From IMG/VR virus record IMGVR_UViG_3300012942_000071, positions 1 to 43,452 of that record: DNA of 43,452 nucleotides. One strand, 5' to 3'. Positions 1 to 43,452 of this stretch are shown here, one piece after another. This stretch comes from a virus (Duplodnaviria > Caudoviricetes). Position numbers and translations under genes: made by a program. The notes below the pieces were generated by a model that had not been told where the DNA came from, made no database searches, and saw only the letters and a program-made list of their open reading frames with translations. The stretch's first letter is position 1; the number at the start of each line of letters is the position of its first letter.

Positions 1-88
1 CAAGAAATGTACTCTAAGATTCAAGCTCTTGGTAAGGGTAGATACTCTGCTCCTAACAACCCGCAGCTTGGTGAAGATGGAGGCGAAG

Positions 89-526
89 ATGCCACTGGAT
101 AGTCTACCGGGTGAAGACGATATTGTCGCTCGCCTAAAGACAATACCTGGTGTGGACGTTATAGAGGGCGAATACCTATCTGATTCATACAAGCCTGTCA
201 CGGACAGCAACGGTATGTTCAAGCCTTATATGACAGTTAAGTTTAGCGGTGCTTTCCAGGCGTTTGACAATGGTATTGTCGGCGCTTGGCAAGACACCCA
301 GCGCAATACGTTCGGGGTTTACGTTGTATCGCCCGACGACAGAACAACAAGAATACTACGGAACCAGGTACGAGAAAAAATGCTTTCATCTGATTTCGTA
401 CCTACTGATGGAAGTCACCTTACACCATCTAGTGCAATGAGTTTCGTGGACTCAGATTTGGGTTACAACAGGTATGTGCATTACATAACCTTTACGTATC
501 TCTTTAACCTGACCCCAGAAACTTAA
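89..526 (+). CDS. Putative tail terminator / tail completion protein
   Basis: GGAGG at 79-83 before ATG 89; size and position upstream of tail tube genes; function from synteny only. Confidence 0.55.
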   Translation: MPLDSLPGEDDIVARLKTIPGVDVIEGEYLSDSYKPVTDSNGMFKPYMTVKFSGAFQAFDNGIVGAWQDTQRNTFGVYVVSPDDRTTRILRNQVREKMLSSDFVPTDGSHLTPSSAMSFVDSDLGYNRYVHYITFTYLFNLTPET

Positions 527-528
527 TA

Positions 529-541
529 AATATGGTAAACT
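529..541 (+). promoter_or_regulatory. Extended -10 late-type promoter (TGGTAAACT)
   Basis: TG-N-TAnnnT in AT-rich gap; similar TGGTAGGAT at ~2201 and TGATACCAT at ~10680. Confidence 0.45.
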
Positions 542-556
542 AGTAGAGAGATAATT

Positions 557-814
557 ATGGCATTTAAACTTTTCAGGCATAAGAGTAACGGTGTAGTAAA
601 GAGCTACCCCGAACACTATGCTACTCACCCGGTCTTTGGTGACGATCTAGAGCCATATGACCCAAGCGATGAGCACGAAGAAGAAAAGGTTGTATCTGAC
701 AACCACGAGCTTCCGGTTGAACAGCGCGGAACACTGATCGCCAATCAGAAGCCTGAACTCGATTCAGAAAATGAACTTCACGAGGGCGACGACAACGTAA
801 AGGAAAACGACTAA
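557..814 (+). CDS. Small acidic virion-module protein
   Basis: 85 aa ORF; stop overlaps next start (TAATG). Confidence 0.75.
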   Translation: MAFKLFRHKSNGVVKSYPEHYATHPVFGDDLEPYDPSDEHEEEKVVSDNHELPVEQRGTLIANQKPELDSENELHEGDDNVKEND

Positions 815-1344
815 TGGCGGGCACTAAGCTCCTTAGAGGTCACTACTCTGTCTACGCCTTCTATCCTCAGGCTCTAGCTGATTGGTCAAACCCGACAGCA
901 GATGATTTGAATGCGGCTATTACGGCAGGTCTTGGCTTCGATATCTCATGTGCTATTACCGACGACTCGGTAAGCATTAACCTAACAGACTCTGACACGG
1001 ACGACAGCATCAGCATCTGTGACATTGGAAACGTAAGTACACCGACATTCTTCAACTATGAAGTTTCGTTCAACAGTTTCCGCAACGGTCCATCTACTGC
1101 TGCAACGCCTGTTCCGGTGTATGAGATTCCGGTTAACCTGTTCAACCAGCCTGACCGTTCGTTCTACATCATCAGCCGCATTGGTCCGGCGCAGGGTACT
1201 GCCTTCGCTGCCGGTGACGTTGTGAGCATCTACGGCGTTAACACGGATTACCCGTCAGACGTACTCGGTGATGGTGATAACATTCTGTTTGGTTCTCGTT
1301 TCAAGCCAAGCGGCCAGGTTTACACCAACGCAACGCTGGCTTAA
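814..1344 (+). CDS. Major tail (tube) protein paralog 1
   Basis: Aligns by eye with next gene (DSDTDDSISICDIGNVSTPTFFNYEVSFNSFRN vs DSDDVEDRGITDPGNAVTRGFANFEGTLSFFRD). Confidence 0.7.
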   Translation: MAGTKLLRGHYSVYAFYPQALADWSNPTADDLNAAITAGLGFDISCAITDDSVSINLTDSDTDDSISICDIGNVSTPTFFNYEVSFNSFRNGPSTAATPVPVYEIPVNLFNQPDRSFYIISRIGPAQGTAFAAGDVVSIYGVNTDYPSDVLGDGDNILFGSRFKPSGQVYTNATLA

Positions 1345-1354
1345 GGAATAACAA

Positions 1355-2128
1355 ATGGCTAAGATTACAAGTAACGAATACGTCAAGGTAGCGTGGATTC
1401 TAGACGCTAACATGACTACTACTCAGGCTGCTGCTATCACAGACACCATCCTGAACGCTGGCACTACGCTACAGCTTTCCCCGGCTATTGCGTGGCAGGA
1501 CTTTGCTCTTGGTGCTACCGACTCGGATGATGTTGAGGACCGTGGAATTACCGATCCCGGTAACGCGGTAACACGAGGCTTTGCGAACTTCGAGGGTACG
1601 CTCAGCTTCTTCCGCGACGCAAACAGTTCAGACACTAACAGCGACTACAACAAGGCGTTCGAAACCTTCCGTACTCCGCGTACTTACGGTTACCTTGTGA
1701 TGCGTGTTGCTGAAAAGAAGTGGTCTGACCCGTGGGCTGCCGGTGACCGCGTAAGCGTGTTCCGCTTTGTGGCAGACATTGTTACAGACGATGCGACAGG
1801 TGACGACTCTGTTAAGTTCACCGTGCACTTCTTGCAGCAGGGTCTTCTTTACACCTATGAAATCGTCCGCGACGGTGCTTCTGCTGCCGCTCTTGCTGGG
1901 GTTCCTGCAACTCTTACAAAGGACGTTGCTGATGGTCCGTTCACGATTGTTCCTACACTAAACGGTAAGGACGTGCACGCCTCATCTACCTACGTGTCTG
2001 ACGATACCACAGTGGCTTCTGTAAGCTCTAGTGGTGTTGTTACACCGCTTGCTGCCGGTACAGCTAACATTACGGTTAGCAACCCAGCAGCAACAGCACC
2101 GGTAACGAGCGCCCTCACTCTTACCTAA
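1355..2128 (+). CDS. Major tail (tube) protein with C-terminal Ig-like domain
   Basis: Directly upstream of chaperones and tape measure; C-terminal YVSDDTTVASVSSSGVVTPLAAGTANITV is a Big_2-type pattern. Confidence 0.8.
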   Translation: MAKITSNEYVKVAWILDANMTTTQAAAITDTILNAGTTLQLSPAIAWQDFALGATDSDDVEDRGITDPGNAVTRGFANFEGTLSFFRDANSSDTNSDYNKAFETFRTPRTYGYLVMRVAEKKWSDPWAAGDRVSVFRFVADIVTDDATGDDSVKFTVHFLQQGLLYTYEIVRDGASAAALAGVPATLTKDVADGPFTIVPTLNGKDVHASSTYVSDDTTVASVSSSGVVTPLAAGTANITVSNPAATAPVTSALTLT

Positions 2129-2139
2129 TGCTGTATCCT

Positions 2140-2177
2140 AAAATACCCCGGTTGTTAATTCAGCCGGGGTATTTTTA
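2140..2177 (+). terminator. Intrinsic terminator
   Basis: AAATACCCCGGTTG-loop-CAGCCGGGGTATTT followed by T run. Confidence 0.85.
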
Positions 2178-2215
2178 TTAATGCAAAACTTAATAATTTA
2201 TGGTAGGATATCAAC

Positions 2216-2791
2216 ATGGATACAGCAATTGCAGAGGCACAATCTCCTGAAACATTTGATGTTCTTTCATTTCTTGAACAGACGGCTTATCCCACTGAAA
2301 CAGTGGTTGTGCACCAGGACGTTAAGAGTGCCGATAGTTATATCAAACTTCATGCTCAGCTACAAGAGCTAGAGAAGGAAGAGAATACTGACCTTGATGC
2401 GGTTAACTCCCTTAGCGATGAGATTACGGCGCTTGGCGAAAAGATCAAGAAGTCAGCTATCGTATTCACGCTACGTGGTATGCCACCGGGGATCGTACAG
2501 CAGATCGTAAACCCCGTTGGTTTGGACCCTGAGCTTGACACCCCGCAGGCGGCTATCGACCGAGACAATGAGCTTATTGCTCGTTCTATCATCTCCGTGT
2601 CGAACGCTAATGGTGTCAAAGACGAAACCGTTTGGGATGCCGAAAAGGTTGCCAAGCTCAGGACTTTCTTGAAGGAGGGTGAATTCGGTAAGCTTGTTAA
2701 GGGTGTAGCTGACGTTAACTTCAACGCGGCGATCTTTGATCAGGCTACCGATGCCGGATTTCCTGGCGGAAGTTCTGACCTGGCCGGGTAA
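2216..2791 (+). CDS. Tail assembly chaperone (G-like)
   Basis: Between tail tube and tape measure; overlapped by second ORF. Confidence 0.8.
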   Translation: MDTAIAEAQSPETFDVLSFLEQTAYPTETVVVHQDVKSADSYIKLHAQLQELEKEENTDLDAVNSLSDEITALGEKIKKSAIVFTLRGMPPGIVQQIVNPVGLDPELDTPQAAIDRDNELIARSIISVSNANGVKDETVWDAEKVAKLRTFLKEGEFGKLVKGVADVNFNAAIFDQATDAGFPGGSSDLAG

Positions 2792-3167
2792 TTACGAATA
2801 CGCAATAGCAGTAGAAACAGCTAAAGAGTGGGGTGTACCGCCAACACTCTTTATATTGGAAGACCGCAAGCCTAACGAGGGATGGACAGCTTACGATAAG
2901 AAGCTGGCTTTGGCTTGGACGGTTCTACAAAAAGAGACATGCGGAATTTGTTCACAACCATTGTGGATTTGTAGAAGTTCCAATAAAAACTTGACATTCT
3001 CTATCAGAACAGATGTATGTTATGCGTCTCGTGACCTAGAGAAGTTTAAGAAGTCTCAAAGAGGTAAGAACCTAAAAGACGGAGAATACCCCTACATCGT
3101 ACCGAAAATGTACGACGACAGCAGATTGCCGTCACGCAGGGAATGGCTTGAGGAATTAGCGGAATAA
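2751..3167 (+). CDS. Tail assembly chaperone downstream ORF (T-like; +1 frame relative to G)
   Basis: Overlaps 3' end of G gene and abuts tape measure start; contains CxxC. Confidence 0.7.
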   Translation: MPDFLAEVLTWPGNYEYAIAVETAKEWGVPPTLFILEDRKPNEGWTAYDKKLALAWTVLQKETCGICSQPLWICRSSNKNLTFSIRTDVCYASRDLEKFKKSQRGKNLKDGEYPYIVPKMYDDSRLPSRREWLEELAE

Positions 3168-6100
3168 ATGGCTGGCGAAGATACACGTCTTGAAGTAGAA
3201 ATTGATGCCAAAGTTGGTGGCGTACAGCAAACACGCGACTTGGCTACTGCTGTTGAGGCGGTTCAAGACTCCCTACGCTCACTTGTAGCGTCAGGACAGA
3301 AGGCCCTTTCCACCTTTGCGAAGATGGAACAGGGTCTTGCTGGTGTATCTGCGCAAGCCAAAGTCGCTAAGAGCGCCATTGCTGAGGCTGCTGCTGCCTC
3401 TGCCGCCGCAAGTAAGACAGCGGCTATTTCTCCTGTTGCCGGTTCGTTCAAGGCGTCTACCGCTCAGTCTGCTTCTGGTGGTTCGCTTTCTGGTGAGCTT
3501 ACTACTAACCAGGCTATTGCGAACAGTATCGGCGTTGTAACTAAGCAACAGCGTGAAGCTGCTGAGGCTACGGCTGCTGCGCGAGCACAAGTCGAAAAGA
3601 TGAATGCTGCGCTTGCTGCTGAGGCTGCACGCTACACTAAGGTTGCCGAAGCATCACTGGCGCACAACAAGGCACAGACCACTTCCCGCGCTATGACTCC
3701 GGCTACTCCTGTTGGTTACGCCGGATTCCAGCAGGCCGGTCTTTACCAGAAGTATCTTAATGAGCAGGTTGACGCCGCTAACGCAAAGTACAAGCAGGCC
3801 GTTGAAAGCCTAGGTACTTACCGCGACCGACTTGCGAACACTCGATACGCGCTGTACGGCCTGTCTCAGACAATGGCTGTTGTCGGTGCTGTCATGCTTG
3901 CCAGCAACATCGCTATTGTTAAGCAGGCTAGCGACTTCCAGACCTACAACGCCAGCATTCAGCGTACCTCTCAGACGAGTGGTAAGGAACTACAAAACCT
4001 AGAAGATCAGTTCATGTCTCTAGGTCAGAGTATTCCTGTGGCGTTCAAAGACCTTGCCGACATTGAAAAGCTCGGTGGTCAGCTTGGTATTGACGCTGAT
4101 CAGTTGACAGCGTTCACTAAGACTACTGCTGAGTTTGCAGCAACAACCGGTATCAGCGCTGATACTTCTGCTACCGCGCTTGGTCGTCTTAACGAGCTTC
4201 TTCCTGATGTTCAGGGTAATTTTGAGGGTCTTGGTAGTTCGATCCTTAAGGTTGGTATCAACTCGGTTGCGACAGAAGACCAGATCGTACAGATTAGCTC
4301 TCAGATCGCCTCAGCGGGCGCTCAGGCCGGTTTGACAGCGGATCAAGTAATCGGCCTGTCCGGTTCGTTTGCGTCGCTTGGTGTGGCTCCTGAGGCTGCT
4401 CGTGGTACTATCATCCGCGTCTTCGGATTGATCAGCAAGGCGATCAGCAAGGGCGGCGATGATCTGTCTAACTTTGCCGACATTGCCGGTGAGTCTTCTA
4501 CGCAGTTTGCTAGCTCGTGGGGTAGCCCACAGTTTATTAATACGTTCCTGGACCTGTTGAGCGGTCTTAACGACAAGGGACCGAAGGCTCAGAACGCCCT
4601 GTCAAGTCTGGGTATTACTGCTGCTCGCGACCAGAACAACCTTCTTAAGCTTTCTCAGAACATCGGACTTGTTAATTCAAGCCTTGACGATGCCAAGACT
4701 GGCTATGATAACGCCAGCACGCTGCAAGATCAGTTCGGTAAGATCGCCAGCACGGTAGCTTCCAAGCTGCAAGTTCTGATGAACACTCTTAAGGCGTTCT
4801 TTGCTACGCTTGGTTCCGGTGGACTACAGTTCATCGGCGGTATCATTGACGTTCTGAATGGTCTGTTCAAGTCGCTTACCCAGTTCGCTAAGCTTCCCGC
4901 TGTTCAGGCTGTGGCTGGTTTCGTCGGTGCGTTCACAGCACTTGGTGGTGTAGCATTGCTTGTTACTGCCGGTATCGGTCGCCTTACTGCCGCCGTGCTT
5001 GCTGGTCGTCCTGTGTGGGCGTTGCTGAGCCAAACTGTCAGCGTGTTCAAGGCTAACCTTGCCGCTACGCAGGCTCAGGCCGCTGCTACAGGCGTTGAAA
5101 TGTCAACGCTTAAGGCTAGCGCCATTGCTGCCGGTGTCGCGCTAAAGGGCGCGCTTATCTCGTCTGCTGTTGGTATCGGGCTGGTCGTATTGATCAGCAC
5201 CATCACTACCGCCGTGACGGGACTACAGCAGGCTTACAAGTCTAGCGCTGATTCTGCGCGAGACTACTTCGGTGACCTTAGCAGTTTGACTGATGCGCTT
5301 CAAAAGGATACTGCCGAGGCTGCAAAGACTTCTGCTGCGCACAAGACTGTTAAGGGTACGATAGAAGAGACAACCAAGACAACCGCCGATTGGGTCTTCG
5401 GTCTAGAAGACGCTACCGGCGCTCAGGTTAACGCCTCTGATTCTACCGAAGAGACAACTAAGTCTATTAGATCGCAGACGTTCGCTATCGGCGAGAACAC
5501 TAAAGAGTGGCTTGCCAACCAGATTGCTAACGACAAGAACGTTCAGGAAATCTTCAAGAACCGTTCAGCTTACGAAAAGGGCGGCCTTAACGTAACAGGA
5601 TTCCTTACCGCGTTGGCTACGAACGACACGGCTAAGGCTAAGCAAATCTATGACCAATTCTACAACGGTACTGCGCCGCAACTTAAGGGTTTGAACGGTT
5701 ACCAGATCGCCATTGCTCAGAGCGGCCTTGACGTTGGTAAGGTTACTGATATTTTCAAGTCGTACTCTGGTGCTGTTGGTGTTGCTGCATCTAACACAAA
5801 GCTGCTGCAAGAAATCTCTAGCGCTACCGGCGTTTCAATGGCTGACCTTACTAGCGCTACCGAGGGTGCCGCAAGTAGCCAGCAGGACATGTCTGACGCC
5901 GTTCAGGCCGCCTTTGCGCCGTTGAACGCCGTAACTTCATTCACCAACGCTTTCTACCAGTTGTCGGACGGTATCATCCAGTCCGGTAACTCGTTCGCGT
6001 TCTTGTCTGAGGCGGGTGCGGGTAACGTTGCCAACCTTGAAAGCGCTATTACAACTGCTATCTCTGCCGCTGACACACTGGGTGTTAGCACAACAGAAGC

Positions 6101-7532
6101 TGTTGCTGCGGTCTTCCTTGAATTGCAGAAGCAGGGTGTGGATACGGCTAACCTGTTGGCTGCTGTAGCCAGCATTCCCGGCGTAAACACTAAGGCATTT
6201 GGTCAATATGTAAGTGGTACTAAGCAACTTAGTGCTAACGGTCAGAATCTGGCTAACGTGCTTGACAACGTTTACAAGTCTGCTCAGGCCAGTCAGAAAT
6301 CTGTTGGCGGTGTAGGTAAATCTGCTCAGAGTGCTGCGCAGAAAGTTTACACACTTGTTAACTACGCCAGCGATCTTGGCGGTGTGTTCTCTCGTTCATT
6401 CGATCTACGCTTTGGTGGAACGCAGGCGTTGGATGCTATCTCTAGCGGTTGGCAGGACATTGCCGACAAGGCTGCACAGGCTCAGCAGAAAATGGCTGAC
6501 GCTAATGCAACGCTACAGAAGCTTGCTGCTGACAAGCAGATTGACGAGTACTTCCTTTCCGTGGCGAACGCTTATGGTGACACTAAGCGTGCTGTTGAAA
6601 TTCAGGCTGATCTTGCGGGCAACGCTAGTGACACAGCCAATGCTCAGAAAGATTTGAGTGACGCTGCTGCGGATGCTGATACTAATTTGCAGGGTAACTC
6701 TAAGGCTGCCATTGCTAACCGCAAGGCTCTTACTGACCTTGTGCAGAACTATGAAGACTACATCAAGCAGTTGGCTAGTTCTGGTGCTGATCAGGCTACG
6801 CTTACAGCTACTACTCAGCGTCTAAAGCAAGAGTTTATTAACCAGGCTACACAGCTTGGTTACAACACTAACGATGTGCAGAGCTATGCATCGGCGTTTG
6901 ACGACCTGACTTACGCTATCCAGAACGTGCCGCGTAACATCACAGTTAACGCAGACACTAACCCGGCTCGTCAGGCTGTCAATGAGTTTATCGCCGGTGT
7001 TAATGCTAGCCGCGCTACTGTTGGTGTTGGTGACTCTAGCGGTGGTTATGGTGGCGGTTATGCTGCCGGTGCTGCTTATGGTGCGGGCTGGGTTGACGGA
7101 ACAAGCGCATACCGTCGTCTTGTTACTACTTATGACGGAAGTATTCCTGGCGGTAAGGTTTACCAGTATTACGGTCCTAGCGGTCCTGAAAGCCCTAAGT
7201 TCTTCAAGACTGGTGGTTATACCGGAAATGTAAGCTCTAGCGCTATTGCTGGAAGCGTTCACGGTAAGGAATTCGTAGTCGATGCTGATAACACGGCTAG
7301 ACTCGGGTTGCCGTTCCTGAACGCCCTTAACAAGGGTTTGACACCGGCAACACCTGTTCCATCCGCTGCGGCTGCTGCCACTTCTAGCAACGGCATGATC
7401 ATCACACAGTGGAGTGCGCAGGACCGCGCGCTGCTGATGGAGATAGCTTCACGACCTGTTGTGGTTTCGCCAGCGCAGATAGCTAATGCTACGAACGCGG
7501 CAAACTTTAACACTTCTACAAGAGGGGCTTAA
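3168..7532 (+). CDS. Tape measure protein
   Basis: 1454 aa, Ala-rich helical, central hydrophobic stretch, C-terminal GGYTG...AGSVHGKEFVV motif. Confidence 0.95.
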   Translation: MAGEDTRLEVEIDAKVGGVQQTRDLATAVEAVQDSLRSLVASGQKALSTFAKMEQGLAGVSAQAKVAKSAIAEAAAASAAASKTAAISPVAGSFKASTAQSASGGSLSGELTTNQAIANSIGVVTKQQREAAEATAAARAQVEKMNAALAAEAARYTKVAEASLAHNKAQTTSRAMTPATPVGYAGFQQAGLYQKYLNEQVDAANAKYKQAVESLGTYRDRLANTRYALYGLSQTMAVVGAVMLASNIAIVKQASDFQTYNASIQRTSQTSGKELQNLEDQFMSLGQSIPVAFKDLADIEKLGGQLGIDADQLTAFTKTTAEFAATTGISADTSATALGRLNELLPDVQGNFEGLGSSILKVGINSVATEDQIVQISSQIASAGAQAGLTADQVIGLSGSFASLGVAPEAARGTIIRVFGLISKAISKGGDDLSNFADIAGESSTQFASSWGSPQFINTFLDLLSGLNDKGPKAQNALSSLGITAARDQNNLLKLSQNIGLVNSSLDDAKTGYDNASTLQDQFGKIASTVASKLQVLMNTLKAFFATLGSGGLQFIGGIIDVLNGLFKSLTQFAKLPAVQAVAGFVGAFTALGGVALLVTAGIGRLTAAVLAGRPVWALLSQTVSVFKANLAATQAQAAATGVEMSTLKASAIAAGVALKGALISSAVGIGLVVLISTITTAVTGLQQAYKSSADSARDYFGDLSSLTDALQKDTAEAAKTSAAHKTVKGTIEETTKTTADWVFGLEDATGAQVNASDSTEETTKSIRSQTFAIGENTKEWLANQIANDKNVQEIFKNRSAYEKGGLNVTGFLTALATNDTAKAKQIYDQFYNGTAPQLKGLNGYQIAIAQSGLDVGKVTDIFKSYSGAVGVAASNTKLLQEISSATGVSMADLTSATEGAASSQQDMSDAVQAAFAPLNAVTSFTNAFYQLSDGIIQSGNSFAFLSEAGAGNVANLESAITTAISAADTLGVSTTEAVAAVFLELQKQGVDTANLLAAVASIPGVNTKAFGQYVSGTKQLSANGQNLANVLDNVYKSAQASQKSVGGVGKSAQSAAQKVYTLVNYASDLGGVFSRSFDLRFGGTQALDAISSGWQDIADKAAQAQQKMADANATLQKLAADKQIDEYFLSVANAYGDTKRAVEIQADLAGNASDTANAQKDLSDAAADADTNLQGNSKAAIANRKALTDLVQNYEDYIKQLASSGADQATLTATTQRLKQEFINQATQLGYNTNDVQSYASAFDDLTYAIQNVPRNITVNADTNPARQAVNEFIAGVNASRATVGVGDSSGGYGGGYAAGAAYGAGWVDGTSAYRRLVTTYDGSIPGGKVYQYYGPSGPESPKFFKTGGYTGNVSSSAIAGSVHGKEFVVDADNTARLGLPFLNALNKGLTPATPVPSAAAAATSSNGMIITQWSAQDRALLMEIASRPVVVSPAQIANATNAANFNTSTRGA

Positions 7533-7537
7533 ATCAA

Positions 7538-8404
7538 ATGTCAGGATATGTTTACTTCGGAACCCGCGACTACATGACGTGGGTTCCGGCTCCTGCCGTT
7601 GGACTTGATGCGTCCACATTTGGCTGGAACACACAGTCGAATTACTTGAACGGTGGAGCATATGTACGTACTAGCACTAGCTCGCACAAAGAGTATCAGC
7701 TAACGTGGAACAACACTAGTCGCGACAACATCAGGCTTATTACCGACTTCGCTGATCGTGTGTACGGCACAGGGTTGGTATATTGGTGTGACCCGTTCGC
7801 TATGGACAAGAACATGCTACCCCAGCTTTGGGCTACGCCGTCGCAAGGTATTGACGATGGTGTGATCTTGTCGGGTAGTACAGTACGCCCTAGCAGGATT
7901 TCTACACCCACTAACAGCCTGGGATACCCGTCTTACAGCGCCGTTTACACAGTTGCCAGCGCTGATATCAAGCCGCAACTTTGGATTCCTATTCCTACCG
8001 GTTATACCGCATGGGTTGGTGTGCACGGCGCTGCTGGAAGTGGCGGTGTTGTAGTTGCTCAGCCGACGACCGGAGCCACAACCACAGGCTCTGCAACCAA
8101 CCTCACTGCCCTCCCCGTGACAAGCACTACGAGATTCAACTACCACGTTGATTCTAACAATGGTGCCAACACAGGCTTGCTGATGTATATGGGCGGTACC
8201 GGAACTATTACGCTTTCAGGCATGATGGTTCAGTTGTTAAAGACCGGTGTAACACCGGCAACTGGTGGCTTTATTTCTGGGCAGGGCAATTCCGGGTGCA
8301 GGTTCGCAACGCAGCCTACGCTCACTGAGTACAACGCCGTTATCGGCTCTGATGGACTTATGGCGCTGACCGCTAAGCTTGTAGAGGTAGGATCATGGCT
8401 GTAG
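7538..8404 (+). CDS. Minor tail protein (distal tail-like)
   Basis: First gene after tape measure; Thr/Gly-rich beta-type sequence. Confidence 0.75.
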   Translation: MSGYVYFGTRDYMTWVPAPAVGLDASTFGWNTQSNYLNGGAYVRTSTSSHKEYQLTWNNTSRDNIRLITDFADRVYGTGLVYWCDPFAMDKNMLPQLWATPSQGIDDGVILSGSTVRPSRISTPTNSLGYPSYSAVYTVASADIKPQLWIPIPTGYTAWVGVHGAAGSGGVVVAQPTTGATTTGSATNLTALPVTSTTRFNYHVDSNNGANTGLLMYMGGTGTITLSGMMVQLLKTGVTPATGGFISGQGNSGCRFATQPTLTEYNAVIGSDGLMALTAKLVEVGSWL

Positions 8405-10008
8405 AGATTGCAGTAACCGGACACGGTGCATTCGCTGGTGCGCGCTCTAACGTCGTAGGCTACTCTGCGCAAGAAGACGCCACTAGCATCGACCCTAATG
8501 ACACAAGCGGTGGTGTGGGACAGATCAACTTCACGGCTGTTGAAGGTCCGTTGTCCCCGCTGCTTATGGGTAACACCATTACCGTTACCGATCAATCTAA
8601 CGGTACAACAACCGGTACGGTAACCAACCTGGAAAGTCAGGATGGGGTTATGCAGGTAACTGCTAACTCTAGACTTGGGCTATTGCTGAGCACGGTGCAG
8701 ACTAATCCTTACTCTGGGACACTGGACGGCGCACTCAGATACTATCTAGGTCTGTGCGGTATTACTACTGGCATTCTCATTGACGCAACCATAGGTGCGC
8801 GTACTGTTGTGTATCCGGGATTCGGCGGCGTCATGTATGACAACTTCCGTCAGATTCTTGCTGCACAGCAGATCGAAATGTCGCTGGTTTCTAACAACAT
8901 CGTTATCAGACCTTTGCGTACTCGCGTGCTTAACCGCAACACCGAGCTATCTAATTCGTGGACGCTTAATGCGGGCGATCTGGCGCAATCCGTTGATGTG
9001 CACTGGTACACAACCTCTAACCTGGGAACACAAACCATGTTCCCATATTATGCACAGGATTACATTAACAACAATAATACTGCTCCTATTTATCAGGTTG
9101 ATGCTGAGCAGGTTCTAGAGTTTGACATTCCGCTCAACGCCTCCGTGACGAATGTCGTACAGCCGGTTTATGTGGCAAGTGTTGATCCTAACTACACAAG
9201 CACTACAACCAGTGTATACACAGCTTCCGGTAACGACGGATTGCCAATGACACCTAGTTATTGGGCTACAAACGGCGGTAATCTTGTTGTTACAATAAAC
9301 CCCGACACGGTGAGCTTGCACGTTGTTCTTACTGGGCCTAAAGACCTAACAGGTAATACAGCACCTTATCGTATTGCCATGTCTTCCGGTCCTAGTGATT
9401 ACTACAATGCACTTTATCTTGTGTGCACAGGCGTATCGTACACTCAGCATACGCTTAATGTGTTGTCGGGCATTGAGGCAAGCAAAGCGCCTACAGTGGT
9501 TGGTGCTACAATTGACAGCCTGTTTATTAATGACGCTAAAACAGCGCTTACCGTTGGTCTTATTACTGCCGGTAAGTATGCAAGTCCAGAACAACAAGTT
9601 ACTATCACCGCTACTGTTGTAAACCGTAAGGGTGACAAGGGCGATGCCAATTATCCTACCTTTGCTAGTTTTGATACAATGTATGCCGGTAAAACATATA
9701 GCCAACTCAATAGCATACTAGGTACTAAAACCTACACGCAATTCGATGCAGACCTATTTGCCTCCGTGGCGAGCAACTTCGATAACCAGGCGTTCGGTAA
9801 CGTAGCTGGTGGAAGGCTGCAATACGGCAATGCAATGTATAGAGTTATGAGTGCGACAATCACGCAGGACTCTATTCAGTATACTGCTCAGCGTGATACG
9901 TTGTTTAGTGACTTCTCTGCCGCAAACGCCGGACTTACCTATGCACAATGGGATGCTAAGTTTGCTGGTAGAACCTATTCAGATTTTGGAGTGATTCCTC
10001 TTGCCTAA
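8395..10008 (+). CDS. Minor tail protein (baseplate hub-like)
   Basis: 537 aa, synteny. Confidence 0.75.
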   Translation: MAVEIAVTGHGAFAGARSNVVGYSAQEDATSIDPNDTSGGVGQINFTAVEGPLSPLLMGNTITVTDQSNGTTTGTVTNLESQDGVMQVTANSRLGLLLSTVQTNPYSGTLDGALRYYLGLCGITTGILIDATIGARTVVYPGFGGVMYDNFRQILAAQQIEMSLVSNNIVIRPLRTRVLNRNTELSNSWTLNAGDLAQSVDVHWYTTSNLGTQTMFPYYAQDYINNNNTAPIYQVDAEQVLEFDIPLNASVTNVVQPVYVASVDPNYTSTTTSVYTASGNDGLPMTPSYWATNGGNLVVTINPDTVSLHVVLTGPKDLTGNTAPYRIAMSSGPSDYYNALYLVCTGVSYTQHTLNVLSGIEASKAPTVVGATIDSLFINDAKTALTVGLITAGKYASPEQQVTITATVVNRKGDKGDANYPTFASFDTMYAGKTYSQLNSILGTKTYTQFDADLFASVASNFDNQAFGNVAGGRLQYGNAMYRVMSATITQDSIQYTAQRDTLFSDFSAANAGLTYAQWDAKFAGRTYSDFGVIPLA

Positions 10009-10651
10009 TGTACTACCTCCGCATCGCCTGCCGCCGGACTCTAAGCAGTGGGGCGATTCAATGTCGCAACGACAGTTGGAAGTTGAAAAGCAGCTTGGTC
10101 GTACGAGTAACGACACGAACAACGCACTGAACCTTCTGCAAACTAACGTTAACTTGCTTAACAAGCAGGTTGGTGATATCTCGGGACGCTTTGTTCAAAG
10201 CTACGTTCAGCAAAGTTCTGGTAATCAAACCGGCGTATTCAATGTTACATACGTGCCGACTACGAACTCGATTCGTATTTTCTGCGATAACACTCGATAC
10301 GTACAAATAAACGCCATGTCAAGTACATATCTTTATGCGTGTGATTTCCAGTATGAGTTTATTATCGACGGTATTGCCATTAAAGATAATCACCCTAGTA
10401 TGCCGCCCGGTACAAACGCCGGATGGTTCAACGGCTACATCTTTAACGGTACCGGTAACCAAGGATTGCAGGTAAACTGTTCCGGCTTTGCCGTGTTCAC
10501 ACTACTTCCAGGTTGGCACACTCTGGCGCTTTATTACGATAGCGCGAGCAATAGCGGTGTATCTAATGCATACATGAACAACTATTGGTCGGCTATGTAC
10601 GTTTCCGTATATGGTTATACGGAAGGCTCATCAATGGGCACCGGCTCATAA
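10001..10651 (+). CDS. Minor tail protein
   Basis: TTG start overlapping prior stop; N-terminal coiled coil then aromatic beta-rich domain. Confidence 0.65.
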   Translation: MPNVLPPHRLPPDSKQWGDSMSQRQLEVEKQLGRTSNDTNNALNLLQTNVNLLNKQVGDISGRFVQSYVQQSSGNQTGVFNVTYVPTTNSIRIFCDNTRYVQINAMSSTYLYACDFQYEFIIDGIAIKDNHPSMPPGTNAGWFNGYIFNGTGNQGLQVNCSGFAVFTLLPGWHTLALYYDSASNSGVSNAYMNNYWSAMYVSVYGYTEGSSMGTGS

Positions 10652-10712
10652 ACAGTAACTTACATTTTATTAAGATTTATGATACCATTGATTGAAAGGA
10701 TTTTGAGGGTAC

Positions 10713-11594
10713 ATGACAGCTAATACTTCACCGGACAATATACCGTATCCCACATCGGGTGATCAGGTAGCGCCTCTGGAAACTACGCTCGCCAATATGG
10801 CGACCGGCATTCAGAGCGCATTTACAGCCTACAAGACAACTGTAAACAATCAGCTTGTTTCCGGCTCGGTTCAGCTAGCCGCTAGCGCTGCCGCCAGGGA
10901 TGCATTGTTCCCCGCGCCGGTACAGGGTAACCGCGTGTTCAGAACAGACCTTATGATGGAACAAACCTACTTTGGTTTGTACAATAGTTCCACTAACCCG
11001 CGTGGTCGTCGCGTAGCTGGTTGGGCTCCTAGCCCCGAAGGAAACACTTCTAGGCTTATCCCTACTGGTACTACCCCTGTCTCCGTGACGGGCTCTGGTG
11101 CGACATTTACGGTAGATGAATATGGGCACGTTAGAGCTACAAGCGCATCTGGCGTTCAGCTAAACGGCGTGCTGCTACGCGGTGTGAGACGACACATCAT
11201 TAGGGTTTGGCAGGGCAAGACCGGTGCTAACTTCGGTAAGCTAAGATTCGCAACTGCTGGTGCTTTGCACACTACTGGATATGCTCGTCAGTATAGCGGT
11301 ATCACAGACTCTAGCCTTAACTCCGGTGGTGGTGGAGACGACGGCATTCCGTACATTGGATCAGGTGACCTACCAGGAATGGCTACTATCGAGGTAGTCG
11401 GTGCGACGGATAACCCAGCATCTAGTGTGTACGTAGCGAGCTTCGGCGGCGTCACGCGAAGCACAAACATTCCAGAAAGCAACTTGTCTGTGGGTAACAC
11501 AACCTATTCAGCATCTGACAATGATGGATTCTCCGTGTACAACAATGACGGATCGCTTACCACTTGGGACGTTACCGTAGAGGCGGTTTACTAA
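10713..11594 (+). CDS. Minor tail / fibre protein
   Basis: ASAAARDALFPAPVQGNRVFRTD motif typical of actinophage tail fibres; last gene before lysin. Confidence 0.65.
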   Translation: MTANTSPDNIPYPTSGDQVAPLETTLANMATGIQSAFTAYKTTVNNQLVSGSVQLAASAAARDALFPAPVQGNRVFRTDLMMEQTYFGLYNSSTNPRGRRVAGWAPSPEGNTSRLIPTGTTPVSVTGSGATFTVDEYGHVRATSASGVQLNGVLLRGVRRHIIRVWQGKTGANFGKLRFATAGALHTTGYARQYSGITDSSLNSGGGGDDGIPYIGSGDLPGMATIEVVGATDNPASSVYVASFGGVTRSTNIPESNLSVGNTTYSASDNDGFSVYNNDGSLTTWDVTVEAVY

Positions 11595-12589
11595 TGGGCT
11601 GGGCAGGATATGATCGTCTATCCGTAGACGTTGCCTATTACCAGGGCGATTACTGGCCCGATGGTAATGTGTACGGTGTTATCGTCAATGTGGCTCGCGG
11701 TAACCAGGGCTCATACCAGGAAACAACATGGGGCGCTAAGCAAGTTGCCAATGCTCGCAACGCTGGTAAAGCCGTAGGGTTCTATTTCTTCAACGGTAAT
11801 CTTAATGCTTACACCTGCGGAACCTTGTTTGCCGCTACGTGCCGCAAGCTTGGCTTCGATCCCGCCACGGACATTATTGCCATTGACTGTGAGGATGAAG
11901 GCGACACCGGTACACACGCTTGGGGTCCAGGTGAGTGCACAGATTTCGTAGATGGTTTCTATGCTGTTATGGGTGGTAGCTTCGGCTGGAACAATGTACT
12001 GATCTACATGAACTACACAGTTAACCGTAGATTCGACTGGTCAAACCCTGTTAGGTTCGGCGCGAAGCTTTGGTATGCACGTCCAGGTCACTCGGTAGAT
12101 CAAATCTACTGGCCTGTAACAACCATGAAGCAAGATGGTTTGTATGGCGGTGTTGACGCTGACGGACATAACTTAACATACAATGAAATGATTGGCGCTA
12201 CTACACCGCCTAAAAAGAAAGGTAAAAACGGAATGACAACGCTGTATTATTCAAGCGTTCCTAACCCTGTTCCTGACGACTACAAGGCCGTTGGAGCAGT
12301 GCCTGGTTACATCTGGGCGCTAGCCGGGGATGGAATGGGGCGCGCCGCGTTCCACGAGACACAAGACCCTACCGTGGCAAACGGTTGGGCCGGTCAGATT
12401 TCTATTTCCCAGAATTCTATCTGGCTTACGTGGGAATCATATCAGACCTACAAGAAGGACTATCTCGAAGGCGCAGCAGCAGCTAACGTAAACGTTGAGA
12501 TTGATTCTGCCGCCCTTTCAAGTGCTGTTAAGGAAGCTGTCAGCGATCTGAGCTTCGATCTTTCAGGGACACTTAAGGAGAGTAAGTAA
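11594..12589 (+). CDS. Endolysin, GH25 muramidase-like plus C-terminal domain
   Basis: VDVAYYQG, VGFYFF and IAIDCED (DxE) motifs; TAATG coupling. Confidence 0.85.
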   Translation: MGWAGYDRLSVDVAYYQGDYWPDGNVYGVIVNVARGNQGSYQETTWGAKQVANARNAGKAVGFYFFNGNLNAYTCGTLFAATCRKLGFDPATDIIAIDCEDEGDTGTHAWGPGECTDFVDGFYAVMGGSFGWNNVLIYMNYTVNRRFDWSNPVRFGAKLWYARPGHSVDQIYWPVTTMKQDGLYGGVDADGHNLTYNEMIGATTPPKKKGKNGMTTLYYSSVPNPVPDDYKAVGAVPGYIWALAGDGMGRAAFHETQDPTVANGWAGQISISQNSIWLTWESYQTYKKDYLEGAAAANVNVEIDSAALSSAVKEAVSDLSFDLSGTLKESK

Positions 12590-12590
12590 T

Positions 12591-13115
12591 ATGAGTCTTG
12601 CAGTTGGAACAGACGCACCTATGCCTGCTGCTACATCAACGTCTAACACAGACGCTTCGGCAGTGGCAGATGCTAATGCGAACGGCGTAAACGGTACACC
12701 GGCACCTGCTCAGGCAGCGCCAGTCACCGTGACGACTAACCCGGTTGTTATCAACCCGATTCTATCCAAGTACCTTACCGCGTTCATTCACATCGCTCTT
12801 GTTGTGCTGACCGCTGTTACCGCTATTACAGCCGGTGGTATCTGGAACTGGACTGTGGGCGTTCAGCTTGGCGTTCAGATCGTCGGTGCGTTCGGTGTGT
12901 ACTTTGTGCCGCTTGTTAACGCAAGGTGGCAGGGATGGGTTAAGACTGTTATTGCTATCGCAGTAGCTGCTGGAACCGTTGCCGCACCGTTGATCATCGA
13001 CGGGCACATTTCCGCTACTAACTGGATTGTTATTGGTGGTGCTGTTATTAACACCCTTGCTACTCAGCTTGGTATCGACACGCGCACTGACACTAACAAC
13101 AAGCTAGCGCAGTAA
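12591..13115 (+). CDS. Holin-like membrane protein
   Basis: About four hydrophobic segments directly after endolysin. Confidence 0.7.
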   Translation: MSLAVGTDAPMPAATSTSNTDASAVADANANGVNGTPAPAQAAPVTVTTNPVVINPILSKYLTAFIHIALVVLTAVTAITAGGIWNWTVGVQLGVQIVGAFGVYFVPLVNARWQGWVKTVIAIAVAAGTVAAPLIIDGHISATNWIVIGGAVINTLATQLGIDTRTDTNNKLAQ

Positions 13116-13119
13116 GCAA

Positions 13120-13566
13120 ATGTTCTCTCCCGACGAAAAGCCGGGACGACGTAAGAACTGGGGGGCAGCTTACATACTCTTGGCTCTGATGGGCCTGAGT
13201 GTGGTTCTGCCCCTTACTCGTCCTGTATCACTTGATCTAGGCTACACAATAACAATGGTGTGGGGATTCCTCATGCTGTTGGGTTACGGCTTGGCTGCTT
13301 GCGTGGCGTTCAGCGGTAATCGTATGATCTGGATTGAGAACTCAGCCGTTTGGTTGGGTAATACGGGCCTTTCTATATATGTTATAGCCGTCGTCCAATC
13401 AGTTGTTGTTGAAGATGTTCTCGGTAAAACAGCACAGGCAATGGGCTATGTGGCTTTGTTGACTCTTTTGGTATCTCGGGCCTTGAGAATGCAAAGATGG
13501 TTGCGACAGGAGCGCAGACTAAAAGAGATTATTAGAATAGCGGAAAAGAATAATGGACGGTACTAG
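13120..13566 (+). CDS. Multi-pass membrane protein (lysis cassette)
   Basis: About four TM segments, basic C-terminus. Confidence 0.7.
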   Translation: MFSPDEKPGRRKNWGAAYILLALMGLSVVLPLTRPVSLDLGYTITMVWGFLMLLGYGLAACVAFSGNRMIWIENSAVWLGNTGLSIYVIAVVQSVVVEDVLGKTAQAMGYVALLTLLVSRALRMQRWLRQERRLKEIIRIAEKNNGRY

Positions 13567-13996
13567 CAATGGTTTTGAGGGCATTACTAGTGAGCCGCTT
13601 CTGTTTGTGCTGTTCATCCTTGTTATTTTCTTCTCGTCTAACGCGCTCTGGGGAACAATCCAGAAATGGATCGAGCAACGTAAAAACAAGAAAGATGGAA
13701 AGCTAGACGAGCGCAAGCTGGATTTTGAAATAGACAAGTTTAACATTGAGACTATGCAACGCGCTATTATCTCGCAGAACAAGGATATAGAGCGTATGCG
13801 TAAGGATTTAACCAACACGCAGAACGAACTTTCTCAGGTTCGTAATGCACACATTCTTACTGCCGAGAAGAACGCGGCGATGTACCGATACATTGCCAAA
13901 AGCGTATCTCACAGAAAAATGGAAGGAGTCGCACTGATCCCCGTAGATGATGCTGACGTAAGCGTTATACCGGAGGTAGTTAACCTTTTGAGATAA
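13553..13996 (+). CDS. Single-TM coiled-coil protein (lysis cassette)
   Basis: N-terminal TM followed by heptad-like region. Confidence 0.7.
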   Translation: MDGTSNGFEGITSEPLLFVLFILVIFFSSNALWGTIQKWIEQRKNKKDGKLDERKLDFEIDKFNIETMQRAIISQNKDIERMRKDLTNTQNELSQVRNAHILTAEKNAAMYRYIAKSVSHRKMEGVALIPVDDADVSVIPEVVNLLR

Positions 13997-14021
13997 AGGT
14001 GGTGATCCGATTCTAGACTTA

Positions 14022-14065
14022 GCCCCCATGAGCAGATAATGGCTCGTGGGGGTTTCGTTGTTTTT
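14022..14065 (+). terminator. Terminator of late operon
   Basis: GCCCCCATGAGC-loop-GCTCGTGGGGGT then T-rich tail. Confidence 0.85.
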
Positions 14066-14119
14066 GTTAAGGTTTTGATAGCTTATATAACTTTATATAA
14101 AAACAAAAACTTAACAAAA
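14062..14119. repeat. AT-rich inverted repeat (15/16) flanking two TTATATAA palindromes
   Basis: TTTTGTTAAGGTTTTG 14062-14077 and CAAAAACTTAACAAAA 14104-14119. Confidence 0.7.
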
Positions 14120-14129
14120 TTTAAACAAT

Positions 14130-14172
14130 AAAAAACCCCGACCGCCACACATGATGTGCGCTGCGTCGGGGG
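14130..14172 (-). terminator. Terminator after tRNA-Trp
   Basis: CCCCGAC...GTCGGGG stem followed on - strand by T run. Confidence 0.7.
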
Positions 14173-14177
14173 ATAAG

Positions 14178-14248
14178 TGGCACGGCGACTAGGAATCGGA
14201 CCCAGCAAGACAAGGGTTGGAATCTCGTCAGCACCCAGTGCTCACCGC
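14178..14248 (-). tRNA. tRNA-Trp(CCA)
   Basis: Acceptor GCGGTGA/TCGCCGT, G73, encoded CCA, loop TT-CCA-AC. Confidence 0.8.
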
Positions 14249-14249
14249 G

Positions 14250-14328
14250 TGGACCATCAGAGAGTCGAACTCTGCTCCGTAGCCCTCCGTTTGTTGGTTT
14301 AAGCTACGTCGAAACCTTATTATGGCCC
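14250..14328 (-). ncRNA. Minimal tmRNA-like RNA (tRNA-like domain only)
   Basis: GGGCCAT/ATGGTCC-A with G3:U70; 13-nt stemless D-loop ending GGTTTCGA; helix CGTAGCTT/GGGCTACG; GAG linker; T arm CAGAG-TTCGACT-CTCTG; no tag ORF. Confidence 0.85.
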
Positions 14329-14367
14329 TAACAGCAAGAGGCCCCCGCGCGGAGCCCCTGCTTTATT

Positions 14368-14376
14368 ATTCTATCA
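14368..14376 (-). promoter_or_regulatory. Extended -10 promoter (TG-A-TAGAAT) for mini-tmRNA/tRNA-Trp unit
   Basis: Consensus-like -10 followed by GC-rich leader hairpin 14333-14362. Confidence 0.6.
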
Positions 14377-14378
14377 CA

Positions 14379-14564
14379 TTAGTACAAGATCGAGAAGACA
14401 CTGACGATACCGGCAGCAAGACCGAACGTGAGAAACCCCAAGGACAACCACATACCCTTCGTACCGCGCGGACTGGTCTTGTTGAAGTAAAGACCGGTCA
14501 AGATGCACATGCTACTAGTGAATAGTAGCATGGCATCAGCAAGGTAATCAACTAACGTGTTCAT
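14379..14564 (-). CDS. Small two-TM membrane protein
   Basis: 61 aa hydrophobic ORF, ATGA overlap. Confidence 0.65.
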   Translation of the reverse strand: MNTLVDYLADAMLLFTSSMCILTGLYFNKTSPRGTKGMWLSLGFLTFGLAAGIVSVFSILY

Positions 14565-14749
14565 GGCATCTGTTGGTACTTACGGGAAATCTCTGCTGAC
14601 TCAGGATCGTTGATAGGTAAATCCCTCACTTCTGCCCACCAACCTTCTATGTCCTTGATACCCGCGATGGTGGCTACCATACGAATCCAAGTCGTAGGCA
14701 TAACACTGTCAGGAAATATCTCTGGCTTACGCTTTCTGCGACCAAACAC
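14561..14749 (-). CDS. Hypothetical protein
   Basis: GAGG RBS, tight packing. Confidence 0.6.
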   Translation of the reverse strand: MFGRRKRKPEIFPDSVMPTTWIRMVATIAGIKDIEGWWAEVRDLPINDPESAEISRKYQQMP

Positions 14750-14750
14750 G

Positions 14751-15641
14751 TTACCTCGCCTCTCGCGTCTTTACCGAGTCGGCCAGCCTCTGTGTACCCC
14801 GTGACCATCCTTCACAAGTGTCACAGCAATACAGTGCATAAGTCTGGTTGAGCGTGTGGTACTCTCCGTCACGGACGAGTGCTTTGCTTCCGCAGTAAGG
14901 ACATAACGTACCGCCGCCAGCAAACATCGCAGCGTGTGGAACATGCTTAAGCCAAGGAAGCAACCGAGTATACAAGCGCTCAGTAAGTTTAACGTCCTGT
15001 AGGTTGTATTCACGCATTTCCTCCCAAGCTTCCGGATCGTTCTGCTCAAAGCATCTAACCCACAGGTCCATGCCCGAATGCTTGTTCTTTTCACCTTCGC
15101 CAACAAACTGAGCAAGGTAGTCCAGCTTCCGCGACGGAAGATCGAACTGTGCCCTGTTTGTCTTGATCAGGTCAATACTCTTGTACGGCTTAGGCGGACC
15201 CATGCGCAACTCTAGAAACTCGTTATTGAGCCTCTTGAAGTCATACCGGTCACCGTTGTAGGTGATCACGATATCGGCTTCTGAGAGCAGTTTATGTACC
15301 TCCCTAACCATGTTCTCATGGCCGTCGTGAAAGTCACTCAGAAAGCCTGTGGTGGCTTCTCCGAGCCATTTGTAGGCGACGCAAATCATGCCGCCGTTCT
15401 CTTTGATTTGGTTGATACCGATGTTCTGGTTGAACAGCCCCCAAGTGTAAACCGTAAGAGGCTTACTCTCGATATCAATTGTTAGGATACGCGGATTGGC
15501 GTTTTCATCATCCGGCAGCGTGTGATACAGCGCACGATACTTGTTGATTGTTGACTTGCCAACGCCGAGATACTTTGCGGCAGAACGGGACGGTAGCCCG
15601 GACACCCTATCTAGTTCGCTCTTAGTCAGTACCCGACTCAT
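14751..15641 (-). CDS. DnaQ/RNase H-like 3'-5' exonuclease with N-terminal HTH and C-terminal Zn ribbon
   Basis: TIDIES, YNGDRYD, YNLQDV exo motifs; RSAAKYLGVGKSTI HTH; CPYC...CDTC. Confidence 0.85.
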   Translation of the reverse strand: MSRVLTKSELDRVSGLPSRSAAKYLGVGKSTINKYRALYHTLPDDENANPRILTIDIESKPLTVYTWGLFNQNIGINQIKENGGMICVAYKWLGEATTGFLSDFHDGHENMVREVHKLLSEADIVITYNGDRYDFKRLNNEFLELRMGPPKPYKSIDLIKTNRAQFDLPSRKLDYLAQFVGEGEKNKHSGMDLWVRCFEQNDPEAWEEMREYNLQDVKLTERLYTRLLPWLKHVPHAAMFAGGGTLCPYCGSKALVRDGEYHTLNQTYALYCCDTCEGWSRGTQRLADSVKTREAR

Positions 15642-15795
15642 TAAACACCTTTTTCAGAATATTGTAAAGTTCGCGAGCTTCGTCGGAACTGTACCAATGG
15701 AGAACTTTGCCGTTAAGAAATGTATGATCTACTTGTCCATCTATGAACTCGACTGTTACTTCGTCACGGTAGTTCTTGTCAAGCAGTTTTGCCAT
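15622..15795 (-). CDS. 57 aa hypothetical protein (not in ORF track)
   Basis: AAGGAGGT RBS then MAKLLDKNYRDEVTVEF...SDEARELYNILKKVFNESGTD. Confidence 0.75.
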   Translation of the reverse strand: MAKLLDKNYRDEVTVEFIDGQVDHTFLNGKVLHWYSSDEARELYNILKKVFNESGTD

Positions 15796-15817
15796 GTTAC
15801 CTCCTTGTCAACTGTGT

Positions 15818-15862
15818 AGTCTACCATAGGCACAGAAAAACCGCCAGCATGTGCTGACGGTT
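15818..15862 (-). terminator. Terminator ending tRNA array, followed by extended -10 (TGGTAGACT)
   Basis: CCGTCAGCA-CA-TGCTGGCGG then TTTTTCT. Confidence 0.8.
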
Positions 15863-15864
15863 AT

Positions 15865-15941
15865 TGGTTGGGGAAGTGAGATTCGAACTCACTGTTTCGA
15901 TCTTATCAGAATCGCACCTATACCATATTGGAGTTTCCCCA
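15865..15941 (-). tRNA. tRNA-Ile(GAT)
   Basis: CGATT-CTGATAA-GATCG arm; T arm GTGAG-TTCGAAT-CTCAC; CCA; weak D arm. Confidence 0.8.
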
Positions 15942-15944
15942 AAG

Positions 15945-16016
15945 AGTGTTATGGCCGCTGTCCTAGCTAAAGGGAGTGCTCTTAGTTTAAAGGTAGAACC
16001 GTCCTCACCATAACAC
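15945..16016 (-). ncRNA. Unknown structured RNA A
   Basis: 9-bp closing stem GTGTTATGG/CCATAACAC, tRNA-sized, no T arm. Confidence 0.45.
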
Positions 16017-16018
16017 AG

Positions 16019-16094
16019 CCCCGGTCAAGGGATTCGAACCCCCATTTTCATCCATTACCGTTTACTGCTTAGAACACAGCGCGGTTACACCGGG
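16019..16094 (-). tRNA. Non-canonical tRNA-Arg(TCT)-like RNA with rewired D-arm
   Basis: Acceptor and T arm present; ACCG before and CGGT-AATGGA after the anticodon arm GCTGT-GTTCTAA-GCAGT. Confidence 0.7.
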
Positions 16095-16095
16095 T

Positions 16096-16169
16096 TGGAG
16101 GTAGATACCGGAGTCGAACCGGTCTATTTCGTTTTGCAGACGATAGGCTAGCCGATCACCCAATCTACC
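16096..16169 (-). tRNA. tRNA-Cys(GCA)
   Basis: GGTAGAT/ATCTACC, U73, CCA, loop CT-GCA-AA. Confidence 0.9.
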
Positions 16170-16170
16170 G

Positions 16171-16246
16171 TACCGGGTCCGGGGCTTGAACCCGGCTGAA
16201 CCTGATACCCTTTCAACATCTTATAAGGATGAGGGGATAACCCGGC
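16171..16246 (-). tRNA. Non-canonical tRNA-Ile(TAT)-like RNA with rewired D-arm
   Basis: GCCGGGT/ACCCGGT-A; CATC-CTTATAA-GATG; CCC...GGG-TATCAGG; T arm CCGGG-TTCAAGC-CCCGG. Confidence 0.75.
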
Positions 16247-16247
16247 T

Positions 16248-16321
16248 TGGTAGGCCCCCAGGGTACTGACCCCTGTTCCAGAGATTAAAAGTCAATTGCA
16301 TCACCTTAATGCTTGAGGCCC
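16248..16321 (-). tRNA. tRNA-Lys(TTT), degenerate
   Basis: Loop CT-TTT-AA, CCA; mismatched anticodon stem; T loop GTCAGTA. Confidence 0.65.
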
Positions 16322-16334
16322 ATGTTTAGTTGTT

Positions 16335-16413
16335 TGGCACGCGGGGCAGAAATCGAATCTGCAATGGCTGCTGATTCAAAGTCAGCGCTGCTACCGCCAG
16401 TGGACACCCGCGT
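16335..16413 (-). tRNA. tRNA-Gln(TTG)
   Basis: GCTGA-CTTTGAA-TCAGC; ACGCGGG/CCCGCGT-G-CCA. Confidence 0.85.
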
Positions 16414-16418
16414 AAAAG

Positions 16419-16491
16419 CTCTACCGCCCGAAGTCGAATCGAGACTAACAGGGTCAGAACCTGTCGTGCTACCTGATTACACTACGGTAGA
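16419..16491 (-). tRNA. tRNA-Gln(CTG)
   Basis: ACAGG-TTCTGAC-CCTGT; canonical D arm. Confidence 0.9.
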
Positions 16492-16493
16492 AG

Positions 16494-16566
16494 TGCGCCC
16501 GAGAGGATTCGAACCTCTAGTCTATTGGGTCGTAACCAATCGCAGTTTCCGTTGTGCTACGAGCGC
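16494..16566 (-). tRNA. tRNA-Arg(ACG)
   Basis: ATTGG-TTACGAC-CCAAT; canonical cloverleaf. Confidence 0.9.
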
Positions 16567-16569
16567 AAG

Positions 16570-16716
16570 TGTCCCCCAATTAAATTTCGATAGAGGATTT
16601 CTTGTCCCCCGAGAACGGTTTAACACGCCGCTCAACGCTCCCCAGCCATTCACAGGGCTTCTGCAACATTAAGCTGAACACATACGTCAGCGGTCAGTTG
16701 CGGTTGCACAATGTTT
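16570..16716 (-). ncRNA. Unknown structured RNA B
   Basis: Nested and tandem hairpins filling a ~155-nt gap between tRNAs. Confidence 0.45.
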
Positions 16717-16726
16717 AATTAGGTTG

Positions 16727-16797
16727 CTCCCCGCCGAGGTACCGAGCCTCGTCCAAGTCGTTAACAGCGACACATGCAGCCTTTACACCTGCGGGGA
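16727..16797 (-). tRNA. tRNA-Asn(GTT)
   Basis: GTCG-CTGTTAA-CGAC; TCCCCGC/GCGGGGA-G; T loop CTCGGTA. Confidence 0.8.
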
Positions 16798-16801
16798 ATA
16801 A

Positions 16802-16854
16802 GCGACAGTTTAACCCTAGGGTATCAGTTCAGCTTTCGCTCCGGCAACTGTCAG
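16802..16854 (-). ncRNA. Unknown structured RNA C
   Basis: GACAGTT/AACTGTC stem enclosing AGC-GAAA-GCT and ACC-CTAG-GGT hairpins. Confidence 0.45.
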
Positions 16855-16858
16855 CCGT

Positions 16859-16931
16859 TGGTCCTCTCGGTAGTATTCGAAACCACTTAGCTTCCGTGTA
16901 AGAGAAGTTAGCACAACCTATGCGCAAGAGG
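16859..16931 (-). tRNA. tRNA-Val(TAC)
   Basis: CTTCT-CTTACAC-GGAAG; CCTCTTG/CGAGAGG-A-CCA. Confidence 0.8.
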
Positions 16932-16932
16932 A

Positions 16933-17009
16933 TGGAGCCCTCGGAGTGAATCGAACACTCTGCTTACTGTTTACAAGACAGTCCCATATGCCATTTTTGG
17001 ATCGAGGGC
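16933..17009 (-). tRNA. tRNA-Thr(TGT)
   Basis: ACTGT-CTTGTAA-ACAGT; GCCCTCG/CGAGGGC; CCA. Confidence 0.85.
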
Positions 17010-17027
17010 AAGTATTAAATTGTCAAG

Positions 17028-17101
17028 AGGGATATGAGAGAATTGAACTCTCACCTGCTGTTTGGAAGACAGTTATGCAGAAACCACTACACCAATATCC
17101 C
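17028..17101 (-). tRNA. tRNA-Gly(TCC)
   Basis: Loop CT-TCC-AA; GGGATAT/ATATCCC, U73. Confidence 0.9.
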
Positions 17102-17105
17102 AAAG

Positions 17106-17176
17106 TACCCCCGCACAGAATTGAACTGTGCTTCACTGCTTAAGAGGCAGCTAGATCGCCACTATCTTTCAGGGGT
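17106..17176 (-). tRNA. tRNA-Lys(CTT)
   Basis: CTGC-CTCTTAA-GCAG; T arm CACAG-TTCAATT-CTGTG. Confidence 0.85.
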
Positions 17177-17211
17177 GTGTATTTAGTTATCAAATCGACC
17201 AAAGTAAATTT

Positions 17212-17282
17212 CAGTATCATCGGGACTCGAACCCAAACCTCCGGTTTCAAGGACCGGAGTGCTGCCATTACACCATGTTACG
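17212..17282 (-). tRNA. Atypical tRNA, Gln(TTG)-like with C33 and mismatched acceptor
   Basis: Gln-type D arm TGGTGTAATGGCAGCAC; CCGGT-CCTTGAA-ACCGG; canonical T arm. Confidence 0.6.
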
Positions 17283-17303
17283 TGATGTTTAATTTGGTAC
17301 TCG

Positions 17304-17387
17304 CGGACCAGGGAGAATTCGAATCTCATGCCTTTCGGCACCATCAAATTAGCAGTTTGAGGCCAACCCTGTTGACTTCCGTGATCC
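17304..17387 (-). tRNA. tRNA-Ser(GCT), atypical 8/4-like fold
   Basis: TCAAA-CTGCTAA-TTTGA; variable arm TGCC-GAAA-GGCA; G73. Confidence 0.8.
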
Positions 17388-17405
17388 ATGTATTAAGTTA
17401 GTAAA

Positions 17406-17560
17406 GTAGGAGCGTAGCGATTGGTGACGTTATTTCCGCTCGCTTTCCCCCACGGTGTGATCAACTCACCGTCCCGCCTACCAACTGTCCGCATAGGGGC
17501 GGGAGAACGCAACATTCACTACACAGCTTCGTGACGCGGTGTAAACAACACTTCATCTAC
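17406..17560 (-). ncRNA. Unknown structured RNA D
   Basis: TCCCGCC/GGCGGGA, ACGGTG/CACCGT and long closing helices in a ~175-nt gap. Confidence 0.5.
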
Positions 17561-17563
17561 GCG

Positions 17564-17650
17564 CGGGCTGTAAGGGATTCGAACCCCCACGTGATATCAC
17601 TACCACATCAACGTTTTCAAGACGCATAAGTACACCAAATACGACAGCCC
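17564..17650 (-). tRNA. tRNA-Ser(TGA)
   Basis: Loop CT-TGA-AA; long variable arm; GGGCTGT/ACAGCCC-G. Confidence 0.85.
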
Positions 17651-17656
17651 ATATTA

Positions 17657-17692
17657 AATTGAAAGCCCCCCGAATTTTGTTCGGAGGGCTTG
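17657..17692 (-). terminator. Terminator hairpin inside tRNA array
   Basis: AAGCCCTCCGAA-CAAAA-TTCGGGGGGCTT then TCAATTT. Confidence 0.75.
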
Positions 17693-17778
17693 TTTCAACA
17701 CAGAAAGGAGGTTTTATGCCACACCAAAGCAACGGACTGTAATGCTGCCCGTATTCTGTCGCTTCGATGTTTGCATGA
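17657..17778 (-). ncRNA. Candidate ~120-nt sRNA with anti-Shine-Dalgarno motif (contains leaderless 20-codon ORF 17714-17776)
   Basis: Bounded by promoter and terminator; contains ACCTCCTTTCT. Confidence 0.55.
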
Positions 17779-17782
17779 GTAT

Positions 17783-17812
17783 ATCTTACCACACTTTCTT
17801 TCCTTGTGTCAA
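17783..17812 (-). promoter_or_regulatory. SigA-type promoter TTGACA-N18-TAAGAT with TG extension
   Basis: Near-consensus; same TGTGGTAAGAT as at 19284-19294. Confidence 0.8.
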
Positions 17813-17814
17813 CG

Positions 17815-17896
17815 TAGCCCAACCGAGATTCGAACTCGGAGCAAATAAATGCACAGGGTCTAAGCCTGCTGCGTGAACCAGTTTCGCCATTGGGCC
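17815..17896 (-). tRNA. tRNA-Leu(TAG)
   Basis: GCAGG-CTTAGAC-CCTGT; long variable arm. Confidence 0.9.
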
Positions 17897-17897
17897 G

Positions 17898-17971
17898 TAG
17901 CTAGTGTGGGATTCGAACCCACAGCATTAGATGTTTTGAATATCTATGGTCTACCAGTTGCCTAACCAGCC
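17898..17971 (-). tRNA. tRNA-Leu(CAA), short variable region
   Basis: Loop TT-CAA-AA; D arm GGCAACTGGTAGACC; A73. Confidence 0.8.
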
Positions 17972-17972
17972 G

Positions 17973-18044
17973 TGTCCACTAGAAGAATCGAACTTCTGCG
18001 CACCGGGCTTCAACCGGTTGCTCTACCAACTGAGCTAAGAGGAC
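17973..18044 (-). tRNA. tRNA-Phe(GAA)
   Basis: ACCGG-TTGAAGC-CCGGT; TAGCTCAGTTGGTAGAGC. Confidence 0.9.
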
Positions 18045-18049
18045 GTACG

Positions 18050-18121
18050 TGGGGCAGGTAGGAGTCGAACCTACTCACGATAGATTTACAGTCTAAGTCC
18101 TGAGAACCGCCAGACTACCCC
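18050..18121 (-). tRNA. tRNA-Tyr(GTA), short variable region
   Basis: TAGA-CTGTAAA-TCTA; GGGGTAG/CTGCCCC-A. Confidence 0.8.
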
Positions 18122-18122
18122 G

Positions 18123-18193
18123 TATCGCCACGGAGAATTGAACTCCGAATAGCAGGTTGAGAACCTGCCGTTTTACCATTAAACTATGGCGAC
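18123..18193 (-). tRNA. tRNA-Glu(CTC)
   Basis: GCAGG-TTCTCAA-CCTGC; canonical. Confidence 0.9.
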
Positions 18194-18194
18194 G

Positions 18195-18267
18195 TACTCC
18201 GTGCCGGATTCGAACCGGCGATATCCAGGGTGAAAACCTGGGAGATTAACCACTATCCTAACGGAGC
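18195..18267 (-). tRNA. tRNA-Glu(TTC)
   Basis: CCAGG-TTTTCAC-CCTGG; canonical. Confidence 0.9.
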
Positions 18268-18268
18268 T

Positions 18269-18343
18269 TGGCGATCTAGACGGGTAACGATCCCGCTTCC
18301 CCCGCGCTGACAACGCGGTGCTTGTCCTTTCAGCTTCTAGACC
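18269..18343 (-). tRNA. tRNA-Asp(GTC)
   Basis: CCGCG-TTGTCAG-CGCGG; G73, CCA; T loop ATCGTTA. Confidence 0.85.
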
Positions 18344-18355
18344 AAACTATTTAAT

Positions 18356-18431
18356 TGGGGTGACTGGTGGGATTTGAACCCACATCTTCCTGGCTCACAA
18401 CCAAGCTATCTAACCATTGAACTACAGCCAC
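18356..18431 (-). tRNA. tRNA-His(GTG)
   Basis: CTTGG-TTGTGAG-CCAGG; C73, CCA. Confidence 0.9.
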
Positions 18432-18433
18432 AG

Positions 18434-18508
18434 TCCGGATGGGAGGATTCGAACCTCCGACCTTAAGCTTCCAAAGCAAACGACCTAACCAAACTAGCCC
18501 ACACCCGG
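18434..18508 (-). tRNA. tRNA-Pro(TGG)
   Basis: Loop TT-TGG-AA; CCGGGTG/CATCCGG-A; weak anticodon stem. Confidence 0.8.
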
Positions 18509-18515
18509 TTGATTC

Positions 18516-18594
18516 TGGCTTTCGCCCCCTGTATAAACACGTTTCGACACTCGTGTTAGATGCTCTTGGTCAGCCAAGACTATTAAGGGAGCCA
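18516..18594 (-). ncRNA. Unknown structured RNA E (three-way junction)
   Basis: TGGCT/AGCCA and CCCT/AGGG enclosing TCTTGG-CTGA-CCAAGA and AACACG-N10-CGTGTT. Confidence 0.5.
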
Positions 18595-18619
18595 CCCGCC
18601 ATAATATTCAATTTTCAAG

Positions 18620-18693
18620 TTGCAGAGGCGGGAATCGAACCCACGTAGTCGGCTTATGAGGCCGCGCCGGAACCGCCTCCGGTCTACTCTGCA
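18620..18693 (-). tRNA. tRNA-Met(CAT)
   Basis: CGGC-CTCATAA-GCCG; TGCAGAG/CTCTGCA-A; Met vs Ile2 identity not resolvable by eye. Confidence 0.85.
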
Positions 18694-18698
18694 ATACG

Positions 18699-18771
18699 TG
18701 GACCTGACGTGGATCGAACACGCTACCTCCTGTGTGCAAGACAGGCGTCATACCATTATGACTTCAAGCCC
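18699..18771 (-). tRNA. tRNA-Ala(TGC)
   Basis: CCTGT-CTTGCAC-ACAGG; G3:U70; 5' end overlaps HNH stop. Confidence 0.9.
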
Positions 18772-19109
18772 AAACTGCGTTTCTGTTTCCAGTTACGCAT
18801 GTATTCATTTTTTCTAGTCTTGCAAGGATCACACTTGCAATTTCTTTTACCGCTTAACCCGCCGCCATGTTCTACACCATTATCGAGTTTAGATTTTTCG
18901 ATGTGGCAACGATGACAAAGTAACTGCAACTTTGAAATTTCATCTGTAATGTCTGCGTTGGTAATCTTTTTGCTTACATTAAAGTCTTTAGTTGCTGGAT
19001 CAATGTGATCAAATTCAAGGTTATTCACGGAGCCGCATTGATTACAAGCGCCACCTAGCTGTGTAATTACTTCTGCTCTTCGAGTATGATAACGCGCGTT
19101 ATAATCCAT
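18756..19109 (-). CDS. HNH endonuclease
   Basis: CNQC...LEFDHIDP...LQLLCHRCH; AGGAGG RBS before ATG 19109. Confidence 0.9.
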   Translation of the reverse strand: MDYNARYHTRRAEVITQLGGACNQCGSVNNLEFDHIDPATKDFNVSKKITNADITDEISKLQLLCHRCHIEKSKLDNGVEHGGGLSGKRNCKCDPCKTRKNEYMRNWKQKRSLGLKS

Positions 19110-19120
19110 CCAACCTCCTA

Positions 19121-19148
19121 GCACTCTACCAATTGGAGCTAATGACCC
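19121..19148 (-). pseudogene. Orphan 5' tRNA fragment (Ala-like)
   Basis: GGGTCAT-TA-GCTC-CAATTGGTA-GAGT running straight into HNH RBS. Confidence 0.7.
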
Positions 19149-19162
19149 ATATGTGATTTTAC

Positions 19163-19202
19163 TAGAAGAACCCCCCGGTAGTCAAGTCATACCGAGGGGT
19201 TC
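19163..19202 (-). terminator. Terminator-like hairpin upstream of tRNA array
   Basis: GAACCCCTCGGTA-N9-TACCGGGGGGTTC then TTCT. Confidence 0.7.
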
Positions 19203-19225
19203 CGTTTGATGGTTTTTCGGCGCGA

Positions 19226-19276
19226 CTATAGTTCCGGCTCGTAGGCCAGATCAAAGTGCGCCAAGTTCATCTTCAT
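19226..19276 (-). CDS. Candidate leaderless 16 aa peptide MKMNLAHFDLAYEPEL
   Basis: ATG 7 nt after -10 box. Confidence 0.35.
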   Translation of the reverse strand: MKMNLAHFDLAYEPEL

Positions 19277-19283
19277 GTCTTCT

Positions 19284-19313
19284 ATCTTACCACAATTTTG
19301 AGGGCTACGTCAA
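19284..19313 (-). promoter_or_regulatory. SigA-type promoter TTGACG-N18-TAAGAT with TG extension
   Basis: Near-consensus, at head of tRNA array. Confidence 0.8.
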
Positions 19314-19388
19314 CTACTGACAGGAGTCGCACTGTAGTAGGTCCATCGGGTCAACTGGTACGTCGTAGATATCTTCCTGGTCTTCCAT
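19314..19388 (-). CDS. 24 aa acidic CxxC peptide MEDQEDIYDVPVDPMDLLQCDSCQ
   Basis: GAAAGGA RBS and own TGCTAAGAT promoter (~19420-19428). Confidence 0.7.
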   Translation of the reverse strand: MEDQEDIYDVPVDPMDLLQCDSCQ

Positions 19389-19438
19389 AGATTCCTTTCA
19401 AATTTTGGGATGAAGTTCTATCTTAGCACAGAACCTAC

Positions 19439-19467
19439 TTGAAAAAACTTAACAAAACTGGTAAGAT
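19439..19467 (+). promoter_or_regulatory. Promoter TTGAAA-N17-TAAGAT for leaderless + strand gene
   Basis: ATG 19474 lies 6 nt after -10; divergent from promoter at ~19420. Confidence 0.7.
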
Positions 19468-19473
19468 ATTTAC

Positions 19474-19674
19474 ATGCTAAAATCATCCACACATCACATT
19501 TACTGGGCCACCGTCCGCGATCAAAACAAGCGCGTTACCTACTTTGAAATGGAAGAGGTTGCTGACGGTAAATGGTCCGTCGTTCTAGATGATCGAGAAG
19601 TTACCGTTAAGATTGACTCTCAGAATCCGTGGCGGATTCTTCAAGCTGCTCTAAACGCTCAATTTCCCATCTAA
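19474..19674 (+). CDS. 66 aa hypothetical protein, lone + strand gene in - strand arm
   Basis: Dedicated promoter; overlaps convergent gene end. Confidence 0.65.
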   Translation: MLKSSTHHIYWATVRDQNKRVTYFEMEEVADGKWSVVLDDREVTVKIDSQNPWRILQAALNAQFPI

Positions 19675-19840
19675 GATAGTCCATAGCTTTACGCATGTCA
19701 GCCAACTCGTGCCCCTTGTATGGAGCACGCATGACGTACTTGATTATGTTACCGCGTAGAAATGTCTCATACCTAGTGATTTGAATAGGCTCAATACCAC
19801 TAGGATGAGACATATAATGCCTTACTTTAGGATTCCCCAT
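19607..19840 (-). CDS. DUF3310 (SaV-like / T7 gp1.7-like) protein
   Basis: HYMSHPSGIEPIQI...FLRGNIIKYVMRAPYKG...DMRKAMDYL. Confidence 0.8.
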   Translation of the reverse strand: MGNPKVRHYMSHPSGIEPIQITRYETFLRGNIIKYVMRAPYKGHELADMRKAMDYLRWEIERLEQLEESATDSESQS

Positions 19841-20027
19841 CGCCGTCCAGGAACTCTAGAATGTCTTCAAGGGCATCCTTATAGCCTTCAAAATGTCCGG
19901 CCATAACCGCGTACCCGTTAGACGAATACGGTGAATCCTTGGCTTGGGCGCGGAGACTGGTAATACGTTCCTGTGTTTCCTTAAGTTCCTTGTTGATATG
20001 CGTCGTTAGTTGCTTGACGGTTGCCAT
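19827..20027 (-). CDS. Hypothetical protein
   Basis: GGAGG RBS, tight packing. Confidence 0.7.
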   Translation of the reverse strand: MATVKQLTTHINKELKETQERITSLRAQAKDSPYSSNGYAVMAGHFEGYKDALEDILEFLDGDGES

Positions 20028-20269
20028 AGTACCTCCGTGTCGTAGTTTAGGTTTGCAGAGTCGTAAGCACTATAAATTGTACGCGCTACTACGTTTACCT
20101 TATTAAAGCGAGTGTTGCTTGATATAGACGTGATATTTTTGAGACTTTTAACTTTCTCTCGCTGCTCACCTTTGTATTTATAGTTGTGTATCCAAGTGAT
20201 ATCACCGCCTAGGTGAAGCGCACAAAGTTGTGCGGCGTATATCTTATCACCAACTAGTTCCATAGTCAC
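20006..20269 (-). CDS. Hypothetical protein
   Basis: ORF with AAGGA RBS, tight packing. Confidence 0.65.
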   Translation of the reverse strand: MTMELVGDKIYAAQLCALHLGGDITWIHNYKYKGEQREKVKSLKNITSISSNTRFNKVNVVARTIYSAYDSANLNYDTEVLWQPSSN

Positions 20270-20273
20270 TTCC

Positions 20274-21030
20274 TTATGAAAGATCAGCCCAACTACGGCC
20301 TACGCTGTAGTCTGCTAGGAACGGTACCTTATTACCGAAGATCATTTGTCCGGTAGCACGGAACTCGGATGCAACGTACTGACCTATCAGGTCTGCATCC
20401 TCTTCCGGGCCTTCAATCATTAGTGCGTCGTGCACAATGTTGAAGATGTGGTAGCCGTTATCTTTCAGTGCTTCATTTATTCTGATACCTGTTGTTAGGC
20501 AGATATCACTAGCCGTACTCTGAGGCAGGAATGATAGTGCTTCTCGCTGAACGTTAAACACGTTCTTAGATGTGATTACTTCCGACTGGAACTTACGTCC
20601 GAACGGGTTGATCAGCAAACTACGCTTCTCGGGCGCGGTGGCTGCCTCCATAACGTCAAGACGCCACTGCTGGAACTTAGCTGCCGTGTTCAGGTAGTTA
20701 TCGATGATAGCAGAAGCCTCTTTAGTTGGCAACTTAAGTGACCGTGCTATGGCTGGCGCTTGACGCCCGAATGCAAGACCATACTGGACAGCCTTGCACT
20801 TAGTACGATCCTCCTTGTGCCCCACCGGGTCTGCCGCCTTGTACTCTTCAATGGTGCCGAATTGCTCTATCTTTGAGGGAAAGCATACGGGCATCATGTA
20901 GGTGTCAAAGAAATCACCTGCACCTTCCTGTAGAGCCTCGATCATCCAAGGATCATCTGACAGCAGCGCCATGACTCGATAATCGAAGCTCTGCCTGAGA
21001 TAAGTCTGCGTTAATCAGGGTTAGAGCCAT
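20274..21030 (-). CDS. DNA polymerase family A, C-terminal subunit (motifs A, B, C); frame interrupted by 7 nt at 20976-20982
   Basis: NADLSQAELR (frame of 21030) joins VMALL...RTKCKAVQYGLAFG...PQSTASD...IVHDAL (frame of 20972); GGAAGGTGA RBS before 21030. Confidence 0.9.
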
Positions 21031-21048
21031 TTGAATCACCTTCCAATC

Positions 21049-21273
21049 TTATGCCTTATCGCTTGACACATATCGCGCCACATACACTAGGCGGCGTATG
21101 CACTCCTTACGAGCTTCAACGTGTAGCCTGCGCCAAAGACTCATCTTCGCAGTTATTTGCTTAGGCGGATAACCGTATCTATCGGCTATCTTTTGAAAAT
21201 GCCAAGCTTTCTTTAAAGTTTTGATGAACCTACGCTTAAGCTTTGGCGTTGATAAATCAATTGCTGCCTTCAC
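21049..21273 (-). CDS. Basic hypothetical protein between polymerase halves
   Basis: 74 aa ORF, overlaps upstream stop. Confidence 0.55.
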   Translation of the reverse strand: MKAAIDLSTPKLKRRFIKTLKKAWHFQKIADRYGYPPKQITAKMSLWRRLHVEARKECIRRLVYVARYVSSDKA

Positions 21274-21529
21274 GCGGAATCACCCCCATTCCGTTACAGT
21301 GCCATTCTCCGCCTGCGTCCCGCCAAAGTGCGTAACGCTTTTCAGCTAACTCTAGCTGCCATTTCTGACCACAACAAACACAAGCATAACCTAGGCCCCA
21401 ATCACCTAGCCAGCCAAAGAATGCACAGCCACAACTAGGACAAGGGGTGCGCGGAAAGTATCCTCTCCAACCTATTTGACCTTTACCATCATTTGTGTTA
21501 TTAGGGTCATACCTAACCGGTTCACTCAT
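21257..21529 (-). CDS. Zn-ribbon protein between polymerase halves
   Basis: CPSC...CVCC; GGAGG-like RBS. Confidence 0.6.
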   Translation of the reverse strand: MSEPVRYDPNNTNDGKGQIGWRGYFPRTPCPSCGCAFFGWLGDWGLGYACVCCGQKWQLELAEKRYALWRDAGGEWHCNGMGVIPREGSN

Positions 21530-21719
21530 CTTCCTCACCTTCCTCTCCATCATCGTCTTCGTCTGGTTCGTTCGGCACGAAGCCGATAACCTTAGTGTTG
21601 CTAGACAGATTCATTTCCTGTGCTAACTCTTGTAGTTCAGCCGGACCATCAGACAAGATACCCAATAGGACACGTCCAGAATCGTCAGCCTCGTACTCTA
21701 TAATGCTAAACTTTCCCAT
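21522..21719 (-). CDS. Small acidic protein between polymerase halves
   Basis: Acidic C-terminal tail; overlapping start/stop. Confidence 0.6.
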   Translation of the reverse strand: MGKFSIIEYEADDSGRVLLGILSDGPAELQELAQEMNLSSNTKVIGFVPNEPDEDDDGEEGEEDE

Positions 21720-22014
21720 TGTCCCGTTTCTGTCTAATTCGGTATGCTGCACGAATAAGGTTATCGTATGCTTGTTCTATTGTTAAGTATGGTGTCATCA
21801 GCAACGCGTTTACTGTACTTTTGAATTCATCTATTTCTTTTTCATCAAGCCCAAGCGTCATAGCAGCTAGAGCAGCGATTACAGCAAACTCTCCACCATA
21901 TGGTGCAGACGCCGGAACTTGCTGTCCGGCGTAGTAGTCAATATCATTCGCCGTAACAATGTACCCGCCACTGCTATAGAATGGAACCTCTGGAACCTCT
22001 GGAACCTTAGCCAT
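21706..22014 (-). CDS. Hypothetical protein between polymerase halves
   Basis: Overlaps stop of N-terminal polymerase gene. Confidence 0.65.
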   Translation of the reverse strand: MAKVPEVPEVPFYSSGGYIVTANDIDYYAGQQVPASAPYGGEFAVIAALAAMTLGLDEKEIDEFKSTVNALLMTPYLTIEQAYDNLIRAAYRIRQKRDNGKV

Positions 22015-23389
22015 GAGTACTCACAATCCCCCTTACCCGCTTATCACGCGGTAGATTCTGCACGTTCGGCTGAGTGGAGCTAAGTCTACCCGTGCTCGTG
22101 CCGTGCACTAGGAATGTAGGATGAATTCTACCATTGCGGGCTTGCTTACGCCAGCCGTTAGCATACGTACTACTGATCTTACTCTCCTTACGGTACGCTA
22201 ACAACGCCTCGCAGAAGCTGCGTACTACACCTGAGCTAACTTCCTTAAGCTGTGTAATAGTTTCCTCGTCAGTTGACTTCACCATGACTTGCTGCGACAA
22301 CAGCCACTTTTTAATCTGCTGCGGACTATTCGGATTAAACGATAGGTCGCCGGTTATTACTCGCATAGACGCATTAAGAAGGGCCATTTGATTCGCACAA
22401 GCGTTGGTAAGCTGTACGGCATAGTTGTCGTCAAATGGAATACCGTAGTTCTCCACATCAAGCAAAAAGCTTGCTGCCGACATTTCCAAGGCGAACGCTT
22501 TCTCATTATCGGCATCGTTTGCAATCTGCGGGGCTAGAAACTTATAAAGCTCCAACGTCCAGAACACGTCCCAGCCGTTGTACGCTACCAACTTATCGTA
22601 GGGTATAAGTTCATAATGTCCGCCGCCCTTAAGATACTTTCGCAATCCGGCTTCCCATTCCGGGGCACCAAGATAACGCTGCGCAAGAGCCTTAAGACCG
22701 TGCATACCTGCTGCAATGTTCAGCACATGGTGTGCCAACATTGTATCAAACCACACATCAAGCTTTACACCAAGAACTCGGTTAAGTACTCTCGTGTCGA
22801 ACTTGCCGTTGTGATATACAGCCTTGGTAAAGTTAGGCAAAAATACGCGTAGACCATCAAGCTGCCAATTGTTCAATGGCCTGGATTGATTATTTTCGGG
22901 GTCAGGATTAACGATAACCCTGGGATAGGCCATACCCTCTTGCCACACCGCCACGGAGATAATGTTTACCTCGTCAGGCGTATGCTCCGAACCTAGATTA
23001 CCATCAGTTTCAATGTCGATAGCAATGGGCTCATCTAGGGCCAATCGTCCCAGCAATACATCGGCGTCCACAGTTGCCACAGGTCGCTGAAACGGGGGCT
23101 CGATAAACCCCCCGATCACCCGCTCAATAGCCGCCGACAACACAGTTGCCGCGTTAGGCTTAGTCATAAGTTGCGCAATAGAATACGTTTCTACATGCTC
23201 CCAGCCGTCCTTGATCATGTCTGGCGACTTACCGAAACACAGTAGTTTCTTCTGTGTAGCGGCGTTAAGGTCTGTAGTAAACGAAATGGATGAGCCCTTA
23301 AAGGACTCATCCACAATAGTTCTAATGACTTCTGCTGCTCGCGGCGTCAAAGCGTCCGCTGAATGTATAGCAATGATGTAATCACTCAT
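22007..23389 (-). CDS. DNA polymerase family A, N-terminal subunit (3'-5' exonuclease, thumb, start of palm)
   Basis: AIDIETDG, YHNGKFD, FDTMLAH, YNGWD, TSTGRLSSTQPNVQNLPR then stop. Confidence 0.9.
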   Translation of the reverse strand: MSDYIIAIHSADALTPRAAEVIRTIVDESFKGSSISFTTDLNAATQKKLLCFGKSPDMIKDGWEHVETYSIAQLMTKPNAATVLSAAIERVIGGFIEPPFQRPVATVDADVLLGRLALDEPIAIDIETDGNLGSEHTPDEVNIISVAVWQEGMAYPRVIVNPDPENNQSRPLNNWQLDGLRVFLPNFTKAVYHNGKFDTRVLNRVLGVKLDVWFDTMLAHHVLNIAAGMHGLKALAQRYLGAPEWEAGLRKYLKGGGHYELIPYDKLVAYNGWDVFWTLELYKFLAPQIANDADNEKAFALEMSAASFLLDVENYGIPFDDNYAVQLTNACANQMALLNASMRVITGDLSFNPNSPQQIKKWLLSQQVMVKSTDEETITQLKEVSSGVVRSFCEALLAYRKESKISSTYANGWRKQARNGRIHPTFLVHGTSTGRLSSTQPNVQNLPRDKRVRGIVSTHG

Positions 23390-25574
23390 TATAACGGACC
23401 TCCAACATCCATCTGTTTCCTACACCCTCACGATAGAGAATGCCGCGCTGTTCTAGCGCATTAACCATTTCATCGAACTCAAACGGTTTCTTGTTAGCAA
23501 AGGCACGATAAGCAACTGCGTAACTGATCTTGCCACCCTTGCTGTTGATAAAGTCTTCCAACTTATCAACATCACGCTGCCATTCAGACTCACTGATCAT
23601 GCTGGCAACCTTTACAGAGTTGTCAAACCATTCACCAGCATAGCTGATAGCCATGAGCATGTGACGCAACGTAATCCTTGGTGAGCGTTCATCCATCGCC
23701 AACAGTGCTGCCAGCTTTAGAGTGCTCAACGTCATACGCTCAGTTACAGAGTCGAGAATTTCTGCATAACCACTCTCTCGTGCCGCCTCGTTTGTAGCCT
23801 TGCGGAAGTCCTGGAAGCGCTTGATAGCTTGCTCGTCAATGTTAATCTTAACAAGCTTTTTATCTCCGCCGCGCATTTCCCAGTAGTTCCGGTTAACTGC
23901 AAGTCGCTTAGCCATAGAGTTGAAGACCTCATCAGTCTCTTCCTCTTCCTCGTCGTTAGCGAATTCGAACTCTGGCTCTTCGTAATCGTCTGGCCGTTCC
24001 GCAACAACATACAAGAATCGAGTTAGGAACCCTTGTTTGTAGTTACGGACGGTCAGAACCTCTGCGGTGTCTTCAAGAATACCAACCATGAAAAAGATAA
24101 AGCTGATCGGCACGGAGGGGGTTATTTTCTTGTCGCCGCTCGCTCGTGCTCGACCACCAGATTCTCCGTCATAGAGCTTGGTAAAGTAGCTGATACCACC
24201 GGCCATATAAGACTGATGAACCATTTCCTCGAAGAAACCCTGAACCTCATCGCGCATGATCGTAGACGGCTTGTTGGGCCTGTCTTGCAGAACGATGTTC
24301 AGACCACCCGGTGTGGCATCATCGGGCAGAAGATAGCTGAAATCGTCTGTCGTTAGTTGTCTCAGCATTCGCGCCGCATAACGCTGCGCCGTAGTCTTAC
24401 GGTCTTTGGTTGTGCGACCAAGAACGATCATCCAAATGTTAAGCTTAAGCTTACCGAACTTTGGTTGCACGTAACCGAACTCTGAGTAGATGTTAGACAG
24501 TACGATGATAGCTGCTGCACGATGGTACTCAATAGGTGCATCCGTTTTGGATGCTGCCCATGCTGTCCACTCATCAATGAAATTGACTTCTGTAACTAGC
24601 TCTTCGCGCTCTTCAATTGTTAGAAAGTCCTGAGTTTCTTTGATGAGCCTAACAGGCTTGTCAGGCTTATCCTCATCGTACTCATCCGTTTCGCCCGCTA
24701 CTACCGCTGCCTGTGCTCGCATGATTGCGGTGTCCCACAACCCTTTGAGGCCACGCGGATCACTGCCGTTGAACTTATTGGCCGGTGCTCCCCATGCGAT
24801 AGCTGCAACCTGCTTAGCATCCAAGCCAAGCTGGAACAACTCTACGCACAACTTGAAAAGCACTTCTGAGCGCTTTTCGTCGTGGAACTTACCGAACAGT
24901 AGCTCTCGCATTGAGAGGTTGTTAGGCAGGCCGTTGAGCAAGCTAGCGCGGTTCTCCTTGATAAAGTCCGCAAGATCATCCGGCATTGCAACTTCCGCAA
25001 CGTCTACCTGATCAGGAACCTCACTTGCCGGGTACAACTCATCAAGCTCTTCCATCGTGTAGCTAACGTCTTCAAAGTCCGAGACAATAACTACTGCTCC
25101 GGGATGCTTGTTGTTAGACGTGTTCGGCACGCGCAACAGCTTAGCTGCATTCACATAGGCCGTATCGCATCCTTGGTCCTTGTGAACCTGTGCGATACGG
25201 CGGTTGAGTGCTGCAACATCAGACGGCTTGTACGGCTTGTCTAGCTTCCAATAGACGTGCCAGTGACCATCGGAAGTCTGTACGGTGATGCTTGGCTGCA
25301 TTCGGAAATTGCCGGGGTCACATGAGTCGGCATCCGCACCAGCAATTTGTGTTTCCTTGGCTGTAGCCTTAGTTCTCTCTTTAGTCGTGTAGAGAATCGG
25401 GCTATACCAAACATCACCTGTCTTTTTGTTCTCAACCAGATCGACCATGCGATCAATCTCTTGTGGGTATTCAAACCAAACATCAGTGGCAGGCTTTCCC
25501 TGATAGTTCGGTAGGACGATTACCGCCCATCCGGTAGCTTCTCCGAATACCTCCCGAAAAAACAACTCGTCTAT
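23382..25574 (-). CDS. DNA primase (RepB/AEP-like) fused to P-loop DUF3987-like domain
   Basis: GADAD, QTSDGHWHVYW, LLRVPNTSNNK; GRTTKDRKTT and MRDE; start ATA 25574 or TTG 25565. Confidence 0.8.
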   Translation of the reverse strand: MDELFFREVFGEATGWAVIVLPNYQGKPATDVWFEYPQEIDRMVDLVENKKTGDVWYSPILYTTKERTKATAKETQIAGADADSCDPGNFRMQPSITVQTSDGHWHVYWKLDKPYKPSDVAALNRRIAQVHKDQGCDTAYVNAAKLLRVPNTSNNKHPGAVVIVSDFEDVSYTMEELDELYPASEVPDQVDVAEVAMPDDLADFIKENRASLLNGLPNNLSMRELLFGKFHDEKRSEVLFKLCVELFQLGLDAKQVAAIAWGAPANKFNGSDPRGLKGLWDTAIMRAQAAVVAGETDEYDEDKPDKPVRLIKETQDFLTIEEREELVTEVNFIDEWTAWAASKTDAPIEYHRAAAIIVLSNIYSEFGYVQPKFGKLKLNIWMIVLGRTTKDRKTTAQRYAARMLRQLTTDDFSYLLPDDATPGGLNIVLQDRPNKPSTIMRDEVQGFFEEMVHQSYMAGGISYFTKLYDGESGGRARASGDKKITPSVPISFIFFMVGILEDTAEVLTVRNYKQGFLTRFLYVVAERPDDYEEPEFEFANDEEEEETDEVFNSMAKRLAVNRNYWEMRGGDKKLVKINIDEQAIKRFQDFRKATNEAARESGYAEILDSVTERMTLSTLKLAALLAMDERSPRITLRHMLMAISYAGEWFDNSVKVASMISESEWQRDVDKLEDFINSKGGKISYAVAYRAFANKKPFEFDEMVNALEQRGILYREGVGNRWMLEVRYNE

Positions 25575-25607
25575 GATAGCCTCCGTGTCGTAGTGTTTTA
25601 AGTGTTG

Positions 25608-25682
25608 TGGCTAAGTTGGGATTCGAACCCAAAGCATCCAAGATTTTAAGTCCCGGTGGTCTACCAGTTGCCATACAAAGCC
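25608..25682 (-). tRNA. tRNA-Leu(TAA), short variable region, isolated from array
   Basis: CGGGA-CTTAAAA-TCTTG; T arm TTGGG-TTCGAAT-CCCAA; two acceptor mismatches. Confidence 0.8.
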
Positions 25683-25683
25683 G

Positions 25684-25712
25684 AAAATGCCCTAGAGTAA
25701 ACCCTAGGGCAT
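25684..25712 (-). terminator. Terminator between SSB and tRNA-Leu(TAA)
   Basis: ATGCCCTAGGG-TTTA-CTCTAGGGCAT then TTT. Confidence 0.75.
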
Positions 25713-25732
25713 CATGCGTGCGTTAGCTGATC

Positions 25733-26221
25733 TTAAAGCTCGTCCCAGCCAACCTGTTCCTTTGGCTTGGAATCGGAAGCCTTAAGCTTCTGGTAACCAG
25801 TCACACGGTTGTTAACGTATGGCTGCCCGGTTGTCGGGTTGACTTTCTGGCTGTTAACCTGTCCGATACGCGCAACGAACTCGGTTCCGAGAACATCACG
25901 CAGATCGTCGGGAAGTTCAACACCCTTGTCCTTGCTTGTACGCCAACCTACAGCCTCAGCAAACGCCACGAGAGCCCAAGCACCCTTAGCGTTAGGGTCC
26001 AGAGTGATGTAGTTGTAGCGAATCTCGCGGCCCTTATAAGGACCGTCCTCTGTCACCTTGGCCGTGAACACGAACTGCGGCGTTCCCGGCTTCTGCGAGT
26101 TGGGTCCGGTCACGCCCTCTTCAATATCGAAGACGGCAACCTTGATCTTTGTACCGGTAGGGATAGGTTCGAATTCACCATCACCGAATGCGTCCGGGTT
26201 TACCTGAATAACTCTACCCAT
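25733..26221 (-). CDS. DUF669-like ssDNA-binding protein
   Basis: FEPIPTG...YKGREI...NNRVTGY pattern; acidic/aromatic end; next to AAA ATPase. Confidence 0.7.
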   Translation of the reverse strand: MGRVIQVNPDAFGDGEFEPIPTGTKIKVAVFDIEEGVTGPNSQKPGTPQFVFTAKVTEDGPYKGREIRYNYITLDPNAKGAWALVAFAEAVGWRTSKDKGVELPDDLRDVLGTEFVARIGQVNSQKVNPTTGQPYVNNRVTGYQKLKASDSKPKEQVGWDEL

Positions 26222-26225
26222 TTAT

Positions 26226-26489
26226 TTAGTCCTCCTTTGTAACCAACAGCGCTGCTGTCTGCTTTTCGATCTTCTCCGCCTCAGCCAAAAGCGCCTTGGC
26301 AAGCTTACGAACACGCTTTGCACTGAGTGAAACGAAACCATCATTCGGTACATAAAGGTAAATGCTGCCCTTATGCAACTTGGGCGTAGTAGGGACTTTC
26401 TTGCCGTCTTTCCACGTACTGCTACTGACCCATGCGTCAATGCGTTCCACGGAAAGCTTGTCCTTGATGGTTAAAATTTTCTTGCTCAT
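26226..26489 (-). CDS. Hypothetical protein
   Basis: TAATG coupling. Confidence 0.7.
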   Translation of the reverse strand: MSKKILTIKDKLSVERIDAWVSSSTWKDGKKVPTTPKLHKGSIYLYVPNDGFVSLSAKRVRKLAKALLAEAEKIEKQTAALLVTKED

Positions 26490-27232
26490 TACTGCTCTTT
26501 CTCCAATCGTGCTGAGATAATCTCGCGCTGAATATCAGCGATGGTTGGTCCCTCGTTATCACCACTCGGGTAGATTGTGTCCGGGATGCCGAACCGGTTC
26601 TTAGTAATGATACTAGAAGATCGGCCCACGCGCAAGACCCTGATCGGGTTTCCCTCGTCGTCAGGTACAAACTCTAGGTAACCAATCAGGTCGGGCACGG
26701 CAGGAACATCGGTACGAGCGCTACCGGCGATCTTAACGGTGGTCACCATCTTGCCGGTGTTGTCGTCCTTGTCGGTCTGCGAGTGCGCAATAAAGATCGC
26801 AAGGAATGGCGCGTGATGCATTTCACGCACGAATTCGATGCTCCACTCTTTCAAGTCAGACCAAACACCGAACTTGTTGTTAGCGTTTTCCGGCTTAGCC
26901 TTGAAGAACTTCTCAGCACGGTTCTGCGCAACGTTGTACGTGTCGAAGATCACCGTCCTATACGGGTGCTCTTCATGCAGAAGCTCCTTGCGGATAACCT
27001 CTAGCTTAGCATGTGAGTCGGCACTAACAATGTCAACGTCAGGATACATACGACCAACACCCGCCGCTGATCCCTCAATGTCAACAATCAGAACAGGGGA
27101 ATAGTCCTCAATGTCGTCAGCGCTTGCCGCAAGCCAGGTCTTACCTGTTCCGTACTCACCGAAGATAATCATTGAGTTAATCTTATCCACGGTTGTCGCT
27201 TTCTTAATGCTCTTTTCAAAGCTCAACGCCAT
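26489..27232 (-). CDS. AAA_24 / Sak4-like P-loop ATPase
   Basis: GEYGTGKT, VDIEGS, TVIFDT, FIAH, KNRFG. Confidence 0.85.
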   Translation of the reverse strand: MALSFEKSIKKATTVDKINSMIIFGEYGTGKTWLAASADDIEDYSPVLIVDIEGSAAGVGRMYPDVDIVSADSHAKLEVIRKELLHEEHPYRTVIFDTYNVAQNRAEKFFKAKPENANNKFGVWSDLKEWSIEFVREMHHAPFLAIFIAHSQTDKDDNTGKMVTTVKIAGSARTDVPAVPDLIGYLEFVPDDEGNPIRVLRVGRSSSIITKNRFGIPDTIYPSGDNEGPTIADIQREIISARLEKEQ

Positions 27233-27414
27233 TTATAAACCATCCTATCCCAAATCCATGTTGCTATAAAGTACATTGCAATGCCCCACACAAAAGAGAG
27301 CGGCACCGTGAGTGCGATTGCCAAGCTACCGAGAATTACTACTCCGATAGCATCAATAACAAGCAATCCAAACACCCACAGTGCCACAATGGTGACGACT
27401 GCCAGCGCTTTCAC
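27223..27414 (-). CDS. Small membrane protein
   Basis: Two TM segments; GTGA overlap. Confidence 0.65.
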   Translation of the reverse strand: MKALAVVTIVALWVFGLLVIDAIGVVILGSLAIALTVPLSFVWGIAMYFIATWIWDRMVYKWR

Positions 27415-27770
27415 CTAAGCTTAACCTCAATTCTGTTGTCGTAGGTCTTAACTACCTGAGCGTACTCTTCCGGTGTAAGGTACTTGCGCGCCTTTACGGG
27501 ATCAACACTCATCTTAGTAACTGCCCTGTATCGGTTAGTCGGCAGGTTCCTCTTAGCCAATGCGTCGTCAACACGAGTGTTGCTCGTCACGATAAGCTCA
27601 AACTTACCCACCTGCTTTTTGGTACCGGCAGGGTACAGCTTGTCACGTTGCTTGAAGAAAGCCTTAAGAGTTTCTTTCTTCTCAGTCAACTCCTTAATCT
27701 GCATGTCAAGGCGAACAATCGCCTCCATGACTTCCTCTTCCTCGCTGACGGACAGAACTTCATCAGCCAT
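27411..27770 (-). CDS. Hypothetical protein with N-terminal coiled coil
   Basis: AGGAGG RBS. Confidence 0.8.
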   Translation of the reverse strand: MADEVLSVSEEEEVMEAIVRLDMQIKELTEKKETLKAFFKQRDKLYPAGTKKQVGKFELIVTSNTRVDDALAKRNLPTNRYRAVTKMSVDPVKARKYLTPEEYAQVVKTYDNRIEVKLR

Positions 27771-27783
27771 AATTAACCTCCTA

Positions 27784-28002
27784 CTATTTTAGTGTTTTTA
27801 GGTATTCAATGGCTGCTAATCCTGCAAACAGCAAGAACGCCGCCACCATACTACCAACAAATACTGCGAACAGCGCTATAAACCATTCTCCGCGAACCAT
27901 ATGAATGCCTGCTGCAATAGCTGTCAGATATAGTGCTAGCGCCATAAGCAGAAAAATAGCGACAATCAATACAATTATCGCTATTCTGCCAAGGTATTTC
28001 AT
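27784..28002 (-). CDS. Small membrane protein
   Basis: Two TM segments. Confidence 0.65.
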   Translation of the reverse strand: MKYLGRIAIIVLIVAIFLLMALALYLTAIAAGIHMVRGEWFIALFAVFVGSMVAAFLLFAGLAAIEYLKTLK

Positions 28003-28003
28003 T

Positions 28004-28249
28004 TCAATTAAGCCTCTTTAGCTCCTGTAATTGTTCATCTGTATGCGTACAATGCATGACGGCCAACATCAACTCTTCGGTTTCTACTGTGTACCATAGG
28101 AAACCAATCTTCATACCGATGGTGCTGCCGTCTGCTCTACTGCGGGACATGATGATTTCTCCACCACTGGTTGAAACCTTCTCTCCCGCATAGTATCGGT
28201 GCGGCTTGATTACAGCCCACCGCTTTTTACCCGAGAATACCTTAAGCAT
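28004..28249 (-). CDS. Hypothetical protein
   Basis: GGTGG RBS, tight packing. Confidence 0.65.
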   Translation of the reverse strand: MLKVFSGKKRWAVIKPHRYYAGEKVSTSGGEIIMSRSRADGSTIGMKIGFLWYTVETEELMLAVMHCTHTDEQLQELKRLN

Positions 28250-28250
28250 A

Positions 28251-28949
28251 TCACCACCTGTTCAACACAACGTTGCATACATAGCAGTTCTCAGCAGATT
28301 TTAAGGTTTCTATGTCTCCGCCAGAACTGATGAACTTCCAAATTTTGTTAAGTCTTCGCCATGCCTTGATCGCGATCTTCTCGTCGTAGTCAAAGCTGTG
28401 AACCCACAGGTCGTCGTCCTGTAGCCCGTCGCGTGGCACGAACGATAGTGAGATACGTTCGATGGGAATGTCGATCTTGTGCAAACCCCAAGCATACAGG
28501 TTCTGCTGCACAACGTACTGGTAGGGTACACCGTCCAGCTTGTAGTGCTTGATCTTCTCTTTAGTGCTCGTCTTGTGGTCTACTAGATGATTGTACTTGA
28601 CCAGCACGAGGTCGGGCTTGCTCTTGATAACGCCGTAACCTTTGACCTCACCAAGCACAATCTTCTGCTCAACACGAGCGCCCTCCAAAGCCTCAAAGTG
28701 ATACGACTTTGGCTTATCAAGGTGCTTCTCTTCCTCTTTTTCAAGAGTCTCGTGAATAGCAGTACCGATTCTAGCGCCTAACCAGTATCGACTCTTGAAC
28801 TTCGGTTGTGGCGTTAGCCTCCGCGCCAGACAGTAATCACAGGTGTTGCCTATCTCACTGGCACCGATCAAGGATTGCTCATCACGCTCACTGGGGGTGT
28901 GAAGCAAGTCCAGGATCAGTTGCTTTATGTGAAAGTCTTCTAACGGCAT
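28251..28949 (-). CDS. PD-(D/E)XK Cas4-like exonuclease
   Basis: GASEIG.C..C, GTAIH, KPDL...VDHKT, QQNLYA, CYVC. Confidence 0.85.
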   Translation of the reverse strand: MPLEDFHIKQLILDLLHTPSERDEQSLIGASEIGNTCDYCLARRLTPQPKFKSRYWLGARIGTAIHETLEKEEEKHLDKPKSYHFEALEGARVEQKIVLGEVKGYGVIKSKPDLVLVKYNHLVDHKTSTKEKIKHYKLDGVPYQYVVQQNLYAWGLHKIDIPIERISLSFVPRDGLQDDDLWVHSFDYDEKIAIKAWRRLNKIWKFISSGGDIETLKSAENCYVCNVVLNRW

Positions 28950-29257
28950 TAATAGTATCCCTTGAATCGCTTTGGGATACCGCGATCTACTGGTCGCGTC
29001 TTCCCCCAAATACCATACGGCTCTTGTGCAAGCATAGCATAAAGAGCGCACTGATTTTTAACATGACACTCCGTGCCGTCCTCGTTGGTGCACATAGATT
29101 CAGCCGTTGACTTGCTTACGCCGCGAGAAGTCCATGATCCCATATAAAGCTCAGCAACGTCAGGATCGTTAGGGTTCCAGCACGGCTCAGTTTCGTTAAG
29201 TTTATCTTGTAGGTCTTTAAGCGCCTGTGCTACCGCTTCATCATTATCATCACTCAT
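28949..29257 (-). CDS. whiB: WhiB-family transcription factor
   Basis: Four Cys (C...AESMC...CHVKNQC) and YGIWG turn. Confidence 0.75.
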   Translation of the reverse strand: MSDDNDEAVAQALKDLQDKLNETEPCWNPNDPDVAELYMGSWTSRGVSKSTAESMCTNEDGTECHVKNQCALYAMLAQEPYGIWGKTRPVDRGIPKRFKGYY

Positions 29258-29513
29258 CTGTATCACCCAATATCCTAAGCACTTCGCTCGAATCGATAGC
29301 CATTAGCTGCGGACCGTCAGGATCATCGACCATGATAGCAGGCCATTGGTTATCCTTGATGAACGCGATAGCCTCCATTACACGATTGTATGCGCTTTCC
29401 TTAGCCCTATCGACAAGAAAGGCGGTCGGAGATACATCAACCCCGGCCACCTTTTTCTCGGCTACCCAGCGATTGTAGTCGCTGAGTAGCTGTTCATCAC
29501 TTTCAAACGCCAC
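29250..29513 (-). CDS. Hypothetical protein
   Basis: AAGGAG RBS then GTG; overlaps both neighbours. Confidence 0.65.
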   Translation of the reverse strand: MAFESDEQLLSDYNRWVAEKKVAGVDVSPTAFLVDRAKESAYNRVMEAIAFIKDNQWPAIMVDDPDGPQLMAIDSSEVLRILGDTDE

Positions 29514-29766
29514 GGCTGACAGACTCCTTAAGAACCTTGTAACGCTTATACGAACGCCGTGCCAACCAAATTTCAAGCGCGCCCAGCGCGGCTGTAGCTA
29601 CACCAGGCAGATTAACTGTGTCAATACGTACAAAATCATACGAAACTTCTAATGCACCAATTACGATCAAGGCTGTACCTAGGACAGCGTAGATAATCGA
29701 GAAGACAAGCTCAGTTGTCTTCTCCATCTTGATATGACTAGTTCGAACCGTGGAATAGCCTGCCAT
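29503..29766 (-). CDS. Small membrane protein
   Basis: Two TM segments, basic tail. Confidence 0.65.
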   Translation of the reverse strand: MAGYSTVRTSHIKMEKTTELVFSIIYAVLGTALIVIGALEVSYDFVRIDTVNLPGVATAALGALEIWLARRSYKRYKVLKESVSRGV

Positions 29767-29769
29767 AAA

Positions 29770-31131
29770 TTAACCCTCTTTCTTAAGTGAAGCATTAATC
29801 TTCAACTGTGTTTGAATCAGCGTTGATAGCACGCCGCTATCGTATGTATCCCTAGCTACGATATCAATACTCACAACCTGCTTGTTCTGCCCTCGTCGGT
29901 ACAGCCGCCTAAACGCCTGCTGATTGAGCATGTTGTTATCGCTACGACTCAGCCAGATCATCAGTCGGGCGCGGTGCTGTAGACCGTCGATACCCTCTCC
30001 GATGCTTGGAATCGTCGCAACTATGTAGTCGATATCTCCGTTAACGAACGCATCCTTAACTGCGTGACGCTCCTTTTCAGGAACCTCTCCGGTCCAGGGC
30101 AGCGCTTTGTATCCGTCACGGATGAGTTGCCATGCCACTACATTAGCGTATTTTGCGCTGTCTGTCAAGATCAACGCGGGCTCATTGTGGTCCCCCAGGA
30201 TTTCCTTAAGCGTGTTGTACTTGGATGAAACCATGTCCTTGTCAAAGTACACATTCTCATTCTCGTCCACCGTCACCATACCAAGCGTCATTTGACGTAG
30301 CCTGATACGTTTCGTGATCGGGAACTTAGCAACAAGCGGGTTCTCTTTCAGCCACACGATCATGGTCTTCTCGAACGCATCATAGATTCTACGCTCTGCC
30401 GGTGACAGATCAATCTCGTACTGAACCTCGATAGGCTCACCAAAGTCCTTTTCAAGCTGAATATAGCACGGCAGATTGTTAACATAGTGACCTGCCGGTG
30501 CTTTCTCGCCAGTAATGACGGTGCCAGAAAAGAAGTCCTGTTCAACTTCACAGTGTTCGCCTACGAAAGTCCAGAACGAGTCGTGACCCTCATACTTAGG
30601 CCAAAGCCAGTGTGTGATGGTGTACAAGCCTGAAAACTTATTGCCTGCCGGTGTAGCTGACAGCGCCATTTTGTACTTCGGCTTGAACTTTTTCATCACA
30701 TTGCGCCAGCCCTGCGATTTGTAGTTGCTCCATTTCTGGCACTCGTCATATGCCGCAAAATCTATTAGGTGCGATTTCGGGAGGATTTGCTCACGTACAG
30801 ACTTCGTGGCGAAATACTCCCGACCAATGATATACCAACCTGCAACACCTGAAACCAGATCAGCGAGCGCAAGTTTACCGCTCTTGGAAGAGTTAATGAA
30901 ACGTACTTCTGACTCTGGATACTGCGAGAGGATAGTACCTTTCCAACTGTACTTCGTTCCAAGCGGCGCGATAATGAGTTGAATACTACCACCAAGACGC
31001 GCCGCCACTTCGACTGTAACGACTGTTTTACCTGTGCCATACTGGGAAGCGTTGAGCGCTGCCCTGGTTGGCTCATTGACCATTCTTTCAACTGCTGCCT
31101 CCTGTTCTGCATCAAGCTTTATTCTTGGCAT
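29770..31131 (-). CDS. SF2 (SNF2-like) DNA helicase
   Basis: GTGKT, YDECQ, LSATP, GEGIDGLQ, QAFRRLYRRGQ. Confidence 0.9.
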   Translation of the reverse strand: MPRIKLDAEQEAAVERMVNEPTRAALNASQYGTGKTVVTVEVAARLGGSIQLIIAPLGTKYSWKGTILSQYPESEVRFINSSKSGKLALADLVSGVAGWYIIGREYFATKSVREQILPKSHLIDFAAYDECQKWSNYKSQGWRNVMKKFKPKYKMALSATPAGNKFSGLYTITHWLWPKYEGHDSFWTFVGEHCEVEQDFFSGTVITGEKAPAGHYVNNLPCYIQLEKDFGEPIEVQYEIDLSPAERRIYDAFEKTMIVWLKENPLVAKFPITKRIRLRQMTLGMVTVDENENVYFDKDMVSSKYNTLKEILGDHNEPALILTDSAKYANVVAWQLIRDGYKALPWTGEVPEKERHAVKDAFVNGDIDYIVATIPSIGEGIDGLQHRARLMIWLSRSDNNMLNQQAFRRLYRRGQNKQVVSIDIVARDTYDSGVLSTLIQTQLKINASLKKEG

Positions 31132-31423
31132 TTCGCTTCCTCACTATAGTGTAATCGTCAAGCGCTTCGTTTCCTCGTGTTACTAGTTCTATTAGCCTTA
31201 GCTCCTGTTCGCGACGCTGCGCTAATGAGGCTGCTGTTCTTCGTTCTCTCCACGCCTTTGCCTGACGATCTAGTTTGCACTGTCTGCATCTTGGCCTCAA
31301 CCTCTCCGGGTTGTGCAATCGTTCCCATCGGGTGTTCTCCGGTGTGTACGGGTGTCCGTTCCGGCATTTCTCTGGTCGTCCGTCCGTTACCTTCCATCGG
31401 TGATTGTACTCCGGTGCGCTCAA
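31112..31423 (-). CDS. Zn-binding basic protein (domain usually found C-terminal to actinophage HNH nucleases)
   Basis: CRNGHPYTPENT...RCRQC; no HNH core. Confidence 0.65.
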   Translation of the reverse strand: MSAPEYNHRWKVTDGRPEKCRNGHPYTPENTRWERLHNPERLRPRCRQCKLDRQAKAWRERRTAASLAQRREQELRLIELVTRGNEALDDYTIVRKRNAKNKA

Positions 31424-31538
31424 TTGTGTCTCCTAGTGCTTCATGCAATCTTGTTATGCTATCAGCTTGTTTATCCGTTTCTACTTCATAGGTGTAATAC
31501 CGGTGTCCAGTTTTACCTACGGGTGTTACTGTAATCAC
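31158..31538 (-). CDS. Hypothetical protein (long overlap with next gene)
   Basis: Coupled start at 31538; only first ~38 codons are non-overlapping. Confidence 0.4.
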   Translation of the reverse strand: MITVTPVGKTGHRYYTYEVETDKQADSITRLHEALGDTIERTGVQSPMEGNGRTTREMPERTPVHTGEHPMGTIAQPGEVEAKMQTVQTRSSGKGVERTKNSSLISAASRTGAKANRTSNTRKRSA

Positions 31539-31780
31539 TTACGTTCTCGAATGATTTTAGCGATACGCTCGGCGGTCTTTGCACGTTCAGAATCCCAGGC
31601 AATAGCAGTGCTCGCAACGCTATCTGCAACCCGTGCGTCGATTTCAATTTGTTCTTTCTGAGCATCAGTACGATACTTAATAAGAGCCCTGTTGAATACG
31701 GCTCCACCTTTAGCAGGATCGTTGCCGTTACGTTCCCACGATTCTAAGAACGCTGCCCTAATTTCAGGAATGTCAGTCAT
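31535..31780 (-). CDS. Hypothetical protein
   Basis: Coupled overlaps. Confidence 0.65.
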   Translation of the reverse strand: MTDIPEIRAAFLESWERNGNDPAKGGAVFNRALIKYRTDAQKEQIEIDARVADSVASTAIAWDSERAKTAERIAKIIRERK

Positions 31781-31967
31781 GATTCCCCGCCTCTCGAATT
31801 GCTTCCGCTGCGATAACTGCGGCGTACTGACTCACATGATCAGCAAGCACCTCATCTACCACGCCCGCATCAAGCTCGCGTTGTTCGCCGCGTGCCCGAA
31901 GTTTGTCTCGTAGTTGACGCGCCGATTCGCGAGCTTCACTGCTGTATTTGTTACTGCTGCTCGTCAT
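31773..31967 (-). CDS. Hypothetical protein
   Basis: Coupled overlaps. Confidence 0.55.
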   Translation of the reverse strand: MTSSSNKYSSEARESARQLRDKLRARGEQRELDAGVVDEVLADHVSQYAAVIAAEAIREAGNHD

Positions 31968-32169
31968 CGGGCAACCTTTCCCAGTCGGTCACGAGTCGAG
32001 TCTCGATCCGAAGATTCGGCTTCGACTTCATCGATGGCACGCGGTCACGAGCGGCCTGAGCCGTCACGAGGGAGTAGAACTCGCTCCCAAGGCTCATCAC
32101 GTGTGGTCTGCCGCTCATCGACGGCTCGCCGTCCCAGGCGAGACGGTAAACTCGGCGCTGTGCACCCAT
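31951..32169 (-). CDS. Hypothetical protein
   Basis: TGATG coupling at 32169. Confidence 0.6.
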   Translation of the reverse strand: MGAQRRVYRLAWDGEPSMSGRPHVMSLGSEFYSLVTAQAARDRVPSMKSKPNLRIETRLVTDWERLPDDEQQ

Positions 32170-32585
32170 CACGTGCCGCCTTCCAGCGCATCGGTCAGGG
32201 CCTCCACAGTTGGACACGGGTAGATAACCGCCCGTCCCCGTGAACATTCGCCACATGTTCCCGCATCGTCCCAGTGCAGCGCGAGCACGTTCTGCACAGC
32301 GGACAGCAGGGCAGGCATCGCGGAACGCGCCATAGCGATGAACGCGGCATCCGACTCGAAGCGACGAGCCAAACCTCCCCACGCGATCACGTCCCCGATT
32401 AAAGGTGGTGACATTGTGGCAACCGGAAGGCGTTCAGGCCCCGCCGTGACAACGGACGAGTTAACGAAGTCGCCATCACCGTCGCCGTAGAAGTGATACG
32501 CCGGACCATCCACCTGCCACGGTCCTCTGGTTGCGGCGTCCGTCTTGGCCTGCATTCCGGCCAGGGTTTCGTTCAGGTCACTCAT
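32169..32585 (-). CDS. Ead/Ea22-like protein
   Basis: AATRGPW...DAAFIAMAR...PALL, then CGEC...YPCPT. Confidence 0.65.
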   Translation of the reverse strand: MSDLNETLAGMQAKTDAATRGPWQVDGPAYHFYGDGDGDFVNSSVVTAGPERLPVATMSPPLIGDVIAWGGLARRFESDAAFIAMARSAMPALLSAVQNVLALHWDDAGTCGECSRGRAVIYPCPTVEALTDALEGGT

Positions 32586-32892
32586 CTTTTATCGTACTCC
32601 AATCTGATTTGAACACATGACGTTCTTCTATCCAAACATCGTTAATGCTGCTTATCCGCTTTAAAACGGCTACTCTAACTTGCGCAGCCGCTAGTTCTTT
32701 AAATTCGCCGCTAAGAAAATACTCAGCATCCGTGTCGTCGTCTGTAAACCAAACTTGATACTCAATAGTGTGTTCAAGGGTAGGCTCTGCGTTTGTAATT
32801 TCTTGGTTACTGATACTTGACATTGTTGCGCCAAGTTTATTAAGTTCTTTCTGTAACTTATTAATAGCCTCTGTCGTTTTTAGCCAATCCAT
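32578..32892 (-). CDS. Hypothetical protein
   Basis: GGAG RBS. Confidence 0.65.
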   Translation of the reverse strand: MDWLKTTEAINKLQKELNKLGATMSSISNQEITNAEPTLEHTIEYQVWFTDDDTDAEYFLSGEFKELAAAQVRVAVLKRISSINDVWIEERHVFKSDWSTIKDE

Positions 32893-32941
32893 TTTCAAAT
32901 CTCCAAAAAATTTCCGGCGTAATTTTCACACGCGGGCCATA

Positions 32942-33241
32942 TTATCCACGGATAATTTTAGCTGGCGGGTGACCATTTCCGCCGCGCACACAATACCCTC
33001 CGTGACGTTCAGGCAATGAACAATCCACAGCATGATAACCAAACGTTTCACCCTCCGGGCGCAAACTATGTGTCAGGGAGCCGCACAAATCACATACGGC
33101 TATATCTTCGTTTGGCCCTTGCGGACCTCTATGTGGCGCATTTGGGCACTTTTCCGGGTTCTCTAAGTACTCGTAAAAGACGATGGGCGACAACTCATCA
33201 AGAGTTGCCGCCACGTCCGACTTACTGTTAGAGTTTCTCAT
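32942..33241 (-). CDS. Cys/His-rich hypothetical protein
   Basis: CDLC, HAVDC, RHGGYC. Confidence 0.55.
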   Translation of the reverse strand: MRNSNSKSDVAATLDELSPIVFYEYLENPEKCPNAPHRGPQGPNEDIAVCDLCGSLTHSLRPEGETFGYHAVDCSLPERHGGYCVRGGNGHPPAKIIRG

Positions 33242-34022
33242 CGAACAAACTCACCGCCTCATCCTCTGCTGCCTCCCAGCCAGCGAAAGTGCCGCCAACC
33301 TCTCGGCGCTTACGGTCACCCTGAGGCTTAGACAGATTATCGCCAAAACCGGGGTCTTTACCGTCACCCTCGCCAGAACCATTAGCCTCTTCGTCACCCT
33401 CACCCAGAGCACCGCGCATAAGCTCCTGCATGGCCTCCTGCAACGGAGAAAGCTGAGCACCCATTTCCTGCATGGCTTCAAGTGCCTCAGCCGCAGCCTC
33501 GCCGCCCTCACCACCGTCGATGCTCTTCTCGCCAGCCTCACCAGGCTGTGCAATCGTCTCATCAGGGCGCATACCAGCCAGAAGCTCCAACGTAGGCTGA
33601 TGATTGTTGTTACGCAGGAAGATCAGCGCGTGGCGCAGGCCGTCCATCTGATGCGGCATACCAGGCGTCCAACAATTCTGATCTTTAAGAAAGTTGTCGC
33701 TGATAAGCTGCTTCATTTTGGGTTCCTGATACGTGATATCGTCGCGCCAGAGAGCATACTGCACACCCTCAATACGGATGGGCTCACGGTTTGCACCGCG
33801 AACGTTGTGCTCAACCCAGCACTCGCTCACGTAATCCAGATCATCCGAAACAATAGAGCCCTCGAACCAGTCAAGGTAACCCTCATGTCCATTCGGAATC
33901 TGCGTCAGATAGATAAGCTCCGGCACGGTGGAATCAGTGTAGCGCAGAGCGGCAACACCGGTAGTCTCGCCAGGGTCCTGTCCAATGACGTACTTGTACT
34001 CTTCAATGTCGTCAAAGCTCAT
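33228..34022 (-). CDS. RuvC-like resolvase with long acidic C-terminal extension
   Basis: IGQDPGETTGVA, VSE, HQMDGLRHAL; GGAGG RBS. Confidence 0.75.
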   Translation of the reverse strand: MSFDDIEEYKYVIGQDPGETTGVAALRYTDSTVPELIYLTQIPNGHEGYLDWFEGSIVSDDLDYVSECWVEHNVRGANREPIRIEGVQYALWRDDITYQEPKMKQLISDNFLKDQNCWTPGMPHQMDGLRHALIFLRNNNHQPTLELLAGMRPDETIAQPGEAGEKSIDGGEGGEAAAEALEAMQEMGAQLSPLQEAMQELMRGALGEGDEEANGSGEGDGKDPGFGDNLSKPQGDRKRREVGGTFAGWEAAEDEAVSLFDEKL

Positions 34023-34245
34023 ATTCAACAACCTCCGCAGTGTAGTTAGGGTTAGCGATATTCTCTTCCTTAGCAAACGCCTCAGCGTCAATGCTCAGCG
34101 AGAACAATGCGAACGGCTTTTCGCCCTTTTCCTCGTCAGTAATACGATCCGGCACATACTGAACGGCGTAGACACAGCTACCCCAGTGCTCGTGGATCAG
34201 CTTAAGCAGTTCCTCATCTGAAAACTTAACAACCCTGAATCCCAT
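34012..34245 (-). CDS. Hypothetical protein
   Basis: GAAAGG RBS. Confidence 0.65.
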   Translation of the reverse strand: MGFRVVKFSDEELLKLIHEHWGSCVYAVQYVPDRITDEEKGEKPFALFSLSIDAEAFAKEENIANPNYTAEVVEYEL

Positions 34246-34288
34246 AATAAAACCAACCTTTCTGTTTCTGTGTTTTGTGCTCGTGTTG

Positions 34289-34329
34289 AAAAATAGTGGG
34301 TGCCGTGCGCTCGAAAGCACGGTGCCTGC
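34289..34329 (-). terminator. Intrinsic terminator
   Basis: GGCACCGTGC-loop-GCACGGCACC then TATTTTT. Confidence 0.7.
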
Positions 34330-34351
34330 CCGTCACCCCAGTTTAGCTCAG

Positions 34352-34579
34352 TTACGCCAGAACATCAATAGTAACGTCCGGGTTGGCGTCCAGGAATTCC
34401 TGGAATGTCTCGGTGCTGCGCGGGTTCTCAAATCCACTCACCAGCCAAGCCTTCCAAACTTCATTCGTCCCAGGCTCCACGAACGGCACGAGGATAGCAA
34501 CAGTCTGATCTGCATAACCCACATCGCTGTTCATGTTGATACGCACAATAGCGTAATCGTTGTCAGGAAGCTTTGCCAT
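34352..34579 (-). CDS. Hypothetical protein
   Basis: AAAGGAG RBS. Confidence 0.75.
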   Translation of the reverse strand: MAKLPDNDYAIVRINMNSDVGYADQTVAILVPFVEPGTNEVWKAWLVSGFENPRSTETFQEFLDANPDVTIDVLA

Positions 34580-34599
34580 AATTTTCTCCTTTGTGTTGG

Positions 34600-34995
34600 T
34601 TAGTTGTTGCCCGCTGTTTGCAGGTTCAGGTCAAGCGTCTGCGGCTTAACAATGATCCGGTACGCGAACGGATCGGCATGGGTAGCCTTAGACTGGACAG
34701 ACAGAACCTCGTCCTGATCGCCAATCCACAGCAACTCCTTAACGTACTTGTCGTTTCCAATCTTGCACGTCACAGTGTGCTTATGCCCGCTATCAGTGTT
34801 ACCAAGCGAGCACAGTCCGCTGATCTGATACAGCACAGCACCAGTGATGCCATTCTGCACCACAATGTCGCGGTGAATCTTAAAGCTGTCTGCATCCTGC
34901 GACAAGTTGTTGCTCACAGTATCCGCCTGTGACGTACAACCGGCCAAAGCCAATGCCCCCGCCGCAATAAAACAAGCTGCCAGAACCTTTTTCAT
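34600..34995 (-). CDS. Lipoprotein
   Basis: MKK-hydrophobic-LAGC lipobox. Confidence 0.8.
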   Translation of the reverse strand: MKKVLAACFIAAGALALAGCTSQADTVSNNLSQDADSFKIHRDIVVQNGITGAVLYQISGLCSLGNTDSGHKHTVTCKIGNDKYVKELLWIGDQDEVLSVQSKATHADPFAYRIIVKPQTLDLNLQTAGNN

Positions 34996-34997
34996 AC

Positions 34998-35882
34998 TTA
35001 CCATCCTCTCGTGTTACCCGCCACAACCAGCGGCTTCTCGCTGAACGTCATACCAAGATCAATGGCCTCACGAATGTTGGCCTCAATCTCGTCAAACGCC
35101 TTCTCCATTTCCTTAGAGCCGTTTGGTCCCTGATCAGAGTACGGCATGTACCCACCCACATAGATGTAGAAACCATCCTCAGGCTCGGGCTTGTACTTTA
35201 GCATACGCTTGTCGTACTGAACGCTGGAACCGTAACCGTAACTCCACGTCTTGCTCTGCTCCATGATCAGAAACTCAACGCGGCGCAGCCAATCAGGATG
35301 CATCGCCACGGCAAGGTGGTTAAGGTCAAACGGGTCTTGGAATTCCTTAACAACCGTCTGTAGCGAGCTAACCTCAGAGTCCTCACTAAGCACAATCTGG
35401 CACCTAATGTCCTGCGTTTCAAGCCAGTCCACCAGGCGCAGAACGCGCTTCTGCTTAGCCGTCTGGTAACCCTTGTCAGTGTAGTACACATAGCTACCAA
35501 GAATGTTGATAGTCGCGAACGTGCTCTTAGGATTACCCATGACCGCGTTACCGAAAACCTCCGGCACACCCTCCATGTAAAGGTCCATGTCCAGGTAATC
35601 TCCGGTCACATCGAACAGAACATCTTTACCGGGAGACTCGATCTTTTCAAGCTTGTCGTCGTTCTGCGAAAAGTCGCGGATGCGCTCAGGATGATTCCTG
35701 AAAATATCCACGGCCTCGCTCAAAGAACCAAAGCCGTAGAAGCTGTCACCCTTACCAGAACGGTCGGATGCTCTCTCCTGCTGAGGCTTCCAACCCAAAC
35801 GGTCGATAACCTTAAAAACCTCTGGCACTGACTCGAACTTGCAAGACAGCTTGCCATTCTTAAGCTCGCTAATGTATGCCAT
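34998..35882 (-). CDS. VWA-like partner of MoxR ATPase
   Basis: DVTGDYLDMDLYMEGVPE, VKEFQDP...HPDWLRR...YGYG; near AAA gene. Confidence 0.6.
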   Translation of the reverse strand: MAYISELKNGKLSCKFESVPEVFKVIDRLGWKPQQERASDRSGKGDSFYGFGSLSEAVDIFRNHPERIRDFSQNDDKLEKIESPGKDVLFDVTGDYLDMDLYMEGVPEVFGNAVMGNPKSTFATINILGSYVYYTDKGYQTAKQKRVLRLVDWLETQDIRCQIVLSEDSEVSSLQTVVKEFQDPFDLNHLAVAMHPDWLRRVEFLIMEQSKTWSYGYGSSVQYDKRMLKYKPEPEDGFYIYVGGYMPYSDQGPNGSKEMEKAFDEIEANIREAIDLGMTFSEKPLVVAGNTRGW

Positions 35883-36135
35883 TTTCTCTCCGTTCTTTGA
35901 CTTTAGCCAAAATGACCAAAGCTAATTCTTCTGCCTCATCTAAACTAGCGTGCACACCTACTACATGACCACCACTACCATCATAGTCGGAAACCCGTAA
36001 ATACAACCCATCAGTAAAATGACTATTATCGAGGTCCACATACATGTTCTTTACGGTTTTTTCGTAAATATTGTCCTTAATATTCACCGTATAAAAATCA
36101 TGCGTAGTACCTCTGCATCGCGTTTTACTGATCAT
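35869..36135 (-). CDS. Small protein, beta + C-terminal helix family
   Basis: SLDEAEELALVIL. Confidence 0.65.
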   Translation of the reverse strand: MISKTRCRGTTHDFYTVNIKDNIYEKTVKNMYVDLDNSHFTDGLYLRVSDYDGSGGHVVGVHASLDEAEELALVILAKVKERRENGIH

Positions 36136-36352
36136 CGTTAATCTCTTTGGCAAGCATCAGCAGAGACAAAGCAATTTCTTCGGCCTCTTCCGTATTTATG
36201 TGCACGCTAGCGCCATTGACAAAAAGAAAAATAAGCTTCTCGTTTGAGTGACTTCTGTCTATCAGAACCTCAGTATCTTGATTGCCTACGTTAATCTCAA
36301 TAACGCTGTGATCGCCAAAGTGATTATGCTTGTAAGTACTTTTAATAGCCAT
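36125..36352 (-). CDS. Small protein, beta + C-terminal helix family
   Basis: GGAGG RBS; NTEEAEEIALSLL. Confidence 0.7.
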   Translation of the reverse strand: MAIKSTYKHNHFGDHSVIEINVGNQDTEVLIDRSHSNEKLIFLFVNGASVHINTEEAEEIALSLLMLAKEINDDQ

Positions 36353-36363
36353 TTTAAGCCTCC

Positions 36364-36400
36364 AAACAGAGGGGGAGGGCACTAATGTGTACCCTCCCCA
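36364..36400 (-). terminator. Intrinsic terminator
   Basis: GGGGAGGGTAC-loop-GTGCCCTCCCC then TCTGTTT. Confidence 0.7.
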
Positions 36401-36416
36401 TCATCAGCGGCACTGA

Positions 36417-37514
36417 CTACTTTTTGTTGTAGACGGTGCGCGCAAGGTGTTCAAGCCCTGTGCGCTCGCTAGCGGGCATGTTACCAGTCAGGGCAATCGG
36501 CAGTACGTCCTCAAACTTCATGCCCGCAGACAGCAGCTTAGCACCACGCTGGGTAGCACGAGGACTGACCACCACTCGAAGCTCCAACTCTTCTACGACG
36601 CGCTTACGCACGGCGCGGACGGTAGCAAGCCACTTCGTGTGCTCACCAGCCAGACGCTCTTCCACACGGTCGTCAATGTCCCAATTGAGCACGACAAACC
36701 GGTCAAGGGTTGCCGCGTCAAGCTGATTACGACCAACATACTGCCGTGACGCACCATGACCATACGTGTTCGCCGTGGCGACCATGCGGAAATCATCGTG
36801 CATTGCGATCATAGCATCCGGGAATGCCATACGACCGTTCGACAGCGCCGCGTTCAGCAGAATCAGAACGTTGCTGTTACCAGCGTCCGCCTCATCCAGA
36901 AGGAACACACCACCATGCTCATACGCCTCACGGAACTGCGTGCGCACATAGTTGTGGTTAGCGTCCAGGTAACCCACCAGGTCACTCTTAGAGGTCTGAG
37001 AGCCGACGCTGATCGTGTGGAACGCGAGGTCCAGCACGTCTGCCGCCTGAGCAGCAGCGTGCGTCTTACCAGTACCGGCAGGGCCGACCAGAAGCGCGGG
37101 CAGACCGCTCTCCATGATAACCAACAGGTTCTCGAACTGGTTGTGATTCACACCCTTAAGAGTCTTGCGACCTCGCGGCGTCTTAACCTCAACCGTGCGA
37201 ACAGTGTTCGCCAGATCGAGAAGCTTAGTCTCAGTTTCGTCAAGCTGTTTCTGCAACTTCTTGTTAAGATCAACAGACTCGCGCTTGGTCAACTCTGCAA
37301 TCGTCTTAGCAATCGCAGGTTGCATCGTAGACTTAGTGGTTTCGATAAGCTCGTCACTCAGAGCCTTGATGGTCGTGTCGTAGACAGCAACCTTACCATC
37401 ATCCTCGACCTTGGCCTTGCCAAGTTCCTTGCCGGTAGGGCCGCCAGTGATTCCCATACCGAGAATCTGTCGCATGTCCTCCAATGTAACCTTAGGCTTT
37501 GCATCTGTTGCCAT
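36417..37514 (-). CDS. MoxR/CbbQ-like AAA+ ATPase
   Basis: GPAGTGKT, FLLDEAD, ATANT, LDAATLDRF, SPR. Confidence 0.9.
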   Translation of the reverse strand: MATDAKPKVTLEDMRQILGMGITGGPTGKELGKAKVEDDGKVAVYDTTIKALSDELIETTKSTMQPAIAKTIAELTKRESVDLNKKLQKQLDETETKLLDLANTVRTVEVKTPRGRKTLKGVNHNQFENLLVIMESGLPALLVGPAGTGKTHAAAQAADVLDLAFHTISVGSQTSKSDLVGYLDANHNYVRTQFREAYEHGGVFLLDEADAGNSNVLILLNAALSNGRMAFPDAMIAMHDDFRMVATANTYGHGASRQYVGRNQLDAATLDRFVVLNWDIDDRVEERLAGEHTKWLATVRAVRKRVVEELELRVVVSPRATQRGAKLLSAGMKFEDVLPIALTGNMPASERTGLEHLARTVYNKK

Positions 37515-37516
37515 AA

Positions 37517-37864
37517 TTAATCTCCCTTTTCCATGTGGTGCTTCTGATATGCCAGACCCGCAATACCCGCAGAAATAACCATCTGCAAGGCCATAGGAGC
37601 AAGGTCTTGCTGTGTAATTTTGATTTTGTTAGCGTACTCAATACGCAGCTTCTTGTTATTCGGATCAGCCAACAGAGCCTCATGTGTCTTAATCAGATCA
37701 ACAATAAGCTCTTTGACAGCCAGAATCAACTCTGTCATGTTGTTAACGTCTGCATCGTTCTCGTTAGCACCGGTATTGTCCGCCAGATACTTACGAATCA
37801 GGTCACGATCAACGCTATCGTCCTCACCATTAAAGTATTCGCTGTTACCAAATACGTCAACCAT
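37517..37864 (-). CDS. Hypothetical protein
   Basis: TAATG coupling; starts MVDVFG. Confidence 0.7.
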   Translation of the reverse strand: MVDVFGNSEYFNGEDDSVDRDLIRKYLADNTGANENDADVNNMTELILAVKELIVDLIKTHEALLADPNNKKLRIEYANKIKITQQDLAPMALQMVISAGIAGLAYQKHHMEKGD

Positions 37865-38244
37865 TAAATCTCTCCAATCGCGTACATGGCTTCCCACACA
37901 TCAAGTGCGCGAGTCGTAAAATACAAGAGATTGTTGTTGTCGTCAATGGCCTGTCCATCCGACGTAACCGGCACGACGGCAGTCTCTTCGTAGTGCACCA
38001 GCGTACCGTCAATCTCGTCATTAACGATAGCCACTGCCACGATAACATGATCAGTGCTCTTGATGTTGAATTCGCGGCCCATAAGCTTACGGTAGTAGTG
38101 CTTTTTGGACAGCTTCACGAGCCTACCGATACGTGAAGAGTTGTTCTCCCCAGTCTGGTCCCACAGAACCTTTACAACCTCATACAAAGGCTCCGGTCCA
38201 GGTCGGTCGTCCTCCGGCAGATTCGCTACTGTTGTTTCGCTCAT
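37864..38244 (-). CDS. Hypothetical protein
   Basis: GAGGGAG RBS. Confidence 0.7.
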   Translation of the reverse strand: MSETTVANLPEDDRPGPEPLYEVVKVLWDQTGENNSSRIGRLVKLSKKHYYRKLMGREFNIKSTDHVIVAVAIVNDEIDGTLVHYEETAVVPVTSDGQAIDDNNNLLYFTTRALDVWEAMYAIGEI

Positions 38245-38482
38245 ATTCAAGCTCCCTCTCAATTCTGTGTTGATCTGTGATAATGGTGTAGAAGGTGTAA
38301 GTGTTACCGTCAGACTCAGGGAACACTTCAAGTGTTGTGTTGTCCTTGCCCACGAAAGCAGACATGAAAGCGTAATAATCTTCCGTGCCAGCAGATACTG
38401 TAGCTACTTTTCGAAGCAGCACAGGAGGGTCTTGCTTAAGCATCTTACGCTTAAAGGCGTCATATTCAAGTGCAAACATCAT
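38180..38482 (-). CDS. Hypothetical protein
   Basis: GGAGG RBS, ATGA overlap. Confidence 0.65.
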   Translation of the reverse strand: MMFALEYDAFKRKMLKQDPPVLLRKVATVSAGTEDYYAFMSAFVGKDNTTLEVFPESDGNTYTFYTIITDQHRIERELEYERNNSSESAGGRPTWTGAFV

Positions 38483-38658
38483 TTCCCAAAAACCTCCAAT
38501 TTATAATAGCTAAGCACAGTGATCAGATCATCAAGCTCTTCCTCGTTCAGTAGGGTCGATATGGTAGACAACCTCAAACTTATCCATGCTGGGTTCATAT
38601 CCTTAAACGGCACTACTTCTAAAGTAGTGCAGCCCTCGCCGTGACGTTTAATTTTCAA
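38479..38658 (-). CDS. Small protein, beta + C-terminal helix family
   Basis: LNEEELDDLITVLSYYK. Confidence 0.65.
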   Translation of the reverse strand: MKIKRHGEGCTTLEVVPFKDMNPAWISLRLSTISTLLNEEELDDLITVLSYYKLEVFGK

Positions 38659-38887
38659 CGATGCCCTCTTCTGCTCGCTTTTTATAGTACAGAAGTGCCA
38701 CAATCAGATCATCGACCTCTTCCGGTAGAAGCAGAACAGCCCTATTACCTGTACTCGACGTAATACGCAGCCTAACGGCGTTTTTGTGGACCAGACCGTT
38801 TATACCGGTACTAACGTCAACAGTAATAGGCTCATAGCCAAAATGCCTATAGCCCTCTAGCACACTATCAGGTCTATCAAGTTTCAT
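38648..38887 (-). CDS. Small protein, beta + C-terminal helix family
   Basis: LLPEEVDDLIVALLYYK. Confidence 0.7.
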   Translation of the reverse strand: MKLDRPDSVLEGYRHFGYEPITVDVSTGINGLVHKNAVRLRITSSTGNRAVLLLPEEVDDLIVALLYYKKRAEEGIVEN

Positions 38888-39098
38888 CAGGAATTTCGCC
38901 CTTAGCCTTCATAAGGTGATATTGCAACATCACAATAAGGTCTTCGCATTCCTGGAAATCAAGGTCACGGTTCTTGCGCCTGGACGGTGTTGACATTGCA
39001 TCGTCCCCCAGCGACAAGCGCACACGGGGGCCGCTCTCCTGTGTAACGACACCCACATCTATAGGCGTCTTGCCGCGCCTACTTGATCTTAGTCTCAT
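38877..39098 (-). CDS. Small protein, beta + C-terminal helix family
   Basis: LDFQECEDLIVMLQYH. Confidence 0.7.
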   Translation of the reverse strand: MRLRSSRRGKTPIDVGVVTQESGPRVRLSLGDDAMSTPSRRKNRDLDFQECEDLIVMLQYHLMKAKGEIPDET

Positions 39099-39128
39099 AG
39101 CCTCACGGCCCCCTTTCTTGTTAACTAA

Positions 39129-39608
39129 CTAGTAACTCAGCTTGGCGATAATTTTCGCATACAGCTTTTTGCGCTTACGGTTGACAGGTGTGTCTTCAAG
39201 CCACTCAGCGGGCGGCTCAGGAACACCATCGTAGATATTAACAGTATACACATCGCTGCCGATTGTTACGGTTGCCTGATTGTCCAAATCGTCGCCGTTG
39301 ATGTAGTAGGTTTCCACAACATCGTCAGACTCCGGCTTGGTCGGTTCAGGCTTACCCAGCGAGCGCAGCTTGCTCTCAGTGAGCGTATCATAGATGAACG
39401 TCCGGTTCTGCTTGCCGATGATATCAGCAATCTCAGCCACAGTGTAACCCTGTGAACGGAGAGTGTTAATCTCATCGCCAATGTCAGCCTTGAACGGTGC
39501 AAGCTCAGCCGCAAGTTCAAGTCGCTGCCTCAGCTTAGCCTCTTCGTGCTTACGCCGAAAGACGTTCATCGCCTTGACTAGTGCTGTCTCACTGCCCGTT
39601 TTGCTCAT
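39129..39608 (-). CDS. HTH-containing protein
   Basis: GYTVAEIADIIGKQNRTFIYDTL; AAGGAG RBS. Confidence 0.65.
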   Translation of the reverse strand: MSKTGSETALVKAMNVFRRKHEEAKLRQRLELAAELAPFKADIGDEINTLRSQGYTVAEIADIIGKQNRTFIYDTLTESKLRSLGKPEPTKPESDDVVETYYINGDDLDNQATVTIGSDVYTVNIYDGVPEPPAEWLEDTPVNRKRKKLYAKIIAKLSY

Positions 39609-39921
39609 TAGGATGCTCCTTTTCCCACTGTGCGACAGTAGAAACAACGCCGACGCTGATCGTCGCCATGACCAAGGCGCTGCCAAGCTGATTGAAAGCC
39701 CTAGCAAGCACTTCAAGGTCTTCGTTAGAAATCTGAGGGTATCGTTTAACGACCTCCACCACCAGACTCTCGTGAGCAGTGATCAATTCCTCAGACACTC
39801 GACGGCCCTCGTCAGCAGCAGCGTCGATAGCTTCCTGCAACGTAGCATATCCAGCCGTAGGATTCTTAGCGTCGTACGCCGTGTTCTTGTCACCCGAAGG
39901 TGTACCGAAAACGTCACTCAT
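39589..39921 (-). CDS. Hypothetical protein
   Basis: Starts MSDVFG right after previous stop. Confidence 0.7.
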   Translation of the reverse strand: MSDVFGTPSGDKNTAYDAKNPTAGYATLQEAIDAAADEGRRVSEELITAHESLVVEVVKRYPQISNEDLEVLARAFNQLGSALVMATISVGVVSTVAQWEKEHPNEQNGQ

Positions 39922-39922
39922 C

Positions 39923-40186
39923 TTAGTCACCATACTCTTCCTTATAGAGCGCGAAAAGCTCGTAGTAAAGACTGTCCACAGCCTGAACCATAGCTCCCAG
40001 CGTTTCCTTGTCCCTAGCGACATTCGCCACGGAGAGCTTGAAATCGAGTCGATCTTCGTCATTGACGCCAAGATAGTCGATACGGACGTAGACCTCATCA
40101 GTCTCGTCACCTGGAACAGGCTCGCTCTCCACGCGACCATTGCGCTCCGGGTTACCGAAATGCTGTCCACTAAACACATCAGCCAT
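39923..40186 (-). CDS. Hypothetical protein
   Basis: AAGGAG RBS; starts MADVFS. Confidence 0.75.
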   Translation of the reverse strand: MADVFSGQHFGNPERNGRVESEPVPGDETDEVYVRIDYLGVNDEDRLDFKLSVANVARDKETLGAMVQAVDSLYYELFALYKEEYGD

Positions 40187-40192
40187 AACTAG

Positions 40193-40432
40193 TTACTCCT
40201 TTTCATCCCATGCGTCATAGTACGCAATTTCGTATTCGTGCAAGATTTCTTGCTCATCATTATTGTTAAGGTAATTCTCTCCGGTTACCCGGTAGATAAT
40301 ATCCTCAATATCGTACAATGACCAAACATCGTCAGGTGCCTGTTCGACACCTTCCAATACTTCGTTATCAACGTCCGCTTGCGCAATCTCTCGCGTCCGC
40401 TCAATTGTACGATCTGTTACCACATAGCTCAT
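40193..40432 (-). CDS. Acidic hypothetical protein
   Basis: ATGA overlap. Confidence 0.7.
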   Translation of the reverse strand: MSYVVTDRTIERTREIAQADVDNEVLEGVEQAPDDVWSLYDIEDIIYRVTGENYLNNNDEQEILHEYEIAYYDAWDEKE

Positions 40433-40719
40433 ATTCCATTCTCCAATAGAAATGCAATTGCACTCACAAATACCTCATGTGGCATTTTCATTGTCCACCT
40501 AGCATATTTGTCGCTGTCTTTGTCCTCACTATAGGTATATATTCCATAACCATCACGATTGTCTTCACGTAGTGCGAGCCAATATTCGCTATTGCGCATT
40601 ATGAGAACGTCGTGATAACGGCCCTTATTGGCTTGATTAATTACCGTCCAGGTAACATCATCGTCTGCGTCCTTAAAGACAAACTCATTATCACGCTTTT
40701 TATCTATCGTAATTGGCAT
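40429..40719 (-). CDS. Hypothetical protein
   Basis: AAGGAG RBS. Confidence 0.7.
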   Translation of the reverse strand: MPITIDKKRDNEFVFKDADDDVTWTVINQANKGRYHDVLIMRNSEYWLALREDNRDGYGIYTYSEDKDSDKYARWTMKMPHEVFVSAIAFLLENGI

Positions 40720-41077
40720 CCATTTGCTCCTTTTCTGACAGGAAACGTGCTAAAACACCCATGAACACAACCTCTGGAACACCAAAATACCAGAAATTAG
40801 TATCCTTGTTGTTGAAGCTTTTGTCTATTCCTATAGTCGAATACGCAGGATCATATCTAAGCCCGATGCAATGCCCGTACTTAAATCCATCAGGCCGGGG
40901 ATCAACAGCAACAACAATAGTGAAAGAGTGCTTATACCTTTGTACTTTAACCTTCCATATATAGGTACGCTCGGGATCGCGGTTGTCTAGGTATTCATCT
41001 GTGATTACCGTAAGAAAGTCGTCGTTATCTACCTCTGTATGATGTGACAGTACCACATTACCTGTCATGGAGGTCAA
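40700..41077 (-). CDS. Hypothetical protein
   Basis: TTGA overlap. Confidence 0.65.
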   Translation of the reverse strand: MTSMTGNVVLSHHTEVDNDDFLTVITDEYLDNRDPERTYIWKVKVQRYKHSFTIVVAVDPRPDGFKYGHCIGLRYDPAYSTIGIDKSFNNKDTNFWYFGVPEVVFMGVLARFLSEKEQMDANYDR

Positions 41078-41385
41078 CCACCCACAGGAACCTCGTAGCG
41101 GAATCCGTGACGAATCTGCAACAGAAGCTCGTTACCGGTCGAGAGGTTGCGGACCGTGACCAGCGAATACTTGTCGTTGCCCGTCACGACACCGTTAGTG
41201 TGGTGCACAGTGACAATCTCGAATTCAGGCTGATAGTTGCTGTACGACCGGATACGCGGAATACGAAACCGGCGACCCTCCGGCTGAGGGTGCTTGCCCC
41301 GAGGGAACACCGTCACGAGGTTGGCACCCAGAGTGCTCGTGTACTTACGTCCAGCCTTAATGTTGTTTGCCTTTTCGTTTGCCAT
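41074..41385 (-). CDS. Basic hypothetical protein
   Basis: AAAGGAG RBS. Confidence 0.75.
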   Translation of the reverse strand: MANEKANNIKAGRKYTSTLGANLVTVFPRGKHPQPEGRRFRIPRIRSYSNYQPEFEIVTVHHTNGVVTGNDKYSLVTVRNLSTGNELLLQIRHGFRYEVPVGG

Positions 41386-41417
41386 AATGGTTTCTCCTTT
41401 TGTGATTTGGTTTAGTT

Positions 41418-41660
41418 TTACAGAATGCTGTCAGTCGTAAGCGTCTTCGTGGTTGCATCCCACCCGACAATAAAGAGCAGGATACCGTTATCCTCAGCGT
41501 ACTTGATCGACTCTTCGACTGATTTAAGATGCCGATCCATGTACGCGATAAGAGTCTTGACCTCAGCCCTAGCGTCTTCAATGTTTGTGGCTTCAAGTGC
41601 CTCACCCACGTTGAAGCCAGAGCCGTCAAGCCTTGACTCTCCCAGATAAAACGTAGCCAT
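41418..41660 (-). CDS. Hypothetical protein
   Basis: Tight packing. Confidence 0.7.
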   Translation of the reverse strand: MATFYLGESRLDGSGFNVGEALEATNIEDARAEVKTLIAYMDRHLKSVEESIKYAEDNGILLFIVGWDATTKTLTTDSIL

Positions 41661-41662
41661 AA

Positions 41663-41947
41663 TTACAGCCTGCCTTTCTTAGCGTCATTGTAGCGGTCAA
41701 TATCGCGGAAAAGCCAGTATACCCAGAAAACCAGGATAACCAACATCGCCGCGCCAAAGATCGGCTGATTAGTTGCGAAATCGAACACTCCGAACACAAC
41801 GGTCCACAGCACCCAGAACGAGCTATACGCAATAGCTACTTTACGGCGCTTAAGCTGTGCCTTACGAATCCGTGCCTCTACGGCTGCGACAAAGGAATCA
41901 TCCTCTGCCAATTTCTGCATGTGTTGCTTAAGTTGTTCTCTTGCCAT
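41663..41947 (-). CDS. Two-TM membrane protein
   Basis: GGAGG RBS; hydrophobic hairpin. Confidence 0.7.
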   Translation of the reverse strand: MAREQLKQHMQKLAEDDSFVAAVEARIRKAQLKRRKVAIAYSSFWVLWTVVFGVFDFATNQPIFGAAMLVILVFWVYWLFRDIDRYNDAKKGRL

Positions 41948-42108
41948 TATGCCAAAACCTCCAAACGGTTGACGTTGACCAAAAACTTGTTACCGTCTTG
42001 ATCAACTACAATACGGAATTGCTGCTTATCAGGATCAGTCGGAATTTCCACGACTGTTACAACGCTTTGCTCATTGGTGATCGGCGCTGTGTACACTGCG
42101 TTAAACAC
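41947..42108 (-). CDS. 53 aa hypothetical protein (not in ORF track)
   Basis: GAGGT RBS, GTG start, TAATG coupling; MFNAVYTAPITNEQSVVTVVEIP...LEVLA. Confidence 0.65.
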   Translation of the reverse strand: MFNAVYTAPITNEQSVVTVVEIPTDPDKQQFRIVVDQDGNKFLVNVNRLEVLA

Positions 42109-42316
42109 GTTTGATTACCTCTTTTTCTAACACGACAAGACCATGGAATTCGCAGCTTTCATCCCACACCTTGCCTCTGATTGTGGCAGTGATGCGGTAG
42201 TGCTCTCCAATGTAGGGGGAATCCTCTTCCGACACAACCTCTGTGATTACGCCGGTTGCTGCATCCTTTGCGAATTCCTCTTTGAATACGACCTTATCTC
42301 CAACTTTGTACTTCAT
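42101..42316 (-). CDS. Small SH3-like barrel protein
   Basis: MKYKVGDKVV...GVITEV. Confidence 0.65.
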   Translation of the reverse strand: MKYKVGDKVVFKEEFAKDAATGVITEVVSEEDSPYIGEHYRITATIRGKVWDESCEFHGLVVLEKEVIKRV

Positions 42317-42861
42317 TACTCTGCTTCCGGCACGAACAGTACCTCGATATCCGTGTAACGCTTGATAATTTCGGCGTCGTATAGCGTGAGGTAACTTCCA
42401 AACCACGACTGGTTACCCGTACGGCGATAGTAGCTCCACATTTCCGAGCCGGTACTTCTGACGCGAATGTACGAGTTGATCGCCTTAGGAAGCTCCACGA
42501 TGGGCTCGATATCCCACTCGTCGTATTGTACGTAGGCGTTTGTCTTCGTACCATCCACGATGATATCGAGCCCCGGTCCACCCACGTAGGCCACCTTGCC
42601 AGTGAGGAATTGACCCGTCTCTTTGTTGGTGATCTTCGCCCGCTGATCGGTCTTGACCGGCTCTGCAAGAGCCAGGTTATCTTCCCACACACCCCAGCCC
42701 TTTTCGTCGCCGTGATAGTAAGCATCGGCCTCGACAGCGGAATAGTTTACTCTGGTAATGGTGAACGTCTGCGTACCCAGACCTTGCTGACGGCGCTTAC
42801 CGTTACGCTCATTGACCGGCAACACGCGAACCTTATCGCCAACCTTATACTTTGCGCCCAT
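42316..42861 (-). CDS. Multi-domain protein with N-terminal SH3-like barrel
   Basis: KYKVGDKVRV...FTITRV...WEDNL. Confidence 0.7.
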   Translation of the reverse strand: MGAKYKVGDKVRVLPVNERNGKRRQQGLGTQTFTITRVNYSAVEADAYYHGDEKGWGVWEDNLALAEPVKTDQRAKITNKETGQFLTGKVAYVGGPGLDIIVDGTKTNAYVQYDEWDIEPIVELPKAINSYIRVRSTGSEMWSYYRRTGNQSWFGSYLTLYDAEIIKRYTDIEVLFVPEAE

Positions 42862-42864
42862 AAT

Positions 42865-43005
42865 TTACTCGCTTTCTGTTTCAGTATCACTGTCGGCATT
42901 AGCACCGTCACATTCGGCCAAATGTCCAACATAGTTCAATGCATCGTGACTGCTTCTAGGGTCAATATCGAACACCCTATAGCAGTATGGGCATACCCTA
43001 GTCAT
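42865..43005 (-). CDS. Small Zn-finger-like protein
   Basis: CPYC...HLAEC. Confidence 0.55.
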   Translation of the reverse strand: MTRVCPYCYRVFDIDPRSSHDALNYVGHLAECDGANADSDTETESE

Positions 43006-43351
43006 AATTTTTGACTGTTTCAATGATTTCCCTGTATTCCTTACTACCGTATGGCGCGACCAGCACAAACCCGTTCAGCTTTGTACCAGAGAACGCTCTT
43101 ACGATGTTCTGTGCACCTACCGGGTTCTGCGAGTGTACCACAACCCATAGGACACTCTGTAGCACGTCAGGCAGGCCTGCTAGCGACTCTACTAGCGGCA
43201 TCACCCCTAGGTCATGGTCCAGGAACAGAATCACCATGCTACCTTGACCGAACGCCACGCCAATCTCATACGACGCAGCAGATACGGTCCTTGCCAGCAC
43301 CATACCATCCGGGCACTCACGCTCATCATCAACGAAGATTTTTGTCAGCAT
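42998..43351 (-). CDS. Cyclic-phosphate processing receiver-like domain protein
   Basis: IFVDDER, LFLDHDLG, VHSQNPVG motifs. Confidence 0.75.
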   Translation of the reverse strand: MLTKIFVDDERECPDGMVLARTVSAASYEIGVAFGQGSMVILFLDHDLGVMPLVESLAGLPDVLQSVLWVVVHSQNPVGAQNIVRAFSGTKLNGFVLVAPYGSKEYREIIETVKNYD

Positions 43352-43452
43352 ACTCTCAGACTTCCTCTCAGGTTGTCAAATTTTAGTGTTCAAAACGTAT
43401 TTCTTATGCATAATATGTACTTATCGTACAAACATACAGGCTCTATGACTGG

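Follow-up and report, generated by a model that had tools for sequence, protein, structure and literature searches.

Two genes in the tRNA array of the phage window analysed here (the window being the whole stretch of 43,452 nt) probably encode functional tRNAs in which the D/anticodon module is permuted within the molecule. Judged from sequence, the block formed by the D-stem 5′ strand, the D-loop, the D-stem 3′ strand, and the anticodon arm is internally permuted in both. The predicted chain starts with the acceptor, U8 and A9, a strand corresponding to D positions 22–25, the anticodon arm, and a short A-rich linker, and would continue with a strand corresponding to D positions 10–13, the D-loop-like series A14 R15 ..G18 G19 N20 .. 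A21, Y48, the T arm, and the acceptor. This order (acceptor, D 3′ strand, anticodon arm, D 5′ strand, D-loop, T arm) had been proposed in a first-pass annotation of the window, and the comparisons presented here support it at the sequence level. The sequences, the 76-nt lengths, and the missing D-hairpin that the annotation reported are all found on the minus strand, and the strands it had singled out (ACCG/CGGU in gene 1 and CCC/GGG in gene 2) bracket the anticodon arms.

Layout of the two genes

The array, the two genes, and their parts are as follows.

15865–18771, minus strand: tRNA array with both rewired genes, 20 ARAGORN-called tRNAs, and Rfam-only matches
16019–16094, minus strand: rewired tRNA gene 1, Arg type, anticodon UCU (predicted to read AGA), 76 nt, CCA not encoded
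16088–16094, minus strand: gene 1 acceptor 5′ strand CCCGGUG; partner GACCGGG at 16020–16026, 6 of 7 pairs
16082–16085, minus strand: gene 1 long-range helix 5′ strand ACCG, replacing D-stem positions 22–25; present in the MFE fold
16064–16080, minus strand: gene 1 anticodon arm GCUGU GUUCUAA GCAGU, anticodon UCU at 16071–16073, 5 stem pairs
16061–16063, minus strand: gene 1 linker AAA, just 5′ of the CGGU strand
16057–16060, minus strand: gene 1 long-range helix 3′ strand CGGU, replacing D-stem positions 10–13
16044–16056, minus strand: gene 1 D-loop-like segment AAUGGAUGAAAAU, read as A14 A15 .. G18 G19 A20 .. A U48
16027–16043, minus strand: gene 1 T arm GGGGG UUCGAAU CCCUU, 5-bp stem and 7-nt loop of the form UUCRANY
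16171–16246, minus strand: rewired tRNA gene 2, Ile type, anticodon UAU (predicted to read AUA), 76 nt, discriminator A, CCA not encoded
16234–16237, minus strand: gene 2 long-range helix 5′ strand UCCC; CCC pairs with GGG, outer U opposite U
16216–16232, minus strand: gene 2 anticodon arm UCAUC CUUAUAA GAUGU, anticodon UAU at 16223–16225, 4 pairs and a U·U at the top of the stem
16211–16215, minus strand: gene 2 linker UGAAA, just 5′ of the GGGU strand
16207–16210, minus strand: gene 2 long-range helix 3′ strand GGGU, in the CCC/GGG pairing
16196–16206, minus strand: gene 2 D-loop-like segment AUCAGGUUCAG, read as A14 U15 .. G18 G19 U20 .. A G48
16179–16195, minus strand: gene 2 T arm CCGGG UUCAAGC CCCGG, 5-bp stem and 7-nt loop of the form UUCRANY

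Read from 16094 to 16019, gene 1 is CCCGGUG UA ACCG C GCUGU GUUCUAA GCAGU AAA CGGU AAUGGAUGAAAAU GGGGG UUCGAAU CCCUU GACCGGG G; gene 2, read from 16246 to 16171, is GCCGGGU UA UCCC C UCAUC CUUAUAA GAUGU UGAAA GGGU AUCAGGUUCAG CCGGG UUCAAGC CCCGG ACCCGGU A. Between them lies a tRNA-Cys gene (16096–16169), with a 1-nt spacer on either side. The array as a whole has the same orientation as the replication genes.

Both genes lack a hairpin 3′ of position 9 and ahead of the anticodon stem, with only 5 nt running from A9 to that stem; the complement of the strand preceding the anticodon arm sits 3′ of the arm instead. Both anticodon loops (GUUCUAA and CUUAUAA) have 7 nt, U33, and a purine at position 37. 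An alternative parse, in which this hairpin would serve as the D arm and another anticodon arm would lie downstream, was rejected, since no complementary stem follows. The acceptor stem of gene 2 pairs at 7 of 7 positions; that of gene 1 has a G·G at 7–66, and the same G·G occurs in a relative (L163).

For gene 1, the MFE structure from RNAfold includes exactly the ACCG/CGGU helix around the anticodon arm. The energy of gene 2 is −23.2 kcal/mol in the family fold versus −26.8 kcal/mol in the MFE fold (3.6 above the MFE), and the latter was not accepted as native because covariation lends its extra pairs no support. In the sequence following its helix (ACCG/CGGU), gene 1 continues with AAUGG, and gene 2 follows its CCC/GGG pairing with (U)AUCAGG, both fitting the family pattern U A R N(N) G G. 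At the sequence level, gene 1 carries all core signatures (U8, A14, A15/U48, and GG), its A15–U48 being the commonest 15–48 pair of the family. Gene 2 has U8, A14, and GG, with U15·G48 instead of R15–Y48, an exception found in 1 of 99 aligned members. Its homolog in Rhodococcus phage Peregrin has G15·G48, likewise not R15–Y48, and shows compensatory changes in the acceptor and T stems.

The prediction that standard tools may miss such genes was borne out by the programs that were run. ARAGORN, which called 21 tRNA genes in the window, called neither rewired gene in default mode, in relaxed modes (-ps, -ps95, and -ps90), or in mitochondrial modes, and with the Rfam model RF00005 neither gene reached the gathering threshold (29 bits) or had an overlapping match at E<=10. 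The same model, run on the whole Peregrin genome, missed the rewired homolog there. A further forecast, that gene 1 would be miscalled as an amber or Pyl tRNA, was not reproduced by the tools run. At -ps90, ARAGORN produced a spurious 'tRNA-Leu(caa)' across parts of two genes.

The long-range helix and core in the phage family

Rejection by the standard finders, together with the G·G in the acceptor stem of gene 1 and the U·U in the anticodon stem of gene 2, would fit decayed tRNA pseudogenes or chance look-alikes among real tRNA genes. The existence of a phage family with the same architecture makes this explanation extremely improbable. A covariance-model search had been suggested in the first-pass annotation, and a model (R1) built from 27 sequences, all from other viral contigs, recovers both genes: gene 2 scores 75.4 bits (E = 9e-19) and gene 1 scores 45.4 bits (E = 2e-10), followed by the best canonical tRNA of the window at 22.4 bits. 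By this sequence comparison, the match of both genes to the family is far above chance. Moreover, the homologs number in the hundreds, every helix shows compensatory changes among them, and the covariation counts contradict decay; they are conserved across Streptomyces, Rhodococcus, Bacteroides, and Pseudomonas phages, and the apparent 'defects' are themselves conserved in relatives.

The relatives are widespread. Among IMG/VR pattern matches, 96 of 237 have exactly the rewired architecture, and a pattern leaving the anticodon free has an estimated ~1400 matches, with 61 of the 119 examined fitting the architecture. Members occur in cultured phages of the four genera named above, where nearly all are unannotated or misnamed, some carrying the GenBank names tRNA-Leu or tRNA-Phe. 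Cultured carriers include Streptomyces phages EGole, Mildred21, and TunaTartare, Pseudomonas phage Bitten, and, on Bacteroides, Kehishuvirus. They are 73–79 nt long, with a linker of 3–8 nt after the anticodon arm. Going by sequence similarity and shared layout, genes 1 and 2 are thus members of a family of putative phage Arg/Ile tRNA genes that is widespread and, for the most part, unannotated.

Covariation of the long-range helix in homologs, on which the earlier proposal had been made to depend, is found, with four pair types at each of its three positions. In the alignment of 99 members, which was fitted to the structure of the model, with parses taking the best-pairing register, and which thereby favours that structure, the long-range helix is 95.5% paired, the acceptor stem 98.3% (all 7 pairs with compensatory changes), and the T stem 99.4%. 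The covariation score of the long-range helix is 0.816, versus 0.185 for shuffles (0 of 500 reach the observed value) and at most 0.174 for slid partners. The first helix position is CG in 69 members, UA in 13, AU in 10, and GC in 7; the second is CG in 38, GC in 38, UA in 15, and AU in 7; and the inner pair is CG in 49, GC in 29, AU in 1, and UA in 1, being unpaired in 13 and gapped in 6 (n = 99 throughout). RNAalifold predicts the helix independently. The helix is short (2–4 pairs), its outer position being unpaired in 88 of 99 members (by parse usually U·U), and the first pair of the anticodon stem is mismatched in 57 of 99.

The segment 3′ of the long-range helix behaves, as far as conservation can tell, as a D-loop. 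All parsed members have A14 followed by GG (the covariance-model alignment misplaces the GG in members with short loops), and every member retrieved with patterns that leave positions 8 and 9 unspecified (85 of 85) has U8 and A9. The 15–48 ('Levitt') pair covaries, with A–U in 73 members, G–C in 21, U–G in 1, and other combinations in 4 (n = 99), and an A stands immediately 5′ of Y48 in 99 of 99. U33 and A37 are kept in the 7-nt anticodon loop of parsed members. This conservation suggests that the long-range helix (3–4 bp) would stack on the anticodon stem at the usual site of the D stem, and that contacts between U8 and A14, R15 and Y48, and G18G19 and the T-loop would rebuild the core and elbow; with these contacts rebuilt, the L shape would be kept.

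A different reading of the same helix is that these are D-armless tRNAs of the mitochondrial type, in which the extra helix merely lengthens the anticodon arm and the 11–13 nt segment is a floppy variable loop, giving a flexible 'boomerang' that could still have a role in translation. The secondary structure can indeed be drawn as an acceptor, a long bulged anticodon arm, a large loop, and a T arm, and the brevity of the helix and its mostly unpaired outer position fit such a drawing. D-armless mitochondrial tRNAs (mammalian mt-tRNA-Ser(AGY) and nematode mt-tRNA-Ser(UCU)) also have acceptor, anticodon, and T arms with no D hairpin (PMC7609411, PMC4013460), and they function in mitochondria (PMC7609411). 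They are, however, shortened and have lost the elbow contacts between D-loop and T-loop, whereas the rewired family is of normal length (76 nt in genes 1 and 2) and keeps GG, UUC, U8/A14, and the 15–48 signatures. A floppy loop would have no need for the conserved U8, A9, A14, G18G19, and UUCRA, nor for Levitt-like covariation with an invariant A before Y48, and position 20 tracks amino acid identity (see below). The rewired family, which is phage-borne rather than organellar, also has a covarying helix that brackets the anticodon arm. We regard the D-armless reading as unlikely, and the permuted D/anticodon module as the better account.

Amino acid identity and codon supply

When the anticodon was left free in the search pattern, the members found had only Arg or Ile/CAU anticodons: TAT in 41, TCT in 7, GAT in 4, CCT in 3, TCG in 3, CAT in 2, and ACG in 1. 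Across 156 parsed rows, 63 of 64 Arg types have A at position 20 (the residue after GG), and 84 of 87 Ile types have U there. A discriminator A is found in every Ile type (87 of 87), and 57 of 64 Arg types have G or A at this site. Both genes conform, gene 1 combining the UCU anticodon with GGA (A after GG) and discriminator G, and gene 2 combining UAU with GGU (U after GG) and discriminator A. An unmodified U34 in a UAU anticodon carries the risk of reading AUG. In bacteria, the identity set given in Table 1 of PMC9976931 is A20, C35, U/G36, and A/G73 for Arg, and A73, U20, A35, U36, A37, and A38 for Ile. On comparison of sequences, position 20 and the discriminator of the family match these ArgRS and IleRS identity elements. 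The Arg and Ile types may form two clades, in which case common descent, instead of repeated selection, could account for some of the association of the anticodon with position 20.

The rewired genes occupy isoacceptor slots that are empty in the array. No tRNA called by ARAGORN or Rfam in the window has a TCT or TAT anticodon, and the canonical Arg and Ile tRNAs of the array are Arg(ACG) and Ile(GAU). At 18619–18693 there is, in addition, a tRNA(CAU) that could be Met or Ile2. Of 19 MAG loci with rewired genes, only 1 carries, within 1.5 kb, a canonical tRNA that shares the anticodon. A crude ORF set of the window contains 88 AGA, 87 AGG, and 70 AUA codons among its 11,498 codons. For the polymerase-exonuclease gene adjacent to the array, relatives with 32–39% identity were found on 10 viral contigs, 0 of which had an ARAGORN-called tRNA or a match to R1. 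Among the sequencing runs listed for positions 15600–16700 there was no RNA run; the one run that contained the interval in full was a DNA run, possibly the source of the window.

From these features, a path to translation can be proposed. The array transcript would be cut by RNase P and trimmed by 3′ processing, releasing the rewired RNAs, and CCA would be added by the host enzyme, because neither gene encodes it. The RNA of gene 1 would then be charged by the host ArgRS through A20, C35, U36, and G73, and that of gene 2 by the host IleRS through A73, U20, and A35 U36 A37 A38. In this way, the two RNAs would read AGA and AUA, complementing the canonical tRNA-Arg(ACG) and tRNA-Ile(GAU) of the array.

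The RNAs could instead be non-decoding tRNA mimics, acting as decoys for tRNA-cutting defence nucleases, as sponges for synthetases or modification enzymes, or as regulators. Phage tRNAs are described as countering tRNA-targeting defences (10.1101/2024.01.02.573894), and an altered tRNA body could escape or absorb defence enzymes. A mimic of this kind is nevertheless improbable, given that the family is confined to Arg and Ile anticodons with matching synthetase determinants at positions 20 and 73, that the genes fill exactly the isoacceptor slots missing from the array, and that the 7-nt anticodon loop is intact with U33 and A37. Escape from nucleases as the reason for the rewiring is also compatible with functional, internally permuted tRNAs.

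Known tRNA architectures and the meaning of the family

Most of what defines a canonical class I tRNA-Arg or tRNA-Ile (RF00005) is kept in the rewired family: a 7-bp acceptor with discriminator, a 5-bp T stem with a UUCRANY loop, a 7-nt anticodon loop with U33 and A37, the residues U8, A14, R15–Y48, and G18G19, and A20 (Arg) or U20 with A73 (Ile). Like canonical phage tRNAs, the genes lie in tRNA arrays and have 73–79 nt. Unlike a canonical tRNA, members are without a D hairpin, and the D-stem-like strands flank the anticodon arm; the D-loop-like segment is 3′ of that arm and directly joined to the T stem, and the variable loop is replaced by the 3–8 nt linker on the other strand.

Departures from the textbook order of tRNA segments are known from the circularly permuted tRNA genes of Cyanidioschyzon merolae, in which the 3′ half lies upstream of the 5′ half and the two are joined via a circular intermediate. 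In that alga, the permutation affects the gene as a whole, and after processing the RNA is again an ordinary cloverleaf. The rewired genes differ in that their acceptor strands stand at both gene ends in normal order, 1 nt from the neighbouring tRNAs, and in that the permutation is internal to the D/anticodon module, so that the mature RNA itself would carry the new connectivity.

Non-standard architectures have also been described for allo-tRNAs and further tRNAs of the 8/4 or 9/3 type (PMC5389517). Like the rewired tRNAs, these come from metagenomes and phages and are missed or misread by standard tools; they alter the lengths of the acceptor and T stems and keep four arms in cloverleaf order, whereas the rewired family keeps 7/5 and alters the wiring of the D region. 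A 2024 paper states in its abstract that all known bacterial tRNAs are cloverleafs (PMC11551756), and a 2020 review of non-canonical tRNAs contains no mention of phages (PMC7609411). A search of the full-text literature, covering main texts and few subscription journals, found no description of the rewired architecture.

We lean towards the wider view that phages carry a large, undescribed class of non-cloverleaf elongator tRNA-Arg and tRNA-Ile, in which the D/anticodon module is internally circularly permuted, the L-shaped core and identity marks are rebuilt, and the RNAs are charged by host ArgRS and IleRS and used by bacterial ribosomes. Their wiring may evade host enzymes that cut or gate tRNAs, and may allow AUA to be read without TilS. 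Inventories of phage tRNAs are, in practice, incomplete or wrong: as nearly all rewired members in cultured phages are unannotated and some are mislabelled, analyses of codon usage and host prediction in tRNA-rich phages miss their putative decoders of AGA, AGG, CGN, and AUA. The family also offers a natural experiment on which core connections matter to RNase P, the CCA enzyme, synthetases, EF-Tu, and the ribosome, as well as a ready source of structurally orthogonal scaffolds. If the rewired RNAs are charged and used, the cloverleaf would not be obligatory in bacterial translation.

Two tRNA genes without a D hairpin

The 43.5-kb viral contig from IMG/VR has one module for the tape measure and tail and another for replication, which includes a family A DNA polymerase, a primase and helicases. 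It also has a dense tRNA array that contains two genes of unusual architecture. The features discussed here are:

15865–18771, minus strand: dense tRNA array, holding 20 of the window's 21 ARAGORN tRNAs
15942–16018, minus strand: 77-nt spacer between tRNA-Ile(GAU) and gene 1
16094 to 16019, minus strand: gene 1, Arg-type, 76 nt, loop GUUCUAA, anticodon UCU
16096–16169: tRNA-Cys
16246 to 16171, minus strand: gene 2, Ile-type, 76 nt, loop CUUAUAA, anticodon UAU
16251–16321, minus strand: third odd tRNA-like gene, adjoining gene 2, Lys UUU, loop CUUUUAA
18050–18121, minus strand: tRNA with anticodon GUA (Tyr), 72 nt
18619–18693, minus strand: tRNA(CAU) with a 6-bp D stem
18756–19124, minus strand: HNH endonuclease ORF at the array's upstream end, overlapping tRNA-Ala by 16 nt
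20274–20972 and 22007–23389, minus strand: two ORFs over which the DNA polymerase is split

The sequences that the first-pass annotation gave for genes 1 and 2 match the contig exactly, on the minus strand. Both contain an acceptor stem, an anticodon arm and a T arm whose loop reads UUCRANY; as no more than five bases lie between A9 and the anticodon stem, the D hairpin is absent, as had been claimed. The two genes flank tRNA-Cys on both sides with one-base spacers, resulting in the boundaries expected for units excised from a tRNA transcript. The warning that standard tools may miss them was borne out: neither gene is found by ARAGORN (default, relaxed or mitochondrial) or by Rfam, at the gathering score or at E ≤ 10.

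Several neighbors are also atypical. In the Lys-type gene the D stem is 6 bp long with a loop of 3 nt, the T loop lacks UUC, and an encoded CCA follows; the gene scores 26.4 bits in Rfam, under the 29-bit cut-off, and is not called by ARAGORN. Xanthomonas phage X1 has a homolog without annotation (L002, about 2501–2570), in which acceptor changes are compensatory and the anticodon stem is better. Bacterial tRNA-Tyr usually has a long variable arm, for which the tRNA(GUA), detected by Rfam only (33.5 bits) and missed by ARAGORN, is too short at 72 nt. The tRNA(CAU) is either an elongator Met or a lysidine-type Ile2, in which case the phage would have two AUA readers. The 77-nt spacer folds with a closing 10-bp stem (GUGUUAUGGU/GCCAUAACAC), without a T loop or an Rfam match. 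Outside the array, the polymerase parts comprise the exonuclease with the N-terminal polymerase portion, and the C-terminal polymerase portion, separated by ~1 kb of small ORFs of unassigned function.

Homologs and distribution of the rewired family

A blastn search with the region returned a 65-base match to gene 2 (87.7%) in Rhodococcus phage Peregrin, located in an unannotated gap in which ARAGORN reports nothing. The central part of this copy is near letter-for-letter that of gene 2, and in five acceptor pairs and one T-stem pair both partners differ. The Rfam tRNA model RF00005 finds 14 tRNAs in the whole Peregrin genome, the rewired homolog not among them. IMG/VR was then scanned with patterns that constrained nothing but the anticodon and T loops, at their unusual spacing (~370 matches estimated). 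Among the 237 matches listed, at least 96 loci have at least six of seven acceptor pairs at the exact predicted distance; these represent 87 unique sequences, of which 85 have the full architecture and two (L052 and L151) do not. Rewired genes also occur side by side elsewhere, at 141–217 and 262–338 of contig L026 (UAU with GAU) and at 59–134 and 141–216 of L235 (UCU with CCU), an arrangement akin to genes 1 and 2 flanking tRNA-Cys.

A covariance model, as had been suggested, was built: R1 was trained on 27 equal-length members, excluding the window sequences. Against it, gene 2 reaches 75.4 bits (E 9e-19) and gene 1 reaches 45.4 bits (E 2e-10), with all canonical tRNAs of the window at ≤22.4 bits. 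R1 also detects members that carry no annotation, at 84.4 bits in a crAss-like Kehishuvirus of Bacteroides, at 72.4 bits in Streptomyces phage TunaTartare and at 49.0 bits in Pseudomonas phage Bitten. In GenBank, an Ile-type query matched 80 records, 77 of them Streptomyces phages; among the 60 matches listed, 58 lie where nothing is annotated and two under 'tRNA-Leu'. In Streptomyces phage EGole, gene 108 (L361 1495–1571) bears the label 'tRNA-Leu, codon UUA' but is a rewired Ile-type tRNA (GAU, loop CUGAUAA); in Streptomyces phage Mildred21, gene 169 (L362 1495–1570) is labelled 'tRNA-Phe(gaa)' but is a rewired Arg-type tRNA (UCG, loop CUUCGAA). In both cases the annotated anticodon stems from a shifted loop register. 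Mobile-type endonuclease genes lie near some members: an HNH gene in Mildred21 (L362 1059–1493) and an endonuclease VII gene in TunaTartare each end 1 nt before a rewired tRNA, and an HNH gene lies ~170 nt upstream of one in Bitten (TunaTartare and Bitten: L384 485–994 and L383 400–807).

Searched with a stricter pattern, 185,579 species genomes gave only 19 matching stretches, every one of them in a MAG or 'uncultured' record. Each of the 19 conforms to the rewired family, most lie inside dense tRNA arrays, and ARAGORN calls none of them. The same pattern matches 19 of the 119 loci of the anticodon-free scan described below, drawn from six of the 64 IMG/VR parts, and the family is therefore essentially phage-borne.

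Comparative structure and amino-acid identity

Along the gene, the order is acceptor, U8 A9, strand X, N26, anticodon arm, linker, strand Y, A14 R15..G18G19 N20..A Y48, T arm and acceptor, where X pairs with Y. The helix covariation noted between the two genes holds across the family. In A2, an alignment of 99 members that is fitted to the structure of R1 and thus leans towards it, standard pairs make up 91.7% (59.0% in shuffles) and the covariation score is 0.816 (0.185 shuffled), a value reached in 0 of 500 shuffles, while sliding the partners by 1–3 columns yields at most 0.174. The helix bracketing the anticodon arm is paired in 95.5%, and each of its three positions shows four pair types (CG 69, UA 13, AU 10, GC 7; CG 38, GC 38, UA 15, AU 7; and CG 49, GC 29, AU 1, UA 1 with 13 unpaired and 6 gapped), and is independently predicted by RNAalifold. 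However, the helix is short, its outermost position is unpaired in 88/99 (usually U.U; A-U in gene 1's subgroup), and the first anticodon-stem pair is mismatched in 57/99. The family fold is essentially the minimum free energy (MFE) structure for gene 1 and lies above it for gene 2 (-23.2 versus -26.8 kcal/mol).

The segment after this helix appears to behave as a D-loop, consistent with the original proposal. Positions 8-9 are U A in 85/85 members from patterns that left both bases unspecified, and the 3′ strand of the helix leads into the motif U A R N(N) G G. Position 15, next to the A of this motif, covaries with position 48, just before the T stem (A-U 73, G-C 21, U-G 1, other 4; n = 99), also in a wider parse of 156 rows that includes one canonical tRNA admitted by a loose filter (A-U 119, G-C 29); as judged from these counts, the pattern is that of the Levitt pair in ordinary tRNAs. 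The base just before position 48 is A in 99/99, which would fit A21 in the layer beside 15-48. Gene 1 conforms (A15/U48), and gene 2 (U15/G48) and its Peregrin homolog (G15/G48) belong to a deviating subgroup.

A third IMG/VR scan left the anticodon free, and 119 of ~1400 estimated matches were examined. Among these, at least 61 loci fit the architecture by set thresholds, with anticodons TAT (41), TCT (7), GAT (4), CCT (3), TCG (3), CAT (2) and ACG (1); no amino acids beyond this Arg, Ile and CAU list occur among the 61. The 58 others are mostly canonical tRNAs (25 of them tRNA-Ile(UAU)), and at least five are members with weaker stems. In the 156 parsed rows, G18G19 is followed by A in 63/64 Arg types and by U in 84/87 Ile types and 4/4 CAU types. 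All 87 Ile types have A as discriminator; in Arg types it is G (31), A (26), U (6) or C (1). Bacterial identity elements, as given in PMC9976931 (Table 1), are A20, C35, U/G36 and A/G73 for Arg, and include A73, U20, A35, U36, A37 and A38 for Ile. Since the position-20 counts match these elements, the relocated loop carries the D-loop determinant that suits the anticodon. This coupling could partly stem from shared ancestry of two clades. However, in their linker, helix and loop layout some Arg members, L197, L148 and L183 among them, match Ile members rather than other Arg subgroups.

Proposed mechanism and role in the phage

These data support, at the sequence level, the strand-swapped order that had been proposed (acceptor, D 3′ strand, anticodon arm, D 5′ strand, D-loop, T arm). 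Strand X would correspond to D-stem positions 22-25 and strand Y to 10-13, with their helix stacking on the anticodon stem and the linker, often NGAAA, taking the place of the bases of the variable loop that usually line the D stem. The core would be rebuilt by U8-A14, 15-48 and G18G19/T-loop contacts; formally, the 10-43 block may be described as circularly permuted, opening between 21 and 22. After processing and addition of CCA, which is not encoded, host ArgRS and IleRS would charge the RNAs for use on the ribosome.

The array contains canonical tRNA-Arg(ACG) and tRNA-Ile(GAU), and neither ARAGORN nor Rfam finds a canonical UCU or UAU tRNA in it. Genes 1 and 2 would add exactly the two missing readers, for AGA and for AUA. 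In a crude ORF set, 88 AGA, 87 AGG and 70 AUA occur among 11,498 codons. A canonical tRNA sharing the rewired gene's anticodon lies within 1.5 kb at just one (L374) of the 19 MAG loci.

No description of the architecture was found in the literature, searched in main texts with most subscription journals outside its scope. The word 'phage' is absent from PMC7609411 (2020), and in the parts covered, tRNAs without a D-arm or D-stem are all mitochondrial; the abstract of PMC11551756 (2024) describes all known bacterial tRNAs as cloverleaf. The initial observation is confirmed and its interpretation supported as far as sequence reaches: genes 1 and 2 are members of a widespread, apparently undescribed structural tRNA variant, which likely functions in translation. 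Bacteria normally read AUA with a TilS-modified CAU tRNA, as the first-pass annotation stated in agreement with PMC12514573 and PMC9976931, and a UAU tRNA would bypass this modification step, at the potential cost of misreading AUG. One possibility is that the rewiring allows escape from host enzymes that recognize ordinary tRNA bodies.

What the first reader, a model, noticed from the sequence alone, without database searches (positions are those of the whole stretch)
20953..21030. Candidate programmed translational bypass (CGA-[TTA T CGA]) inside polymerase motif A
Seen on - strand: GCA GAG CTT CGA TTA T CGA GTC ATG GCG. Read straight through, the ORF from ATG 21030 stops after 25 codons, and the long ORF from 20972 lacks the catalytic motif A aspartate. 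Skipping exactly 7 nt (20976-20982) restores ADLSQAELRVMA. The gap has matched take-off and landing codons (CGA...CGA), a TTA codon in the A site, and a small hairpin TTCGA-TTA-TCGAG. Established: matched-codon hopping occurs in T4 gene 60; TTA is the rarest codon in GC-rich Actinobacteria; UUA-associated bypassing has been proposed in Streptomyces phages. Inference: polymerase synthesis is gated by tRNA-Leu(UAA) supply. Alternatives: sequencing error or an inactivating 7-nt duplication. Codon 10 is also TTA.
Basis: partly seen in the sequence, partly recalled or inferred. Interest (0 to 1): 0.85.

Follow-up and report, generated by a model that had tools for sequence, protein, structure and literature searches.

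The report
Likely ribosome hop in phage polymerase
An uncultured soil phage keeps seven extra bases inside the catalytic motif of its DNA polymerase gene, as do its close relatives in other samples, and ribosomes likely hop over them between two identical CGA codons, a rare way of reading a gene that has not been tested at the bench here.

Summary
On the minus strand a family A DNA polymerase is split into an N-part gene (23389-22007) and a C-part gene that starts at ATG 21030. Sixteen codons into the C-part, 7 bases (20976-20982) break the frame inside the motif DLSQAELRxMA.

- **Not a sequencing error:** contigs from three other studies, 4-8% different in DNA, carry the same 7 bases.
- **Not a dead gene:** since the insertion, changes on both sides are mostly synonymous (25 of 33 changed codons downstream, 3 of 3 upstream).
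- **Second case:** a separate clade (L006, L010) has a different 6-base insert one codon upstream, CTT TAG CTT/CTC. It is kept although the two phages are nearly saturated at synonymous sites (pS 0.72).
- **Common design:** both inserts read as take-off codon, then a slow or stop codon, then a matching landing codon. Skipping them restores a spacing that 91 of 92 homologues and Taq polymerase share.

Best reading (about 0.55): programmed short-range ribosome hopping, closest to the UUA-linked 7- and 10-base gaps in Streptomyces phage terminase genes and to synthetic "stop-hops".

Main rival: a +1 frameshift or stop readthrough that adds two residues.

The parts
22007..23389 (-). polN: N-part of the split family A DNA polymerase (3'-5' exonuclease plus the start of the polymerase domain). 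460 aa, ending ...PRDKRVRGIVSTHG.
   Evidence: ORF; PF01612 and PF00476 positions 5-137.
21049..22014 (-). Four small ORFs lying between polN and polC (102, 76, 98 and 74 aa). None matches a known family and no endonuclease domain was found. The 76-aa ORF has an acidic tail that recurs upstream of polC in relatives.
   Evidence: no Pfam hit, one weak PHROG hit; acidic-tail ORF upstream of polC in L006, L008, L010, L011, L088, L098.
21035..21044 (-). Shine-Dalgarno-like GGAAGGTGAT, ending 4 bases before the polC start codon.
   Evidence: sequence read directly.
20983..21030 (-). polC coding segment 1: 16 codons, MALTLINADLSQAELR. Holds the motif A Asp and a TTA at codon 10. The last codon, CGA (20985-20983), is the proposed take-off codon.
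   Evidence: the three differences in X6 (21022, 20998, 20992) are all synonymous.
20976..20982 (-). The 7 extra bases TTA-T-CGA. UUA (20982-20980) would sit in the A site. CGA (20978-20976) is the proposed landing codon.
   Evidence: absent from 27 of 29 related loci; present and unchanged in X2, X6, X7.
20274..20975 (-). polC coding segment 2: the resume codon GTC (20975-20973), then MALLSDDPWM... to the stop. This is the rest of the polymerase domain.
   Evidence: PF00476 positions 167-381; 25 synonymous versus 8 non-synonymous changed codons against X2/X6.
20953..20955 (-). TGA that ends the zero-frame reading if UUA is decoded normally, giving a 25-aa product.
25607..25682 (-). Phage tRNA with anticodon UAA (reads UUA), just upstream of the primase gene. 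It is 76 nt with no long variable arm, a 7-nt anticodon loop and two acceptor-stem mismatches.
   Evidence: Rfam tRNA 35.3 bits.
16493..16566 (-). Phage tRNA-Arg with anticodon ACG. By recalled wobble rules this is the kind of tRNA that reads CGA.

Best explanation
The 7 extra bases are real and conserved, and ribosomes translating the polymerase C-part gene likely hop from the CGA codon at 20985-20983 to the identical CGA at 20978-20976, so that the canonical motif ...DLSQAELRVMALLS... would be made.

Shown:
- polC starts at ATG 21030.
- The first 16 codons and the 232 codons after the insert are both kept by purifying selection in the lineage that carries the insert.
- The insert has the form take-off codon, rare codon UUA, one base, identical landing codon.
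- A separate clade has CTT-TAG-CTT/CTC one codon upstream.

Inferred: with peptidyl-tRNA-Arg on CGA in the P site and the slow codon UUA (or, in the sister clade, the stop UAG) in the A site, the peptidyl-tRNA would unpair. The mRNA would slip 7 (or 6) bases, the tRNA would re-pair with the first matching triplet, and decoding would resume at GTC. Ribosomes that decode UUA normally would stop 9 codons later.

Why the inserts exist is open. They could limit or time polC synthesis. Alternatively, as with the phage T4 gene 60 cassette, they could disrupt a nuclease target in the very conserved motif A DNA.
For: 1. The insert is present, with no indel, in contigs of three other studies that differ from the window by 4-8%.
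2. There is purifying selection after the insertion. Of 33 codons changed between the window and X2/X6 in the 232-aa part (only the rows that one search listed), 25 are synonymous and 8 conservative. In the 16 codons upstream, X6 has 3 synonymous and 0 non-synonymous changes.
3. The hop restores exactly what the family keeps. 89 of 120 homologues have the 11-residue DLSQAELRxMA. 91 of the 92 that include the region have this spacing, and none has extra residues. The family profile aligns without a gap to Taq polymerase LLVALDYSQIELRVLAHLS.
4. Both inserts fall in the middle of helix 13-22, right after the strand that holds the Asp, in an AlphaFold model of the closest uninterrupted relative (pLDDT 94.6).
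5. There is an independent second case. L006 has GAG CTT TAG CTT CGC TCT ATG and L010 has GAG CTT TAG CTC CGT AGT ATG. The two phages differ at pS 0.72 and pN 0.13 yet both keep TAG. The three codons between TAG and the ATG stay L-R-S through synonymous changes, including TCT/AGT. This argues for translation across the stop rather than a restart at the ATG.
6. The window clade and the TAG clade are separate supported groups, each with uninterrupted relatives (quick tree).
7. UUA is the rarest Leu codon here (2.0 per 1000), whereas CGA, the A-site codon of the rival CUU-CGA +1 shift, is not rare (6.3 per 1000).
8. There is precedent. UUA followed by 7- or 10-nt gaps occurs in Streptomyces phage and prophage terminase genes, with a junction peptide seen by mass spectrometry in E. 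coli for a UAA variant (PMC10732093, sections 3.4 and 3.6 read). Synthetic 'stop-hops' between matched codons are also described (PMC5009743, passages read).
Against: - There are no protein, ribosome-profiling or reporter data, and no raw reads, only assembled contigs.
- Short hops are recalled to be inefficient in E. coli without stimulators, and no stimulator was found here. Local RNA folds are not better than shuffles (z -0.2 to -0.8) and there is no Rfam match.
- The phage encodes a tRNA with anticodon UAA, which would speed normal decoding of UUA. A TTA at codon 10 of the same gene must be read normally.
- The matched-codon pattern alone is common: a blind scan gave 19 such hits in the window. 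The case therefore rests on homology, not on the motif.
- A third lineage (P0105), inferred from protein sequence only, seems to be interrupted after the Gln codon without an evident matched pair. That would fit a +1 shift better.
- A suppressor tRNA cannot be excluded for L006 and L010, whose contigs are 41% and 32% complete.
Confidence: 0.55

Rival explanations
1. Ordinary recoding that adds two residues. In the window this would be a +1 frameshift, either by P-site slippage of tRNA-Leu from CUU to UUC with CGA in the A site (product AEL-DY-RVMA), or by out-of-frame binding of tRNA-Tyr to UAU while UUA is slow to decode (product AELR-YR-VMA). In L006 and L010 it would be readthrough of TAG (product AEL-X-L-RSMA).
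For: The +1 frame across the gap has no stop. CUU followed by a slow codon resembles the recalled shift sites of prfB and Ty1. P0105 (MTSPNYLAELRVMA...), read from protein alone, looks like an interruption after the Gln codon with no matched landing codon, and it shares a Tyr codon overlapping the extra Leu codon. The phage's UAA-anticodon tRNA makes a long pause at UUA less likely.
Against: None of the 92 homologues that include the region has extra residues, and the spacing is the same in Taq polymerase. The extra residues would fall mid-helix next to the catalytic strand. If a two-residue insertion were tolerated, TAG should by now have mutated to a sense codon, yet it is kept at pS 0.72, and the only other state seen in that clade is precise absence of the insert. 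This rival needs two unrelated mechanisms for two inserts at one spot. CGA is not rare.
Confidence: 0.23
2. Three-piece polymerase. The 25-aa (window) or 15-aa (L006) peptide carrying the Asp is released, ribosomes restart at the ATG of ...RVMA..., and the peptide complements polN plus a 232-aa polC.
For: The zero-frame stop lies 17 bases downstream of ATG 20972, and in L006 it lies 9 bases upstream of the ATG, so coupled re-initiation is conceivable. Gene callers already-aa products.
Against: There is no Shine-Dalgarno-like sequence before ATG 20972. In L006 versus L010 the L-R-S codons between the stop and the ATG are kept through synonymous changes. The conserved Arg of ELR would be lost. 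A 15-aa strand would have to assemble into the palm domain, for which no precedent was found (none was searched for specifically).
Confidence: 0.07
3. Correction at the nucleic-acid level. Slippage between the short direct repeats (TCGA...TCGA in the window, AGCT...AGCT in L006 and L010) removes the insert in part of the DNA or RNA molecules, and these provide the enzyme.
For: The same repeats that serve as matched codons are direct repeats that would allow precise deletion. Insert-free relatives are interleaved with insert-bearing ones in the TAG clade, so precise loss or gain does occur over evolutionary time.
Against: Every contig that covers the site in four runs carries the insert. Slippage across 4-5-base repeats is recalled to be rare. 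Insert-free revertants would be expected to take over unless the insert is advantageous.
Confidence: 0.07
4. The gene is broken: an assembly error or a recently inactivated polymerase in a defective phage.
For: The record is a metagenome assembly, 81% complete, and only contigs, not reads, could be laid.
Against: The same 7 bases occur in three other studies at 4-8% divergence. Changes on both sides are mostly synonymous. polN, the primase and the other long ORFs are intact. No other DNA polymerase family A or B gene is present in the record.
Confidence: 0.03

Closest known systems
UUA-linked short bypassing in Streptomyces phage phiHau3 terminase (g6/g7/g8) and in the StrepC.1 and S. catenulae prophage terminases (PMC10732093, sections read; Smith et al. 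2013 known only as cited there)
   Same: A rare UUA heads a 7- or 10-nt non-coding block inside an essential, highly conserved stretch of a phage gene. Homologues lack the block and show no length variation at the junction. A landing codon lies next to the resume site. The same argument against frameshifting applies: extra residues are never seen.
   Different: The gene is a DNA polymerase, not a terminase. The host is unknown and the phage has 49% GC. The phage carries its own UAA-anticodon tRNA. No upstream Shine-Dalgarno or stem-loop signal stands out. A sister clade uses a stop codon instead of UUA.
Phage T4 gene 39 / mobA / gene 60 cassette with its 50-nt bypass (bioRxiv 10.1101/2022.08.31.505936, passages read)
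   Same: An essential enzyme gene is split at a metal-binding catalytic site, with extra ORFs between the halves. The coding gap sits a few dozen codons into the downstream half. Take-off and landing codons match, and the codon after take-off is slow or a stop.
   Different: The gap is 6-7 nt, not 50. No homing endonuclease was recognised among the intervening ORFs. The hop site is at codon 16, so there is no long nascent-peptide signal. No significant take-off stem-loop was found. The split also occurs in relatives that lack any insert.
Synthetic 'stop-hops' and hungry-codon hops in E. coli (described in PMC5009743, passages read; primary papers recalled, not read)
   Same: Matched codons flank a stop or a slow codon, so that 9 or 10 bases specify one amino acid. 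L006 CTT TAG CTT has exactly this form.
   Different: Those are engineered constructs. That review states that no natural in-frame stop-hop occurrences are known. My search (four terms, 2014 onward) found no later report in the held library.
+1 programmed frameshift sites of the prfB / Ty1 kind (recalled)
   Same: CUU sits in the P site followed by a slower codon, and the shift needed in the window is +1 modulo 3.
   Different: No Shine-Dalgarno stimulator is evident at the right spacing. The product would carry two extra residues that no homologue has. This cannot explain the in-frame TAG insert.
Bypassed inserts ('byps') in Magnusiomyces capitatus mitochondria (PMC5009743, passages read)
   Same: Short inserts inside conserved genes are rendered harmless by translation.
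   Different: Those are mitochondrial, 81 sites per genome, with relaxed codon matching. Here there is one site per genome and the matches are exact or synonymous.

Membership tests
Programmed translational bypassing (hopping) | A block of mRNA inside one coding sequence is not translated, and one polypeptide spans it. | not testable with these tools
   Needs protein data. The indirect support is purifying selection on both sides and exact restoration of the motif.
Programmed translational bypassing (hopping) | The take-off codon and the landing codon are cognate for the same peptidyl-tRNA, and the landing codon lies next to the resume codon. | tested here: met
   Window CGA/CGA; L006 CTT/CTT; L010 CTT/CTC. 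Scanning forward, CGA is the first matching triplet.
Programmed translational bypassing (hopping) | A stop or slow-to-decode codon is in the A site at take-off. | tested here: met
   UUA is 2.0 per 1000, the rarest Leu codon. TAG in L006 and L010 is used as a stop elsewhere in those contigs (5 of 22 and 7 of 36 ORFs). Actual decoding speed was not measured, and the phage has a UAA-anticodon tRNA.
Programmed translational bypassing (hopping) | Stimulatory signals are present (take-off stem-loop, nascent peptide, Shine-Dalgarno-like sequence). | tested here: inconclusive
   Folds are not better than shuffles. L010 has a perfect 7-bp hairpin around the site, but L006 and the window do not. Nascent-peptide effects are untestable here.
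UUA-mediated bypass of Streptomyces phages | UUA heads a short (7-10 nt) frame-breaking block at a junction that is invariant in homologues. | tested here: met
   compared with PMC10732093 section 3.4.
UUA-mediated bypass of Streptomyces phages | The host lacks charged tRNA-Leu(UAA) at some stage, so that UUA acts as a sensor. | not testable with these tools
   The host is unknown. Replication proteins are nearest to actinophage proteins at 34-38% identity and to a Stenotrophomonas phage at 45%. The phage's own UAA-anticodon tRNA is in tension with this feature.
T4 gene 60-type mobile bypass cassette | A homing endonuclease gene lies next to the bypass insert, and the insert protects against its cleavage. 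| tested here: not met
   The four ORFs between polN and polC have no endonuclease domain in Pfam or PHROGs. An HNH gene lies 1.2 kb downstream (18756-19124), but no link to the insert is shown.
+1 programmed ribosomal frameshift | A shift-prone P-site codon with a slow A-site codon, and a product that is functional with the residues encoded in the new frame. | tested here: inconclusive
   CUU-CGA-U and UUA-U allow a +1 shift on paper. However, CGA is not rare and no homologue has the two extra residues (0 of 92).
Family A DNA polymerase, split form | Exonuclease and polymerase domains with motif A, encoded by two adjacent genes split just before motif A. | tested here: met
   The same split point is seen in all 28 close-family loci. 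The Stenotrophomonas phage Jojan60 homologue is unsplit.

The most novel reading that the evidence does not exclude
A family of uncultured soil siphoviruses with a split DNA polymerase uses natural short-range ribosome hops at one hot spot in the catalytic motif A. One clade uses a rare-codon hop (CGA-UUA-U-CGA). Another uses the first natural 'stop-hop' (CUU-UAG-CUU). The inserts are gained and lost repeatedly, possibly because they break up a nuclease or homing target in DNA that cannot otherwise change (an intein-like insert sits in the same motif of a distant relative), or because they tie polymerase synthesis to tRNA or release-factor supply.
Probability: 0.4. Interest if true: 0.85.

Novelty: new variant of a known kind. 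Interest (0 to 1): 0.72.

Why it matters
Natural translational bypassing is known from very few systems: T4 gene 60 and its relatives, one yeast mitochondrion, and a partly tested case in Streptomyces phage terminases. A 2016 review states that no natural in-frame stop-hop is known.

Here two different short inserts sit at the same place in an essential catalytic motif. Each has matched flanking codons, and each has been kept over substantial divergence. Together they give a compact test case with a built-in comparison: one site has a sense rare codon in the A site, the other has a stop codon.

The finding also has practical weight. About a quarter of the homologues in public protein sets are called as truncated 232-233-aa products, so such sites may be mis-annotated often. 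If the inserts protect a conserved DNA site from a nuclease, that would extend the logic of the T4 gene 60 cassette to inserts of minimal size.

Tried and rejected
- **Near-identical phage records:** none in the phage collection by megablast. The best isolate match is 44.8% protein identity.
- **Genome collection:** only two distant relatives at 30-34%.
- **Degenerate DNA pattern for 'SQAEL-stop':** not accepted because it had too few specified bases.
- **DNA for the other short homologues:** no DNA could be fetched for the other 24 homologues whose gene call starts at or just after the Met of RxMA (Logan, ENA and NCBI sources). Of the 4 with DNA evidence, P0001 (the X6 contig) has the 7-nt insert, P0028 (L006) has the TAG insert, P0059 is near L010, and P0047 (L090) is only a TTG-start miscall. 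Gene-call length alone is therefore not evidence of an insert.
- **RNA runs:** no RNA holder was listed, so expression could not be examined.
- **X9 contigs:** they stop matching exactly at 20972. Their loose-end consensus (two contigs, agreement 0.7) seems, when reverse-complemented, to contain a TAG two codons before R-V-M. This may be another stop-type insert but is too uncertain to count.
- **Expanded-anticodon tRNA reading UUAU:** rejected for the phage's UAA tRNA, which has a normal 7-nt anticodon loop.
- **TAG reassignment in L006 and L010:** rejected, because TAG ends 5 of 22 and 7 of 36 long ORFs there. No suppressor tRNA was found in those partial contigs, which does not exclude one.
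- **Hairpin as a signal:** not supported. Rfam gave nothing.
- **Blind scan for the matched-codon pattern:** too noisy to find further sites.
- **Syntenic tRNA comparison:** uninformative.
- **Earlier scan notes:** nothing on relatives of this window.
- **Careful tree search:** it did not finish, so only the quick tree is reported.

Full report
**What is there**

The window is a 43,452-base uncultured virus record, estimated 81% complete, with 47-54% GC. It is a siphovirus-like phage with major tail, tape measure and minor tail genes on the plus strand. On the minus strand it has a replication module (primase, helicase, exonuclease, Sak4-like protein) and 21 tRNA genes.

The gene order on the minus strand is as follows:
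- a tRNA with anticodon UAA (25682-25607);
- a primase-like gene (25565-23382);
- polN (23389-22007), carrying the 3'-5' exonuclease and the start of the family A polymerase domain;
- four small ORFs of unknown family (22014-21049);
- the rest of the polymerase.

No other family A or family B polymerase gene is in the record.

ATG 21030, preceded by GGAAGGTGAT, opens MALTLINADLSQAELR. The frame then runs on as LSSHGAAVR to a TGA. The long ORF from ATG 20972 lacks the motif A Asp. Reading from 20975 gives VMALLS.... Leaving out 20976-20982 therefore joins ...AELR to VMA.... The skipped bases are TTA, T and CGA, and the codon before them is also CGA.

**The polymerase is naturally split in this family**

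In relatives with 55-77% identical C-parts, the polymerase is also encoded by two genes, cut just before motif A. The C-part starts M-x-x-L-I-N-x-D-L-S-Q-A-E-L-R-x-M-A.

All 28 close-family loci have this split. More distant relatives are unsplit, as is the nearest isolate, Stenotrophomonas phage Jojan60 (45% identity). The space between the halves holds different small ORFs in different phages.

**The 7 bases are extra, real and old**

Of 29 related loci that cover the site, 27 have the uninterrupted motif. Assembled contigs from three other studies cover the site:
- X2, 80 differences over 1801 bases;
- X6, 142 differences over 1801 bases;
- X7, one 399-base contig.

All three have no indel at the site, and the stretch 20967-20991 is unchanged. 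These are contigs, so rare variants would not show.

In the 232-aa part, the 37 listed differences shared by X2 and X6 fall in 33 codons. Of these, 25 are synonymous and 8 conservative (one search listed only the best-supported 40 of 164 differences). In the 16 codons before the insert, X6 has three changes, all synonymous. The change at 20966 is synonymous in the polC frame but not in the zero-frame tail.

The gene has therefore stayed under selection on both sides of the insert since the insert arose. A sequencing error and a recent knock-out are both excluded.

**A second, different insert at the same spot**

Two phages from one metagenome, L006 and L010, have a 6-base insert one codon upstream. 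L006 reads GAG CTT TAG CTT CGC TCT ATG and L010 reads GAG CTT TAG CTC CGT AGT ATG. Their nearest uninterrupted relative, L009, reads GAG CTT AGA AGT ATG.

L006 and L010 differ at pS 0.72 and pN 0.13 over polC. Both nonetheless keep TAG flanked by Leu codons that one tRNA could read. The three codons between TAG and the ATG remain L-R-S through synonymous changes, including TCT versus AGT.

TAG is an ordinary stop in those contigs (5 of 22 and 7 of 36 long ORFs). No suppressor tRNA is present in what is held of them, but the contigs are 41% and 32% complete.

In a quick tree, the window clade and the TAG clade are separate supported groups. Insert-free relatives (L009, P0055, P0060) are interleaved inside the TAG clade, which suggests gain and precise loss (the careful search did not finish).

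**Why hopping is the best reading**

Both inserts have the same design: a codon, then a stop or the rarest Leu codon (UUA, 2.0 per 1000), then zero or one base, then the same codon again. Skipping from the first copy to the second restores the canonical motif exactly.

That motif does not vary in length:
- 89 of 120 homologues have exactly DLSQAELRxMA;
- 91 of the 92 that include the region have this spacing, and none has extra residues;
- the family profile aligns without a gap to Taq polymerase LLVALDYSQIELRVLAHLS;
- in an AlphaFold model of the closest uninterrupted relative (pLDDT 94.6), the Asp lies in strand 3-11 and both inserts fall inside helix 13-22.

If a two-residue insertion were tolerated, TAG should long since have mutated to a sense codon. 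Instead, the only states seen are the recoding insert or its precise absence.

This is the same argument that Antonov et al. used for the phiHau3 terminase (PMC10732093, section 3.4). Their case involves UUA followed by 10-nt gaps, or 7-nt gaps in two prophages, and it is the closest precedent. They obtained a junction peptide in E. coli for a UAA variant (section 3.6) and describe their evidence as supportive, not proof (closing section).

The L006 form matches the synthetic 'stop-hops' described in PMC5009743. That review says no natural occurrences are known. My search with four terms from 2014 onward found no later report.

**What speaks against it**

- Nothing here shows the protein.
- No stimulatory RNA structure stands out and there is no Rfam match.
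- The phage has its own tRNA with anticodon UAA. It is an odd one: 76 nt, no long variable arm, two acceptor-stem mismatches and a normal 7-nt anticodon loop. If active, it would favour normal decoding of UUA.
- The same gene needs UUA read at codon 10.
- A +1 shift is possible on paper, either at CUU-CGA or by tRNA-Tyr binding UAU over a slow UUA.
- One homologue, P0105, begins MTSPNYLAELRVMA. T-S-P-N is what the +1 frame of D-L-S-Q codons would give. This lineage therefore probably has a (3n+1)-base interruption after the Gln codon, headed by TTA or CTA, with no evident matched pair. Five of its seven cluster mates at 90% identity or more are called short. This is inferred from protein alone.
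- The matched-codon pattern by itself is common (19 hits in the window).

**Context and possible purpose**

The layout recalls T4 gene 39 / mobA / gene 60: an enzyme gene split at a metal-binding site, extra ORFs between the halves, and a coding gap early in the downstream half (bioRxiv 10.1101/2022.08.31.505936, passages read). There, the gap protects the DNA from the cassette's endonuclease.

Here no endonuclease domain was found in the intervening ORFs, so membership of that cassette type is not met. Motif A DNA is nevertheless a target for selfish elements in this wider family. L065 has a roughly 230-aa insert between DY and CQNELRV that starts with Cys, ends with His-Asn and holds a LAGFLDGEG stretch. 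Pfam did not call an intein domain in it.

A regulatory role tied to tRNA or release-factor supply is equally open. The host is unknown. The primase and polymerase are nearest to actinophage proteins at 34-38% identity: 64 of the 82 primase matches are phages of Microbacterium, Arthrobacter, Gordonia, Streptomyces, Clavibacter or Curtobacterium.

**Earlier scan note**

A previous agent reported a 5-base break in a polymerase motif of an N4-like phage and also read it as a hop (e1-6035572). I did not test that case. It is a lead that polymerase motifs may be a recurrent place for such inserts.

**Verdict**

The bypass reading is the best-supported one, at about 0.55. The tRNA-gating idea is unproven. 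This is a new variant of a known kind, and it can be tested with a simple reporter assay and mass spectrometry.

Noticed in passing
L006:2444-2503 and L010:2444-2503 (IMG/VR contigs): There is an in-frame TAG flanked by CTT and CTT/CTC inside motif A of polC, kept between two phages that differ at pS 0.72. This is a candidate natural 'stop-hop'.
   Followed up: yes
L065:29-3172: An unsplit relative (a UDG-polymerase fusion) has a roughly 230-aa insert in motif A between DY and CQNELRV. The insert starts with Cys, ends with His-Asn and holds LAGFLDGEG, so it looks like an intein. Pfam called only UDG and DNA_pol_A in two stretches.
   Followed up: partly
window 25607-25682 (-): A tRNA with anticodon UAA stands alone upstream of the primase gene, away from the 20-tRNA cluster at 15865-18771. 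It has no long variable arm and two acceptor-stem mismatches, so its amino-acid identity and activity are uncertain.
   Followed up: partly
P0105 and cluster mates P0127-P0133 (no DNA held): Within one 90%-identity cluster, two members are full length, five start at the Met of RVMA, and P0105 starts MTSPNYLAELRVMA. This looks like a third kind of frame break in motif A, after the Gln codon.
   Followed up: partly
run X9, contigs matching window 20886-20972: Two contigs about 92% identical to polC stop matching exactly at the ATG. Their upstream consensus (agreement 0.7) appears to hold a TAG two codons before R-V-M, which may be another stop-type insert in a close relative.
   Followed up: no
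window 21049-22014 (-); L086:2298-2957; L006 and L010 upstream of polC: The slot between polN and polC holds different small ORFs in different relatives. A short ORF with an acidic tail (...GF.PNP.(D/E)n) recurs directly upstream of polC in several phages.
   Followed up: partly
window 18756-19124 (-): An HNH endonuclease gene (PF01844, 24.3 bits) lies between the replication genes and the tRNA cluster. No link to the polymerase insert was shown.
   Followed up: no
L061 / L148 (same contig), about 240 bases upstream of motif A: The polymerase of this distant relative changes frame and seems to lack about 100 residues before the ...KNPNMQNI... motif. This could be a deletion, a misassembly or another break.
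   Followed up: partly
window, whole: TTA is nearly absent from the long ORFs (none in the 1454-aa, 727-aa or 537-aa ORFs). It is concentrated in small ORFs and occurs twice in the first 17 codons of polC.
   Followed up: partly
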